This document shows positions 1-64,000 of a stretch of DNA of 64,000 bases, one piece after another. The notes under the pieces are model-generated. The model searched no databases. It was not told where the DNA came from and worked only from the letters and a program-made list of their open reading frames with translations. The translations under genes and the position numbers were made by a program. The stretch spans positions 64,001 through 128,000 of the forward strand of contig CAWDKY010000053.1 in assembly GCA_963802945.1 (NCBI GenBank). The letters are read 5' to 3'. This DNA comes from an uncultured delta proteobacterium. GTDB lineage: Bacteria > Desulfobacterota > RBG-13-43-22. The stretch's first letter is position 1. Every line of letters begins with the position of its first letter.

Positions 1-3000
1 GACATGATGATCAAGGCCTCCTTCTCCAATTCGATGGTGGGCCCCTTAGTGCTCCGGCTCATATCGACCAGAAAGGCCACGGCGATGTCGCGCTTTTTTT
101 TCTGATGAAGGGTGTAGTTTTTTTCCGTGGGGGAAAGCCCGACTTTTCGGTCTACCCAATTTTCCACCACGGCGTCCAGGTCGATGTCATCCCCGTCGTA
201 TTGCCTCTTACGCTTAGTGAAGCCTTCCGGCTTGAGCATCTGAAACTCTCTTCTGATTTTTTTAAGAAGCCCGGCGTGCTTATCCAAAGCCTGCCGGTAA
301 AAGGCAAACGATCTCCCGGTCAAGGTCTGCTCGCGAATCCTGGCCCAGTTGCCCCGGTAGTCGTTGATATCCTCTCCCCATTCAGGGTATAGAGAGGTCC
401 CTCTTTCAGTCTGGAGTTCCGTCTTTTTCGCCAAAGAGGCCTCCAGGTTATGAAGAAAGAGATAAATCTCATTTTGATGCAGGGATTCAAGACGCCGCTC
501 GATTTCTTTAGGAGTAATCCCTTTCTCCCGGTAAAGGGCCCTGAGCAGCCGTTCTATCTTTTCCCGGGAATCGAATTTCATGGCCTCACCCACCCGGCCG
601 GTTTCTTCCGCTTCCGAATCCGGATCGCCGGATTCCTGTTTTCCTCCTCCGGCAGGACCGCGGAAGGTACGCTGTTCTTTCCCGGCCTGGTGCGGCCTCT
701 GCTGAATATTTTCCATGCTCGGACGGCTTGTGGTGGGTTGTGTTTCTCCCTCCGAACCGCTTTCGGCCTCCGGTTGCACCTTCGGCCGGTTGCTTCCTGC
801 AGATTGTCTGCCCTGTATCCGGTCCTGAATCTGCTGTGAGGTCTTGCCGAAGCTACCGATATTTTGGGCCACCTTGTCCTGATCCAGAGGTTTAGACATC
901 GGCTTTACCGGGCGATAGGGTTCCTTGAACCGCTCATGGATCATGAGGTACAGATCAAGGGCTGTTCGAGCAGATCGATGCACGTCGGCCGTTGGTTGTT
1001 CCAGGACTCTTGCCCCTTCCTGGGCCTTTTTAAGGACGGCAAGGGTTTGATCATCAACCTCGGGGAACGTTTTTTTGGCCATCAAGGACTGGCCGATCAT
1101 TTCTACGATCCGCTGTTTAGGATTGGTCATTTTTCGAGGAGAACTGCGTTTGGAAACCTGGTGGATGTTCATCCGGGAAATTTCTTCTCCTAAAGCAGGA
1201 TACTCCCACTTTAATATTTTTTCTATCCTCCAGTCTTCCATAAGGTTGAACAGATCACGGGCCAAATCCGGTTCCGGAAAAAGTCTGATAAACCGCTCCA
1301 TATCGCTTTCGCCCTCCATGGCCTTGAGTCCGAACAGAGAACCGATTCGTTTTGTGCAGTCATTGATCCTATCAAGATCGAATTCAAAACTCCCATACTC
1401 CAGGTGGGCTTCCTGGTGGGTAGCTGCCACTTTGTAATAGGTGAAGTTATCTGCCTGTTCCTGAAACTCCCTGATGCGACCTGGGAGGTAGATTTTTTTA
1501 CCGTCCGTATAGACCCTACCGGCCTCGTCAACCTCCACCCTCCGGCCTAAAAGGGCTTTTAGATAGGTGGACAAAATCGGTTTGATCGTTTTCAATTCCA
1601 ATCCCTTGGGGATATTTTCCAAAAAATCGGACAAGGATGAAGAATCCCCGGCAAGAAAAGAAAGGGCTTTTTCTTCATCTTCTCTGGCTGTGTTTTCAAG
1701 AAAAGCAGCCAGCTTGCCGAATCCTTCCAGTCCCAGCCATTCGAGAAAATCCGGGCTTTTTTCCAAAAGCTTCATAGCCACCGCCGGACTGGTATGGGCT
1801 ATCTTGGCCGCTAGATCATAAACCTTGGAAACCAGGGTCCAGTCCTTGGTTTGCCCCAGCCTATCGATCAATAATGGACTTTTCTCCAGGACAGATAAAG
1901 CGGCCATCCAGTCTGATACGGCCAGGGATGAAATAAACCCGGTTACGGTTTCCAGGCCTTCAAATCCTATCTGGTTCAACATGATCGGACTCAGATCCAG
2001 TAGACGGGTGGCGATTTGTCCATTGACCTTGGCCGCTTGAATCACCAAAACAAACAACCTCTCCAGTCCTTCCGCACCCAGTTTGGATAACAACTCAGGA
2101 CTTTTCTCTAAAAGAGGTGACGCCAACCTCCAGTTTGATTGGGCGGCCTCTCCGACCAGATCATAGACATGAAGGGCCTGCGCATTGTTCCCAACTGTCA
2201 GGAGGCGGTCGATCAAACCCGGCCCTTTTTCCAGAAGACTCACGGCTACAAAACTGTTTTCTCTGGCCAGGCTTCGGGCCACAGCCGAGATTCGTTCCAG
2301 ACCTTGGTAGCCCACCCGTTCCAGAAAAAGGGGACTCGCTTCCACCAGGCTTACAGCCGCAGTCCAGCTCTCAGGACCTATTTGAAGGGCCAACTCCTCC
2401 ACCTTTTGCAGGCTCTCGAATCCGTTCATTTTAATGATTTCAGGACTGCGACTCACCAGGCTGACGGCCAGCCGGGCATTGGTTTGAGCAGCTCGGCGGC
2501 CTATTCGGCAGACATCGGATACTAAAGAAGCATCGCCCAGTTTCAGAAGCTCATCAAGAATATGAGGACACTTGTCCAGAAATTGAACCGCTGTTGACCA
2601 GCTTTCTCTGGCCAGAAAAGCAGAAAAACCAGCGATCAGCCTTAAGCCCTCAAGCCCCAACCGATCGATCAGCTCAGGGCTTTTTAAAAAAAGTTGTGAA
2701 GCCGTTTCCCAGCTTTCCTTAGCGATGGGGACAATGAGCTCGACAACTTGTCTGATGCCCTCCTGATCAATCCTTTCAAAGAGCGACGGGACGGCCTTCA
2801 GAAAAGCCTCTGCGGCCTTTCGGCTGATATCGGCAATCATTTGGGTAAGGGCCGCAAGTTCTTTTACATCGTTATGACGGGATGAACCGGCCAAGTGGAG
2901 ACCGGCGACAATAAATAAAAGGTCGATCTCAGAACCGGACCCGGTTAGCTTGCTTCCCAATTCATAAATTTCATTCGCTTGATCCGGATGAATGTGTGAA

Positions 3001-3941
3001 AGCAATCCCTCGATCCTATCCGGACTTTCCTTGATAAGGGTAACGGCCCTTTCCCAATCGTCCGCTGCTATGGCCATGGCGCATCGGCGGATCGAATCCA
3101 GACCGGTTGGACCCAACCGATTGAGCAAAAGAGGGGCGGCATCGAAAAGTGTTTGGGTTAATTTCGCCTTGAAGGGAATAGCCAGGTTGGCCTGCTCATA
3201 GAGGCCGAGTAAATATTCAAGAGATATTCGAGAAATGAGTTTTCCGGCTGTGACCGGGCTGTTCCTAACAAATTCCAAAGCGCAGTTCCAATCGTCGGCA
3301 GCCATATGTGCCCCCAAACTGTAAACAGCTAAGACCAATGGTTGGCCGCCCTGGTCCTTGAGCTGTTTTATAATGGATAAACTGCTTTCAACCTCCTTCA
3401 GCGCATAGATCCAGCTTGAACTGGCGATGACCGCGATGAAACCGGCCACCTTTTCCAGCCCGTCGAAGCCGATGGCTTCAATGAGATCCGGGCTCTTTTC
3501 AGTCAGACTCACGGCTGTAGCCGTATGGACGCCGGCCACTTCGGCCATCAGAGAGGCTGTTCTGACCAGCGTCTCATAGCCGTCCTTTTCCATGATCCGG
3601 GGACTCATCTCTAAAAATCTCACGGGCAATAGAGGTCCAAAGGAAATCATTTGATTGGCCAGACTGTAAATATTAAGTACCAGATCTTCGCCATAGGACA
3701 GGAGCCTCTCTATAATGGCTGGACTCTTTTCCATCAGGTAAAGGGCCGCTTGCCGGTCTTCTTGCTTGAGCCGGGCTATCAGGATTCCGATAAAATTAAT
3801 ACCTTCATAACCGAAACGATTGATCAGCGGGAACAGAGCATCGCCGAAACGGGAAACGATTTCGTTTTTGTGGTCTTCGTCGTCTTCGTCCGTCTTTATG
3901 ATGGGATTGGAGGTTTCGTCGTCAGGGGCGTTTATCGACAT
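1..3941 (-). CDS. Giant NorD/CbbO-family VWA-domain protein with N-terminal alpha-helical tandem repeats (3' end outside window)
   Basis: Hand translation from ATG at 3941 (MSINAPDDETSNPII...) is in the same frame as the codons at the window edge. It has NorD/CbbO motifs YTDGKKIYLP, AATHQEAHLEYGSF, LMEDWRIE, LYPEW..DINDYRGNW, DGDDIDLDAVV and the VWA start RDIAVAFLVDMSRST..IELEKEALIIM. It lies directly downstream of a NorQ-type ATPase. Confidence 0.88.
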   Translation of the reverse strand, partial: MSINAPDDETSNPIIKTDEDDEDHKNEIVSRFGDALFPLINRFGYEGINFIGILIARLKQEDRQAALYLMEKSPAIIERLLSYGEDLVLNIYSLANQMISFGPLLPVRFLEMSPRIMEKDGYETLVRTASLMAEVAGVHTATAVSLTEKSPDLIEAIGFDGLEKVAGFIAVIASSSWIYALKEVESSLSIIKQLKDQGGQPLVLAVYSLGAHMAADDWNCALEFVRNSPVTAGKLISRISLEYLLGLYEQANLAIPFKAKLTQTLFDAAPLLLNRLGPTGLDSIRRCAMAIAADDWERAVTLIKESPDRIEGLLSHIHPDQANEIYELGSKLTGSGSEIDLLFIVAGLHLAGSSRHNDVKELAALTQMIADISRKAAEAFLKAVPSLFERIDQEGIRQVVELIVPIAKESWETASQLFLKSPELIDRLGLEGLRLIAGFSAFLARESWSTAVQFLDKCPHILDELLKLGDASLVSDVCRIGRRAAQTNARLAVSLVSRSPEIIKMNGFESLQKVEELALQIGPESWTAAVSLVEASPLFLERVGYQGLERISAVARSLARENSFVAVSLLEKGPGLIDRLLTVGNNAQALHVYDLVGEAAQSNWRLASPLLEKSPELLSKLGAEGLERLFVLVIQAAKVNGQIATRLLDLSPIMLNQIGFEGLETVTGFISSLAVSDWMAALSVLEKSPLLIDRLGQTKDWTLVSKVYDLAAKIAHTSPAVAMKLLEKSPDFLEWLGLEGFGKLAAFLENTAREDEEKALSFLAGDSSSLSDFLENIPKGLELKTIKPILSTYLKALLGRRVEVDEAGRVYTDGKKIYLPGRIREFQEQADNFTYYKVAATHQEAHLEYGSFEFDLDRINDCTKRIGSLFGLKAMEGESDMERFIRLFPEPDLARDLFNLMEDWRIEKILKWEYPALGEEISRMNIHQVSKRSSPRKMTNPKQRIVEMIGQSLMAKKTFPEVDDQTLAVLKKAQEGARVLEQPTADVHRSARTALDLYLMIHERFKEPYRPVKPMSKPLDQDKVAQNIGSFGKTSQQIQDRIQGRQSAGSNRPKVQPEAESGSEGETQPTTSRPSMENIQQRPHQAGKEQRTFRGPAGGGKQESGDPDSEAEETGRVGEAMKFDSREKIERLLRALYREKGITPKEIERRLESLHQNEIYLFLHNLEASLAKKTELQTERGTSLYPEWGEDINDYRGNWARIREQTLTGRSFAFYRQALDKHAGLLKKIRREFQMLKPEGFTKRKRQYDGDDIDLDAVVENWVDRKVGLSPTEKNYTLHQKKKRDIAVAFLVDMSRSTKGPTIELEKEALIIM

Positions 3942-4002
3942 GGGTCTTTGATACCTGTTTTAATAATAAAAAAATCTAAGGAGTCAGAACCGTTTATTTC
4001 TT

Positions 4003-4163
4003 CTGGATTCCCGTTTTCACGGGAATGACTTCGAGAGAAAATTATTGTCATTCCTACGAAAGCAGGAATCCCGACGTCGTCCTAACGAAAGTCGAGAACC
4101 AGTCCAATCATCCTGGATTCCGACTGGAGTCTATCCCAAACTTGATGAGGGGCCGGAATGACG
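4003..4163. repeat. REP-like palindromic repeat cluster (GGATTCCCG..CGGGAATGAC type)
   Basis: ctggattcccgttttcacgggaatgac (4003-4029) faces gtcattcctacgaaagcaggaatcc (4047-4071), with a further ctggattccg...ccggaatgac unit at about 4112-4162. Confidence 0.7.
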
Positions 4164-4188
4164 ATAAACGGACTTCTTTAAATGTCTT

Positions 4189-5019
4189 TTAAAAATTGAA
4201 ATAATTTTTCAGCACCTCTTCGATACTTTTCTTCAGATCCAGATCATAGGTCAGCGGTTCGATCATGGTGGCCCGGAGTGCGTCTCTGACCGGCAAACCA
4301 TTTCTAAGCAGTGTTCCGGCATAGACCAATTCGCGAGTGGAAACCCCTTCTTCCAGCCCCTGATGCACCAGATTCCGTATCCTGTTAGCCGCCTTGACCA
4401 GCTTTTCGGCCGTCTTTTCATCCACCCCGGCTTCCCTGCTGACAATGCGCACCTCCAGATCTTCCTTCGGCCAACCCAGATTGATCGAAACAAAACGCTG
4501 TCGTGTACTGGGCTTCAGCTCCTTGAGCACACTTTGATAATTAGGATTATAACTGATGACCAGCATAAATGCTTCCGGGGCATGAAAAATCTTCCCCCGT
4601 TTCTCCACCGGCATGCAGCGCCGATGGTCCGTCAGGGGATGGATGACCACGGTCACATCCTTTCGGGCTTCAACCACTTCGTCCAAATAGGCCAAGCCTC
4701 CTTCACGGACGGCCATCAGAAGCGGTCCGTCTATCCACTCGACCTCGTCTCCCTTAATGATGTAGCGTCCGGTGAGGTCATTGGCGCTTAGATCGTCGTG
4801 GCAGGCCACCGTGTAAAGGGGCAGTTTCAGCCGCCAGGCCATGTACTCAACCAGTCTGGTCTTTCCGCTTCCCGTCGGGCCATTGAGCAAAACCGGCAGC
4901 TTGTTTTTATGGGCCGCTTCGAACATGATGATCTCGTTTCCCTGGGGAAGATAAAAAGGTTCCTGGGTTACCTTGAAATCCCCATTTTCGAATTTCTCTG
5001 TTTTATTTCCTTTTGACAT
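4189..5019 (-). CDS. CbbQ/NirQ/NorQ-family AAA+ ATPase (MoxR group)
   Basis: EPFYLPQGNE, Walker A GPTGSGKT, CHDDLSANDLTGRY, WIDGPL, YLDEVVEAR, SYNPNYQSVLKELKPSTRQRF, EGVSTR. Confidence 0.95.
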   Translation of the reverse strand: MSKGNKTEKFENGDFKVTQEPFYLPQGNEIIMFEAAHKNKLPVLLNGPTGSGKTRLVEYMAWRLKLPLYTVACHDDLSANDLTGRYIIKGDEVEWIDGPLLMAVREGGLAYLDEVVEARKDVTVVIHPLTDHRRCMPVEKRGKIFHAPEAFMLVISYNPNYQSVLKELKPSTRQRFVSINLGWPKEDLEVRIVSREAGVDEKTAEKLVKAANRIRNLVHQGLEEGVSTRELVYAGTLLRNGLPVRDALRATMIEPLTYDLDLKKSIEEVLKNYFNF

Positions 5020-5351
5020 CTTCCATTCCTTTCAGCTCAATCAATTCATCAAATGTTCTCTTAAAATATTCATCTTTCGTTTCAAGGCAATACCGATCTT
5101 AGATTGTAAGGCCATATTCCCCTTTTGAATTATTTAAGCTTATTGTTAATATAGGTACGAAACAGAAAAATATCAATATTAATGGACTCGAAAAAAGTTC
5201 ATCAACAGGCCGAGGACGATTAAGTCCCGGCCTAGGGTGAAGATGGAACCGCTTGAACTTTATTCCCGTGGCGGGTGAGGGGAAGCCCTTTCCCTCCTCG
5301 TGGAAAGCCGTATTTTGACTTTTTGCTAAAGTTATCAATATGGAACCGGCA

Positions 5352-5367
5352 TTGGCTTAAACATCGC
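5352..5367 (+). promoter_or_regulatory. Possible sigma54 -24/-12 promoter for the ABC/CoA-transferase operon
   Basis: TTGGCTTAAACATCGC has GG-N10-GC spacing, about 125 bp upstream of the SBP start. The match to consensus is imperfect. Confidence 0.35.
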
Positions 5368-5492
5368 GCAGAAGGAGTTAAATGACCCCGGCAAAGCAGA
5401 GGGCTTGTTTAATTTAATCCTTTATTTTTAACTAAATTTTTTATAAGATCATTCAATAATTTTTTTAATCTTACTTTTAGGGAGGGGACAAC

Positions 5493-6752
5493 ATGAAAAG
5501 ATGCCAGTTATTTACATGGATGATGGTCTTTTTCCTTTTTATGACCGTAGGTGCTTTAGCCGCCGGTCCTGATACCACCGGGCCGATCAAGATCGGGTTT
5601 ATGGGCAATTTATCGGCGCCTTCTTCTTTAAGCGCCAAGGCCGCTGCCATGATGGCGGTTGATGAGATGAATAAAAGCGGCGGTATATTGGGGAGGCAGA
5701 TCAAACTGATTGTCGAAGACACCAAAGGAGAGATTCCCAAATGTGTGGAGTTGTATAAAAAATTGGTTATGAATGACCAGGTCCTGGCGGTAGTCATCGC
5801 CGAAAAGGTGGAAATGGGCGTGGCCGGGATGGAGATCGGCGCTGAATTATTCCCGGAATATCCCCATATATTTTTCAGCACCATCGGCTCTGGGGATGAT
5901 ATCTGGCATCATGTCAGGGACAATTACAAAAAATACCGCTTTGGGTTCCAGACCTATTATGCCATTTCCACCAACTATCTGAAGATCAATGCCGATCTCA
6001 ATGCGGATATCTTCAAAAACCTGGTCAAGACCAAAAAAGTGGCCATTATTTATGAGGACATGGAGTGGACCAAACCCCTGCGCAAAGGACTGCCGGGGGT
6101 TTCGCCCCGTCTGGCCGACGTCTACAAAAGTAAAGGCCTGGAGGTCGTTTATGAAACAACCGTCTCTCTCGACCAAAAGATGTTTAACCCCATCTTTGAA
6201 GAGATCGCCAAAAGCGGTGCCGGTGTGATCGATTGCGTGGTTGGGTATATTGATCAAGGGGCCTTCATCAAGCAGTGGGCTCAATCGAGTGCCAAAAATA
6301 TCCCTTGGTCCATGTGGGGAGGATTGGCCGGCATGCCGCAGGCCTGGAAAATGACCGAAGGGAAAGTGATGGGAGGTATGATCGGCTCCTCTATGGTCAA
6401 GGTGGCCATCACACCCAAGACGATTCCATTTATGGATAACCTGGTTAAGGATTATAAGGTCGGGCCGATCTTCGGCTCCCATACGACTTATGATACCTTG
6501 TACGCCTTTAAAAAGGCCCTGGAAAAAGCAGGCCGGACCGGAAATGTGGACGCTATTATCAAACAATTAGAACAAGTGCAAGAGGTGGCAGTATTGGGAA
6601 CCATGGGCTGGGATCCTAAATACCATTACAACCTTCCGTATCCCAAATACATCACCCCAACGATCCAATGGCAGAAAGAAGAAATGAAGGTCATTTATCC
6701 CAAGCAATATAAGACGGGAAATTATATTTCTCCAGCCGATCTGCGGAAATAG
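5493..6752 (+). CDS. ABC transporter substrate-binding protein, Liv/HAAT family
   Basis: Signal peptide, PIKIGFMGNLS, MAVDEMNKSGGILGRQIKLIVEDT; followed by Liv-type permeases and ATPases; GGAGG RBS. Confidence 0.92.
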   Translation: MKRCQLFTWMMVFFLFMTVGALAAGPDTTGPIKIGFMGNLSAPSSLSAKAAAMMAVDEMNKSGGILGRQIKLIVEDTKGEIPKCVELYKKLVMNDQVLAVVIAEKVEMGVAGMEIGAELFPEYPHIFFSTIGSGDDIWHHVRDNYKKYRFGFQTYYAISTNYLKINADLNADIFKNLVKTKKVAIIYEDMEWTKPLRKGLPGVSPRLADVYKSKGLEVVYETTVSLDQKMFNPIFEEIAKSGAGVIDCVVGYIDQGAFIKQWAQSSAKNIPWSMWGGLAGMPQAWKMTEGKVMGGMIGSSMVKVAITPKTIPFMDNLVKDYKVGPIFGSHTTYDTLYAFKKALEKAGRTGNVDAIIKQLEQVQEVAVLGTMGWDPKYHYNLPYPKYITPTIQWQKEEMKVIYPKQYKTGNYISPADLRK

Positions 6753-6870
6753 TTCGATTCTAAGGAAAATAAGGTTCCCTGTTGTCCACAGGTAAAGCAA
6801 AGGGCTTATAGGTAAACATCTTGAGGGGCGGTCTCCATGGCCGCCCTTTTCCCCATAGGAAAGTGACTCA

Positions 6871-7746
6871 ATGAATGAGACTATGCTATCCATTCTCATC
6901 TTCACCTTTATCTGGGGTTCCATCTATCTTTTGATTGCCCTCGGTTTCTCTTTGATCTGTGGGGTACTCCGGATTTTTCATTTGGGCTATGGGGTGACTT
7001 TTGTCCTGGCGGCTTATGCGGTCTGGGCCTTTATGGAAAATGTCGGATTGGGTTTGATTCCCAGCATCCTTTTGATGGTTTTGGTCCAGATCGCTTTTTC
7101 CCTTTTAGTCTTTTATAAAGGTGTCTTTGAGCGATATTTGGAGCAGGAGGAGATTCTCTTAACCCTTTCGGTACTCATCTTTGTTCTAATCGCCCATCTG
7201 GCCAATTATCTTTATCCGGTTACCGCCGGGGTTTCCATTCCCACAACCATAAGCGATGGAATGATTACTATCGGGGAGGTCAAGATTGCCAATCAGATGG
7301 TTTTTGCGGCCCTGGTCGGGATTTTGGTGACGCTGATTTATGTGATCTGGTTTATGAAAACCCGGACCGGCCTGATCATCCGGGCCATCAGTCAGAACCT
7401 TTCCGCAGCCACGCTCATGGGGGCCAGCGTCAATCGCATGTATTATCTGGCCATCGTCCTTTCGGTGATCCCGCCGACCATCTGCATGCTGGTTATAGCA
7501 CCCTTCTGGGGCATCGATCCCTTTATGGGTTCACCCTTGCTGATGACTGCCATGCTCATTGCCATCCTAGGCGGACTGGGTAATTTGAAAGGAAGCATCG
7601 TTGCTTCTTATTTGATCGGTTTCATTCACTCTTCTGTGAGCTTTCTTTATGTTTCTCGTTTTATGGGACTGGCGGCCTTGATCGTCACCTTGATCGTCAT
7701 GATATTCCGACGGGGAGGTCTGTTCGCGGGAGAAACCATATGGTAG
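6871..7746 (+). CDS. Branched-chain amino acid-type ABC permease (LivH-like)
   Basis: Y.LIALGFSLICGVLRIFHLGYG, TRTGLIIRAISQN...ATLMGAS, ILGGLGNLKGS. Confidence 0.92.
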   Translation: MNETMLSILIFTFIWGSIYLLIALGFSLICGVLRIFHLGYGVTFVLAAYAVWAFMENVGLGLIPSILLMVLVQIAFSLLVFYKGVFERYLEQEEILLTLSVLIFVLIAHLANYLYPVTAGVSIPTTISDGMITIGEVKIANQMVFAALVGILVTLIYVIWFMKTRTGLIIRAISQNLSAATLMGASVNRMYYLAIVLSVIPPTICMLVIAPFWGIDPFMGSPLLMTAMLIAILGGLGNLKGSIVASYLIGFIHSSVSFLYVSRFMGLAALIVTLIVMIFRRGGLFAGETIW

Positions 7747-8783
7747 ATTTTGAATTAAGAAGGGATCGGATCCTGGCCCGTTGGGGAGATCAAAAATATG
7801 AGTGGGTCATTGAACCCCGATATTGGCGGAATCCGGCTATTGGGGTGGCTATGCTGGTGATTCTTCCTCTGTTCACCTACTCCTACCCGAACATCTTGAC
7901 CATGATTACCACCGCCAATCTCTATGCTGCTATAGCCATCCCGCTGGGCTTGCAAATGTTGGGAACGGCCCGGGTCAATTTCGGCCCACAGCTTTTTCTG
8001 GGGATCGGCGGATATACTGCGGCCCTGCTAAATCTGCATTGGGGCTTGAGTCCGGCCTTTACCCTGCTGGCTACTATCCTGATCTGCACAGCCATCGCCC
8101 TTCTGCTCAGTCCGACGACCTGGATCGCCAGGGGGTTATACTTTTCACTCATCACCATGATCCTACCCCTGGCCTTTCTGGATGTCACCTTTATCTGGGG
8201 GGATCTTTTCCGCGGAGAAGTGGGATTGACGGGCATGAGTCCTTTAGTGAGCCTTGGGAAGGTCAAATTGAATTACCTGGCCTATTTTTATCTTTCTCTT
8301 TTTCTGATGCTCAGCTACCTTTTTATTTCCGATAAGATTGCTCGCTCCCGATTCGGTGTCAACTTGGCCGCCATCAACGAGAATGAAGATGTGGCTCGAA
8401 TGATGGGGGTGAATGTGGACCGCTATAAAATCTTTTATTATGTCTTCCCTTCCGTCCTGACCGGCATCGTCGGTTGGTTCATCGTCCACACCTTCCGCAC
8501 CTTTGCCGGGGTAACTTACCTGCCCCTTGATTTTATGATCAAAATTTTAATTATCACCATCATCGGGGGACGGGCCTTTGTGTACGGGGCCGTTCCCGGG
8601 GCCTATCTGATTTCCATCGTGGAAGATTCCTTGCGTAGTCTGGGTCCGATCAATTATGTCCTGTTCCCCCTGGTGCTGATCATCGCCATTATTATTCTTC
8701 CTCGGGGTGAAGGACTCTGGGGACTTTATCACAAACACCATCACCGGGATTATTTTCCTACCCTCCATGTCAGGAGAGATTAA
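7740..8783 (+). CDS. Branched-chain amino acid-type ABC permease (LivM-like)
   Basis: FLGIGGYTAA, RGLYFSLIT, SRFGVNLAAINENEDVARMMGVN. Confidence 0.92.
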   Translation: MVDFELRRDRILARWGDQKYEWVIEPRYWRNPAIGVAMLVILPLFTYSYPNILTMITTANLYAAIAIPLGLQMLGTARVNFGPQLFLGIGGYTAALLNLHWGLSPAFTLLATILICTAIALLLSPTTWIARGLYFSLITMILPLAFLDVTFIWGDLFRGEVGLTGMSPLVSLGKVKLNYLAYFYLSLFLMLSYLFISDKIARSRFGVNLAAINENEDVARMMGVNVDRYKIFYYVFPSVLTGIVGWFIVHTFRTFAGVTYLPLDFMIKILIITIIGGRAFVYGAVPGAYLISIVEDSLRSLGPINYVLFPLVLIIAIIILPRGEGLWGLYHKHHHRDYFPTLHVRRD

Positions 8784-8785
8784 AG

Positions 8786-9523
8786 GTGCTTGAGATCACA
8801 AACGTCACTAAGACCTTTGGGGGTCTTTCGGCCGTAGACGAGGTCAGCTTTAATGTCAACGAAGGGGAAGTGGTAGGGCTGATTGGGCCGAACGGGGCCG
8901 GGAAAACTACCCTGCTGAACCTCATCTGCGGTATTTACAAACCAGATTCCGGATTGATTCGTTTTAATGGTACGGATATTACCGGCCATTCCCCCCATAG
9001 GGTCTGCAGACTGGGTATTTCTCGGACCTACCAGATTCCCCAGCCCTTTGAAGCCATGACGGCCTTGGCTGGGGTTCTGGTAAGCGTCTTGAACGGGAAA
9101 AGACGTCCAAACATGAGTCTCTCCGATGCCGCCCTGGAGGCCTCCTATTATCTGGAATTCGTTGGGTTGTTCTCCAAGAGGGATACCCTGGCCCGTGACT
9201 TGAACCTCTACGAACTGCGCATGCTTGAATTAGCCAGGGCCCTGGCCACCACTCCGAAACTTTTGCTTTTAGATGAAGCCATGGCCGGGTTAAACCCGAC
9301 CGAGGCCTTCCGGGCTCTGGAGATGATCTGGAATGCCCAGGAACAGTTCGCTATCACAATTCTTTGGATCGAGCATGTCATGAAAATCATCATGAGCGCG
9401 GCTAAACGGATTGTGGTCCTCCAGTACGGCAAAAAGATCGCTGAAGGTTCTCCTCAGGAGATCTCCAGTGATCCCAAAATCATCGAGGCTTATCTGGGAG
9501 TACGGCATGCTCAAAATAAGTAA
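8786..9523 (+). CDS. ABC ATP-binding protein (LivG-like)
   Basis: KTFGGLSAVD, GPNGAGKTT, LLLLDEAMAGLN, IEHVM, IIEAYLG. Confidence 0.95.
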   Translation: MLEITNVTKTFGGLSAVDEVSFNVNEGEVVGLIGPNGAGKTTLLNLICGIYKPDSGLIRFNGTDITGHSPHRVCRLGISRTYQIPQPFEAMTALAGVLVSVLNGKRRPNMSLSDAALEASYYLEFVGLFSKRDTLARDLNLYELRMLELARALATTPKLLLLDEAMAGLNPTEAFRALEMIWNAQEQFAITILWIEHVMKIIMSAAKRIVVLQYGKKIAEGSPQEISSDPKIIEAYLGVRHAQNK

Positions 9524-10211
9524 TTTAAACGCCTCCTATGGGGTGATTCCTATTCTCCATAACGTGGAAATGGAAGTTCGGGAAGGTGAGATTGTTGCTT
9601 TATTGGGCGGAAACGGGGCAGGAAAAACCACCTTGCTCAATACCATCTCCGGGGTTATAAGAAGCCGATCCGGAAGGATAACCTTCCTGGGCACCGACAT
9701 CCAAAACCGGCCTTCTGATAAAATTGTCCAATTGGGGATTACTCAGATACCTGAAGGGAGAAAAATTTTTACTTACCTGACCGTCAAAGAAAATCTTCTC
9801 ATGGGGGCTTGTACGCCTACGGCCTGGCGAAAACGACTGAACATGTTGGAGCGAGTCTGCACCCTCTTTCCCATTCTGAAAGAAAGGGCCAACCAACGGG
9901 CCAGCCTGATGAGCGGGGGAGAACAGCAGATGCTGGTCATCGCCCGGGGATTGATGGCCCATCCTAAACTGCTGATGATTGATGAGCCTTCTCTGGGTCT
10001 CAGCCCCCTGATCATGTCTCAGATCTTTGAGGTCATCAAAACCTTCCCGGCCGATGGAATCACCGTGTTGCTGTCGGAACAAAATGCCTTATACGCCCTG
10101 GAAATTGCCGACAGGGGTTATGTCCTGCAGGACGGCCAGGTCGTCTTGGAAGGAGCAGGCGATTTTCTTTTGAACAGTGAACTGGTTAAAAAGGCCTATA
10201 TCGGGATGTAG
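9507..10211 (+). CDS. ABC ATP-binding protein (LivF-like)
   Basis: ATG at 9507 overlaps the livG-like end; GGNGAGKTT, IPEGRKIF, MSGGEQQML, IDEPSLGLSP. Confidence 0.95.
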   Translation: MLKISNLNASYGVIPILHNVEMEVREGEIVALLGGNGAGKTTLLNTISGVIRSRSGRITFLGTDIQNRPSDKIVQLGITQIPEGRKIFTYLTVKENLLMGACTPTAWRKRLNMLERVCTLFPILKERANQRASLMSGGEQQMLVIARGLMAHPKLLMIDEPSLGLSPLIMSQIFEVIKTFPADGITVLLSEQNALYALEIADRGYVLQDGQVVLEGAGDFLLNSELVKKAYIGM

Positions 10212-10286
10212 ATAAATCGAAGCTGAAAGAGAAAGGGAAAGAATGAATCCAATCAGCTTGTGTATTGTAAAGGAGAGAATGGGGTG

Positions 10287-11645
10287 ATGTCTGAAGAGTA
10301 TTTTAATTTCTCCAAAAAATTATTTGACCCCAAAGAGATCTCCGGGAAACCGGAAGCCCTAAAGGGAATCCGAGTGCTGGATTTGTCTCACATGATCTTC
10401 GGTCCCACGGCCGCCAAGTTTCTGGGGCAGTACGGTGCTGAAGTGATCAAGGTGGAAGTTCCCTATCTGGGGGATTACTGGCGCGGAGGCACTTACTGGG
10501 GAAAATACTGGAAACATTCCAATCCGCTCTGGCATTACTTCAACCAGAATAAATACTTTGTGGCCATCGATGTCAAAAAATCCAAAGGAAAAGAACTGAT
10601 CCTGAAACTGGCCGAGAGCGCCGACGTGGTGATTGAAAATTTTACCTCCGGCACGGTCGAGGCCTGGGGAATCGGCTATTCTCAGGTGAGTAAGCTCAAT
10701 CCGAAAGTCATCTATGCCTCTTTAAGCACCTACGGACAATACGGCCCCTTCCGATATTTTCCGGGCTGGGATTTGCTGGCCCAGGGGGCCAGCGGTATTC
10801 TGTCTATAACCGGTTATCCGGATACGGAAAAATATTTCAAAATCCCTGATTTTTTCGGAGATTTCTTCCCCGGCTTTTATGCAGCCATGCTGATTCTGAT
10901 GGCCCTTAATTTTCGGGAGAGGACCGGAGAAGGCCAGTATATCGACGGCTGTCAGGCAGAAATTCTAATGAGATCCTTGTTTCATTTCACTCATTATGGG
11001 GCCACCGGGGAAGAACTGGGGCGCACCGGCAACATGGACCCGACTATGGCCCCATCCGGGATCTTTAAAACCCAGGATGGTAAATTCGTCGCTCTGGCTG
11101 TGGCCACGGACAAACAATTTCAGGCCCTCTGCCGTGTACTTGGCCGGGAAGATTTAGCCAAAGACAAAAGATTCAAAAAGGCCTTTGACCGGCTCCAACC
11201 TGAAAATGCCCGGGAAATAGACCAGGTAGTTGAAGGATGGGTCCGTTCACAAGAGGCTTCGACCTTGATCGCCCTGGCCGGAAAACACCGCCTGGCTATA
11301 GTTGAAGTGATGGATGATGTGCAGATTGCCAATGATCCCTGGCGCCGCGAACGAGGAAGCGTTTTTCCGTTCCATGATGAAATGTATAAAGAACTGGTAC
11401 TGGAAGGGCCCATTGCCATGCTCAGTAAAACCCCGGGCAGGACGAAATGGCTCACCCGGCCGTTGGGTTATCATAATCGCTATGTCCTAAAGAAATTTCT
11501 GGGCCTGACCGAAGCCCGAATCAAGGAATTGGAAAAAGAAAGGGTCGTGGGCTACTGGGATTTCCGGGTCGGCCAGAGACCTCCTATTTACCATAAGTTG
11601 GATAAGGATCCCATATTTAATTACCAAGGGGGTGAGGACCATTAA
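10287..11645 (+). CDS. Class III (CaiB/BaiF) CoA-transferase, subunit 1
   Basis: ALKGIRVLDLS, GAEVIKVE, ADVVIENF, YGQYGP..PGWDLLAQG (catalytic Asp position kept). Confidence 0.93.
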   Translation: MSEEYFNFSKKLFDPKEISGKPEALKGIRVLDLSHMIFGPTAAKFLGQYGAEVIKVEVPYLGDYWRGGTYWGKYWKHSNPLWHYFNQNKYFVAIDVKKSKGKELILKLAESADVVIENFTSGTVEAWGIGYSQVSKLNPKVIYASLSTYGQYGPFRYFPGWDLLAQGASGILSITGYPDTEKYFKIPDFFGDFFPGFYAAMLILMALNFRERTGEGQYIDGCQAEILMRSLFHFTHYGATGEELGRTGNMDPTMAPSGIFKTQDGKFVALAVATDKQFQALCRVLGREDLAKDKRFKKAFDRLQPENAREIDQVVEGWVRSQEASTLIALAGKHRLAIVEVMDDVQIANDPWRRERGSVFPFHDEMYKELVLEGPIAMLSKTPGRTKWLTRPLGYHNRYVLKKFLGLTEARIKELEKERVVGYWDFRVGQRPPIYHKLDKDPIFNYQGGEDH

Positions 11646-12995
11646 AGAGCGGGTTTATTCAAGATATTTACAGAAAAAGGGGGCTTCCCAGAAGTTGTCT
11701 GAATGGAGCGGGATTTCTTTCCAAGATAATGACCACGGAAGGAAAGGCCGAAGCCCTGGATGATATGATGGTCCTGGATCTGAGCTATGCCAACTTCTCC
11801 GGGAATATCACCTCCAGCTTTTTTGCCGAGGCCGGAGCCGAGGTTATTAAGGTGGAACCCCCGGAAGGTGATCCGTCCAGGGTCATGAGTCCTTTCGGGA
11901 CCAACATAAAAGGAGTGGGGATTCCTTTTTTGATGGAAAGCAGGAACAAACGACTCATCACCCTGGATATCGGCGATCTAGGAGACCTTGAAAACCTGAA
12001 GACGTTTGGCATCTCAGGCCCATGTGCTGATTGAAACCTTTGCCCCCGGTGAAATGGATGCCTGGGGAATCGGTTACCGCCAGTTAAGGGAGTTGAATCC
12101 CGGCTTGATCTATATCTCCATTACGCCTTATGGGCATTATTCGTCCAAGGCCGAAGCCTTTTCCGGCCAGCCCTGGACCGACTTGACCAGCCAGGCCGAA
12201 TCAGGACTTACCGCCCTGATCGGCGATCTTCCGGATACCCCGGAGCCTTATAACTGGCCGACCAGGGCCGGATTTTATGCTGCCGGGTATACCACGGCCG
12301 TGGCCGCGGCCTGTGGAGGCTTGACGGCTGCCTTTTTCAGACGCCGCACCGGAGAAGGCCAAATGGTCGATATCGCCTCGGCCGACGCCTATACCTCCTG
12401 TGTTGGCTTTCCTCCCACCATCGGTTATGTCTGGAAGAAACCCCGTCTCCGTTATGGAACCCTCGATTACGGTCTGTGCCCTTATGGCTTTTTCAAGTGC
12501 AAAGACGGTTACGTGGCTATCGCCTGTTTCCGGGATCAGGACTTCCGGGCGGCTATGAAAATCCTAGGTACCTGGAAATTGGAAGAGGACTGGAAATCCC
12601 TCCTGGACCGCATCACCGACGATATTGACAAGGTGAAAGAATTAAATGAGGCAGTGGAAAAGGCCGTAGCCAGATATTCCTATAAAGAGATTTCCGAAAA
12701 ATTTTCCAAATACAGCGTCAAGTCCGCCCGCTCCAAATGGAGAGGAGGTGGTCTCCCGGTGACGACCAAGATGCTGACCCCCAAAGAAGTTATGGAACAG
12801 GAACATTGGCAGATCCGCGGCTCTTTTTCCAAATGGAATCATCCTGATTTTGGAATCGTTACCTTGCCCATCACCGGAAAGATGTCCAAAACGCCTTTAA
12901 GGGTGAAATGGATCTCAGCCAACCTCGGAGAGGATAATGATTTTATTTTTAAAAAATACGGATTGAACCCCAGAGAGACAAAAGAAGAAATTTAA
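11632..12995 (+). CDS. Class III CoA-transferase, subunit 2 (frameshifted; start uncertain)
   Basis: ORFs 11729-12034 (ALDDMMVLDLS, GAEVIKVEPPEGD, ESRNKR) and 12006-12995 (VLIETFAPG, LNPGLIY, TGEGQMVDI, PYGFFKCKDG) join into one CaiB-family protein. Confidence 0.85.
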
Positions 12996-13284
12996 CCTTC
13001 TATCGTTAAAGCCAAAAATATATGTGCACTCGAAGTCAAATTTATTTTTTTGCCATTTGCTGCTTGAATTTTTTATCAATCAGATTCCCTATCATAACTT
13101 TCATTCATCTTGTATGAATCACAAAAAGTGTTTCATAAAGTCAGGGCAATTGAAGCCATTTATGGCCTATATTTATATTGACATTGGAGTTTCTTAATTA
13201 TAAAAATTAGCCTCAGATTATTATGGCGGGACTCAAAAATTATTTAGCAAAAATGTTTTAACCCTTTAAAAGAAGAAAGAAATT

Positions 13285-14964
13285 ATGAATTCAGTCATTG
13301 TCCTTGTTTTGGGTTTTATCGTTGCCTTTATCGGTTATCGCTTTTATGCACGGTATATAGATACCAAGGTCATTAAATCCGACCCCAAAAGAGCAACCCC
13401 GGCCAAGATGTACATGGACGGGGTTGAATTCATGCCCACCAGTAAAAACATCCTCTTCGGCTATCAGTTCAAATCCATCGCCGGTGCGGCCCCCATTATC
13501 GGACCGATCATCGCCATCCAGTGGGGCTGGCTTCCGGCCTTGATCTGGATCCTGGGCGGGGCCTTGTTCATCGGCTGGGTTCAGGACTACTCCAGCTCGG
13601 TGATGGCCATGAGAAATGAAGGGGCTTCTTTCGGGGGTTTAAGCCATAAGCTGATTTCACCGCGGGCCCGGATTATTCTTCTCTCGTTTATCTATTTTTA
13701 TCTTCTCCTTATTGCCGGGGCTTTCGGAAGCACTGTGGTGAGCACTGCGATCGGCTTGAAAGCAGCCCCAATGGCCTGGCTATTTTTAACCATCAGCGGG
13801 ATATTGGCCGGCCAGATGATCTACCGCTGGAAAAAAGACATTATCCTGACCACGGTAGTCACGGTAGTTATTGCCCTGATCGGTATTTGGGTCGGAACAC
13901 AGGCCCCTTCCGACAAGATACTGGGTGTTGACCTTTCCAACAGCAGGGTCTTATGGGCCATTGCCGCCTTCGTCTTTTGTTATTTCGCGGCGGTACTGCC
14001 TATCTGGCGGTTTGCCCTTCCCATCAATTATGTGGCCTCTTATATCGTATTCCTTGGACTCTTTTTAGGCATTATCGGTATTTTTATCGTTCATCCCAAT
14101 TTTACCCTTCCGGCCTATACCGGTTTTTTCATCAAGATTGGCCCGTTGTGGCCCATCATGTTTGTCACCATTGCCTGCGGCGCTATCTCCGGCTGGCATA
14201 GCATTGTATCGAGTTCCGGTACAGCCAGGCAATTGGAAAGTGAGATGGATGCCCGACCTGTCGGTGCCGGAGTTATGTTTGTTGAAATGATGCTGGCCTT
14301 ATTCGCCTTGATTATCGCCGGAACTATTTATGCCTCGGCCGGTGAATATGGGGCCGCTATCGTCAAGGGGCCGGGGCCATTTTTGCCGGGGGGGTGGCTA
14401 AGTTCCTCGGTGCCCTTGGACTTCCTGAAGGTTTAGGTAAATCCTACGGCAGCGTTATGATGATCTTTTTGGCCATCACCATTATGCAATTGGTCATCCG
14501 CTTCATGAGGGTCGCTACTTCGGAATTGCTAAGAGATATCAGCCCGGTATTTAGAAATGCCCATGTGGGTACTTTTATAGCCAGCCTCCTCGGCATAGTC
14601 ATCGTGTTGACCGGGTGGTGGCAGTATCTCTGGGTTCTTTTTGGAGGGGCTAATCAGCTCATGGCCTCGTTGGCCCTGTTGTTGATAACGGCCTGGCTCA
14701 TGTCCGAAGGCAAACCGGCCAAGTGGACCTTCTACCCGATGATCTTTATGTTTATAACCACCATTGCCGCTCTGCTCTATACCTCTTATGACCTGCTGTA
14801 CAAAGTTTTTTCAGGTGCGGTCAAAGGAGGGGACCTGATAGGAAACACCCTAATGGGACTGGTCGGGATTATTCCTGGTCATTGCCGCCATTCTCTTGGC
14901 TGTGGATGGTGTCAAGGCCCTTAATCGATACCGGTCGTTGAAGGCTCAGCCGGCACAGGCATAA
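13285..14964 (+). CDS. Carbon starvation protein A (CstA)-family transporter (two frameshifts)
   Basis: TPAKMYMDGVEFMPT, FKSIAGAAPIIGPI, WGWLPALIWI..G..FIG.VQD, LWPIMFVTIACGAISGWHS..SSGT, LWVLFGGANQL. The C-terminus continues to TAA at 14964. Confidence 0.9.
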
Positions 14965-15137
14965 AATTTTTAGTACCCGAAAAGGGGTCGAGGATTCCAG
15001 GGTTTTAACTTCCAAGCCTTTCACTCCGCCCTGCGGTCTTCGACCCCTTGAAGCCTTGAACCCTTACATTTTTAGGTCTTAGAGTGTCTTATCAAGTCAT
15101 AAGGATTTAATTTGAAAAGAAGGAAGGTATAAGTATC

Positions 15138-15407
15138 ATGGGAGACGACGAAAAAAAAAGCGGTTTTTTCCAGGCCATTAAAGAATTTGTCTATGGAGTG
15201 GCGGCCCACGACTCGGCCCGGTTTGCTCTTAAGTCACGGGCCAGCATGGAACACCTCTTTATCCTCATTACCATGGGTGATATGCTGGGTGTTCCCATTC
15301 TGCCACCCTACTACTCTTTAAGGCTGCTGCCTTATGTGGTTCCTCAGATCTCCACCTGGAAACGGAGAATGTTGAGGGAAAAGGATTTGACCGACGCTTT
15401 GGCTTAA
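15138..15407 (+). CDS. Small CstA/ArsA-associated protein (resembles the cory-CC-star family)
   Basis: 89 aa with EHLFILITMGDMLGVPILPPYYSLRLLPY..W.RR; good RBS; lies between the cstA-like and ArsA-like genes. Confidence 0.75.
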   Translation: MGDDEKKSGFFQAIKEFVYGVAAHDSARFALKSRASMEHLFILITMGDMLGVPILPPYYSLRLLPYVVPQISTWKRRMLREKDLTDALA

Positions 15408-15515
15408 TTCAAGTTCGGAGTGGGGAGTTCGGAGTATAGAGTAAAAAAACGATGATTGGTATTCCGGACTGACCACTCTGAACCCCAAACTAATTACTCT
15501 AAACTAAAAAGGGGG

Positions 15516-16494
15516 GTGGGTCCCATTTCGTTAGCTAAGATATTTGAACAATATCCGGACAGACGGTATATCATGTTCGGTGGGAAAGGCGGCCTCGGTA
15601 AAACCACCTTTTCTGCGGCCACCGCTTATTATTTGGCCAAGCAAGGCAAACGCGTCCTGGTTTTTTCCGTAGACCCGCAGGCTTCCTTAAGCGATATCTT
15701 CAAAAAAGATATTTTTGGAAAGGGTCCTACGGAGATCATGCCCAATCTTTACGCCCAGGAGATCGATGCCGACCGCCGGGTAAAGGAGTATCAACAGGAA
15801 ATCAGGCAAAAGATACTCGACCGCTACGGAATGGACAAGATCCCGGAAGAGATCGAAAGTTACATCCAGGCCGCCGCAGCGGAACCGGCTATGGAAGAAA
15901 GCGCCATCTTCGATGAGGTTGTGGATATCGTGGTCAAAGGAGGCTTACGACTATTACATCTATGACCTGGTGCCCTTGGGGCATGCCCTGTACTATCTGA
16001 GCATGGCTTCCGTTTATGATGAATGGATAGACAAGATTACCAATCTCCGACAACAGATGCGGGAATATGACCAGGTGGCTGCCGTCATGCGTCGTGATAA
16101 AGAGCTCGACGAAGACGCTATTCTAAATGAGCTGCTGTATATCAAAGACCGGATCAACAAATCTTCGGCCATACTGACCGACAAAGAAAAGACGGCCTTC
16201 TTTTTCGTGGTCACGGCCGAGGAGATGGTGATTGACGACACCCTTAAGGCGGCCGGCCTTTTTGCCAAGTTCGATGTCCCCTTAAGCGGTTATATCGTCA
16301 ACCGCGTTTTACCGGAAGATTTGAAACATCAGCAGATCCCCGAGTACCTTAAAAATCGTCTGGTCATGCAGGAACACTATCTAAAGGTCATTGACAACAC
16401 CTTTAAAAATCAAATCCTGGCCTATGTTCCGGAAATGGAACGGGATGTGACCGGCCTGGAGATGATTGAAAAATTGGCCGAACGGATGTTTTAA
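15516..16494 (+). CDS. ArsA/Get3-family ATPase 1 (one frameshift near 15940; start uncertain)
   Basis: FGGKGGLGKTT, SVDPQASLSD, LYAQEID, PAMEE, YDYYIYDLVPLGH, YIVNRV. Confidence 0.9.
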
Positions 16495-16542
16495 AAGGCC
16501 CCTCAGCAGAGAATTATCAAGATGCGGAAAAACTCTATTTTT

Positions 16543-16698
16543 ACAGGTTGCTCAAAAAGGTCCAGATACAAGGCGCCCGAAACCGGGACCCGCCCCGAAG
16601 GGGTGGGACTGAGCGTTACCTTTTACGCGAAGAAATTCCGAGGGAAAAAGGGCAATCCCGCCATTGGCGGGATTGATGGGCTTTTTTCAGCAACCTGT
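16543..16698. mobile_element. MITE-like element with about 22-bp imperfect terminal inverted repeats
   Basis: acaggttgctcaaaaaggtcca at the left; the reverse complement of the right end is acaggttgctgaaaaaagccca. Internal hairpin caatcccgccattggcgggattg. Confidence 0.65.
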
Positions 16699-16711
16699 TA
16701 GGAGCCTCAGT

Positions 16712-17692
16712 ATGGATCGAATAACTCAGAGCATGACTCAATATATGAAAGACCATCCTCAAATGAAGTATATCTTCTTTGGTGGCAAGGGAGGCGTGGG
16801 AAAAACGGTTATGGCCGGGGCCGCTGCCCTCTGGTCAGCCAAGCAGGGGAAAAAGACCTTGCTGACTTCCACCAATCCTGTTCACAGTCTTTCCAATCTC
16901 TTCGAACAGGATGTCTTTGGAAAAGAGGTCAGTGTGTGCGATGAAAAGCTTTGCTATGCCTTTGAAATCGACACACACGATACCATTGAGCGGTCAAAAA
17001 ATGAGATCCGGGAGAAGATCAATTGGTTTTTGAAATTCGCCGACCTTACCACCAAGGCGGATGATTTTGTGGAATCAGCCACCATGAACCCGGCCTTTGA
17101 AGAGTCGGCCATGTTTGAAAACATGACTGACCTGATGTTCAAAGACGAATATGATTTTTATGTTTTCGATACCGCCCCCACGGCCAACGCCAGGCGTCTT
17201 CTCGGTATGTCCAAGGTCTATTCCCTCTGGGTTGAGAAGATGCTGAAAAGCAGGGATGAGGCCAAAACGCTCAGAGAAGCCCTTTCCTTTTCCAAAAAAA
17301 AAGAGCAAGACCCTTTAATGGATTACCTCTTAAAATTTAAAGACCGTATGGCCAAGGCCCAGAGTCTCTTGACCGATAACCGTCTCACGGCCTTCTTTTT
17401 TGCCACCCTGCCCGAGGCCCTTCCCATCGCTGTGATTACCCGGTTCATCAATTGGTTTTATGAGTTCGGCATACCCGTCGGTGGTGTGGTGGTCAACGGT
17501 ATCATCCAGAAGGATCAAGTGGGAAAAGATGCCGCAGAATTCGTCCATAACCGGGTTAAGATGCAGGATGAGCATATGGAAGAAATCTGGAATATCTTCG
17601 GCGACAAGGTCAGGGCCACCATACCCCTCTTTGAGACCGAAGTCAGAGGGACGCCGATGCTCAACCGGATGATCGAACACCTGTTTGTCTAA
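16712..17692 (+). CDS. ArsA/Get3-family ATPase 2
   Basis: FGGKGGVGKT, STNPVHSLSN, PAFEE, YVFDTAPTAN, LPEALP, VVVNG; AGGAG RBS. Confidence 0.93.
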   Translation: MDRITQSMTQYMKDHPQMKYIFFGGKGGVGKTVMAGAAALWSAKQGKKTLLTSTNPVHSLSNLFEQDVFGKEVSVCDEKLCYAFEIDTHDTIERSKNEIREKINWFLKFADLTTKADDFVESATMNPAFEESAMFENMTDLMFKDEYDFYVFDTAPTANARRLLGMSKVYSLWVEKMLKSRDEAKTLREALSFSKKKEQDPLMDYLLKFKDRMAKAQSLLTDNRLTAFFFATLPEALPIAVITRFINWFYEFGIPVGGVVVNGIIQKDQVGKDAAEFVHNRVKMQDEHMEEIWNIFGDKVRATIPLFETEVRGTPMLNRMIEHLFV

Positions 17693-17767
17693 GGTTATCG
17701 GATAGAAGTGACCTAAGCCAAAGTCAAGGTTAAAGAACTTCCTCCCATTCCTGTTGAACTTTTTTTC

Positions 17768-17817
17768 TTGACAACAAAATTTTAAAAGTTATACTTTTAT
17801 TAAAAAGGATAACTTTT
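17768..17817 (+). promoter_or_regulatory. sigma70 promoter with palindromic operator for the TA operon
   Basis: TTGACA-N16-TATACT; AAAAGTTAT (17784) and ATAACTTTT (17809) form an inverted repeat overlapping the -10 box and RBS. Confidence 0.65.
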
Positions 17818-18069
17818 ATGTCTTTTGCCCAAATTTCTTCCAAAGGTCAAATTCTGATTCCCAAAAGAATCCGAAAAAAATACGGGGTTAAGCTTGGCGG
17901 AAAGGTCCATATTCTGGAACAAGCCGAAGGGATTCTTATCAAACCGGCTCCCGAGGATCCTCTGGAGGCGGCCTGCGGCTTTCTCAAGGGAGATTTTTCC
18001 CTGACCAGTGATCTGCTGAAAGAGCATTCCAAAGAACAAAGAAATGAAACCGCCCGTCGTTCTCGATAG
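17818..18069 (+). CDS. AbrB/MazE-fold antitoxin (VapB type)
   Basis: ISSKGQILIPKRIRKKYGV..GGKV; overlaps the PIN toxin gene. Confidence 0.9.
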   Translation: MSFAQISSKGQILIPKRIRKKYGVKLGGKVHILEQAEGILIKPAPEDPLEAACGFLKGDFSLTSDLLKEHSKEQRNETARRSR

Positions 18070-18460
18070 TTTTGCCCTCATAAGCTTCTTTCATCAAGAG
18101 CCCGGATGGAAAGCGGTCCGTTCCGTCTTTAAGGAGTTGGCCAAGGCAGGTGAAAAGGCCGCTCTTTCCCGGATCAATTGGGGCGAATTCTACTACATCG
18201 TTAAGCGGCGGGTCGGCCGGGAAAAAACCCTGGAGGCCCTGGCCCTCATTGAACAGCTCCCCATAGACATCCTGCCGGTGGACGATCTGCTGATCAGCGA
18301 GGCGGCGGAAATCAAATCCGATTATCCCGTCGCCTATGCCGATGCCTTCTGTGTAGCCACGGCCCAACGGCTGAACGGCCGCATACTCACCAGCGATCCT
18401 GAATTTAAGGCCGTGGAAAAATTGGTTCCCGTTCAGTGGCTGACACCCCGTAAAAGATAA
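18044..18460 (+). CDS. vapC: VapC-family PIN-domain toxin
   Basis: VVLDSFALI, INWGEFYY, AYADAFCVATA, ILTSDPEF. Confidence 0.92.
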   Translation: MKPPVVLDSFALISFFHQEPGWKAVRSVFKELAKAGEKAALSRINWGEFYYIVKRRVGREKTLEALALIEQLPIDILPVDDLLISEAAEIKSDYPVAYADAFCVATAQRLNGRILTSDPEFKAVEKLVPVQWLTPRKR

Positions 18461-18595
18461 TCAAAAACAATTTCAACCCCTCCTCAATTTTACATCTTAA
18501 GGCTTTTCCCCTTTTAAATTGACAGTAACTGCTTGTTATGGTTTATATTATCTATTCTAATTTTAGTTTTCTCAAGGCCGGCAAACATCAACCGT

Positions 18596-18670
18596 AAGGC
18601 TGGTCCATGAAGCAATCCGATAAGACCCCATTTTTTGAAAAAGAAGATGGGGTTTTTGTTTTGAGGTGGG
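18596..18670 (+). repeat. Repeat family R1, copy 1 (hairpin-containing gene-leader repeat)
   Basis: aaggctggtccatgaagcaatccgataagaccccattttttgaaaaagaagatggggttttt; related to 19401 and 20877. Confidence 0.85.
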
Positions 18671-18716
18671 TGAAAGATATTATGTCAAAAATTGAGACCT
18701 GATAAGAGGTGCGATA

Positions 18717-19271
18717 ATGGAAGAAAAATCCGTAATTCCAATTGGCCGAATCGAAAATATGATCCTCTTTATTCGGAATCAAAAAGTAATTTTAGACAGC
18801 AACCTGGCTCAGCTCTATGGAGTTACAACCGGAAATTTAAATAAGGCGGTAAAACGCAATCTGGATCGATTTCCCAAGGATTTTATGTTCCAATTAACCC
18901 AGGAGGAATATAAATCTCTAAGATTCCAAATTGGAATCTTAGAGAAAGGGCGACATACGAAATATCTACCCTACGCCTTTACCGAGCAGGGTGTGGCTAT
19001 GCTTTCCGGTGTATTAAACAGCCCAAAGGCCGTACAGGTCAACATTGAGATAATGCGGGCTTTTGTCCGGTTAAGACAGATGCTTTTAACCCATACTGAA
19101 CTGGCCCGGAAACTCGAGACCCTGGAGAAAAAGTACGATGCTCAGTTTAAGGTAGTCTTTGATGCCCTGCGGGCTTTAATGTCCCCGCCTGTTAAGCCCA
19201 AGAGAAAGATCGGCTTCGATCTCAAGGAAAAGCAGGTCCGGTATGGCAAAAAGAGTCATTCGGGAAAATAG
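18717..19271 (+). CDS. ORF6N-domain DNA-binding protein
   Basis: [64 protein letters not shown]. Confidence 0.93.
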
Positions 19272-19400
19272 GAGTTGTTGACTTTAACGAATTGATATAT
19301 TCTAAATTATTCGTTCAAATGAAAGGCATAGGAGTTTAACCCCTTGAACCCTAGAATCCCCCTAAGCTCGTCGCAGGTCCTTGAATCCTGTTTTTCTGTT

Positions 19401-19545
19401 AAGTCTGGTCCATGAAGCAGTCCGACAAGACCCCATTTTTTGAAAAGGAGATGGGGTTTTTTATTGTGGGGTGTATGATAAAAGGGAGTAGAATGTTCGG
19501 GTCAAATCAAAAACAATCGGACAAATGGGGGAAAATAAGTTGTTT
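19401..19545 (+). repeat. Repeat family R1, copy 2
   Basis: ctggtccatgaagcagtcc..gaccccattttt..gagatggggttttt..tgataaaagggagtagaat..gacaaatgggggaaaataagttg. Confidence 0.85.
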
Positions 19546-19638
19546 CAAAACTACCGTCCCCTCCTGGAATCTTTCTTCTTTTAACTGGAACAAAAATATA
19601 CTTTACAATTAGACGGCTATCTGTAAAATATAATTATT

Positions 19639-20768
19639 ATGATAAGACGCCCTTTTTGGATTCATCGGATTGAAAAGGCTTGGGACAAGCGGTCTATCGT
19701 CTGGTTGTCAGGAGTCCGCCGGGTGGGAAAGACTACCTTGGCTAAAATGTTTCCAAAAGCTGTCTTTCAAAATTGTGATCTTCCTTCAGTTAATCGCAGA
19801 CTTGAAGATCCTGAATTGTTTTATGACGGTTTGGAACCGGGGACTATAGTCATCTTTGACGAAATCCATCGATTGAAAGACCCGAGCCTGTTGTTAAAAA
19901 TCGCCGCAGACGCCTATCCTCAATTTAGAATCCTGGCCACCGGATCTTCTACCTTGGCCGCCACCCAAAAATTCAGGGATAGTCTGGCCGGCAGAAAACA
20001 AATGATTTATCTTACACCCGTACTCTGGCGGGAATGTCTGGAAGAATTCGGCATCAAAAAATTAGACCACCGTCTTCTGATGGGAGGGCTTCCTGAACCC
20101 CTTTTGTCGATCAATAAAGACCCTCATTTTTTTCCGAATGGATGGACAGTTTTTATGCCCGAGATATTCAAGAGTTGTTCGGCATCCGCAATCGATCCGG
20201 TTTTATGAGTTTGTTGCAGTTGGTGATGAGGCAGAGCGGCAGTCTGATCGATTATTCGAATCTGGCCAAATTGAGCGATCTTAGCCGACCTACGGTCAAA
20301 TCCCATATCGAAGCCATGAGTATTGCCCATGCCTTGTTTTTACTCCCCCCCTTTCATGGAGGGGGCAGGCGGGAAATCATCCGGAGACCTAAGGGCTATA
20401 CTTTTGATACCGGCTTTGTTGTTTTTATAAAGGGATGGGACAGTATTCGGGAGGAAGACCGGGGATTTTTATGGAAGCATCTTGTCCTTGATGAACTGCG
20501 GACCATTTTCGACGACCGCAATCTCTATTTTTGGAGGGATAAATCCGGCCGGGAAGTGGATTTTGTGATAAAGGGTTCCGGGCAGCGGGTTGACGCCATT
20601 GAATGCAAAATTAACCCGGATAAATTTAGCCCGGATGATTTGGCTGTTTTCCGGTCAATATATTCTGAAGGCAGGAATTGGGTCCTATCCCCGGCGATAA
20701 AAACTGGTTATCAAAGACGATACGGGAAAATGCTGGTCCAATTCTCTTCATTGATGGATTCACATTAA
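19639..20768 (+). CDS. AAA_14 ATPase with DUF4143 / PD-(D/E)xK-like C-terminus (frameshift near 20130)
   Basis: GVRRVGKTT, IFDEIH, ATGSS, SLAGR, GGLPE; then RDIQELF, FDTG, FWRDKSGREVDFV..AIECK. Confidence 0.88.
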
Positions 20769-20876
20769 TTGATTATCAGTTTTAAAGATGAAGCTAATAG
20801 GCATCAGCTTACAGCATTCAGCCTAAATCTTATAAGTTTTTCCCTGAACGCTGATCGCTGACAGCTCATAAAATGA

Positions 20877-21020
20877 AAGGCTGGTCCATGAAGCAGTCCA
20901 CCGAGACCCCATTTTTAAGAAAAGAGATGGGGTTTTTGTTTTGGGGCGGATGATAAAAGGGAGTAGAATAATAGGATTAAATCAAAATCAATAAGACAAA
21001 TGGGGGAAAATAAGTTGGTT
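20877..21020 (+). repeat. Repeat family R1, copy 3
   Basis: Colinear with 19401-19545 over about 140 bp. Confidence 0.85.
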
Positions 21021-21068
21021 TAGAACCAACGCCCCCTCCAACACCAATTAATTCTGAATAGAGACATA

Positions 21069-22684
21069 ATGCCTAAAGTCAAGAAAGCAAACCAGAAGAA
21101 TAATAAACAGGAATCCATTGAGGCGACACTCTGGCAAGCTGCGGATAAACTGCGCAAGAACATGGATGCCGCGGAATATAAGCATGTGGTCCTTGGCTTG
21201 ATATTTCTCAAATACATATCCGATGCCTTTGAAGTCCTGCATTCCAAACTGGTGAAAGGCAAGGGCGAATATGAAGGGGCCGACCCGGAAGACCCGAACG
21301 AATACACCGCCGAAAAGGTTTTCTTTGTTCCCGCCTGTCGCCCGATGGAAACCCATTTCCGATAACGCCAAGAAGACCGAAATCCTGCTCGAAAACGGCA
21401 AGAAAGTTGATATCGGCGGATATGTCGATGAAGCCATGGAAGCCATTGAACGCCAGAACCTTTCTCTCAAAGGCGTTCTTCCCAAGGTTTACGCCCGTCA
21501 GAACCTTGACCGGGCAAGCTTGGGCGGTCTCATCGACCTTGTCGGCACGATTGCCCTTGGCACCGAAGAGGCAAAAAGCAAGGACGTGCTCGGCCAGGTG
21601 TATGAATATTTCCTCGGGCAATTTGCCCTTGCCGAGGGGAAAAAGGGCGGACAGTTCTATACCCCCAGAAGCGTTGTCAAGCTGCTGGTTGAAATGCTCG
21701 AACCATACGAAGGCCGCGTGTTCGACCCCTGCTGCGGTTCGGGCGGCATGTTTGTTCAGAGCGAGAAGTTTATCGCAGCTCACCAGGACCATTATAAAAA
21801 GAAGGAGCAACGGCAGTCAGCCTCAATCCCGCCGACCTGATCTCCATTTACGGGCAGGAGTCCAACCAGACCACCTGGCGTCTTGCCAAAATGAACCTTG
21901 CCATTCGCGGGATCGACAGCTCCAATATCAAATGGAACAATGAAGGCTCGTTTCTCAATGACGCGCACAAAGACCTGAAGGCCGACTTCATCATTGCCAA
22001 TCCGCCCTTCAACGATTCCGACTGGTCGGGCGATCTCTTAAAAGATGACGCCCGCTGGAAGTATGGCGTCCCGCCCTGCCGGCAATGCCAATTATGCCTG
22101 GATTCAGCACTTCATCTATCACATGTCGCCTACTAAGGCATGGCAGGCTTTGTGCTTGCCAAGGGTTCGCTTACTTCCAAAACCAACGGTGAAGGCGAAA
22201 CACGGAAAGCCATTATCGAAGCAGGACTCCTTGACTGCATCGTCAATCTTCCGGCAAAACTCTTTCTGAATACGCAGATACCCGCCTGCCTCTGGTTTTT
22301 GTCGCGCAGGAAAGAAGGCCGTCTGGACAAAGTTTTATTTATCGACGCCCGCAATCTCGGTTATCTGATTAACCGCCGCACAAAAGATTTTACCGATGAA
22401 GACATTGCCAGAATAGCCGATACCTATCACCACTGGCACAACAAGAACAAGACAGTATGAAGATATTCCCGGTTTCTGCAAATCCGTCTCGCTCGATGAA
22501 ATCAGGGAAAAAGATTACGTGCTCACGCCGGGCCGCTATATCGGCCTGCCGGAAGATGAGGATGATTTTGATTTTGCCGAACGATTTGGAAAGCTCAAAA
22601 CAGAGCTTGGAAGAGCAGATGAAAGAGGAGGAAAGACTTAACAGGCTGATTTTGGAAAATCTGAAAAAGGTAAAGCCTTTATGA
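21069..22684 (+). CDS. hsdM: Type I R-M methyltransferase subunit (several frameshifts)
   Basis: [80 protein letters not shown] spread across consecutive frames. Confidence 0.9.
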
Positions 22685-22800
22685 ACGGAAACGCGCTGAT
22701 AAGAAATAAAGAAAGCCAGCTTACTGAAGAAGAGGTAGAACGTATGGTATCGCAAAATGCGATACCTTCAAAATAGTCGCTGGGTGGCTCTATACTCTGA
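22681..22800 (+). pseudogene. Internally deleted ORF6N-protein remnant
   Basis: Reads [36 protein letters not shown], matching the central QLT.EE...SQ..GG motif of the neighbouring ORF6N proteins. Confidence 0.55.
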
Positions 22801-22830
22801 TTATTGAGAATTTTCGAAAGGTGAAAATCA

Positions 22831-23766
22831 ATGGCTAAATACGAAATCATGAAGAATGACGACATTCAAAGCCGTATTTATGCCATCCGCAATGTTCAGG
22901 TTATGCTGGATAGTGACTTGGCAAGACTTTACGGTGTTGAGACCAAGGTATTGAATCAGGCAGTCAAAAGAAACATTGAGAGATTTCCGCAAGAATTCAG
23001 CTTTCAACTCACCGCCGAAGAAAGAAATTTTCTAAGGTCACAATTTGTGACCTTAGCCGGCGAGACGAACTTGAAGTCACAAATTGTGACTTCAAGTTGG
23101 GGTGGCAGACGAAAAGCTCCCTATGCATTTACCGAGCAAGGTGTGGCCATGCTTTCCGGGGTTCTGAAAAGCGCTAAGGCTGTTCAGATAAGCATTCAGA
23201 TTATCAATGCCTTTGTAGCCATGCGCCGGTTTATCGCATCTAATGCAGAGGTATTTCAACGTCTTGATGTGGTGGAAAGGAAACAGATCGAGCACAAAGC
23301 GGATACTGATCATAAATTTGAACAGATTTTTAATGCCATTGAAGAACGAAGTATCAAACCAAAACAAGGCATTTTTTTCGATGGGCAGATTTTTGATGCC
23401 TATCAATTTGTCTCCGATCTGATTCGCACCGCCCGAAAATCAATTGTCTTGATTGACAATTATATCGATGATGCGGTTTTAACCTTGCTTTCCAAGGCTG
23501 ACAGGAAAGTGAGGATTACTATTTTGACCAGGACCATTTCCAAACAACTTGCTCTGGATGTGAAAAAATATAACGAACAATACCCGGCAATCACGATAAA
23601 GGAGTTTCACAACTCTCACGACAGATTTTTCATTATTGACGGCAAAACTGTTTATCATTTCGGAGCATCCTTAAAAGACCTGGGCAAGAAATGGTTCGCC
23701 TTTTCCCGATTCGATAAAGACGCTTTCAGGCTTCTGGAAAGACTGGAGGGGGTTATCGGTGAGTAG
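22831..23766 (+). CDS. ORF6N-domain protein with C-terminal PLD-like domain
   Basis: ORF6N motifs, then GIFFDGQIFDAY, SIVLIDNYID, HDRFFIID, YHFGASLKDLGKKWF. Confidence 0.88.
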   Translation: MAKYEIMKNDDIQSRIYAIRNVQVMLDSDLARLYGVETKVLNQAVKRNIERFPQEFSFQLTAEERNFLRSQFVTLAGETNLKSQIVTSSWGGRRKAPYAFTEQGVAMLSGVLKSAKAVQISIQIINAFVAMRRFIASNAEVFQRLDVVERKQIEHKADTDHKFEQIFNAIEERSIKPKQGIFFDGQIFDAYQFVSDLIRTARKSIVLIDNYIDDAVLTLLSKADRKVRITILTRTISKQLALDVKKYNEQYPAITIKEFHNSHDRFFIIDGKTVYHFGASLKDLGKKWFAFSRFDKDAFRLLERLEGVIGE

Positions 23767-24943
23767 CGGTTGGAAGGAGTGTAAGCTGGGGGATACAGGT
23801 AAAGTAGTTACAGGTAAAACACCGTCAAAAGACAATCCTGAAGATTGGGGTAGTGATATTCTTTTCATAACACCATCAGATTATAAGGATTATGGAAAAA
23901 AAGCATATTCCAGCATAAGAAAGCTTTCCGAAATTGGTACAGAAAGGCAAAAAAGCAGATTACTTCCTCCTTTATCTGTCTTAGTGACATGTATTGGTTC
24001 AGACATGGGTAAAAGTGTTGTTAATGCAGTGCCATGTGTCACCAATCAGCAAATTAACGCGATTATTCCAAATAAATCTGTTGTAAACGAAGACTATCTT
24101 TACTACCTCACCGTTGATTTATACGAAACATTACGTAGTCTTGGCGGTGATGGTACGGCCGTTCCTATCTTAAACAAGACTGATTTTGAAAATATCGATA
24201 TCCTTTTTCCTCCTCTCCCCGAACAGCGCGCCATTGCTGGTGTGCTTTCCAGCCTTGACGACAAGATTGATCTTCTGCACCGGCAGAACAAAACGCTGGA
24301 AGGAATGGCCGAGGCCATCTGGCGGAAGATGTTTGTGGAAGAGGCGGATCCAAAATGGAAGGCGGGGCCTTTAAGTGATTATGTTGAAGTAATTGACAAT
24401 AGAGGTAAAACACCTCCATTTATTGAAACGGAAACAAATTATCCAATTATCGAAGTTAATGCCTTAACAGGCATGGGAAGATTGGTCAATTATACTGCGA
24501 TAAGAAAATATGTAACTGAAGAAACTTACAATACTTGGTTTAGATCTGGTCATCCTAAAATCAACGATACTCTTATTTCTACTGTCGGGAGCGTAGGCGA
24601 AATGTCAATGTTCCTTATTGAAAAAGGCACTATTGCACAAAACGTAGTGGCATTAAGAGCAACACACACATCTCCTTTTTATCTGTATCAGTATTTAAGA
24701 TATTTTCAGAATGATATTAAAGAATATGATATCGGATCTGTGCAACCAAGCATTAAGGTGACACATTTTGTAAAAATGGATTTAATGCAACCAGATGATG
24801 AAAAGCTAAAAATATTTGATATAAAAATGCATATATTCACTGACAAAATCATCGTTAATTCAGTTCAAATCAGCACGCTCTCTCGCCTCCGCGACACGCT
24901 TCTTCCAAAGCTCATGTCCGGCGAAGTGAGGGTGAAGTTATGA
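23759..24943 (+). CDS. hsdS: Type I R-M specificity subunit
   Basis: W..CKLGD, TNQQIN, PPLPEQRAIAGVLSSLDDKIDL, LSRLRDTLLPKLMSGE; two AT-rich target recognition domains. Confidence 0.95.
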   Translation: MSSGWKECKLGDTGKVVTGKTPSKDNPEDWGSDILFITPSDYKDYGKKAYSSIRKLSEIGTERQKSRLLPPLSVLVTCIGSDMGKSVVNAVPCVTNQQINAIIPNKSVVNEDYLYYLTVDLYETLRSLGGDGTAVPILNKTDFENIDILFPPLPEQRAIAGVLSSLDDKIDLLHRQNKTLEGMAEAIWRKMFVEEADPKWKAGPLSDYVEVIDNRGKTPPFIETETNYPIIEVNALTGMGRLVNYTAIRKYVTEETYNTWFRSGHPKINDTLISTVGSVGEMSMFLIEKGTIAQNVVALRATHTSPFYLYQYLRYFQNDIKEYDIGSVQPSIKVTHFVKMDLMQPDDEKLKIFDIKMHIFTDKIIVNSVQISTLSRLRDTLLPKLMSGEVRVKL

Positions 24944-27900
24944 CTGCCTTTACCGAATCCGAAATAGAAGTCTTCTCTCTTGACGAACTCAAGCAGCAGG
25001 GCTTTTCCTACATCCCCGGTCCATCTATTGCGCCCGATGCTGAAGCAACCCAATATTTCCTGGTAGCTGAATCCGGGGCTCCATACGGCCTACCGGAAAA
25101 ACGAGCCGCTTATGCCGACGTTGTTCTGAAATATACCCTGGAACAGGCCATCAACCGCCTCAATCCTACTTTGCCTGTCTCGGCCCGCCAGGAAGCACTG
25201 AAAGCGGTACTATCCGTCTTTTCTCCCCAGCTTATTGATGCGAACGAAGCCTTCCATAAAATGCTTGCTGAAGGTGTTCCGGTTACCGTACAGAAGGACG
25301 GACAGGAACGGGGCGAGCGGGTCTGGCTGGTTGATTTTCAAAACCCGGAGAATAATGTTTTCTTCGCCATAAATCAGTTTACCGTCATTGAACATAACCA
25401 GAACAAACGCCCTGACGTGATCCTCTTTGTAAACGGTTTGCCGCTGGTAGTGATCGAGCTTAAAAACCCGGCAGATGAACAGGCCACCGTCCGAAAAGCC
25501 TACGATCAGATACAGACCTACAAAATCGTTATCCCATCGCTCTTTTTCTACAATGCTTTTTGCGTCATCTCCGATGGGTTGGAAGCCAAGGCAGGGACCA
25601 TCTCATCTGCCTTCAGCCGGTTTCAGACATGGAAAACCATTGACGGTAAAAAGGAATCCTCCCCCCATGTAAGCCAGCTTGAAGTGCTCATCAAAGGCAT
25701 GCTGAACAAGGCAACGCTCCTCGATCTGATACGGAACTTCATCGTATTTGAAAAAGACAAAAAGACAGATACCAAAACCGGCCTTACCCAGATTGAGACC
25801 GTGAAAAAGATCGCTGCCTACCACCAGTATCATGCGGTGAATAAGGCCGTAGAAAGCACTGCGTCTGGCCGCAACCGCAGAAGGGACAGCCGCAAGGCCG
25901 GCGTAGTTTGGCACACTCAAGGCTCTGGGAAAAGCCTTTCCATGGTATTTTACGCGGGAAAACTGATCCATAATCTGGATAACCCGACCATTGTGGTTAT
26001 TACCGACCGGAATGATCTCGACCAGCAGCTTTTTGATACCTTTGCCGCATCAACAAGCCTGCTCGGCCAGCCTCCGGTGCAGGCGGAATCGCGGGAGCAT
26101 TTGAAATCCCTTCTCAAAGTGGCCTCCGGGCGGGATTGTGTTTACCACCATTCAGAAGTTTTTCCCGGAGAATGATAGCTCTGCCTATGACCGGCTGTCC
26201 GAACGCCGTAATATTATCGTTATCGCCGATGAAGCGCATCGTACGCAATACGGGTTTAAGGCAAAGCTGATTGATACGAAGGACGATACGGGCAAGCCGA
26301 ACGGAAAGCGTCTTGCCTATGGATTTGCCAAGTATCTGCGGGACGCTGTCCCCAATGCGACCTTTATCGGTTTTACCGGCACGCCGGTCGAAAGCACCGA
26401 TATTAACACTCCGGCGGTATTCGGCAATTATATTGACATATATGATGTCGCCCAGGCCGTGGAAGACGGCGCCACGGTAAAGATATACTACGAAAGCCGT
26501 CTGGCTAAAGTCAACCTGACGGCAGAAGGCCGGAAACTGATAGAAGAATTTGAAAAAGAAATGACCGATGACGGTGCTTCGGAAACCCAGAAGGCCAAAG
26601 CCAAATGGACGAAACTGGAAGCCATTGTCGGTCATCCTGAGCGGCTGAAGAATCTTGCGCAGGGATATCATTGCTCATTACGAAAAGCGGGCAGAGGTTT
26701 TTGACGGCAAGGCCATGATCGTCACCATGAGCCGCCGCATAGCAGTCGCTCTTTATGGAGAAATCATTGCCCTGAGGCCTCAGTGGCACAAGTGAAGACC
26801 TGAAAGAGGGGGCGCTGAAAGTCGTTATGACTTCTTCCTCTTCCGATAAAATGGAATTCGACCCGGAAGACCCGGATAGCCTGGTGATTCCTGCATATCA
26901 CCGGACAAATAAAGAAAGCCGCCGCGTGCTCTCCGACCGGATGAAAGACCCGCAGGACTCTTTGAAGCTGGTTATTGTGCGGGATATGTGGCTGACCGGC
27001 TTTGATGTCCCCTGCCTGCATACGCTCTATATTGACAAGCTGATGAAAGGGCATACCCTCATGCAGGCCATTGCACGGGTGAACCGTGTCTTCATGGACA
27101 AACCCGGCGGACTTGTCGTCGACTACATCGGGATCGGCAATGCACTCAAAGAGGCCCTTGCTTTCTATTCCAACTCCGGCGGGAAAGGCGATCCGGCAGA
27201 GACACAGGCAAAAGCGCTTGAAATGCTGCTTGAAAAGATGGAAGTCGTGCGCCAGATGTTTCATGGGTTTGATTATATGCGCTTTTTCAGTGTCGGGACT
27301 TCCGAACGGCTCTCTATCATCCTTCAAGCCGAGGAATTCATTCTTGCACTAGAACAAGGTAAGGACCGCTTTATCAAGGAGTCCACCGCGCTTTCACAGC
27401 TTTTTGCCTTGGCCGTACCGCATGAAGACGCCCTTGCTTTGACCGATGAAATCGCCTTCTTCCAGTCCGTCCGGGCACGGCTCCTCAAGTTTGAAGGCGA
27501 TGGTGATGACGGCGATAAAAAGAATTATGAATCCGCTATCCGACAGATCGTTAATCAGGCCGTAGAATCAACCGAAGTTGTGGATATCTTTGACGCGGCC
27601 GGAATGAAAAAGCCGGAAATTTCATTGCTCTCTGAAGAATTCCTTCAGGAAGTGAAAGAGATGAAGCATAAAAACCTCGGCATTGAACTCTTGAAAAAGA
27701 TTCTCAATGATGAAATCAAGGTACGGCTTAAATTCAATATCACCGAAGGGAAGAACCTTCTGGATATGCTTGAGGCATCGATCAAGAAGTACCAGAACAA
27801 TCTTTTAACAACGGCTGAAATAATCGAGGAATTACTGGAAATCGCCAGGAAGATACGGACCGTAGACGGCTTGGCGGAAAAGCTGAAATTAACGAAGGAT

Positions 27901-28176
27901 GAATTCGCCTTCTATACTGCATTGGAAGTCAATGACAGCGCGGTAAAGATACTGGGCGATGAAACACTGAAAAATATTGCCCGTGAAATTGCCGATAAAG
28001 TGCGAAAGAATGCGACGATTGACTGGGCCATGAAAGAAAGCGCCAGGGCAAAACTCATGGTCATCGTGAGACGGACTTTGAATAAATACGGATATCCGCC
28101 GGACAAACAGCAAAAAGCCGTTGATACCGTGCTCAAACAGGCTGAAGTACTGGCGGATTATTGGGTGGAACAGTAA
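24940..28176 (+). CDS. hsdR: Type I R-M restriction subunit (frameshifts near 26130, 26660, 26790)
   Basis: [78 protein letters not shown]. Confidence 0.93.
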
Positions 28177-28181
28177 GGCAT

Positions 28182-28351
28182 TGGGGCAGGTCTATAATCT
28201 TGCACATTATAGCGAATTAAGACAGAACATCGGGGCGGGCTATTGATTTTTAAAAAATCGGGATGAATTTGAAGTTATGCCATTTTCAAACAACATCCAT
28301 CAGACTGCCTGATGATATTATTTTCTTTGGATGTGCACAGGCAATAAATAT
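28182..28351 (+). repeat. Left copy of a diverged long direct repeat (partner at 32803-32961)
   Basis: aggtctataatcttgcaca..aagacagaacatcgggg and ctgatgatattattttctttggatgtgcacaggcaataaatata recur at about 32810 and 32918. Confidence 0.75.
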
Positions 28352-28353
28352 AA

Positions 28354-28405
28354 AAATCGGGGGACACCACACTAATTTCTTAGTGAATGGTCGGGGGTCA
28401 AGCCA
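28354..28405 (+). repeat. Repeat family R2 (52-bp hairpin), copy 1
   Basis: aaatcgggggacaccacactaatttcttagtgaatggtcgggggtcaagcca is identical to 30700-30751; a half copy follows at about 28409-28434. Confidence 0.9.
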
Positions 28406-28608
28406 GCTAAAATCGGGGGACACTATACTAATTTATTAACGCTACCTTGTTAGTAAAGAGAATATTGGATTGGATCAGGTAGCGAATCTTGCCAATTACA
28501 AAGGCGTGACGTTCATGAATTAATTGAATTGGTATTTTATGGCCCGAATAGAATTTAAAGACATCAAGGACGGTCAGGCTCATCAATTCGGTTTTTAGAA
28601 AGAAAAAC

Positions 28609-28875
28609 GTGCTGTATTTTGCTTACGGTTCAAATATGGATATTGATCAGATGCTTGATAGATGTCCCGATGCAAAGCGGGTTGAAGTTGGAATACTCTC
28701 AGGGTGGGAGTTTCGCATTAATTCGCTTGGGGTCGCCACGATAGTGCCCTCAAAACATAGGACCATGGGGTTCTGTGGGAGTTGTCTGCCTCAGATGAGA
28801 AGACGCTCGATTGGTACGAGGGTGTGGCGCTCAATTTATACAAGAAGCATAGGAAGACAATATTACTCCCTTGAA
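28609..28875 (+). pseudogene. Gamma-glutamylcyclotransferase-family fragment
   Basis: LYFAYGSNM...RCPDA; after a frameshift GVLWELSASDEKTLDWYEG; truncated against the convergent gene. Confidence 0.75.
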
Positions 28876-28915
28876 CCCTGTTCGATCTTTAACCATCTTT
28901 CTTTTCAACCGCAAA

Positions 28916-30325
28916 TTACTGCGACAGTCTTCTTTTGATTTCTCCGTATTTCACCAGAGCAGACAAGGCGAGAGAGGCATGTTCGACATTGTCGAACTGA
29001 GGTATATTATATTCCCTCAAAGTATCGTCGATAGATGGCAGGCGTCGCCAAAATAACGCAATCATAGGCTTGCCGTATTTTTGTGGAATCCTTCCGAACG
29101 CGTCCACGGCATCTATTATATGTTTTCTGCGTTCTGCATGTGTCGGCTTGTAACTCCTGTCCCTGGGTACGAGGGTCAAAATTGCGTCTACCGAATCAAG
29201 TGACGCCAGCGCATCAAATACCCGCATTTCCTGTTCCGAGTCAAAATTTCCGGCGGCAAAATCCACAGGATTACTTGGATTCGGTGCATGCGGAGGCAAC
29301 ATACTCTTAAGTCTTGCGGCATCCTCCTTTGTAAATTCGGGAACTTCCATACCCAGAGCCACTATATTATCCGAAGCAACAACGCCCTGCCCGCCGTTTG
29401 CAAGTATGCCTATTCTCTTCCCTTTCGGCAAAGGCTGGCTGAAAAGCGGTTCCGCCATAATGAAAAGATGCTCTAGCTGATTTACTCTTATAATTCCCGC
29501 CTGCCTGCATATGGCGTCTAAAACATCGTCCGATCCGGCTATCGAAGCGGTATGAGACATCGTAGCACGGGCGCCCACGTAGGAACGGCCGCCTTTCATC
29601 AGCAAGATCGGTTTTTTTGCCGCTACTTTTCTCGCGACTTCGAAAAATCTGGCACCGTCTTTAAACCCTTCCATATACATCGTGATGACTTTTGTATCGT
29701 CGTCGTAGCTAAGGTATTCCAGGAAATCAGTTGCGGTTAAATCCCCCTGATTGCCGATGGCTATAAATTTGCTGAGACCATAACCTCTGTCACTGGTGAG
29801 GCGGTTTGCAATCCCGCCGAAACTGCCGCTTTGACTGATGAAAGCGACCGGACCGGACATGCGATCTTCGATGGGGGTTATATTAAGGTTGGAAGCGGAA
29901 CACCAGATACCGTTGCAATTCGGACCTACAAACCGCAAATTCCCCGCTCTGGCGATTTTTGCGGTTTCTTCTTCCAGCCTCTTCCCTGTCTCTCCTGTTT
30001 CGGCAAAATCGGCAGAAATGATAACGCCTCCTTTGACTCCTTTTTCAACGCAGGCCGTCATGACTACCGGCACCTGGGCAGCCATGACGGTGAAAACAGC
30101 CAGCTCCACCTCGCCGGGAATATCGCGAACATCGGCATAAGCCTTAACTCCCATGAGTTCTTTCGCCTTTGGATTTACGGGATAAATATTGCCCCTATAG
30201 TTTGACTGCAGCGCTCTGCGGAGCAATCTTCCGCCCCATTTTTCCATCGTACTGCTAGCCCCTATAATGGCTACGGATTTCGGCTTGAATATATGATCAA
30301 GCTGTTCAACTATTGTTTCCGACAT
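28916..30325 (-). CDS. ADP-forming acyl-CoA synthetase alpha subunit (CoA-binding protein)
   Basis: FKPKSVAIIGAS, IYPVNP, VGPNCNG, FISQSGS, SHTASIAG (phospho-His), SNPVD. No ATP-grasp domain or beta subunit nearby. Confidence 0.92.
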   Translation of the reverse strand: MSETIVEQLDHIFKPKSVAIIGASSTMEKWGGRLLRRALQSNYRGNIYPVNPKAKELMGVKAYADVRDIPGEVELAVFTVMAAQVPVVMTACVEKGVKGGVIISADFAETGETGKRLEEETAKIARAGNLRFVGPNCNGIWCSASNLNITPIEDRMSGPVAFISQSGSFGGIANRLTSDRGYGLSKFIAIGNQGDLTATDFLEYLSYDDDTKVITMYMEGFKDGARFFEVARKVAAKKPILLMKGGRSYVGARATMSHTASIAGSDDVLDAICRQAGIIRVNQLEHLFIMAEPLFSQPLPKGKRIGILANGGQGVVASDNIVALGMEVPEFTKEDAARLKSMLPPHAPNPSNPVDFAAGNFDSEQEMRVFDALASLDSVDAILTLVPRDRSYKPTHAERRKHIIDAVDAFGRIPQKYGKPMIALFWRRLPSIDDTLREYNIPQFDNVEHASLALSALVKYGEIKRRLSQ

Positions 30326-30428
30326 CTTAAACTCCTGTTGTTATCACATTCAGTTTGCTTTTCGAATTGCTGCCACAGGGCGAGACGGTTCCGTTTAAGG
30401 CGTTAAGTTGCAAATTTGCTTCAAACGG

Positions 30429-30699
30429 TGTATATCTTCAGGCCTTTTTGGACAGATGTTGTTATGGCGAGTTTTCACTTTGATACTGGTCTGAGCCATC
30501 ATTGTTAGTACCGTTGCCGTAGAAGTTGTACTTCTTTCTCCGCTGCATGGTCAATTGTTTTTTTTCTTTTCTCTTCCGTAGGATGGCCTCCTTTCTTCCC
30601 GCATAGACATCATTGGGGGATACGTTGCTCAAAGCTTCATGCGGAGTACCGTTATAGATTGCTATGGCTTCATCAATGGCCTTTTTGAGTTCATCGTCT
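30429..30699 (-). mobile_element. IS3/IS481-like transposase C-terminal remnant with its terminal end
   Basis: YNGTPHEALSNVSPNDVYAGR integrase-core tail, then tgtccaaaaaggcctgaagatataca; the 5' part is cut at the R2 repeat. Confidence 0.7.
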
Positions 30700-30751
30700 A
30701 AATCGGGGGACACCACACTAATTTCTTAGTGAATGGTCGGGGGTCAAGCCA
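30700..30751 (+). repeat. Repeat family R2, copy 2
   Basis: 52/52 identical to 28354-28405 by visual comparison. Confidence 0.9.
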
Positions 30752-30845
30752 GAGACGGACGGCTATTGACAAACGCTTAGCAATTACCTAAAATTGACCT
30801 TAACCAATTTCCCTGTATCCGTGGGAACACGGGAAAGGAGATACC

Positions 30846-31325
30846 ATGACCGAAGGTGCACCGAGCCAACCAGAAAGACGCAACCACGAACACCGCCACC
30901 ATCATGAAAAAGAAGAGGAAAAACAGGGCGAAAAAAACGAAAAATCCCGCAATGAGAAGAACTGGGACGAAAAGTGGCGCCGCGATCCCGTTCACACGAT
31001 TACCTGGGCAGCCATCTTAATCTGGGCAGGGCTGGCACTGCTCGCCGAGACCAGCGGTTGGGGTTACACCGCTTTCGGCCGGTGGAACACCTGGGCGGTT
31101 ATCATGGCTGGTGCCGGCGCTATCTTAATCCTGGCCGCCCTGATTCGCCTGATGAAGCCGGAACACCGCCGTCCCATCCTCGGCACCCTGATTCTGGGGT
31201 TTGTCTTCCTGGGTGTGGGGCTGAGCGAAATGACGGCCGTGGGCTGGGGACTTATCGGCGGAATCGTTCTCATCGTGATCGGCATCACCATTATTTTCAG
31301 GGGCATTTTCCACCAGCGCCGATAA
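30846..31325 (+). CDS. Hypothetical membrane protein with a charged His/Glu/Lys-rich N-terminus
   Basis: AAGGAG RBS; EKEEEKQGEKNEK..DEKWRRDP followed by about 4 hydrophobic helices. Confidence 0.75.
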   Translation: MTEGAPSQPERRNHEHRHHHEKEEEKQGEKNEKSRNEKNWDEKWRRDPVHTITWAAILIWAGLALLAETSGWGYTAFGRWNTWAVIMAGAGAILILAALIRLMKPEHRRPILGTLILGFVFLGVGLSEMTAVGWGLIGGIVLIVIGITIIFRGIFHQRR

Positions 31326-31367
31326 GAATCCTAAAAAAGCAACGTAATATTAGTTTCCTCGCCTCTG

Positions 31368-32534
31368 CTAAAGTCTATCCAGGTTCATGGTGCTGAACTC
31401 GTTCCAGAAATGGTAGAGCGGCATCCACCACTTCTCCCGCCCGATACAGCGGAAGTACGGCGGTCGGTACGCCCGTATCAGGTCGCCGATTTTATAACGG
31501 GGGAGCACTGGCGTAGAAACAATTAGACTGCCTATCTCCCCGGGCTTCATTTCATACAGCATCTTAACCCTTGAACCGATCTGCACCTCGAAGAAGAACA
31601 TGTCGTAATTCGGCACCCAAGCGCGGATTTTATCTCTCTGCTGTCCGAACATGCCCTCGGTAGCGCCGTAGATTTCGCGGATAGTCACGTCTCCGTAAAG
31701 GGCAGTCAGCGCCGGCTGATAGCGGGTATTGATACCGGCCACGCTCCCCAGCGTCATAATCTGCACCTTCCAAATATTCTTGGGATAGACGCCATGCTTT
31801 TTTTTCAGGTATTTTCCAAAAAGCAAAACGGTCGGTGCGACGCCACCCACCAGCTTGACATCCTCGTTCCTGCCCTTCTGAAAGGCAAGCTCAAAACGCG
31901 CTTCCCAGTCCCGGACGCTCTTGCCGCCACCTAAGGCGTCGATGTCTTCCTGAACGGGCACATTACGGATGGGAGTAAAAGCCGCGACATATTTCACATA
32001 GATACCGGAGCTATAGCCGTAGGCCAGCTCTTTGTCTCCAGATCTTACTGTCCCCACCACCGAAGGGAAATTCAGATTCAGGTTGACGCCATCGAAGAGG
32101 TCGTATTTTTTGTGAGCGGCAACAAAGTTCATCATCGCCCGGCCAGCGCTGACCCGCATTCCTAAATCAGTGGGCGTCATTGGGATAAACTTCGGCTCGT
32201 CACCGGTGGTGCCGCGCGTAATTGCCCAGCCGACCGGGTCTTCATTAAGCAAAAACCTGATGTTGCCCGCCATAACCTTCTGTACCATTGGCTTGACATC
32301 TTCGTAGGTGATGACAGGAAATGATTGTCGGTAGGACTGAATATCCATTACCTTACCGACGCTGTGCTGGTTTCCGTAATCGGTCTGAGCGTAAATTTTC
32401 AGTAGTTTATTGAGCACGGTTTTTTGCGCCTGTGACGGCTGAGCGACCGCACCATGCCACGGCTGTAACATCAATCCGAGAAATTGCGCCATTTCCTGCG
32501 GGTCATGCTGTTGCAATGATATACCTTCGCGCAT
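31368..32534 (-). CDS. GH3-family acyl-adenylate-forming enzyme (short form)
   Basis: TDYG, FPVITYED, TRGTTG..KFIP, EIYGATEG, FFEV, RYKIGD. Confidence 0.85.
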   Translation of the reverse strand: MREGISLQQHDPQEMAQFLGLMLQPWHGAVAQPSQAQKTVLNKLLKIYAQTDYGNQHSVGKVMDIQSYRQSFPVITYEDVKPMVQKVMAGNIRFLLNEDPVGWAITRGTTGDEPKFIPMTPTDLGMRVSAGRAMMNFVAAHKKYDLFDGVNLNLNFPSVVGTVRSGDKELAYGYSSGIYVKYVAAFTPIRNVPVQEDIDALGGGKSVRDWEARFELAFQKGRNEDVKLVGGVAPTVLLFGKYLKKKHGVYPKNIWKVQIMTLGSVAGINTRYQPALTALYGDVTIREIYGATEGMFGQQRDKIRAWVPNYDMFFFEVQIGSRVKMLYEMKPGEIGSLIVSTPVLPRYKIGDLIRAYRPPYFRCIGREKWWMPLYHFWNEFSTMNLDRL

Positions 32535-32763
32535 TGAAATAAATGAAGTTGTTAATGGCCTGCTACCAGTATGATAGGACTCCCGCTATTTACCAATCCG
32601 GGGTCGGTCTTCAGTCTGCGTTCCATTTCAACCAGAGTTGACCAAGCGCAAACATTCGCGGCAATGGTCTCGCCAGCGTTTGCTCGTTCCCCAATAGTTG
32701 GGCTTTCCATGATACAGCTCCTTGAAGATGAAAGCAAGCCGGGTTCAGGACTATAATCTTGCG

Positions 32764-32961
32764 AATCTGGGGACACCTTACTAATTTCTTAGTGAATGGT
32801 CTGGGGAGTAGGTCTAGAATTTTGCACACTGCGGTGTATTAAAACAGAACACCGGAGCAGGGTTTTTCATAAGCACACAATAGAATCAGGTCTTTTATCA
32901 TGGTGTCAACTTTCTGTCTGATGATATTATTTTCTTTGGATGTGCACAGACAATAAATATA
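32764..32961 (+). repeat. R2 copy 3 (diverged) plus right copy of the long direct repeat
   Basis: aatctggggacaccttactaatttcttagtgaatggtc, followed by sequence similar to 28182-28351. Confidence 0.8.
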
Positions 32962-33193
32962 GTAGTGTTCTGCTAACTTTAAACCCTTATCATTCGCTTT
33001 TAGTCAAGGACCCAATCAAAACTTAGAGGTGAAATCCTAAAACAAAAAGGGTCTGCCAGTTCTTTACATACCTCTTGCAAATAAAATTCATCCGGGCTAA
33101 TCTTGCGCTTATTCAAGAAAGCCATTGAAACAGGTAACCAAAAAGGACAAATTGGATCGTACCTTTGGGTTTATCTGGTTCTCTAGAGGGAAA

Positions 33194-33685
33194 ATGCTAA
33201 ATTTCAATATAGTTATAATATTTTCTAAAATTATCTCAGGTGGCCAGACCGGAGTTGATAGGGCAGCCCTAGACGCAGCCTTAGAACTTGGTATTCCTTG
33301 TGGGGGCTGGTGTCCGAATGGCCGAAAGGCCGAGGATGGCCCAATTGACCTTAAGTATCCACTCAAAGAAACTCTCTCCCCCAATTACCCTCATAGGACG
33401 GAGAAGAATGTAAGGGAAGCTGATGGAACCCTTGTTTTGACTAAGGGACCAGTAAGCGGGGGTACTGCCCTAACAGTACAGTTAGCCATTGAATATAAAA
33501 AACCTTATCTGATAATTGACTTAAACAACAAAATAGATCCCCTTATGGCCAGAGAATGGGGAGAGAAACACAATATTGAAATTCTTAATGTGGCCGGACC
33601 AAGTGAAAACACGATTCCGGGGATTCATGACCAGGCAGCGCAATTTCTCAAAGAATTATTAGGGAGGGCCGTATCGGATGAATGA
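33194..33685 (+). CDS. Putative molybdenum carrier protein (MoCo_carrier, SLOG fold)
   Basis: KIISGGQTGVDRAALD, GGWCP.GRKAEDG, RTEKNV..ADGTL, LNVAGP. Confidence 0.9.
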   Translation: MLNFNIVIIFSKIISGGQTGVDRAALDAALELGIPCGGWCPNGRKAEDGPIDLKYPLKETLSPNYPHRTEKNVREADGTLVLTKGPVSGGTALTVQLAIEYKKPYLIIDLNNKIDPLMAREWGEKHNIEILNVAGPSENTIPGIHDQAAQFLKELLGRAVSDE

Positions 33686-33757
33686 GAAGGTGTTCGAGAT
33701 TGACAAGGATGCCCTCAAGATGGCTTTGAAGGGGTTAGTGGGAAGAGGATCAAAAAT

Positions 33758-33789
33758 AAAAAACCCCCTCCGGATGAGAGGGGGTTTTT
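33758..33789. terminator. Bidirectional rho-independent terminator
   Basis: aaaaaaccccctc-cggatga-gagggggttttt between convergent genes. Confidence 0.8.
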
Positions 33790-33812
33790 GTATTATAAAA
33801 ATCAGGTCTGTT

Positions 33813-35634
33813 TTAAAAAGCCGCTTCCGGAATGTCGATGGCCGAGGTGTCTTCCAACTCAAGGCTGAGATGACGGGCAAAGACATTGGGCAGGATATTT
33901 CGGCAGAAGAATTTGACCGTTTCTATTTTCCCGCGGTAGAAGATACCGTCAGCCGAATCAGCAGCAACGCCCTTCAACTGTTCCCGGGCCACTAGGCCCT
34001 CTTCCAACATCAGATTGGCCATCAGGGTTTCGGCGAAACAATCCAGGAAACGGGTAGCGGTTAAAGGTACCAATCGGATCTTCTCTCCCGAAAAATACTG
34101 CATATAGCGGGTCGGGAAATCATTGGTGGCCTGGGCCGCTTTGAGAAGAAGTTCACAATCCTTTCCAAAATCCGGATCAACTTTATGCTGTTCGGCAAAG
34201 GTCATAATCCCCTGGATCCAATCCTGATAAGTCTGGCCGCCGTTCAGGGTCAGCTTTCGGCCAAACAGGTCCTGGGCCTGAATATAATTGGTCCCTTCCC
34301 AAATGGAAACGATCTTGCAGTCTCGGGCATATTGCTCCACCGGGAACTCCTGGCAGTAACCCACGCCGCCCAAAACCTGGATGGCATCCCGGATCAACAT
34401 GTACCCGAAGTCGGAAATATAGGCCTTGACTAAGGGGGTCAGCAGCTCCACCTGGCTGTCGGCCTTTTTTCGGGCGGTCTCGTCGGGATCGTACTCCGAA
34501 ATATCGATCAGATAGAAAAGCTTGCCGATCATGGCCCGCATGGCCTCTGTCCCTGATTTCAAGTTCATGAGCATCCGCCGCACGTCTTCATGTTGAATAA
34601 TCGTCACGGACGCCCCTCGACGATTGGTAAGCAGAGGCCCCTGAACCCTTTCTTTGGCGTATTGGCGGGCAGTGTCGTAGGCGGCGGCCGTCAAGCCCAG
34701 GGTTTGGACCCCACAGCCCATCCGGGCTTCATTCATCATCTCAAACATCCTGGCCATGCCGCTGTGAGGTTGACCCAGCTAGGATGCCCCGGCAGCCCCC
34801 TTTTTCCCCGAAGATCAGGGAGGCAGTGGAGGAGCCGTGGATGCCCATTTTATGTTCAATGCTGCTGCAAAAGACATCGTTGGGTTCCCCCAGGGTTCCA
34901 TCGGGATTGACCCAGATCTTGGGCACGATAAAAAGAGAAATCCCTTTGGTCCCCGGCGGGCCTCCTTCGATCTTGGCCAGGACCAGGTGGATGATGTTTT
35001 CCGCCATATCATGATTGCCGCAGGTAATAAAACACTTGTTACCTTCAATTTTATATATTCGTGGATCTTTGGAATTCGGGTCAGGCAAGGCCTTGGCTCG
35101 CGTGTTGCCCACATCAGAGCCGGCATTAGGTTCAGTCAGACACATGGTGCCGGTCCATACGCCGGTATTCAATTTTTCCAGGAAAAGGGCCTTGTCCTCC
35201 TCAGTCCCGTAATGTTCAATGACCCGGGCGTTGGAAATACTGAGGCCCGGGTAAGTCATAAAGGCCATATTGGCGGCGATAAACAATTCGTTGATCAATC
35301 CGGTCAAGGCATTCGGCAGGCCCTGCCCCCCAAAAGCGGGGGTGCCGTTCAGAGAGATCCAGCTGTTTTCCTTCATCACCTTCCAGACCTGATGAAAGGA
35401 TTCGGGGACCTTGACCTCTCCATTGTCATAGGTACAACCTTCCTTGTCCCCATCCTGATTGGTCGGGCCTATGACTTCTTTACTGACCTTCATAGCCTCC
35501 TGGATGATCATCTCAAAATCATCCAGACTGAAGTCCTTGAAGGCCTCATACTTCAAAAGATCGGCGACTTTGAGATATTCAAAAAGAACAAACCTCAGGT
35601 CCCGATCGTCTCGGTTGAAAAAATTTGTACCCAT
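33813..35634 (-). CDS. Acyl-CoA dehydrogenase (about 600-aa type; frameshift near 34780)
   Basis: GTMCLTEPNAGSDVG, GTKGISLFIVPK, EHKMGIHGS, MFEMMNEAR, IQVLGGVGY, IWEGTN. Confidence 0.92.
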
Positions 35635-35738
35635 AAAACTCCTCCTTATTTAAGATCAAAAATTCTCTAGATACCGGCTGAAGTTTATTTCGAATTAAAG
35701 TGTAGTGTCTCAATAACAGGTTACAATAGTTCTTCTGC

Positions 35739-35952
35739 CGTCATTCCCGCGAAGAGACTGTGTCGCAATTCCCTTTTTGTCATTCCGTGCAAGCGAAGCG
35801 CGACGAGGAGCCTGCCCCGGACTCGATCCGGGGGAATCCAGGGGATATGGGTCTGGTTCCCGGCTTTCGCCGGGACGACGTCTGGATGCCGGCTTTCGCC
35901 GGCATGACGGCCCTGTCCGCTATTACGACACAGCCTCCAAGTCCGGAATGAC
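35739..35952. repeat. REP-like palindromic repeat cluster
   Basis: gtcattcccgcg, gtcattccg..ggaatccag, cccggctttcgccggg, gccggctttcgccggcatgac; same style as 4003-4163. Confidence 0.7.
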
Positions 35953-36116
35953 GAGACTGTAAAGTAGCTATTGTTAAAGTACACTAATCAACCGGAATGA
36001 CAACAAAAGAATTTTTGTTTTGTTTTTTCTGTATTATATACAATTAAAGAACAAAATGGAAGAATAATTGAAGAAAGACCTTGAAGGATTGGTAAAAAAC
36101 AGGATAAAATCAATCC

Positions 36117-38116
36117 ATGAAGCAAGCCTTTAAACTCATTTCCGAATTCCTGCCCAAGGGAGATCAGCCCCAGGCCATTGAACAATTAATTCAGGGTGTT
36201 GACCAGGGATTGGGTCATCAGGTGTTATTGGGGGTCACCGGTTCAGGGAAGACCTTCACCATGGCCCAGGTAGTAGCCCGGGTTAATAAGCCGACCTTGG
36301 TCCTGGCCCCGAACAAGACCCTGGCCGCCCAGCTTTATGGAGAATTCAAATCCTTTTTCCCGGAAAATGCGGTGGAATATTTCGTCAGTTATTATGACTA
36401 TTACCAACCCGAGGCCTACCTCCCCCAGACCGACACCTACATCGACAAGGACTCTTCCATCAACGAAGCCATCGATAAAATGCGCCATTCGGCCACCCGA
36501 TCATTGTTGACCCGCAGCGATTGCCTGATCGTGGCTAGCGTCTCTTGCATTTACGGCCTGGGCTCCCCGGAAGCCTACCAGGGGATGCTCTTGTCTTTAA
36601 AAGAAAACCAGGAAATAAAAAGAGAAGAAGTTCTCATCCAACTGGTGTCCATGCTATATGAACGAAACGACTTCGACTTCCATCGGGGAACCTTTCGGGT
36701 CCGAGGTGATGTGGTGGAAGTTTTTCCGGCTTACGAAGAAGATCAGGCCCTGCGTATCAACTTCTTCGGCGATTCCATCGAATCCCTTTCCATAATCGAT
36801 CCCTTGCGGGGCAAAAAAATCGAACGATTGGAACAGATTCATATCTTCCCCAACAGCCATTATGTGACTTCAGAGGAGAGAATGGAACAGGCCTTTCAAG
36901 CCATCGAACAAGAACTGGAAGAACGGATTGTTTTTTTTCGCTCCCGGAGATAAATTACTGGAGGCCCAACGCATCGAAGAACGGACCCGGTTCGATCTGG
37001 AAATGATGAAGGAACTTGGCTATTGTCACGGTATAGAAAATTATTCCCGTCATCTCACCGGCCGGCAGCCCGGCCAGCCCCCCCCTACCCTGCTGGAATA
37101 TTTTCCCAGAGACTTTCTCCTTTTTATTGACGAAAGTCATTTGGCTGTACCTCAACTCCAGGGCATGTATCGGGGGGACCGATCCCGCAAACAGACCCTG
37201 GTCGATTACGGCTTCAGGCTCCCTTCGGCCCTGGACAATCGTCCCTTGAATTTCAAAGAATTTGAAAACCTGGTCAATCAGGTCATTTATGTCTCGGCCA
37301 CTCCGGCCGAATATGAGCTGAGAAAATCAGAGGGAGTGGTGGCCGAACAGGTCATCCGGCCCACGGGATTGATGGATCCCCAAATCCAGGTCTTTCCGGC
37401 CGACAATCAGGTGGAGCATCTGAAAAAAGAGATTGACAAAACGGGTCTCCCGCCAGGAGCGGATTCTGGTCACCACCCTGACCAAACGTCTGGCCGAGAA
37501 TCTGACCGAATATTACCAGGAATTAGGGATAAAGGTCCGCTATCTTCATTCCGATATCGATACCCTGGAGCGGATCGAGATCCTTCGGGATTTACGTCTG
37601 GGGGCCTTTGATTGCCTGGTCGGGATCAATCTCCTGCGGGAAGGGCTGGACCTACCCGAAGTCAGCCTGGTGGCCATCCTGGATGCCGACAAGGAAGGTT
37701 TTTTACGCTCCACCCGATCCCTGATCCAGACCTGCGGCCGGGCCTCTCGAAATATTTCCGGAGAAGTCTATTTTTATGCCAACCAGATCACCCGTTCCAT
37801 GCAGGAGGCCATCGATGAAACGGAAAAACGCCGGGCCATTCAAACAGCCTACAATAAAAAAAATAAAATAACACCCACTTCCATAAAAAAATCGATCCAG
37901 GATATCATGGCTTCGGTCTATGAGGCCGATTACGTTACTGTTCCCATTGCCAAGGATAAACAAAAGGAATTTGCCGAGCCCGAGCAGATCCCACAACTGA
38001 TCAAACAACTCAGAAAAAGGATGAAAGATGCGGCTACCCGGCTGGATTTTGAAGAGGCCGCTGAACTGCGGGACCGGATCAAGGTTTTGCAAGAAGAGGA
38101 ATTGCTGTGGAAATGA
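36117..38116 (+). CDS. uvrB: Excinuclease ABC subunit B (two frameshifts)
   Basis: [64 protein letters not shown]-terminal UVR domain. Confidence 0.96.
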
Positions 38117-38241
38117 TAAAAACAGGTGTAAGGTTCAAGGTACAAGGTACACGGAAAAGGTAATAACATATTTTTCTCTCCGTGGGGTTTATAGCCCATA
38201 ACTCTTTGCCTTTTGCCTGATTACTAAACAAGGAGGAAACC

Positions 38242-39675
38242 GTGATTAATTATTATGCCCTTGGGGCTTTTCTTGTAGGACTTATTTTCGGCACAGTATT
38301 AGCCTGGATAATCTTCCGGCTGAAAACCTCTCAGAAAATTTCCGAAGGCATCCAGCCCTATCAATCGGAAATGGCCGTCTTGGGGGAACGCATCAAATCA
38401 CGAGAATCCGAGCTCCAGGGTTTGACGTCCGACAACCGAGAACTGGAAATGGAAGTGAATAGATTAAGGGAAGAGAATAGCAATCTGAAACAGGTCCAAA
38501 CCGAACTGGAAACCCTGTTGCATAAAGAACGTCAGGCCATGGAGGAAAAAATTGCGCTCCTGAATGAAGCTTCTAAAAAAATGGAGGATGCCTTCAAGGC
38601 CTTATCGGCTGAATGTTTAAGAAGCAATAATCAGCAGTTTTTAGACTTGGCCAAGGCCACCCTGGAAAAATTTCAGTCCGAGGCCAAAGGAGATCTGGAG
38701 CAGCGTCAAAAAGCCGTGGAAGGCACCATCGCCCCTTTAAAGGAAACCCTGGAAAAATATGTTCAACAGGTCCAAGCCATGGAAATGTCCCGCCAGCAGG
38801 CTTACGGCAGTCTGAGTCAGTATTTGGAATCCATGGCTGTTGCTGAAAAACAGCTCCAACAAGAAACCGGTAACCTGGTGAAGGCCTTGAGATCTCCCCA
38901 GGTCCGGGGAAGATGGGGGGAAATCACGCTAAAACGGGTGGCTGAATTGGCCGGCATGTCCGAACATTGTGATTTTTTTGAGCAGGAATCGGTGAAAAGC
39001 GAGGAAGGGAATTTACGCCCGGACATGAAGGTTCAATTGCCCAACAAAAAAGTGGTAGTCGTGGATTCCAAGGCCCCCTTGCAGTCCTATTTGGATTCCC
39101 TCGAGGCCCCGACCGAGGAGGAACGAAAAACCAAACTGCGGGACCATGCCCGTCTCATACAGACACACATGCAAAAACTTTCCGCCAAAAATTACTGGGA
39201 TCAGTTCTCCGAGGCCCCGGAATTTGTCATCCTTTTTTTACCGGGAGAAAATTTCTTCAGCGCCGCCCTGGAACAAAACCCTTATTTGATCGAAGAGGGA
39301 GTGAATCAAAAAGTCATTCTGGCCACACCCACCACCCTGATTACACTTTTGCGGGCCGTTGCCTATGGCTGGCGTCAGGAGGCCCTGACTGAAAATGCCC
39401 AGGCCATCAGTGAAATGGGAAAAACCCTGTATGAACGTCTGGTCAAGTTGGCCGTCCACTTTGCCGAGTTGGGAAGGTATCTCGATAAGTCTCTTCATGC
39501 CTATAATGAGGCCGTCGGCTCCTTGGAAAGTCGGGTCCTGGTGTCTGCCCGGCGTTTTAAGGAACTGGGCATCAGTTCCAAGGCCAATGTCCCTGAATTA
39601 CGCCCTTTGGAAAATAGCGCCCGAAATTTTCAGTCACCGGAGTTTGATACCGAAAAAGATATAGTGGAGGTATGA
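38242..39675 (+). CDS. rmuC: DNA recombination protein RmuC
   Basis: N-terminal TM and coiled coil, RGRWGE..L..VAELAGM, RPD...LP, VVDSKAP, PEFVILFLPGE, LATPTTL. Confidence 0.95.
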   Translation: MINYYALGAFLVGLIFGTVLAWIIFRLKTSQKISEGIQPYQSEMAVLGERIKSRESELQGLTSDNRELEMEVNRLREENSNLKQVQTELETLLHKERQAMEEKIALLNEASKKMEDAFKALSAECLRSNNQQFLDLAKATLEKFQSEAKGDLEQRQKAVEGTIAPLKETLEKYVQQVQAMEMSRQQAYGSLSQYLESMAVAEKQLQQETGNLVKALRSPQVRGRWGEITLKRVAELAGMSEHCDFFEQESVKSEEGNLRPDMKVQLPNKKVVVVDSKAPLQSYLDSLEAPTEEERKTKLRDHARLIQTHMQKLSAKNYWDQFSEAPEFVILFLPGENFFSAALEQNPYLIEEGVNQKVILATPTTLITLLRAVAYGWRQEALTENAQAISEMGKTLYERLVKLAVHFAELGRYLDKSLHAYNEAVGSLESRVLVSARRFKELGISSKANVPELRPLENSARNFQSPEFDTEKDIVEV

Positions 39676-39947
39676 AAACTGTTAAAAATAAAGCCTTCTG
39701 AGCCGGTTGCGGCCGATAAAAATTTGTGGTTTTATATTTATATTATCGATAAAACATAAACCTTTTTCTTCACATGTTTTGTTATTTCTCCTTGTCTCCT
39801 CTTATGGGCTTGTTTTTACCCGAAAGGCAAAGAGATCTTTTTGACCAGGCTATTTCCTTCCCAACTCTTAATTTTTTCTTGTATTTTTCGTGTTATCGCC
39901 TATGATTTCCTCATGGGAAATTAGAAAAAACAGAAGGGAGTCCGCCT

Positions 39948-41849
39948 ATGGCTCTGGGACTGGATAACGGCCTTTTTCAGGAAATGAAAAAAGGGGTTCC
40001 GGAAAAGTTCATCTCCGAAGAAGAAATTTTCAGTCATATCCATCGGGGCGACCGCATTTTTATCAGCACCGCCTGCGGTGAACCCCAATATCTGGTTCAA
40101 TCCCTGATTCGTTTTGTGGAATCAAACCCCAAGGCCTTTTTTGATGCGGAAGTCCTTCATGTCTGGACCCTGGGGGTCGCTCCTTATACGGATGAAAAAT
40201 TTAAAACCAATTTCCGCCATAATTCTTTTTTTGTTGGTAACAATTCTCGGGAGGCAGTCAATCGGGGGCTGGCCGATTATACGCCTATATTTCTATCCAA
40301 TGTTCCCGAATGGTTCCGCCGAGGGCTGGTCCCTATCAATGTAGCCCTGATCCAGACTTCCCTGCCGGACAATCATGGCTATTTAAGCCTAGGAATCAGC
40401 GTGGACATTGTGAAAGCCGCTTTGGAAAACGCTTCCCTGGTCATTGCCCAGGTCAATCCCAATATGCCCCGGGTTCATGGGGATGGATTCATCCATATCA
40501 ACGACATCAATTTTCTTATCTATCATGATGAGCCTCTTCTGGAATATGAAGCGGTTGCTCCTAACGAAACGGCTCAACTGATCGGGAAATACGTGGCCCG
40601 CATTGTCCAGGATGGGGATACCATTCAGGTGGGCTATGGGAGTCTGCCCAATGCCATTCTGGATAACTTGAGTCAAAAAAAACATCTCGGAGTTCACACC
40701 GAATTACTGACCGATGGTTTAGTGGAATTAATGAAAAAAGGCGTGATCGACAACAGTCGAAAGACCTTAAACCGGGGTAAAACCGTAGCCACCTTCTGTA
40801 TGGGCCACCGGAAGACTTACGAGTTCATCGACGACAATCCAAGCATCGAATTCCGGACGATCGATTATACCAATAATCCCCTGATGATCGCCCAACAAAA
40901 AAACATGACCGCCATCAACAGTGCCCTGGAGATCGATCTGACCGGACAGGTCACCGCCGAATCCCTGGGCAAGACCTTCTACAGCGGGATCGGAGGGCAG
41001 GCGGATTTCATGCGTGGGGCCGTTCTGGCCCCGGGCGGCAAAAGCATCCTGGCCATCCAGTCCACTGCCGAATGGGGCAAGGTGTCCCGCATTGTTCCCT
41101 TCCTGCGGGAAGGAGCCGGTGCAACCCTCCTCCGCGGCGATGTTCATTATGTGGTGACGGAATACGGGATCGTCTACCTTCATGGGAAAAATATTCGAGA
41201 ACGGGCCATGGCTTTGATTTCCATTGCCCATCCTGATTTTCGCCCCTGGTTGATTGAAGAAGCCAAAAAGGCCAATCTCATCTATGGGGACCAGGCCTTC
41301 ATCCCCGGCGAAAAGGGAGAATATCCGGAACATTTGGAAATCTATCGAACTACACCAAAAGGGCTACAACTCTTCCTTCGGCCGGTAAAAATCAGTGATG
41401 AGCCTTTATTAAAAGATTTTTTTTACTCCCTCTCCGATCAAAGCATGTATCGCCGGTTCATTTCTTTTCGCCGGGATATGCCCCACGAGCGGCTGCAGGA
41501 ATATGTGATTATCGATTATACCAAGGAAATGATCATCCTGGCCTGCGTCAAAGAAGGGGAAATGGAAAAAGTCGTCGCCATCGGACAATATTATATCGAC
41601 CCCAATACCCACAGCGCCGAAGTGGCCCAGGCTACCCGTGAAGAATATCAGGGAAAAGGGATCGGCACGGAACTGCTTCTATATCTAACCTATCTGGCCA
41701 AACGGGAGGGTCTATTAGGTTTTACAGCCGAAGTCCTAATCGAAAACAGACCGATGCTCCATTTATTTGAGAAGATGGGGTTTGACATACAACGGCAAGG
41801 AGCACAAGGGGTATATGAATTAAAGATGACCTTCCGGGAGACAGGATAA
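39948..41849 (+). CDS. Acetyl-CoA hydrolase/CoA-transferase fused to a C-terminal GNAT domain
   Basis: LGVHTE, INSALEIDLTGQ, SGIGGQADF.RGA, VVTEYG; C-terminal RPVKISDE, QGKGIGTELL, NRPMLHLF. Confidence 0.92.
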   Translation: MALGLDNGLFQEMKKGVPEKFISEEEIFSHIHRGDRIFISTACGEPQYLVQSLIRFVESNPKAFFDAEVLHVWTLGVAPYTDEKFKTNFRHNSFFVGNNSREAVNRGLADYTPIFLSNVPEWFRRGLVPINVALIQTSLPDNHGYLSLGISVDIVKAALENASLVIAQVNPNMPRVHGDGFIHINDINFLIYHDEPLLEYEAVAPNETAQLIGKYVARIVQDGDTIQVGYGSLPNAILDNLSQKKHLGVHTELLTDGLVELMKKGVIDNSRKTLNRGKTVATFCMGHRKTYEFIDDNPSIEFRTIDYTNNPLMIAQQKNMTAINSALEIDLTGQVTAESLGKTFYSGIGGQADFMRGAVLAPGGKSILAIQSTAEWGKVSRIVPFLREGAGATLLRGDVHYVVTEYGIVYLHGKNIRERAMALISIAHPDFRPWLIEEAKKANLIYGDQAFIPGEKGEYPEHLEIYRTTPKGLQLFLRPVKISDEPLLKDFFYSLSDQSMYRRFISFRRDMPHERLQEYVIIDYTKEMIILACVKEGEMEKVVAIGQYYIDPNTHSAEVAQATREEYQGKGIGTELLLYLTYLAKREGLLGFTAEVLIENRPMLHLFEKMGFDIQRQGAQGVYELKMTFRETG

Positions 41850-42009
41850 CAGATCCCTAATAGGGTTTAAAGAAGCTCTCGAAGCTGCCGATTTAAGGTA
41901 TAAGGTGGGCGGTACATGGTTTTTCCTTGAACCTTGTACCTTGTACCGTTTCTTGAACCCTCGAAACCTATTTTCATACTAAACCTTTGTCAAGCTGCTT
42001 TTTGGAAAT

Positions 42010-43290
42010 CTATTCCCTTCCAATTGCCCTCTCAACCTTATAGCGGGCGATCATATAATTGTACAAGGCCTGGCTGTAATCGTTTTCAGCCTGAAGATAG
42101 GAACTTCGGGCATCGGTGATATCCAGCATAGCCCCCACTCCGGCCTTGTAACGCCCTTCGGCCAGATCCAGATTCTCTTTGGCACTCCGCAAGGATTCCT
42201 TGGCTACATCGATCTGTTTTTCCGCCAACACTTGATTGAGGTACTGGCTTTGAAGATTACTGATCACTTGCAGTTTCTGGATCTCTTCGTTCGCCTTGGC
42301 CTGGCTTAGATTAGCCTGGATTTCAGCCAATTTGAACTCTTTTAGAAAACCGGTAAAGATCGGGATATTCAATTGCAGGCCCACATTCCAGGTCTCATCA
42401 TTGTTATAATAGGTGCCGACGTTCCGCCCATATTTGGCTGTGCCGGTCAGGGTAGGCCAAAATTCCCTCTTGGCCTCTTTTTCTTGGACCTCCCAATACT
42501 TGATAGTAACCCTGAGCCGGTTTAATATCGGATCCTTCTCCAAGGCCTCCTTCTGGAGATCTTCCAGTTTCCAATCTACCCGACCTGCTTCCAGGTCGTC
42601 TTTTAAAGTATAACCTTTGGGCTGATCTAAACCCATGGCTGCCGCCAAGGTAACCCACCCTACCCGTACGTTGTTCTCTGCCTGAAGCAAGACCTTTTGG
42701 GCGGTGATGACCGTCACTTCAGCCTGGGTCACATCTATCCTGGCCTTCAATCCTACCTGGTAAAAACCCTGGGCCTGGTTAAAATGCTCACGGGTTCTTT
42801 CCAAGTCCTCTCGACTAAACGTAACCACCCGTTGGGCCAGTAAAACCCCGTAATAAGCTTGCCGAATATTATCGATCACTGAAAGTCGGGTATCTTTTAA
42901 GGTCCACTGATAGGTCTTCAAATCTTCCTTCGAAGCCTGAATTGTATATTCACGACGTCCGAAATCGTAGATATTTTGCGACAGGCCGAGATAATAAGTG
43001 GTAAGATCGGTAGGTGGAATATTCACTCCAGGAGGAGCATTAGTTAAGGAACTCAGGCTGCTGTAACGGTTGTAATCCGTCTCACCAAAGAGGGTAGGAT
43101 AATAAGTGGACTGGGTTTGCTTTACCCGGGCCTTCGCCCCTTCAATCCCTTGCACGGCTGCCTGGATCGTTGGATTCTGCTTCAATCCAATGTCCACACA
43201 AGTCTTCAGATCCCATTCCTCGGCCGATACCATCCGGCAGATAAAAAGGCAGAACAATAAAGTTAAAAATACAACAACCTTCTTTTTCAT
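42010..43290 (-). CDS. TolC-family outer membrane protein
   Basis: Signal peptide, QNIYDFG, AYYGVL, LAEGRYKAGVG..LDITDA. Confidence 0.92.
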   Translation of the reverse strand: MKKKVVVFLTLLFCLFICRMVSAEEWDLKTCVDIGLKQNPTIQAAVQGIEGAKARVKQTQSTYYPTLFGETDYNRYSSLSSLTNAPPGVNIPPTDLTTYYLGLSQNIYDFGRREYTIQASKEDLKTYQWTLKDTRLSVIDNIRQAYYGVLLAQRVVTFSREDLERTREHFNQAQGFYQVGLKARIDVTQAEVTVITAQKVLLQAENNVRVGWVTLAAAMGLDQPKGYTLKDDLEAGRVDWKLEDLQKEALEKDPILNRLRVTIKYWEVQEKEAKREFWPTLTGTAKYGRNVGTYYNNDETWNVGLQLNIPIFTGFLKEFKLAEIQANLSQAKANEEIQKLQVISNLQSQYLNQVLAEKQIDVAKESLRSAKENLDLAEGRYKAGVGAMLDITDARSSYLQAENDYSQALYNYMIARYKVERAIGRE

Positions 43291-43416
43291 AATTCTCCCT
43301 CATACTATATTTACTCTTAATATGAATAAATTTTTCGTCGTTAAGCTTTCAGCTTTCGGAGGAAAATTTTCTTCACTCTTCACTCCGAAATCCAAAATCC
43401 GCATTCTAAAGTTTGT

Positions 43417-44674
43417 CTATCTCTTCCTCACCGTCTCCCCTTCGGCCACTACCAAACTCTTAAAATCTCCTGCCTCGACCGCCGGGTATATGACGGAGTT
43501 GCCGGAAATCAGGGTTTTTGCAGGTATAGACGCCCCTTTGCCGATCAAGGTTAAACCTTCTTTTAACTGCCCGGGGAATTCCCGGTTCGGAAGGACCGCC
43601 TGGCCGACTATCTTGGCTTGTTTCCCTATACGAACCTTTTTATCAATAATAACTCGTTCCAGATAGGCCCCGGCCTCTACTTGACAGTCGTGCATAAGAA
43701 TGGAATTGAAGACCTGGGCACCTTTGCCGACCCGGACACCGGGTGAAAGAACAGATCCATCTACCCTACCCTCAATAATAGTGTCGGCCGAGAGAAAAGA
43801 TCGAGCTACCTGGGCATTTTTTTCGATGATAACCGCCGGGCGGTCCCCCTTCAATCCCTCTTCTTCCAGGTTGGTTTGCACACCCCAGGCTTCAGGATTT
43901 AATCCGGAGTTTGGATTTAAGAGATCCATATGGGCCTCAAAATAAAAGGCCAGGGTTCCCACATCCCGCCAGTATCCTGAAAATGGGTAGGCAAAAACAC
44001 GATCCTTTTTTATAATCGAAGGGATAAGATCACGGCCGAAATCCATGGCCGACGGATCCTGTAAGGCTTTTATCAAATAGGGGGTTTGAAAAACATAGAT
44101 ACCAAGGGAAGCCAGGGTCCCTTTGGGCTCTTTGGGTTTTTCTTCCCATCCCCTGATTCGTCCTTGTCCGTCCGCCTGGGCAGTCCCGAAATGAACCAAT
44201 TGTTTTCTGGGCACCTCCATCATGGCCACGGTCAAGTCGGCTCGATTCTGTTTATGATAGGCGATCATCGGGGCATAATCCATATGATAGATATGATCGC
44301 CGGATACGATCAGGATATTCTCCGGTTCATAGCGGTCTAAATAGCTCATGTTCTGCCGCAAGGCATCGGCCGTCCCCTTATACCAGTCGGAGTCTTTGTC
44401 TGCCGGTATGGGGGGGCAGAATTTTAATGCCCCGGTTCCGGCCTTCAAAATCCCAGGCCTTGCCCAACCCGACGTGGCTCATCAAAGAAAGGGGTTTATA
44501 TTGGGTTAAAACGCCTATACGTTCCAGCCCCGAATTCATAATATTGCTTAAAGTAAAATCAATAATCCGATAGATCCCGCCAAAAGGCACAGCCGGTTTG
44601 GCCCGGACATCAACCAGGACATTCAGCCGACTGCCTTCTCCGCCGGCCAGTAACATGACCAGGGTATTAATCAT
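43417..44674 (-). CDS. glgC: Glucose-1-phosphate adenylyltransferase-family protein 2 (frameshift near 44410)
   Basis: [58 protein letters not shown]. Confidence 0.88.
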
Positions 44675-45948
44675 GATATCGTCTCTCCGGAAGGGATTTG
44701 AGAAGAATAAAAGGCGTTTTCTTCCAAGAAGGGGTAAAGGATACAATTAGCCCCGACTTGAATCCGGGAAGGGAGATGGGTATTCCTTCCGATAACCGTA
44801 AGACCGGAAGACAATAAATGGGGGAAGCTTCGATTGGGTATTAGATGAGTCCCGCCCCCGATCCGGGCCTTTTCTCCGATTTTTACCCCGTTGTCAGTGA
44901 TTGTTTTTTTGACCATGGCCCCAGATTTTATGAGGGTATCAAAAAAAAGGATCGAATCCTCAACCACAGCCCCTTTTTCGACCTGAACTCCGGGAAACAA
45001 AACGCTCCGTTTAACCGTTCCCTCCACTCGGCAACCGTGGGTCAATAAGACCTGATCCAGACAGGCGTCAGGTCCGATCAAAGCCGGCTGCCGTTCTTGA
45101 ATCCGTTCGTGTTCCAGGTTGGTTCGAATTTGCCATTGTTTCAGGTTGATCTTGGGCGCCGCCCCGAACAGATCCATATGGGTCCGCCAATATTCGTCCA
45201 GGGTACGGGTATAGCCCCAGTATCCGGAGAAGGTATATCCGAAGGCCCGGCTTTGATGAACCAGCGAAGGAAAAATATCCCGACCAAATTCAATGCCCTC
45301 TTGGTGGGGATGGGTTTTTTTAAGAATTTTAAGCAAAACTTCGGTCTTAAAAAGATAGATGGTCAAAGAGGCCCATTGAGACCCAGGCTCAGACGGTTTT
45401 TCCTGATAGGAAGTCAGTCGCCCGCCAGGCCGGCCTTCTTTTTCTTCCATGACTCCCAACCCAAAGCGATGGGCCTCTTTTTTGGGGACTTTGATAAAAC
45501 CGGCCGTGACATCAGCCTTTTGTTCCAAGTGAAACTGGATTAACTCACGATAGTCCATCCGATAGATGTGGTCCCCGGAAAGGATCAAGACCAGATCCGG
45601 GTTGTTCTCATAAATGAAATCCAGGTTATGGGCCACGGCATCGGCCGTCCCTTTATACCAATCGGAATCTTTTTGACCGGTAGAAGGGGGCAGCAAGGTC
45701 AACTGACGGTGACGCCCGGTCATGTCCCAGGAGGCCCCATTGCCGATATGGGTGATCAAAGAAGCGGAACGATATTGAGACAGGACCCCCACTTGCCTTA
45801 TTCGGGCATGCATCAGATTGCTTAAGGCAAAATCGATCACCCGGTAATTCCCGCCAAAAGGCAAAGCGGATTTAGGCCGGTCAAAGGTCAGAACACTGAG
45901 TTCATCCACCCTGCCCCCGGCCAGCACAAAGGCCAGAATTTCGGCCAT
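44671..45948 (-). CDS. Glucose-1-phosphate adenylyltransferase-family protein 1 (GlgC/GlgD-like)
   Basis: LAGGRVDEL (degenerate GxGxRL), [31 protein letters not shown] instead of YWRDVGT. Confidence 0.88.
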
Positions 45949-46788
45949 CCCAAAACCTCCCTTTGATAATCTGATTATTTTTAACCTCTAATCCCTGGTG
46001 ATGTCAATTGTTACTTTTACAAGTATGATATATATAATATTTATAGGGTTAATAATATTTGAAAACCCCCGTATAACCTTTTTTTGAAGATAAAAAGGGG
46101 GATTAAAAATGGAAACCTCTGCTTTCAGACGACTTATTTTTTATGACGTGAATACTCTATTAATGAAAGACAGGTTTTAACCCTGCTGTTATTGAAGGGT
46201 GACATCGAAGAGTACTTCCTTGAAGTCATGCAAGTTCCATTTGTGAAAAATCCGAAGAGTACAAACAATAATCGATAATGGTGTGGCTTTCCCTCCAAAA
46301 GAATCTTTTTTAATCCTTGAGCACGAAAAAAGTTCTTTTTTTCTCCTTGGTCAACGATCCCTTTTTAATCATGCTTCGGGTAACATTTTTTATGAGGCAA
46401 TCCTACCTCCTTACCCAACAGAGAAACCGGGATCCCTTCTTATAACCTCAACTTCACACATCGAAGCTTTAACTTAAACCCATACCGCTTCCCATAACGG
46501 CTTTCTTTCCTTTTACCCCTCTTCTTTACTTCTTCAACTTCTTCCATTGGCACACCCCTTTTCCCTTCTCAGGAGTGTCACCCATTTTATCCTTCTTTTT
46601 TATCTCATGATCTGGTAGTGTAATTATCACCGGAATAAACTCCGTCGAGAGATTTAGGGGTCGGGACGTGAAGATTTGGATCGGTGGAATAGTGAGTTTT
46701 TTAAAGGGAGGAAAATACTGTTACTGAATCCATGGGGTGAACAGGGATACCCAGTTTTAGATCACAATATGGAATGGGAGGCGTTATC

Positions 46789-48411
46789 ATGGCTACCACA
46801 ACAAAGAATCGACTCGAAGGAGTTCTGCCTCGCCTGTCCGACTACGTGAAACGGGCGGCCGCGCGGGATCCGAACAGACCAGCGTTCATCTATCATGACA
46901 AGGAATACTCCTATGCCGAGTTTGTAAAGGACGCTCAACAGATGGCCAAGTACTTACTTAAAATAGGAGTTAAAAAGGGTGACCGGTTGGGCTATGTTAT
47001 GAACGGTCGCCCGGAGTTCTTCTGTTTTTACATGGCCGCTTCCATGGTCGGAGCGATTATCGTCGGCATGGGCACGCGTTTCACAGCACATGAGATGGAG
47101 TATGTTCTTAACAACTCCGGAGCCAGCCATGTACTGACACTGTACGGGTTGGGAGACGTGGCAAACTTCCAAGAACGGCTGGGGCAAGCTCTGACCAAGT
47201 GCTCCTCGGTCCAACAAGTATGGGTAGTGGGCGGACCGGCGGAACTTCCCGACGCCCTGACCTTGAATGAGATCATGCAGGCCGACTACTCGGCTTATGA
47301 CCAGGCCCTGAAGGACAGAGAAGCCCAGGTCGGACTGGACGACGGTCTGCTTATTGTTTACACATCCGGCACCACCGGACAGCCCAAGGGCGCATTGTTG
47401 ACCCACAGGAGCGTGGTCTGTCAATCGCTGGTGCTGATTGACGAGCTTGGTGCCCCCACCGGGATTACCCCGGACGACAAGCTACTGCACCACGTCCCGG
47501 TCAACCATGTAAGTGGAGCCACCGAGCTTGGAGCAGCTCCCCTCATAGCCGGCTCCACCTTGGTCGTTATCGACCAATTTAGTCCGGTGGAAACCCTGGA
47601 GAAGATGCAGAAGTATAAGGTGACCATATTCGCTGGTGTCCCGACCATGTATGTTATGGAATTCAATCTGCCCAACTTCAAGGACTATGATCTATCCTCC
47701 GTGCGTTTCTGCATGGTTGGCGGATCAATGGCCCCCAAGGAAATCCTGGAGAAAATGAAGGAACTCACTCCCTACTGCAACAATCCGCTAGGATTGACGG
47801 AGACCGCCGGTCTTATCACGTATAGTGACATAGGGACCAGCGTTGATAATCTTAACAAGACCGTGGGTAAGTGCGCCCCTGAGTTTCAGATGAAGCTGGT
47901 CGACAGGAATCGCAAGGAAGTCCCCCGGGGCACTCCGGGAGAAATCGCCTACCGCGGCCCCACGGTTATCAAGGAATACTACAAGATGCCGGAAGCCACC
48001 GCTGCCGCCATTGACCAAGATGGTTGGCTGTATTCCGGAGATGTGGGCATCATTGACGAAAATGGCGACCTGCGACTGGTGGGCAGATCCAAGGAAATGT
48101 ACATCACCGGTGGCGAGAATATATACCCGGCGGAAGTCGAAGAGTATATATCCAGGTATCCCGGCGTCGCACTGGTGGCACTGGTTCCGGTTCCCCACGA
48201 CGTAATGGGTGAAGTGGGACGTGCCTACATTGTACCGAAGCCCGGCGCAACCCTGGATGACAAGGCCATACAGGAATACCTGAAAGAGTTCCTGGCCCCT
48301 TACAAGATTCCCCGGCAGTATGTGTTCAAAGAGTCGTTGCCCATGACCACCCTAGGCAAGATCGAGAAAAAGGTTATTCGCCGGGAATTGGAGAAAGAAC
48401 TGCAGAAATAG
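46789..48411 (+). CDS. AMP-forming acyl-CoA synthetase (class I adenylate-forming enzyme)
   Basis: YTSGTTGQPKG, GLTET, GWLYSGD, GRSKEMYITGGENIYPAEVE, APYKIPR, GKIEK. Confidence 0.95.
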   Translation: MATTTKNRLEGVLPRLSDYVKRAAARDPNRPAFIYHDKEYSYAEFVKDAQQMAKYLLKIGVKKGDRLGYVMNGRPEFFCFYMAASMVGAIIVGMGTRFTAHEMEYVLNNSGASHVLTLYGLGDVANFQERLGQALTKCSSVQQVWVVGGPAELPDALTLNEIMQADYSAYDQALKDREAQVGLDDGLLIVYTSGTTGQPKGALLTHRSVVCQSLVLIDELGAPTGITPDDKLLHHVPVNHVSGATELGAAPLIAGSTLVVIDQFSPVETLEKMQKYKVTIFAGVPTMYVMEFNLPNFKDYDLSSVRFCMVGGSMAPKEILEKMKELTPYCNNPLGLTETAGLITYSDIGTSVDNLNKTVGKCAPEFQMKLVDRNRKEVPRGTPGEIAYRGPTVIKEYYKMPEATAAAIDQDGWLYSGDVGIIDENGDLRLVGRSKEMYITGGENIYPAEVEEYISRYPGVALVALVPVPHDVMGEVGRAYIVPKPGATLDDKAIQEYLKEFLAPYKIPRQYVFKESLPMTTLGKIEKKVIRRELEKELQK

Positions 48412-48437
48412 CGGAACGAAACCCATCCGCAAGTTAC

Positions 48438-48473
48438 AAGCCGCCGGAGTTCACTAGAGCCCCCGGCGGCTTT
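48438..48473 (+). terminator. Rho-independent terminator
   Basis: aagccgccgg...ccggcggcttt downstream of the ligase. Confidence 0.7.
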
Positions 48474-48479
48474 ATTATC

Positions 48480-48892
48480 AACATAGCCTCCCTGGTAAGA
48501 AATCTGTCCCCGGACCCGTCATCGCCATCCAAACCTTTGGGGACTTCTTGGGATTCAACTCCCACGGCCATGCTCTGGTTACCGACGGCTGTTTCTCCAA
48601 GAAGGGCTTATTTAAGGTCGCCCCAGCTGTTAAGCTTAGATATCTGGAAAAAATCTTCAGATCCAAAGTCCTTACCTTGCTACTCTCCAAAGGTAAGATC
48701 ACTCCCGACCATATTAATCTGCTGAAATCCTGGAAACATTCCTGGTTTCAGGTCTTTTGTGGCCCAAGAATTCTGCCCAGAAAAAAAGAGGCCATGGAAA
48801 ATCTGGCCCGCTATATCATCCGAGCCTCTTTCTCGCTGGAACAACTGACCTATCTCCCGGAAGATTCCCGGATCATCTTCAGCCTCGTCTGA
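48480..48892 (+). mobile_element. IS91-family (HUH/Y2) transposase internal fragment
   Basis: PGPVIAIQTFGDFLGFNSHGHALVTDGCF (HUH), SWKHS.F.V, ENLARYIIRASFS; both ends missing. Confidence 0.85.
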
Positions 48893-48914
48893 CCTTGAGG
48901 CAGTTTGAAGATAT

Positions 48915-49333
48915 CAAACGGTAATAGATGATTCAAACACATGTTCCCGTCGAAGATTCGTAGGTGTAATCAACAGACATAAAAATATCATTAAATATTA
49001 ATTGGTTAGGAGAATAGGTTCCGGGATCTCAACGCCTGTCTCGTTTAAATTTCCCGGACCTTTTTCCTTCCATTGCATAGCTATCCATTTCCGTTTGAAA
49101 TCTTCATAAGGGATGTACGCCCCCAATGCTTTAAATCAGCAATTTGATGAGTAAACTTCTTGGCCAATAGGTAATTTGGTTTGTTGATTACCATTAGAAA
49201 TCTGGCGGGTTTGGTGGTCTTAATTGGGAAAAACGTGGGCTACTTTTTAGGGGATCGGAGACTATTTGCAACATTTCTTCCTAAAATGTTGATTTTAAAT
49301 TTTGGCTCTTTATACCATATTACAAACGGTAAT
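48915..49333 (+). repeat. Non-coding element family R3, long form, copy A
   Basis: Begins and ends with CAAACGGTAAT; patchy colinear similarity to 53140-53525. Confidence 0.65.
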
Positions 49334-49497
49334 TAATCTGTAAAGTCCAGCCCTGCATAGTCCAGTTTTCTTAAGAAGACATTCTCCTTGACTCCTTGCC
49401 TTCCCGAACTGTTTTTCTTCTTGATCATGACATTATATTATCTTATACTCTTTCCATTCAAAAGAAAAGTTTTGCAAATTTTTTAAGGAGCCCCAAC

Positions 49498-49620
49498 ACG
49501 TTTTCACTAAAAAACATTGTGGTCCCCACAGATTTTTCCGAATATTCGAACAAGGCACCGCAAAACGCAATAGACATCCCTAAACAATTCAAAAGCAAAA
49601 TCTATCTACTACATGTGGTC
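49498..49620 (+). pseudogene. Universal stress protein N-terminal remnant
   Basis: AGGAG RBS then ACG in place of ATG; LKNIVVPTDFSEYSNKA...SKIYLLHVV. Confidence 0.75.
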
Positions 49621-49740
49621 GGAAGAGTAAGATTGAGGGGGGCGATTCGGGCGGTCGATATGTCTTGATCCTGGCATTTGTTACTTTGAAAATGTCTTTT
49701 GAGCTTTAACAGTGAAAACACATTGATGAGGAGGGAATCA

Positions 49741-51021
49741 ATGAAAAGAAAAATATTAAGATATAATATTTTTTTGTGTATTGCCGTATTTATTACGTGC
49801 ATGATTGTCCTGTCCGGTTCCGTCGGGGAGTCTTTGGCTAAAGAGCCCATCAAGATTGGATTAATCGGCTCTCTTTCAACCCCTACCGGCGCAACCAACA
49901 AGGCCTCACTGGAAATTAGCATAGATGAGATCAACAAGGCGGGCGGCATCCTGGGCAGGCCAGTTGAACTGATCACGGAAGATTGGAAACTTCAGGTCCC
50001 GCTTGCGGTGGCCGCCTACAAAAAACTGGTGATGAGTGACAAGTGCCTGCTTATCTTTACCGAGGGGACAGAGGGAAGTATAGCCTGCGCTCAGGAGGGT
50101 GAACGGCTCTATCCAAGTTACCCCCATCTGATGTTTGCCATCTGGACCGCGCATGCAGGGTTTACCGATCTTGTAGCCAATGACTATAACAAGTATAAAT
50201 TCTTGTTCCGCTTGCATCCGCGAACGGAAGACTTCTATGATCCCGATCTTAAGAATTTGGAATTCTTCACTGAAACGATAGGGACGAAAAAGCTCGCCCT
50301 AGTGATCGAGGATATGGGCTGGTCGGAGGTCTACCGTAAAGGGAAACCCGGCGTATTTCCATCACTGAAGGAATATTTCGAGAAAAACGGCATCAAGGTC
50401 GTTTACGATGTTGTTGTGGACTACAAAGAAAAAATGTACTTTCCGATTTTAGAGAAAGTGGCCGCGAGCGGCGCTGATACCATCTTTTGGTTAACGGGGT
50501 ATGGCGATACAAATCTGATGGTGAAACAGTGGGCGCAATCGGCGGCCAAGGATATCGATAGCGTCTTCTTTTCCGGCATTTGTAGTTACGCGGCCTTCTG
50601 GAAGATGACCGGTGGGCAGGCTCTGGGCGTAACCGCCGGGTGGCCGGAAATCATAATCCCCTTTACAAAATGGACGAAGCCTTTTTTGGATAAATTAAAA
50701 ATGAAGGGCGCTGGCTTGAGCGTCTCCGCTTACGGTGCATATGACGGTCCTTGGGTTCTGAAGGAAGCCAGCGAAAAGGCGGGCAGCGCCGATGATGTAG
50801 AGAAATTGATCAAGACCATCGAGGGCGGCAAATTTCAGCACGCATTCTGGGTCTGGAGTTTCACCAAGCGGCATGACACCAGGAAGTTTCCCCGGTTTCA
50901 GGGCCAGTTTCAGGAGAACGGACGGTATGTCCTTGTTCACCCCGATTATCTCGTTAAAATCACCAATCCTAAAGATAAATACGTTCGAGTCAAGGAGTTG
51001 AGGAAAAGAGCAGAAAAGTAA
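49741..51021 (+). CDS. Orphan Liv-family ABC substrate-binding protein, paralog of 5493-6752
   Basis: PIKIGLIGSLS, DEINKAGGILGR, YKKLVM.D, YPH..F, KQWAQS.AK, WKMT.G shared with the first SBP. Confidence 0.9.
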   Translation: MKRKILRYNIFLCIAVFITCMIVLSGSVGESLAKEPIKIGLIGSLSTPTGATNKASLEISIDEINKAGGILGRPVELITEDWKLQVPLAVAAYKKLVMSDKCLLIFTEGTEGSIACAQEGERLYPSYPHLMFAIWTAHAGFTDLVANDYNKYKFLFRLHPRTEDFYDPDLKNLEFFTETIGTKKLALVIEDMGWSEVYRKGKPGVFPSLKEYFEKNGIKVVYDVVVDYKEKMYFPILEKVAASGADTIFWLTGYGDTNLMVKQWAQSAAKDIDSVFFSGICSYAAFWKMTGGQALGVTAGWPEIIIPFTKWTKPFLDKLKMKGAGLSVSAYGAYDGPWVLKEASEKAGSADDVEKLIKTIEGGKFQHAFWVWSFTKRHDTRKFPRFQGQFQENGRYVLVHPDYLVKITNPKDKYVRVKELRKRAEK

Positions 51022-51039
51022 ATGACGTGCCGGGATGAG

Positions 51040-51309
51040 CCAATATTGCGCCTGAGAATATTGGCTCATTATTCGACCGGTTTGGGATGATGGGCGTCGA
51101 TGAGCCGGAAAGGGAATTGTTACTACCATTACAACGCCCATATGGAAAATTTCTGGAGTGTCCTGAAAAATGAACAGGTAAATCATTTTCGTCATGCAAC
51201 CAAACAAGAAGCTATACAGGACATTACACAGTACATCGGGATTTTTTATAACCGGCAAAGAAGGCAGGACAGGCTCGGGTTTCTATCTCCCGCCTTTGTT
51301 GAACGATAA
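51040..51309 (+). mobile_element. IS3-family transposase C-terminal remnant
   Basis: MSRKGNCY..NAHMENFWSVLKNE, YIGIFYNRQR...LGFLSP. Confidence 0.85.
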
Positions 51310-51737
51310 TTCTAAAAACGACTGGCAGTATAAAATATTCGGCCCATCTGAGCGGAAAAGATCGACTGGATTAACTCATTAATAATCTGGATACTCTTCG
51401 AAATAGTCCAAAAATTTTAACTAGCCCTATCTCCAGTAAGTATTGTTGTCAGCCACTCATGTAAAAAATTTTTGCATGAAAAAGGCAGCATAAAAAAATG
51501 ACAGTTTTGATGCAAAATTCAGGTAATAAATATCCGGCTATTTGTATTCCTAACCACGCTCTTGAAATCCGGTCAGCCATTTCTAATAATGTTTTTTTGA
51601 TACTTCATGATGGGTAATTTTTAATGCTTTTATGGCTAAATTCCTCCTCCATTCTTTTTTGGGAAGAAATTTATACTATACCGCTAATGTCGACTTATTT
51701 TTGCTGTTCACTATAGTAAAGCAAAAGGAGGAAAACG

Positions 51738-52943
51738 ATGAATTTTCACTTCACAGAGGAAGAGCTTGCTTTAAAAAAAATATATGACGATTTTTTCAGG
51801 GAGGAAATGAAAAACGCTCCTCCCATAATTCTAAAAGGGGGATTGGATGCGCAATATTCGAAGGAGGGTTACCCATTCAACCGATACATGAGAAAAAAGT
51901 TGGTTGAGAAAGAGTGGTTGGTGCAACACTGGCCGAAGGAATACGGGGGCAGGAATGCTTCCTTGACTGAACAAGTGATCTTTAATGAGTCGATGGCCTA
52001 TTTCGGTGCCCCTGGCCTAAATGTTCAGGGTGTAAAAATGTTCGGGCCTGCCGTTTTGCTCTATGGTACGGAGGAACAGAAAAAAAGGATAGTAATACCC
52101 ATCGCCAAAGGCGAGGTTGAGTACTGCCAGGGATGGACGGAACCGAATGCAGGGTCGGATCTGGCCTCCTTGAAAACCACCGCGATTAAAGATGGAGAAT
52201 ATTATGTCGTCAACGGGCAAAAGACTTGGATTACCGGTGCCCATGTCGCCGACCGCATGTTTTTATTAGCCCGCACTAATCCTGCTGAAAAGCGAAACCG
52301 GGGACTATCCGTCTTCAATGTCGATCTTTCTTTGCCCGGGATTGAAATCAGGCCTATCCATTTTATGAACCATACGCTCTTATACAACGAAGTTTTTTTC
52401 ACCGATTGCCGGATTCATGAATCCGAGAGGATAGGGCCGGAAAATGAGGGCTGGCAGCAGACCCGGGACACCATGAACTTTGAAAGATCGGGAATCGATA
52501 GAATTGCCGAAATAAGACGATATTTTGAACAAACCTTAGACTATATCAAAACAACCAAACGCAACGGCCAATACCTCTGGGAAGATCCTCTCGTCCGCCA
52601 GAAAATTGGAAAAATATATGCTGAAATGGAAGCAAGCAAATCCCTGGCCTATAAAACGGCTTGGCTGCAGAAAGTAGGAAATTTGCGTTTTTCGCCTGCT
52701 GCAGCCTCTGAAGTGAAAGTCTTAAGAACGGAAGTCATGCAGCACCTGACTAATTTTACCTTGGAAATTATGGGATTCCCCGGGAATCTGGAGGCTTCCC
52801 CGTGGGCTCCGTTCAATGGCACCATGATCGAGAGTTATCAATCCGTCATGGGATCCATCATTTGTGCCGGTTCCAACGAAATTCAACGGAATATTATCGC
52901 CTGGGTCGGCTGCGGTCTGCCGAGATTAAAAGGACAAGGATAA
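51738..52943 (+). CDS. Acyl-CoA dehydrogenase (FadE26/IpdE1-like)
   Basis: MNFHFTEEE, WPKEYGG, CQGWTEPNAGSDLASLKT, NGQKTW, NEVFF, MNFERSG, AGSNEIQRNII. Confidence 0.93.
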   Translation: MNFHFTEEELALKKIYDDFFREEMKNAPPIILKGGLDAQYSKEGYPFNRYMRKKLVEKEWLVQHWPKEYGGRNASLTEQVIFNESMAYFGAPGLNVQGVKMFGPAVLLYGTEEQKKRIVIPIAKGEVEYCQGWTEPNAGSDLASLKTTAIKDGEYYVVNGQKTWITGAHVADRMFLLARTNPAEKRNRGLSVFNVDLSLPGIEIRPIHFMNHTLLYNEVFFTDCRIHESERIGPENEGWQQTRDTMNFERSGIDRIAEIRRYFEQTLDYIKTTKRNGQYLWEDPLVRQKIGKIYAEMEASKSLAYKTAWLQKVGNLRFSPAAASEVKVLRTEVMQHLTNFTLEIMGFPGNLEASPWAPFNGTMIESYQSVMGSIICAGSNEIQRNIIAWVGCGLPRLKGQG

Positions 52944-52957
52944 AAGGAGGACGAAAT

Positions 52958-53110
52958 ATGAATCTTGATTTTACATCGGAACAAAACATGCTGAGGTTCG
53001 GGCCGCAAAGAAGAGTCCCCGGAAAATCTGAAAAAGGCCGAGTCATGTTTCGGGAGATGGGCTTGGATTATTGGCTGGCTAAGGCTCAGGAGACGCTGGC
53101 GATGCTGTAG
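52958..53110 (+). pseudogene. Chimeric remnant: start of a second acyl-CoA dehydrogenase joined to a TPR-like C-terminal tail
   Basis: AGGAGG RBS, MNLDFTSEQNMLR, then unrelated KGRVMFREMGLDYWLAKAQETLAML*. Confidence 0.65.
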
Positions 53111-53139
53111 AGAATTTGAGGAGTTTCCATTGCACATTT

Positions 53140-53700
53140 CAAACAGTAATCGTTGATTTTTAGGACTGGCTTCTTAAAACATTTGTAGGTGAATTCAATT
53201 AAGGTCGAAATAGTATTAAAAATTAGCATGTTATGAGAAAGCTGTTGAACCTAATATTTTCTTTCCTGTTTTATTTTCCAATCCTATATCTCTCCATTTC
53301 TTCTCCTATTTATTTCCCTTTGAACTCTTTATAGAATGGCTATCATTTACTGAAAATAATCGGATTGTCCTATTAATTACTATTTGAACTCTGAAGATTT
53401 TGGGGGTCTTAATTTGAAAAAATGAGGACTACTTTTGAGGGGACCGGGGACTATCTGAAACATTTCTTCCTGAAATCCTCAACCTTCCATTTTTGAAAAA
53501 ATACAAGAATTCAATCCGTAATCGTTATCAAGTCGGCAGGAAATTTAAACTATCGGCAAACCAACCAGAAACCCCCACCCAACCCATCCCTTGAATTCCA
53601 GAGTGACTTCTAGGACTCCCAGCTTCCTTACCATTGCTTTCCGCCTTAGTTTTCTCCTTGACACTCTCTTTTTCTTGTCCTATATTTTTTCCAACAAAAA
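53140..53700 (+). repeat. Family R3 long form copy B, plus IS91-tail-like promoter module
   Basis: CAAACAGTAATCGTT ... CAATCCGTAATCGTT, then about 180 bp similar to 57850-58030 and 62632-62755; TTGACA-N17-TATATT at 53658-53686. Confidence 0.75.
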
Positions 53701-53788
53701 ACAAACCCTTCAAGAAGTAACATGTCCAGACCATGTCGCAAGTTAATCATTTAAAGAACGATGTTAAAATAAAGTATTAGCCGGAAAG

Positions 53789-54379
53789 ATGGTGGTTGAA
53801 ATGATTAAAAAAATACGATTTATTGTTGTACTGGTAATTTTTCTCATGTTTTTATTGGGTATATCCTTAATTTTCTCATTTCAGCAAACTTCTGCTCCTG
53901 TACCTCCCAATATTACCATTGAACCGCCCGATCCGTCTTTGCCGGCCGAAGCTAAACTCCTCACGGGGAAGTGGGCTGGAAAGTGGAATTCAAGATACGG
54001 GTGGGATTGTTTACTGTATGTGGAGAAAGTTGACAAAGATTCCGCCCAAGTCGTCTATTCCTGGGGAGAGTATAATACCTCAAAAATGAGTTGCCATTGT
54101 GACCCGAATTGGGCAAAGGTACAAAAGTCCAAAGTAATCTATCAGGAAGGGAAGGCAACCATTGAATTTATTACACCCATTCTCCAGAGTAAGCACTTTA
54201 AAAAGGAAACGCATACGTTGTCCGGGGAAGACGAAGGATGGGTCAGTAACAGTCCTAAAGGCCACGCTCATTACGATTTTTCTTTTTCAGTAGAAAAAAC
54301 CGAACCTAATACAATGAAAGGACATTTCATAAGTGGGAAAAACAGCTATCTATTTATTAAAATGAAAAAGATCGATTAA
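53789..54379 (+). CDS. Hypothetical exported or membrane-anchored protein
   Basis: N-terminal hydrophobic segment, PPDPSLP...GKWAGKW, then a beta-rich region. Confidence 0.75.
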   Translation: MVVEMIKKIRFIVVLVIFLMFLLGISLIFSFQQTSAPVPPNITIEPPDPSLPAEAKLLTGKWAGKWNSRYGWDCLLYVEKVDKDSAQVVYSWGEYNTSKMSCHCDPNWAKVQKSKVIYQEGKATIEFITPILQSKHFKKETHTLSGEDEGWVSNSPKGHAHYDFSFSVEKTEPNTMKGHFISGKNSYLFIKMKKID

Positions 54380-54593
54380 ACCTCCTAAAACGGCCCTTGC
54401 TGCTCTTGTGAGGTGGTCCCCAAAAATTGGACAATTTGATAAGCTCTGATAAACAGGGAGTGTCGATGGAATAATAAACCCCATTTCTCAAGAAAGAGGT
54501 GGAGTTTTTTCATTTTTGCTCGCGTCATTGTCCCGAAGGTGAAGGAATTGTGCGAAAAATCTTCCCTTCAAGAATGTTTGTTGCGATGGACTG

Positions 54594-54932
54594 TTACCCT
54601 TCTTTATTCTGCGGTTTTTCTTTTATTTCTATTCTTTTTTTTAAATTCGCAATTGGTGCTGCCTTGAGTTTCATGGCGTAATTAAGGTCTATCAAACTAA
54701 TTTTTACTCGGTCGCCTTTTTGGATCAACTCATGAACCGATGTTGAATCTAACCTGGCAATAATTCCCCGTTCTTCAACAAGAACCGGGAAAAATATTTT
54801 TTCGCCAGTTGCAGTCGGATCGCCTATGATAGTTCCGATAGCTTCCGTGGTAGATTTTTGGTTACTGCAAGAATAAATAAATAAAAGAGTAAGACAGATG
54901 AGGAGCACGTTAAAGCCAATTTTTCTTTACAT
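54594..54932 (-). pseudogene. Hypothetical lipoprotein with a stop at codon 2 (or alternative GTG start at 54908)
   Basis: AGGAGG RBS then ATG-TAA-AGA-AAA..., followed in frame by IGFNVLLICLTLLFIYSC (lipobox-like). Confidence 0.55.
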
Positions 54933-55162
54933 GGATTCCTCCTGAATTGTTGTTGAGTTAGGTTTTGGGCTTCCAATAAGATTAGTTTAGAGAGGCAGTT
55001 TTGTCAAATCACTCAATTATTTGTATTAACCCGCGCACAGTGATGAGATTTATAGCGAGACACATGGTAAAAACTTAAATGTGAAAGTCAGGCTTTGACT
55101 ATACAATCATTGTCAAGTTTGATGGTGACTTCTTCCTTTTAAAGAACATATTTAAGGAAAAA

Positions 55163-56548
55163 TCATCTACAGGCGGATTTTCTCTTTTCTCTTCTAAAAA
55201 ATAAATACACCAGGATACCGGCACCAATGGTGACCAGACCTCAAAGGGAAGTGATTGGCCGGTTCTGTATGGAAAAGTAGGCGATCCACAGGTTGCCGGC
55301 GATGAAAATGATCGGTGTAACCGGATAGCTGAATGTTTTGTAAGGAGACACTAAGGCTTCTTTTTTAAGTCTGAGGGTCACTAAGCCCAAAACAGTCAGC
55401 ATGGCAAAGAGGGCCAGCGTGAACCCGATATAAATAAGGAGCTTTTCAAAAGAGGAGGTTAAGATAAACAGGATAGCAATCGCCGCTTGTAGGAAAATGG
55501 AAAAGGCCGGTGTTTTATATTTCGGATTGATCCGACCGAAAAGTTTGAAAAAGACATTGTCTTTGGACATGGCGTAATAAACCCGTGGCCCGGTCAGAAT
55601 CATGGCGCTAAGGGCCGACAAGATGCCTACGGCAATGGCCCCGCCGAAGTATTTCCCAATATTTTTACCGAAGAGAGAAGAGGCCGATGTTGCTCCGACT
55701 TCCAGGACACCGCTCATCTGGCCGGCCGGGAGGGCATAGATGTAAATTACATTGAGGAGCAGGTATAATATTAAAACCAACAACGTGCCGGTGAACAGGG
55801 CGACGGGAATATTTCTGGACGGATTTTTGATTTCACTGCCGAGATAAGCTGCGGCATTCCAGCCGCTATAAGCAAAAGATACAAAAATAAGGGATACGGC
55901 AAACTTGCCCTGAAACAAAGACGTCAACGAAAAATCAATGGAGAAATGAGATAAGGATCCGGTTCCGAACAGGAAACCGCCAGTAATGAAGAGAACAATG
56001 ATTAATATTTTAAATAAGGTCAATGTGTTTTGAACCCGACTGCCGACCTTGATGCTGTGATAATGAACCAACGAAAGGATAACGATAGCAGCAATCGCTG
56101 TTAGATTGATCGGGGAAACCGTCAATAGGGTAAGGCCGGAAATAGTTAGACTGAATTGGGGATGGGCAGGAAGGGGAAAGATGCTGCCGCTGTAAGTGGC
56201 AAAGGCGATGGCCGATGCGGCAATGGGAGCGGAAAAACCCACCAACAGAGATATCCAGCCAGAAAGGAAGGCCACTAACTTTCCAAAACTTTCCCGCAAA
56301 TAAACATATTCGCCCCCGGCTTCAGGAAAAGCAGCCCCCAATTCCCCATAACAAAGAGCGCCGCAGAGGGCGAAAATACCTCCTATTAGCCAGCAGAGCA
56401 GCAAAATCATCGGATGCCCCAATTCTTGAATGATGAAGCCCGAGGTGGTGAAAATACCCGTCCCTATCATATTGGCTACAACCAGAACTGTGGCCGTGAA
56501 AATACCGATCTCCCTTTTAAGACTTTGGTTATTCATGTAATTTTTCAC
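55163..56548 (-). CDS. APC-family amino acid permease (frameshift near 55241)
   Basis: VVANMIGTGIFTTSG, GALCYGELG...PEAGGEYVYL, FAYSGWN, EIKNPSRN, GPRVYYAM. The last helix GLVTIGAGILVY lies in a shifted frame. Confidence 0.92.
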
Positions 56549-56582
56549 AACGGCTCTCTTCTAAAAAGTGGAGTATAATAGT

Positions 56583-57554
56583 CTAATGTTTTTTAGTGAT
56601 CACGGCATGTGCTATTCGAGCACCAGACACGTCACCGGCAATCGCCCCGCTACTGTCTATGAGATACATCTTTTGCATCTCAAAACCTCCTACGTCCGAA
56701 AGAAGCTCAAGCCTCCTATCTTTTAAAAAGTCTTCTAATTCCCAGGGATTAATGCCATATATATAAGGCTCGCCATGACTTGCAACGACTCTTGCTAAAG
56801 TGTACGCCGATCGCTCAAAAACAATACTATGAAGATAAGATTTAGTGATGTATTCAAAAATTACTGAGCTTTCAGGTGCACTTTGTTCAGCAATAAATTT
56901 AAGTGTCCCGTCTACTGCTTCTTTAGTCAAATACATCGTAACACCTTCCCATATGAAAAGTGTTTTTTTTGTTTTATCATAACCCACCTTCATTAGCGCG
57001 TCTTCCAGGCTTTGCTTCTCAAAGTCAATGGCAATATAGATGACATAGGAGGGTAGCGCCCCGAATATTTTAGCTACGATTTCTTTCTTCCGTCCAATCA
57101 TTGCCGGCATATCCAATTCAAAGAATTTTACATTGGGCATGGTATCATGAAAACGATACGCTCGAGTATCATAACCAGCACCCAAATTAACAACCTGTTT
57201 TATTCCTTTGGCGCCTTCGTCTTTCAAAACAGCATCAATACGTTTAGTTCTCGCTGTCATCCAATAATACCCAGAACCGACGAGAAATTTTAGTTTCGGT
57301 GATCTCTTGCGTATATCTTCTATTGTGACCTTAGATTTATCCCAAAAATCAGGACTGATAAACTTTTCAGCAAGATAGTCGGGATTGCGTATTTTCTCGT
57401 CTTGTTCATAAGCGCCAACTGCGCGTGAGAAAGCAGCCAATTCGGCTGTCCAGGATGGTTTTTCCGGACCAATTGCATAAGAAGGGGCAGGTGCTAAAAA
57501 CAGAAAAATTTGGAATATTGCGGAAAGCATGCTGATTATGAGAAGGTTATACAT
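56583..57554 (-). CDS. SAM-dependent methyltransferase, LCM/TIGR00027 family, with a predicted signal peptide
   Basis: ARTKRID, QVVNLGAGYDTRAYR, FELDMP, IDFE, FIWEGVTMYL; N-terminus MYNLLIISMLSAIFQIFLFLAPAPSYA. Confidence 0.9.
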   Translation of the reverse strand: MYNLLIISMLSAIFQIFLFLAPAPSYAIGPEKPSWTAELAAFSRAVGAYEQDEKIRNPDYLAEKFISPDFWDKSKVTIEDIRKRSPKLKFLVGSGYYWMTARTKRIDAVLKDEGAKGIKQVVNLGAGYDTRAYRFHDTMPNVKFFELDMPAMIGRKKEIVAKIFGALPSYVIYIAIDFEKQSLEDALMKVGYDKTKKTLFIWEGVTMYLTKEAVDGTLKFIAEQSAPESSVIFEYITKSYLHSIVFERSAYTLARVVASHGEPYIYGINPWELEDFLKDRRLELLSDVGGFEMQKMYLIDSSGAIAGDVSGARIAHAVITKKH

Positions 57555-57683
57555 AAACTCTTTCCTCCTTAATAAAGAAGATTAAACCACCAGCTCTGTT
57601 GTGCGAACCTAATGGGCTCTGCCGGTTAAGGGTGATAAAATCTTCGAAGCCTTAGGTCGGCGGGATTCGCTATTGTGGCTGCT

Positions 57684-57712
57684 ATATTAACGTCTCCCGA
57701 GGGCTTCGTCAA
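57684..57712 (-). promoter_or_regulatory. sigma70-like promoter for the methyltransferase-permease operon
   Basis: TTGACG-N17-TAATAT on the minus strand. Confidence 0.55.
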
Positions 57713-57796
57713 AAGAAAATTAAGAGCCCTGATTCCCTTACAATCTATTTAGATACTCTCCGAGCCGCCTCATCTTCTGGTGGTGCGGACTGTTAA

Positions 57797-58045
57797 CTTC
57801 TTTCTGTAATCCTCAAAATTCGATTTTGAAAAAACCAGAAGAGTACAAACAATAATCCTCATCATGGTAGGGAAAAATTTAAACCATTGGCAAACCAACC
57901 AGAGCCCCCACTCAAACCTAAACCCTTGAATTTCAGATAGACTACTCGGATTCTCAGCTTCCTTCCCCTTGCTTTCCGACTTGTTTTCACCTTGACTCAA
58001 TCTTTTTCTTGTTTTATACTCTCCCCATTAAAAAGAAAAGTCGGA
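57797..58045 (+). repeat. Family R3 core plus promoter module
   Basis: Similar to 53466-53700; TTGACT-N17-TATACT at 57992-58020. Confidence 0.8.
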
Positions 58046-58108
58046 TCATTTAAAATCTTTCTTCTCCAGGGTAGGATACATTCAAATTTCAGTAAGGAGG
58101 TATTTGGT

Positions 58109-58420
58109 ATGAAAAAAAGTATTGCAATCTGTATATTGATTTTTTTCTTTCTTTTAATTGTCTTTCCAAAACACACCATGGCTGCATCGCCAGGTGGCAT
58201 CATCGGTGGCGAGATTGTAATGGTAATAGGGACGATGCTTTTACTTCTTTTAATGTCGGAAGAAAATCCTTTTCACAAAGATAAAGAGAAGAAGGAAGAA
58301 AAAGTCTCAAAACATTCCGACTGGGAGATCCAACCCTTGACCAATACAACTTCATTCCAATTGGCCAATGAGAGCCAACAAAAGGAAGTGAATATTTTCC
58401 CTTTGACGATACAGTTTTAA
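58109..58420 (+). CDS. Hypothetical secreted or membrane protein
   Basis: AAGGAGG RBS, signal peptide MKKSIAICILIFFFLLIVFPKHTMA, ends in ..LTIQF. Confidence 0.7.
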   Translation: MKKSIAICILIFFFLLIVFPKHTMAASPGGIIGGEIVMVIGTMLLLLLMSEENPFHKDKEKKEEKVSKHSDWEIQPLTNTTSFQLANESQQKEVNIFPLTIQF

Positions 58421-58499
58421 TCTTGGTCTCATTAGGTGTTAATGCTGACCAGGAAGCAGGCTATGTTCCTGGGATAGAAAATAGTGAGGTCCACCACCT

Positions 58500-58840
58500 G
58501 ATTTGTTTTTGATTTTACCCTCGACCAGCAGGGCCACCTCAAACTTCTGTTTGGAGATGTCAATCCCAAGGGTCGATGTGGGCATGTCAATTCCCTCTTT
58601 CAATCAGAAGAGACGTCTGATGAGTAAAAGCCTTATCCGAATCAACCTTGCAAGTACAAACTCATTCCAATTATGGAAGGTTTCTGATACCGTACGAGTT
58701 GCTGAACAAAGCAAAGGGAAGAGGATCTAATCTACAAGACATGCTCTTAGGCATCAGGTGAAATACAAATTCTCTCTTCCCATATTACCCCAGCATCCCA
58801 GGGTATTTTATATCACTTGATAATCCATTAGAACACAAGG
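58500..58840 (-). mobile_element. IS110-family remnant: about 29 N-terminal codons of transposase plus upstream non-coding end
   Basis: ATG 58585: MPTSTLGIDISKQKFEVALLVEGKIKNK (DEDD RuvC-like GID.SK motif); about 250 bp of non-coding sequence upstream. Confidence 0.75.
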
Positions 58841-59134
58841 TGTACTCGTTAAATTCTGTACGGTATGACTATTTTTTAGAAAACTTGTTGAGTTCTTCCC
58901 GAAGTCAGCAAGCCTTCGTTTTGGATAGAACAAAAGAGTTCAACAGTAATCAACGAAAAAAATTGATACTTGCGGGACTTAAAAAGGGCAACGGCACGAT
59001 TTACCCATATTGGGTATATTGGCCAGGGGAAGTTAAACGGAAAGGGGGTATTTGTCCGATTTGTGATATTACAGAGTTAGAGATTTAGCCAAGCTGAACC
59101 CGTTTGATAATATTTTTACATCTATTGAGGGTAC

Positions 59135-59845
59135 TCAGGTCTTTTTTGCTACAACATAATAGAGCGCAACCGTCTCCTTGGAGGGCAGGTACCAAGGCCA
59201 GTCTTCCCCCGTTGGCTGCGTGTCCACGAGATCGATCCAACGAAAAGGCTTGATCAACTCGACACGAAAATGCTCCATAGATCTTCTGGCCATCTCTTGA
59301 ATCTCATGGCGTTTGAACACTACCCGCGCTGGTTTTGCACCTGGCTTGTGCTCAATCACGACGTTGCCACGGAATTCGGTCTGGGTCCCTTTGATCTTAT
59401 ATGTACCGCGCGTATGAAGAGAAAAAATTACTTCTTGTTTCGAAACTCGGGCCAGTTCTTTCAGCGCTCTCTCCACATCCCCTAACAGATAAAATAGCGT
59501 TTCCGCACAGAAGACCCGATCCACCGAGTCATCGGGCATCGGCAGGTGGAGTATATCAGCCAGGACAAGGCACACGTTAGGATAGCCGTTTGCCAATTCT
59601 GCGCTTTTAGCAAGCGCAACAGACGAAAAATCAATGCCAATAAACAAACCGCTTGGGCCACATCTCTTCATTAAATCGTGCAGATAAAAAGTATGTCCGC
59701 AGCCCACATCGCAGATTGTTTCTCCCGGCCTGATCTTCTCAATAGCGAGTTGATAAAAATAGCGGCCAGCTGCCTTTCCCTCCTTGGCTTGATCACTGAA
59801 GATCCTATCCCAGGTTACTCGCGCTTTATCTTCTCCTGACGTCAT
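59135..59845 (-). CDS. Class I SAM-dependent methyltransferase
   Basis: ICDVGCG, IGIDFS, ADILHLPMPDDSVD, ALKELARV. Confidence 0.9.
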   Translation of the reverse strand: MTSGEDKARVTWDRIFSDQAKEGKAAGRYFYQLAIEKIRPGETICDVGCGHTFYLHDLMKRCGPSGLFIGIDFSSVALAKSAELANGYPNVCLVLADILHLPMPDDSVDRVFCAETLFYLLGDVERALKELARVSKQEVIFSLHTRGTYKIKGTQTEFRGNVVIEHKPGAKPARVVFKRHEIQEMARRSMEHFRVELIKPFRWIDLVDTQPTGEDWPWYLPSKETVALYYVVAKKT

Positions 59846-59992
59846 TTCCTCTTTATAACCTCAGGATGGTTAGCAAGTCTACAACCGACGTAACCGATTT
59901 GAGGTTTACTTCCCGCGTCTTGGCAGGCGAGATATCCAATCAAAAGAATTCTTGCCTTCTGCCTGGCACCGTTATTGCCTTGAATCCGTACG

Positions 59993-60397
59993 TCATTTAT
60001 GATGGCAGGTATTGCACCGTTCAAAGTTTTGCTGATGATGACAAGCAAGAAAGCAAGTATCTACATTGACCTTGGACAAATCGATTTTCCCCTTGGGTGG
60101 AATCGGATGCGTACTGTGACAGTCGGTACAATCCGGCACATTCTCGACCTTCTTTTCGTTATGTGGTATGAACCGGTGTGGGTTGATCATTTCGCCACTG
60201 GATGCCTTAAAGGACGGCTCCTTGGAAGCTAGTTTGTCAAATGATCCCCCGTGGCAGGTCAAGCAGGCTGTTGGTCCTTTTGCCGCTTCGTTGGCAGCAT
60301 CGGCAAACTTTATGGAGTGAGCCAGATATCCACCGCGAATGGAGGCCAAAACAAGAAATGCCCCGCACAGGACCAGTCGTTTAGCTTTTGTTTTCAT
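59993..60397 (-). CDS. Small periplasmic multiheme c-type cytochrome (about 4 hemes)
   Basis: Signal peptide; CLTCH, CTDCH, CFLACH (CX3CH), CNTCH; NPH motif. Confidence 0.9.
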   Translation of the reverse strand: MKTKAKRLVLCGAFLVLASIRGGYLAHSIKFADAANEAAKGPTACLTCHGGSFDKLASKEPSFKASSGEMINPHRFIPHNEKKVENVPDCTDCHSTHPIPPKGKIDLSKVNVDTCFLACHHQQNFERCNTCHHK

Positions 60398-60612
60398 GCT
60401 GTTTGTTCAGTCTAATGTTTTCGTCCTCAATTGGAGCAAGTCAATGGTCTAAGGTGAGGGTTGGAATAGGGTGGACCATGGGTTTTCAGGCCCACCCTAT
60501 CTCGATTTATAGCCGGTTATCAGAGGCATCCGAGGTGTTAAAAAACTTACAGTATTCGCTCGCGCCTCATCAGCCGACAAGTTCCAGGGATCGTGTCCCA
60601 AAGAGTGACCAA

Positions 60613-62199
60613 TTACTTCCAGGGTTTTTCAGCCGCTGCATTCCGTCCGGCAATACGACCAAAGGCCAGGCACTCGCCGATATTTCCGCCGCCGTTATAC
60701 AGGAACGAATACATCGACCCCAATTCACCGGCACTGTAAAGTCTTGGGATGGGCTTATCGTCGGGATCGACAATTTGCGCCTTGGCGTTGCGCTTGGGAC
60801 CGCCTTGCGTGTTCAAAATGCCGAGCGAGAGCCTCATAGCATAAAACGGCCCTTGTTTGATCGGCCCCAAGTTAGTCGCGGATCTGCCGAATTCGGCGTC
60901 AACGCCTTTGTTGCAGGCATCGTTCCATTTGTCCACCGTCTTCGTGAGGTTCTTGGGGTTTACATTGATTTTTGCGGCTAGGTCGGCGATGGTATCCGCC
61001 TTTTGGATCCAGCCCTTGGCAACCTCATCACTACAGTCTTTGCTGAACTGCATCTTTTTCACAACAGACGCCCAACCCATCACCCTGGCAAGCCCAAAGG
61101 GTGACCCGGCCTTGTTATCCATGATGAGGTAGGCAGGCACGGGCAGCGGAGTCGGACGCCAGACAGAGTTGAGTTTCATATAGCCGTGGTTAGAGCGGGT
61201 GTCTTCGTCGAAATAACGATTGCCGTCTCCATCCACATAGATATAACCCGCTAAAGGCTTCCCATCCACCTTGGCGGTATTTGGAAAACATAATAACCCA
61301 AAATCGGTATTCGGGACCTTAAAAGCTGGCATCATTCCGGATTGGGCGCTCATGTGCCAGAGATTTGCGCCGACCTTGATGGCCATCTTTACACCGTCGC
61401 CGGTATTGTATGGTGTGCCGAACGGCGCTATTTCCGGGATTGCGTTATAGTCACGAATCATCTGCGGATCGTTCTCATAACCACCGCAGGTCATGACAAC
61501 GGCCCGCTTGGCTTTAATAGCAAATGGCTTGCCGCCACGCTCCGCGATCACGCCTAAGATATCTCTTGTCTTCGGATCCTGGACAAGGTTTTTCGCGGCA
61601 GTGGTAAAAAGAACCTCGATCCCTCTTTTGTTCACCGCAGCCTGAAGAACTTTCCATAGCCGTTCCTGCCCCCACCCTCCTGGGGATGCGAAATAGGTCT
61701 TAGATGAATCAGAGCCCGGAAATTCTGGAAATTCGGGTGAGCAGAATGCGCTCTGCGGATTAGCAAGCGACGGGTTACCTCCAATCCTTTTGACCCAATC
61801 GGCGTTTTTTCCCATCTCATCGGCCCAGACTGTCAGTATGTCATCAGGAATTGGCATTCCATCCGCCATCGCCTTCATGTAGGTAATGGCTTTGCCAGCC
61901 GGTGTAGGGTTAAACCAAAGATTCCCCGCTACGCGGGTGTTGCCGCCCTCTTCACCTTCGGGAGCCTTCTCGATTATAAGAACCTTTGTTCCGGCATCCG
62001 CTGCGGTAATAGCAACGGACGCACCTGCACCTCCGTAACCAATAACGACTACATCGACGGCCTTATCCCACTTTTTGGGAATAGAAACAGCGGCCTCCGT
62101 CGGGGTAGTGCTCAACGCGGTGGTAGCCGCGACAGCCGCACTTGCAATGGCGGCATCCTTGAGGAATTCTCTACGCGTCATCTTGTTCTTTTTTAACAT
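60613..62199 (-). CDS. Tat-exported FAD-dependent oxidoreductase (flavocytochrome c flavin subunit; fumarate reductase/KstD superfamily)
   Basis: TRREFLK Tat motif, DVVVIGYGGAG, GGNT, NTGDG, NTQGG, IPRLYSAGE, GGGNIGEC.AFGRIAG. Confidence 0.92.
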   Translation of the reverse strand: MLKKNKMTRREFLKDAAIASAAVAATTALSTTPTEAAVSIPKKWDKAVDVVVIGYGGAGASVAITAADAGTKVLIIEKAPEGEEGGNTRVAGNLWFNPTPAGKAITYMKAMADGMPIPDDILTVWADEMGKNADWVKRIGGNPSLANPQSAFCSPEFPEFPGSDSSKTYFASPGGWGQERLWKVLQAAVNKRGIEVLFTTAAKNLVQDPKTRDILGVIAERGGKPFAIKAKRAVVMTCGGYENDPQMIRDYNAIPEIAPFGTPYNTGDGVKMAIKVGANLWHMSAQSGMMPAFKVPNTDFGLLCFPNTAKVDGKPLAGYIYVDGDGNRYFDEDTRSNHGYMKLNSVWRPTPLPVPAYLIMDNKAGSPFGLARVMGWASVVKKMQFSKDCSDEVAKGWIQKADTIADLAAKINVNPKNLTKTVDKWNDACNKGVDAEFGRSATNLGPIKQGPFYAMRLSLGILNTQGGPKRNAKAQIVDPDDKPIPRLYSAGELGSMYSFLYNGGGNIGECLAFGRIAGRNAAAEKPWK

Positions 62200-62584
62200 T
62201 TGGATTTCTCCTTTCTGCAATTCGTTCATTGATATAAAGACAACATCTTGCCTACAATTTACGTGGCAACAATAGCATCCTTTATCCGTCCACGATCATG
62301 TCAGCTTGGAGAACTTGGAGTGAGTGGAGTGATTTAAAGTAATTGTAAATATAGGTTTCGGCATTGTCAATAAAATAAACAAGGTTGTTTAAGGTGCATA
62401 TTTGAGTAATGTGCCTGCACTTTATTCGGGTTAAAAGATGGACCAGAATCATCCTAACTTGCACACCCCCTAAGCTTAACAATATCGATTAATAATTTCT
62501 ATTTTTCTCATAAACCATAACTTCACGCTTCGTAGATATTCGTTAAATTCGGTACGGTGAGGCCATGTTTGAAAAAATTGAGGA

Positions 62585-62775
62585 TTTCTCCCGTATTCTT
62601 CAAAATTCTCTTTTTGAAAAACCTAAGACTTCAAATAGTAATCCTCATCAAGTCGGCAGGAGATTTAAACCATTGGCCAATCAACCAGAAATCCCCACCC
62701 AAACCTAAAGCCCCCGAACTTCAGATAGACTACTTGGAATCCCAGCTTCCTTTCTATGAGGAAACCCAAGATTAG
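62585..62775 (+). repeat. Family R3 core plus IS91-tail-like module
   Basis: Similar to 53466 and 57797; translates as ..LNHWPINQKSPPKPKAPELQIDYLESQLPFYEETQD*. Confidence 0.75.
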
Positions 62776-63202
62776 GATTTCGGAGTTTCCTCATATCATT
62801 GAACCCCTCTATCTTGCCTTATGCCCCAATCTTGGCTCATACGCCAAAAGCCGCAAATCCCTCAGATCCAGCGGTTCCATTGAGTGGGTGCTGGAGAGGT
62901 TGTCCATTTAAAGGTAGGTGGAAGCCCTAGAGGATGGATAATGAATTCAGGCTTGGTGACGCCCAAAGTGGAACAGACCAGCCCTTCCAGGGCCTGTAGT
63001 AGCAACCCAAAAAGTAATTTGGCTGGAAAGCTACAGTTTTTTAAACGAAACTAATAATCTCGGATACTCACGGGCCTTTTTTCTAGCCGAGGCCTTGGGC
63101 TGGTTCCGTCACCGGCAACAATAGACCTTGAAAAAAGTAAACAAAAAGTATAACTTTAAAATATGTATTAATATATAATACAGCGTAGTTAGGAGAAATA
63201 CA

Positions 63203-64000
63203 ATGCCGATGACAGTTGCCGAGAAGATACTAGCCAAAACTTCGGGCAGAGAAAGCGTAAGGCCCGGCGAATATGTTACGGCCACTATAGACAAGTTCAT
63301 GTGCCATGAAGCGTTTGCGGCCGTTTACCTGAACCTTATATCGGTCGGAATCACCCAAATACCATATGCCGACAGGGTATTGGTCTTCCTCGACCACTAT
63401 GTACCGGCTCCGACTCAACGTGCCGCGGCAATTCATCAGTTGGTACGGAGCGGTGTCGAGAAATTGGGCATTATACATTATCACGGCGAACGCGTGGGAA
63501 TCGCCCACCAGGCAATGATGGAGCTGGGGCACGTTCATCCCGGTGAACTTATCGTTGGAACTGATTCACATACCTGCACTTATGGAGCTCTAGGCGCTGC
63601 GGCCACAGGTATAGGCATTTCCGAAATGACCTATGCGATCGCGACCGGCGAATTGTGGTTTCGTATTCCCGAGACCATACGGATTGTCCTATCCGGTCAA
63701 ATCCGATTTCCGACCATGTCCAAAGACATCATCTTGGCAATCGCGGGGGACTTTTCGTCTGAAGTTGCGCAGTATAAATCGATTGAATTTGCGGGTCCAG
63801 CTGCTCAGGCCATGAGTATTGACAGCAGGATAACCATGAGTAACATGTCGGTGGAAATCGGCGCCAAGTTCGGGCTTTTCGAGTTCGACGACAAGGCTTC
63901 CTTATATCTCGGACCTGCAAGTGTTGGCCTGTCCGGTGTGTATGCTGACATAGATGCGCAATATGAAAAAGTGTATCAGATAGAAGTAGGGAATGTCGAG
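63203..64000 (+). CDS. 3-isopropylmalate dehydratase/homoaconitase-family large subunit (3' end outside window)
   Basis: AGGAG RBS; MPMTVAEKILA, FLDHYVP, GIAHQ, PGELIVGTDSHTCTYGALGA, SKDIIL, RITMSNMSVEIGAK. Confidence 0.92.
   Translation, partial: MPMTVAEKILAKTSGRESVRPGEYVTATIDKFMCHEAFAAVYLNLISVGITQIPYADRVLVFLDHYVPAPTQRAAAIHQLVRSGVEKLGIIHYHGERVGIAHQAMMELGHVHPGELIVGTDSHTCTYGALGAAATGIGISEMTYAIATGELWFRIPETIRIVLSGQIRFPTMSKDIILAIAGDFSSEVAQYKSIEFAGPAAQAMSIDSRITMSNMSVEIGAKFGLFEFDDKASLYLGPASVGLSGVYADIDAQYEKVYQIEVGNVE

Follow-up and report, generated by a model that had tools for sequence, protein, structure and literature searches.

The locus and its reading frames

The window analysed here is a stretch of 64,000 nt from an uncultured delta proteobacterium of the RBG-13-43-22 lineage (assembly GCA_963802945.1, contig CAWDKY010000053.1, forward-strand positions 64,001-128,000). 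On its plus strand, positions 13285-17692 carry four genes in the same orientation: cstA, cstX (encoding a DUF7990 protein) and two ATPase genes, referred to as ATPase 1 and ATPase 2. This arrangement, first proposed from a sequence-only reading, is borne out by the open reading frames and by Pfam profile matches, with E-values of 7.7e-118 and 7e-20 for CstA (two pieces) and of 1.3e-32, 1.9e-35 and 2.2e-65 for ArsA_ATPase. The locus is a cstA-cstX-ATPase 1-ATPase 2 operon of a widespread type that was described from genome comparisons already in 2010 (Castillo and Saier, 2010). The features are:

13285..14964, plus strand: cstA, with Pfam PF02554 on both pieces, lying in three frames with single-base indels near 14378 and 14864
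14982..15049, no strand assigned: hairpin-forming repeat in the cstA-cstX spacer, from the inverted-repeat search (21-nt arms, 81% complementary)
15138..15407, plus strand: cstX, encoding the 89-aa DUF7990 protein (PF25952), CstA's small partner in operons of this type
15516..16494, plus strand: ATPase 1, with PF02374 on both pieces, GTG start at 15516 and 325 aa when read as in its relatives
15672-15674, plus strand: ATPase 1 switch I aspartate D53 (SVDPQAS), retained, placed by codon and alignment
15964-15984, plus strand: ATPase 1 switch II DLVPLGH (from D150), with Asp, Pro, Gly and His kept and Thr/Ala/Thr replaced by Leu/Val/Leu
16543..16698, no strand assigned: inserted repeat element of ~156 nt in the ATPase 1-ATPase 2 spacer, from the inverted-repeat search (22-nt inverted ends)
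16712..17692, plus strand: ATPase 2 (PF02374, E-value 2.2e-65), ATG at 16712 after AGGAG, 326 aa
16874-16876, plus strand: ATPase 2 Asn55 (STNPVHS), where switch I would have its catalytic Asp, placed by codon and alignment
17168-17188, plus strand: ATPase 2 switch II DTAPTAN (from D153), with Gly-His lost

The cstA product is a CstA permease of the short (~570 aa) subfamily linked to CstX and ATPases. Its intact ortholog (L020:6103-7824, 574 aa) scored 469 bits in two stretches, whereas canonical CstA reached 700-855 bits in a single one. The genome has no other CstA match. As the sequence-only reading had stated for arsB, acr3, arsC and arsD, no ars gene was found adjoining the operon; in a search of the whole genome ArsB had no match, and a single acr3 lay on a different contig.

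The same reading gave the gene set and motifs correctly but did not mention that two of the genes are frameshifted in this assembly. The cstA gene is spread over frames 13285-14436 and 14394-14924 and a tail to 14964, and ATPase 1 over 15456-15965 and 15913-16494, with an extra T at ~15945. Contigs of close relatives, in four of four public runs, differ by one base at each break (+1 after 14378, -1 at 14864/14865 and -1 at 15945), and the 95%-identical ATPase 1 ortholog of G005 is intact at 325 aa, without the extra T. Similar splits affect at least three further genes within 13 kb (a CoA-transferase, an AAA_14/DUF4143 gene and a methylase-like gene), and comparable breaks mark other related loci from assemblies of long-read style (L017, L025, L027 and L061). 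Because close relatives are intact and other genes of the window are broken likewise, the frameshifts are most likely assembly errors. If all three were real, the operon would be a decaying pseudogene cluster, dead in this organism, with its sole copy of cstA. The three indels do hit two of the four genes, and the exact strain was found in none of the public runs (best share of words 0.13). We regard decay as improbable, given that the differences from the 95%-identical ortholog are, indels aside, mostly synonymous and that breaks of the same kind affect the unrelated genes nearby and the related assemblies named above.

Both repeats stand out in contig depth. In the bin holding the cstA-cstX hairpin (14902-15048), summed depth was 29-51 compared with ~4-17 in most neighbouring bins (four runs), and in the bin 16519-16665, which overlaps the ~156-nt element, it was 92-199. 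The genome that contains the window gives 57 matches to the latter element. It widens the spacer between the ATPase genes relative to the median of ~25 nt in relatives, and the TTG at 16664 that was mechanically assigned as the ATPase 2 start falls inside it.

The 89-aa CstX had no match in the Pfam copy searched and scored 36.8 bits against NF041419, under the cut-off of 80. Its DUF7990 assignment comes from homologs with precomputed PF25952 annotation and from Atlas clusters named DUF7990. CstX is a distant relative of the corynebacterial "cory-CC-star" family without the C-terminal Cys-Cys, a feature carried by five of the five actinobacterial homologs shown; the window's protein ends in DALA. 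In an alignment of 53 orthologs 36 columns are invariant, and G51, Y59, P65, W74 and R76 are invariant in the family alignment that includes the actinobacterial forms. CstX of the window's type has a hydrophobic stretch ~20-30 residues from the C-terminus, of moderate strength (best 19-residue Kyte-Doolittle mean 1.49), with an invariant Asp inside and ranking with the most conserved regions of CstX. In the actinobacterial forms the matching stretch lacks hydrophobicity (0.95-1.09), and a membrane span is therefore no family trait of CstX.

An unequal and conserved ATPase pair

ATPase 1 is a single-domain intradimeric-Walker-A (IWA) ATPase of the Get3/ArsA type, with 3ug6 (E-value 4e-56) and 3zq6 (2e-55) as its closest solved structures. 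It retains the P-loop (GGKGGLGKT) with the intradimeric Lys, the switch I Asp, the switch II Asp and the Gly-His. In ArsA, the Thr/Ala/Thr positions that are changed in ATPase 1 couple switch II to helix 6 (PMC12415280). The protein is free of Cys, as had been noted, and so are 47 of 55 aligned ATPase 1 rows.

ATPase 2 scored 215.2 bits against TIGR00345, exceeding the cut-off of 135. Its P-loop (GGKGGVGKT) is kept and shows no variation across all 58 aligned rows, which indicates that the gene is maintained, not decaying. Identity is 76-87% among 46 orthologs and 62-66% in five more distant ones. The switch I Asn also occurs in the distant members L009, P0147, P0178, P0243, P0265 and P0250. 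All four motifs quoted in the sequence-only reading (SVDPQAS, DLVPLGH, STNPVHS and DTAPT) are present; the full switch II motif of ATPase 2 is DTAPTAN, and therefore its Gly-His is lost too, a point absent from that reading. The two proteins had been called reciprocally degenerate. This fits ATPase 2, which alone of the pair looks hydrolysis-dead, but not ATPase 1, in which every catalytic residue is kept and only the Thr/Ala/Thr positions are changed; from its motifs, ATPase 1 is probably the active subunit.

Relatives of CstX occur in at least 588 species genomes. Among the 80 best loci, the order cstA-cstX-ATPase 1-ATPase 2 was found in 72, the other eight are cut by contig ends, and none has another order. 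No flanking gene is common to more than 13 of these loci, and additional CstX paralogues occur at 13. The switch I Asp with DLVPLGH was present in all 69 full-length ATPase 1 orthologs, and Asn with DTAPTAN in all 69 of ATPase 2. The D-to-N and DLVP changes co-occur in two-ATPase operons, which is what the neighbourhood survey proposed with the sequence-only reading was meant to test, and their invariance rules out read errors.

The same unequal motifs extend to L009, whose pair is distant, and to representatives that are 36-47% identical. In Actinomycetota, all 12 cstA operons with one ATPase carry the canonical motifs STDPAH and DTAP(T/S)GH, and the two genomes with two ATPases have unequal ones, as does every two-ATPase operon seen. 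In the tree, each paralogue forms its own clan (support 100/99 and 100/100), and the two clans are jointly separate from the single forms (99/94). Since each paralogue is its own clan and the single forms are canonical, the asymmetry is tied to the paired state and is old. Both clans branch alike, with the L009 type first, then L008, then L063/L067 and then the rest. The gap between the two ATPase genes has a median of ~25 nt and is at most 30 nt in 44 of 74 cases.

Comparison with known systems

Operons of the form cstA-cstX-(cstY)-arsA homologue were described by Castillo and Saier (2010; PMC2963123), who proposed that the ATPase energises CstA and that CstX is a linker; the sequence-only reading, which knew of no functional description, was mistaken on this point. 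Their operons share with ours the CstA gene, the ~90-aa CstX, ~330-aa single-domain ArsA homologs without the ArsA cysteines, and the absence of ars genes; the likeness to their clusters 14-18 is by description. They also reported two organisms in which ArsA homologs, 25-31% identical, lie side by side as pairs, and stated that the Asp of the SXD motif "can be substituted only by N". In the available text of that paper, the Asn is not tied to one pair member, single and paired operons are not contrasted, and the word "heterodimer" has no occurrence.

The ArsAB system (ArsA TIGR04291; 1f48, 9nbl) shares the fold, the P-loop, the intradimeric lysine and the tie of an ATPase to a secondary carrier. 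ArsA has two lobes whose sites are unequal, the N site surpassing the C site in activity (PMC12415280), and in this it resembles the present pair. However, ArsA is a single fused chain of ~580 aa that has both switch I aspartates along with a three-Cys metalloid site, whereas this operon has two genes, one natural Asp-to-Asn change and no conserved Cys triad. The carrier here is CstA in place of ArsB or Acr3, and the ATPase score against the ArsA profile was 104.5 bits (cut-off 650).

The best matches are to Get3/TRC40 of archaea and eukaryotes (3ug6, 3zq6; TIGR00345), with E-values of 4e-56 to 5e-49 over ~300 aligned residues. These are also single-domain dimeric ATPases, in which replacing this Asp by Asn or Glu gives the classic hydrolysis-dead mutant. 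Get3 forms homodimers whose two sites are equal, and has a membrane receptor and tail-anchored clients; in contrast, this operon encodes a fixed unequal pair with a permease and a DUF7990 protein.

In Escherichia coli, the CstA-YbdD and BtsT-YjiX (DUF466) pairs likewise have a small protein encoded directly after the CstA-family gene. YbdD and YjiX end in Arg-Cys-Cys (10.1101/2022.07.06.499078), as the YbdD translation confirms, unlike the window's CstX, and the E. coli operon is without an ATPase gene. Comparison of CstX with these small partners by hhalign gave no detectable homology (probability 2%), the sole aligned stretch being MLGVPILPPYY versus MIGMPDYDNYV.

BagA and BagB of Mycobacterium tuberculosis (Rv3679-Rv3680) are two different Get3-like ATPases from adjacent genes, whose structures share one entry (6bs3 chains A and B). 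They form a heterodimer. Their likeness is remote only (E-values 5e-8 to 8e-6; 41.7 and 37.1 bits against the BagA and BagB families, cut-offs 400 and 521), and they are without CstA linkage.

Possible roles of the ATPase pair

An old co-inherited pair, ~25-nt spacing, a kept P-loop and unequal motifs found only when paired make a heterodimer with one hydrolytic site the natural reading, and lend indirect support to the asymmetric heterodimer of the sequence-only reading. We tentatively favour, with somewhat less than even confidence, a role in which this heterodimer would make CstA transport ATP-dependent via CstX; gene order, conservation and analogy suggest the interplay of the four proteins. 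Characterised CstA and BtsT are described as carriers that the proton gradient drives with no ATPase involved (PMC7730263), and CstA transport therefore has no intrinsic need of one. Moreover, the ArsA mode of capturing a substrate and handing it to the carrier is not directly transferable, because the ATPase of an importer would be on the exit side.

Both ATPases are nearer to archaeal Get3 (E-value ~1e-50) than to ArsA (~1e-28 to 1e-31), and therefore a chaperone or targeting role fits at least as well as pump-driving. The pair could be a targeting, holdase or assembly factor for CstX or a hydrophobic part of CstA, with capture in the ATP state and release at the membrane, so that the ATPases would be required for making the transporter and not for running it. 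This agrees with archaeal Get3 proteins being the closest solved relatives, with a CstX hydrophobic stretch placed loosely like a tail anchor, and with the extra CstX paralogues, which would be expected of a client family. However, that stretch, highly conserved and with its invariant Asp, is unlike ordinary membrane anchors and has a non-hydrophobic counterpart in the actinobacterial forms, the equivalent of archaeal Get3's hydrophobic TRC40 insert is charged and shorter in both ATPases (by eye, in the PDB alignment), and a stoichiometric chaperone for one permease would be an unusual investment. We consider such a role unlikely.

The heterodimer could instead be purely a regulator, sensing the ATP/ADP energy state and switching a proton-driven CstA through CstX. 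The combination of a site that binds ATP and never hydrolyses it with a lone, slow catalytic one typifies switch proteins; characterised CstA is proton-driven and induced on carbon starvation (PMC7730263), and Get3 itself relocates with the cellular energy state (PMC3613179). Nothing in the sequence tells gating from driving. In other ATPase families, heterodimers with one degenerate site drive transport, which counts against pure regulation, and we give this role only a minor share of our confidence. That the ATPases do not pair, either because both form homodimers with tasks of their own or because ATPase 2 is an inert relic, would suit the normal homodimerisation of single-domain Get3/ArsA homologs but is very improbable, as the genes are neighbours in every case and closely spaced, the two clans have identical internal branching orders, ATPase 2 is conserved with its P-loop intact, and a homodimer of Asn subunits would have zero hydrolytic sites.

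In the favoured one-site mechanism, ATPase 1 and ATPase 2 would form an obligate heterodimer. ATPase 2, with its P-loop and switch II Asp, would bind ATP and, with Asn at switch I, not hydrolyse it; in ArsA the same change is non-hydrolysing yet leaves MgATP binding and closure (PMC12415280), and Get3 D57E is hydrolysis-deficient (PMC3613179). ATPase 1 would be the single catalytic subunit, its switch II re-tuned at the residues through which the nucleotide site of ArsA and Get3 is coupled to the "substrate helix"; in IWA ATPases the substrate sits at the dimer interface and is coupled via switch II (PMC12415280). ATP binding would close the dimer and hydrolysis at the single site would reopen it, and CstX, located at or close to the dimer interface, may relay this cycle to CstA, an analogy drawn from ArsAB and from E. 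coli CstA, whose pyruvate uptake requires YbdD (PMC5847655). CstA transport would thereby be ATP-dependent, either driven or gated by the pair, the sequence alone being compatible with both.

The cstA–cstX–ATPase operon and its published relatives

The sequence-only reading had described four co-oriented genes, and we located them on the + strand at 13285–17692. In the window assembly the cstA coding sequence is broken into three frames and that of ATPase 1 into two, breaks that the reading did not report. The genes and the repeat elements in two of their spacers are as follows.

Features of the operon (window positions)
13285–14924, + strand: cstA, matching PF02554 in two pieces (E 7.7e-118 and 7e-20)
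14982–15049: second hairpin-forming repeat, 21-nt arms, in the cstA–cstX spacer
15138–15407, + strand: cstX, 89-aa ORF between cstA and the ATPase genes
15516 (likely GTG start), + strand: ATPase 1, 325 aa, PF02374 on both pieces
16543–16698: repeat element of about 156 nt between the ATPase genes; its 22-nt inverted ends are 86% complementary, and it contains a 10-bp palindrome
16712 (likely ATG start, AGGAG upstream), + strand: ATPase 2, 326 aa, PF02374

The mechanical TTG start of the ATPase 2 ORF (16664) falls within the repeat element at 16543–16698. In the window's own genome we counted 57 matches to this element, many spanning only its first 104 nt. Its summed depth in peat metagenome contigs is very high, and by appearance it is a MITE-like or REP-like element. 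In relatives' contigs, position 15001 is joined once to 16537 on the opposite strand, a hint that the two spacers share repeat sequence in inverted orientation. A scan of 12500–18500 against Rfam returned no match at E up to 1, and a promoter and terminator scan found nothing above shuffles except the palindrome within the repeat element.

The window cstA is the only CstA gene of the genome, and the two ATPase genes are its only true ArsA-family genes. The operon neighbors are ABC, CoA-transferase and PIN/antitoxin genes, with no ars genes in the operon. ArsB is absent from the whole genome and acr3 is present on another contig. Directly downstream (17818–18460), a MazE/AbrB-type antitoxin gene (83 aa) overlaps a gene for a PIN-domain protein (138 aa), which together look like a VapBC-like toxin–antitoxin pair. 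An ORF6N-domain gene comes next.

The operon belongs to a known type, for which both the gene linkage and the energizing idea were published in 2010 (Castillo & Saier, 2010; PMC2963123). The available passages of that genome comparison report 26 cstA–arsA associations, of which 24 include cstX, as well as two organisms with adjacent ArsA pairs and occurrence of the module in archaea too. They describe these operons as free of ars genes and their ArsA homologs as lacking the ArsA cysteines, note that the Asp of the SXD motif is replaceable by N alone, and propose that the ArsA homologs energize CstA with CstX as a linker (PMC2963123). The window operon likewise combines a CstA-family permease gene with ATPase genes and encodes a CstX of about 90 aa together with cstA (matched to the published CstX by description). 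Its ArsA homologs are single-domain proteins of about 330 aa that lack the three ArsA cysteines, and it contains no ars genes. The word “heterodimer” is absent from the paper, and literature searches returned nothing beyond or after it on cstX or the CstA–ArsA link.

Against the TRC40/GET3/ArsA model TIGR00345 (cut-off 135 bits), ATPase 2 scored 215.2 bits, and ATPase 1, scored as two frameshift pieces, 116.1 and 113.9 bits. ArsA itself has two fused domains (about 580 aa), a metalloid-binding Cys triad and an arsB or acr3 partner, whereas the window has separate genes of about 325 aa and none of these, and its ATPase sequences reach 70.7, 27.8 and 104.5 bits where the ArsA (TIGR04291) cut-off is 650. 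An arsenic-resistance function was considered and rejected because of the lack of the Cys triad, the lack of an ars neighbor and these scores far below the cut-off. Scores for BagA (NF053622; 41.7 versus 400 bits) and BagB (NF053621; 37.1 versus 521 bits) also fell short.

Searching one genome per species with a small-protein alignment, we confirmed 588 of 600 matched stretches, which places a CstX relative in 588 species genomes or more. The best 80 loci are mostly from Thermodesulfobacteriota MAGs, with a few labeled Nitrospirota, Spirochaetes, WOR-3 or Actinomycetota. In 72 of them the order is cstA–cstX–ATPase 1–ATPase 2, the other eight being cut by contig ends; no different order occurred among the 80, and all 80 kept cstX. 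A conserved fifth gene was sought, and no flanking family is common to more than 13 of the 80 loci, so the module consists of these four genes. Among 41 related genomes, nine (the window's own included) contain an ATPase 1 ortholog, in each case about 1 kb from ATPase 2. The spacer between the ATPase genes has a median of about 25 nt and is ≤30 nt in 44 of 74 cases; it measures about 217 nt in the window because the repeat element of about 156 nt is inserted there.

Unequal motifs in the two ATPases

All motifs quoted in the sequence-only reading are present (SVDPQAS and DLVPLGH in ATPase 1, STNPVHS and DTAPT in ATPase 2), and ATPase 1 is indeed free of Cys. The full ATPase 2 switch II reads DTAPTAN, so that Gly-His is lost as well. 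The P-loop reads GGKGGLGKT in ATPase 1 and GGKGGVGKT in ATPase 2; each version includes the intradimeric (signature) lysine and is invariant in alignments. The catalytic switch I Asp is kept in ATPase 1 (SVDP) and absent in ATPase 2 (STNP). Neither has a complete switch II DTAPTGH, and both keep its Asp.

Full-length ORFs could be compared at 69 of the 80 loci, the remaining eleven having a broken or cut ORF. All 69 ATPase 1 proteins carry GGKGGLGKT, S-V-D-P-Q and D-L-(V/A)-P-L-G-H, and all 69 ATPase 2 proteins carry GGKGGVGKT, S-T-N-P-V and DTAPTAN. The same division extends to distant members, namely a related locus (L009) whose pair shares 47% and 45% identity with the window type, and 50%-cluster representatives. 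Their ATPase 1 side has STDPQAS and DMPPFGH, and their ATPase 2 side S-(T/L)-N-(P/A) and DTA(P/A)xxx without the His; Asn occupies switch I in all distant ATPase 2 members examined.

The cory-CC-star family of Actinomycetota served as a contrast set: 17 of 301 genomes scored above the cut-off, and 15 regions were fetched. Twelve of these are cstA–(CC-star)–one-ATPase operons, and all 12 of their ATPases carry the motifs STDPAH and DTAP(T/S)GH. Unequal motifs occur in the three regions with two ATPases (from two MAGs). In an unrooted maximum-likelihood tree of 54 sequences, some of them long rows, ATPase 1 (100/99) and ATPase 2 (100/100) form separate clans. A 99/94 branch separates both clans, plus one representative of unknown context, from the single forms, and the branching order is parallel within the two clans. 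The sequence-only reading had asked whether the D-to-N and DLVP changes co-occur in two-ATPase operons, and they do. Judged from the 69-of-69 fixation, the distant members, the single-ATPase contrast and the tree, the unequal motifs are real, old and tied to the two-gene state.

The functional meaning of the substitutions can be read from ArsA and Get3. According to the available passages of a 2025 structural study of ArsA, its switch I aspartates anchor the catalytic water, and the D46N/D364N protein shows no hydrolysis yet retains MgATP binding and the closed state (PMC12415280). The switch II aspartates remain on the Mg ion, the residues that follow them move together with helix 7, providing the coupling between nucleotide and substrate sites, and in the closed state two switch II histidines stack across the interface (PMC12415280). 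Get3 D57E is reported to be hydrolysis-deficient with clients still bound (PMC3613179). The statement in the sequence-only reading that Get3 D57N blocks hydrolysis is consistent with D57E; D57N itself does not appear in the available passages of that source. By analogy, ATPase 2 should bind ATP without splitting it and should be unable to form the His–His contact. ATPase 1 keeps every catalytic residue, and only the Thr/Ala/Thr positions of its coupling segment are changed. The description of the two ATPases as “reciprocally degenerate” was therefore too strong: it fits ATPase 2, which is non-catalytic by motif, but not ATPase 1, whose catalytic residues are complete.

By these motifs the pair looks like a catalytic subunit with a re-tuned transmission element joined to an ATP-binding, non-catalytic subunit, and we infer that ATPase 1 and ATPase 2 form a heterodimer. 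Relative to the 2010 work, the analysis adds that the Asn is fixed in one paralog, that this paralog has also lost Gly-His, that the other has a re-tuned switch II, and that single-ATPase operons contrast with the paired ones.

Two further features of the family were observed. ATPase 2 has a C-D-E-K-L-C segment (16937–16954) whose cysteines, residues 76 and 81, are kept in 43 and 45 of 58 rows and are not kept in distant members. Fused two-domain ArsA-like proteins of about 650 aa (P0142, P0152, P0158, P0171, P0177, P0191 and others) have DTAPTGH in one half and D-(L/M)-(A/S)-P-P-G-(L/I)-D-E in the other, indicating that an unequal switch II is common in fused family members too.

The small protein CstX and the permease

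CstX is the best conserved of the four proteins, with 36 invariant columns in 53 orthologs. The 89-aa protein itself had no match in a Pfam copy that lacks the PF25952 model. PF25952 (DUF7990) is in the precomputed annotation of 31 of 31 longer CstX homologs, and the nearest Atlas clusters are named DUF7990 (scores 0.90–0.94). Against the cory-CC-star model (NF041419) CstX scored 36.8 bits (cut-off 80), and its C-terminus reads DALA, without Cys-Cys. The alignment core shared with CC-star proteins is L-G-(V/I)-P ... Y-Y-x-L ... P ... W-x-R, and by this comparison CstX is homologous to cory-CC-star yet lies outside that equivalog.

The actinobacterial CC-star proteins end in Cys-Cys (five of five shown; L113, L116, L117, L119 and L126), as do E. 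coli YbdD and YjiX, which are unrelated to them. The C-terminal Cys-Cys is thus convergent on small proteins beside CstA carriers, and is absent from the window CstX. CstX falls outside the YbdD/YjiX family (DUF466, PF04328), having no Pfam match and no Cys-Cys end, and an hhalign comparison of the CstX and YbdD families gave a probability of 2%, with no significant similarity between them. YbdD is required with CstA for pyruvate uptake, according to the available passages of its description (PMC5847655), and provides, by analogy, the best precedent for CstA carriers having a small accessory subunit.

A single TMS was predicted for CstX in the available passages of Castillo & Saier (2010; PMC2963123). 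In the window type the central stretch is of only borderline hydrophobicity (1.49), the actinobacterial forms are not hydrophobic there (0.95–1.09), and the stretch contains an invariant Asp. For these reasons we doubt, contrary to the 2010 prediction, that it serves as a membrane anchor.

We searched for longer CstX-containing proteins as a Rosetta-stone approach and found 31, including four CstX–ATPase fusions and one CstA–CstX fusion, all singletons. The CstA–CstX fusion and two of the CstX–ATPase fusions have junk linkers or frameshifted segments resembling read-through or frameshift, and only P0274 (CstX–ATPase 1) looks clean. The fusions, as singletons that are mostly artifact-like, are too weak a guide to the partner of CstX. 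AlphaFold2 modeled CstX alone (40-row alignment) as helical at low confidence (mean pLDDT 66.3, pTM 0.30). In the model of P0274 the ATPase part is confident and the CstX part has block-mean pLDDT of 29–69; it is modeled no better than CstX alone and gives no hint of docking. A complex prediction of ATPase 1, ATPase 2 and two ATP in which CstX was scored, run from custom alignments and without controls, gave a median of 0.29 against a mark of 0.32, a result that is neutral on binding.

Many related operons carry a second, diverged DUF7990 paralog (37–64% identical), in tandem beside cstX at seven loci and divergent just downstream of ATPase 2 at six (L018, L022, L024, L068, L073, L076, L077; L023, L026, L042, L049, L052, L083; L008). 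Tandem CstX–CstX fusions also occur (P0271–P0273).

Permeases linked to CstX and the ATPases are about 570 aa and match PF02554 in two stretches (445–469 bits). E. coli CstA, and a canonical second CstA beside one related operon, match it in one stretch (700–855 bits). The length and the split match indicate that the linked permeases are a distinct short subfamily. Characterized CstA and BtsT are described as proton-driven pyruvate carriers in the available passages of PMC7730263.

Possible mechanism, integrity of the operon and implications

Our leading reading, which we hold tentatively, is that the heterodimer would be a motor with one catalytic site, that CstX would relay its ATP cycle to CstA, and that transport by CstA would become ATP-dependent, whether driven or gated, two forms that sequence cannot separate. 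A Get3-like role in biogenesis, or as a holdase, for CstX or CstA is unlikely by comparison; in its favor, the closest solved relatives are archaeal Get3 proteins. A tail-anchor targeting factor of the Get3 type is characterized by a hydrophobic client groove with the TRC40 insert, a membrane receptor and tail-anchored clients; when the alignment is read by eye, the segment corresponding to this insert looks charged and shorter in both ATPases. We give similarly little weight to the pair acting purely as an energy-state switch.

It is improbable that the frameshifts are real and that the operon is dead in this strain through a very recent inactivation. DNA alignment with the intact 325-aa ATPase 1 ortholog of a congeneric genome (G005; 95% identical) shows one extra T near 15945, the other differences being mostly synonymous. 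Relatives' contigs from four public metagenome runs have one-base differences from the window at exactly three places, +1 behind 14378, −1 at 14864/14865 and −1 at 15945, the last in four of four runs. No sequencing run contains the exact strain (best share of words 0.13), and the runs listed include no RNA run. Within the same 13 kb, further genes have their coding sequence divided between frames (11729–12995, 19639–20768 and 21069–22136), namely a family III CoA-transferase gene, an AAA_14 + DUF4143 ATPase gene and a methylase-like gene. With about one frameshift every 2 kb, this stretch seems to contain indel errors left uncorrected in the assembly, and similar breaks occur in several of the other long-contig assemblies from which related loci come. 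Given the intact relatives, the split unrelated genes and the similar breaks elsewhere, the frameshifts in cstA and ATPase 1 are most likely assembly errors. Among the readings of the mechanism, we give least weight to one in which the two ATPases do not pair at all.

For the window itself the result is mainly one of annotation, a known operon type with assembly frameshifts. The operon is among the commonest and most strictly conserved contexts of bacterial and archaeal single-domain Get3/ArsA homologs (at least 588 species genomes, plus Actinomycetota). The contrast between single and paired operons leads to the prediction that each heterodimer has a single hydrolytic site and needs ATP bound at the dead site in order to close. 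It is possible, if doubtful, that the module is a true ATP-coupled nutrient transporter, in which a one-site Get3/ArsA heterodimer docked via DUF7990 makes a proton-driven CstA carrier ATP-driven or ATP-gated. If so, this would be the second instance, independent of ArsAB, in which a secondary carrier is coupled to an intradimeric-Walker-A ATPase, and the first for carbon-source uptake; Get3 homologs of bacteria and archaea would then have a physiological role that does not involve tail-anchored proteins. Should the ATPase drive or gate CstA, the classification of transporter family TC 2.A.114 would change, and the module would be relevant to carbon scavenging in energy-limited anaerobes.
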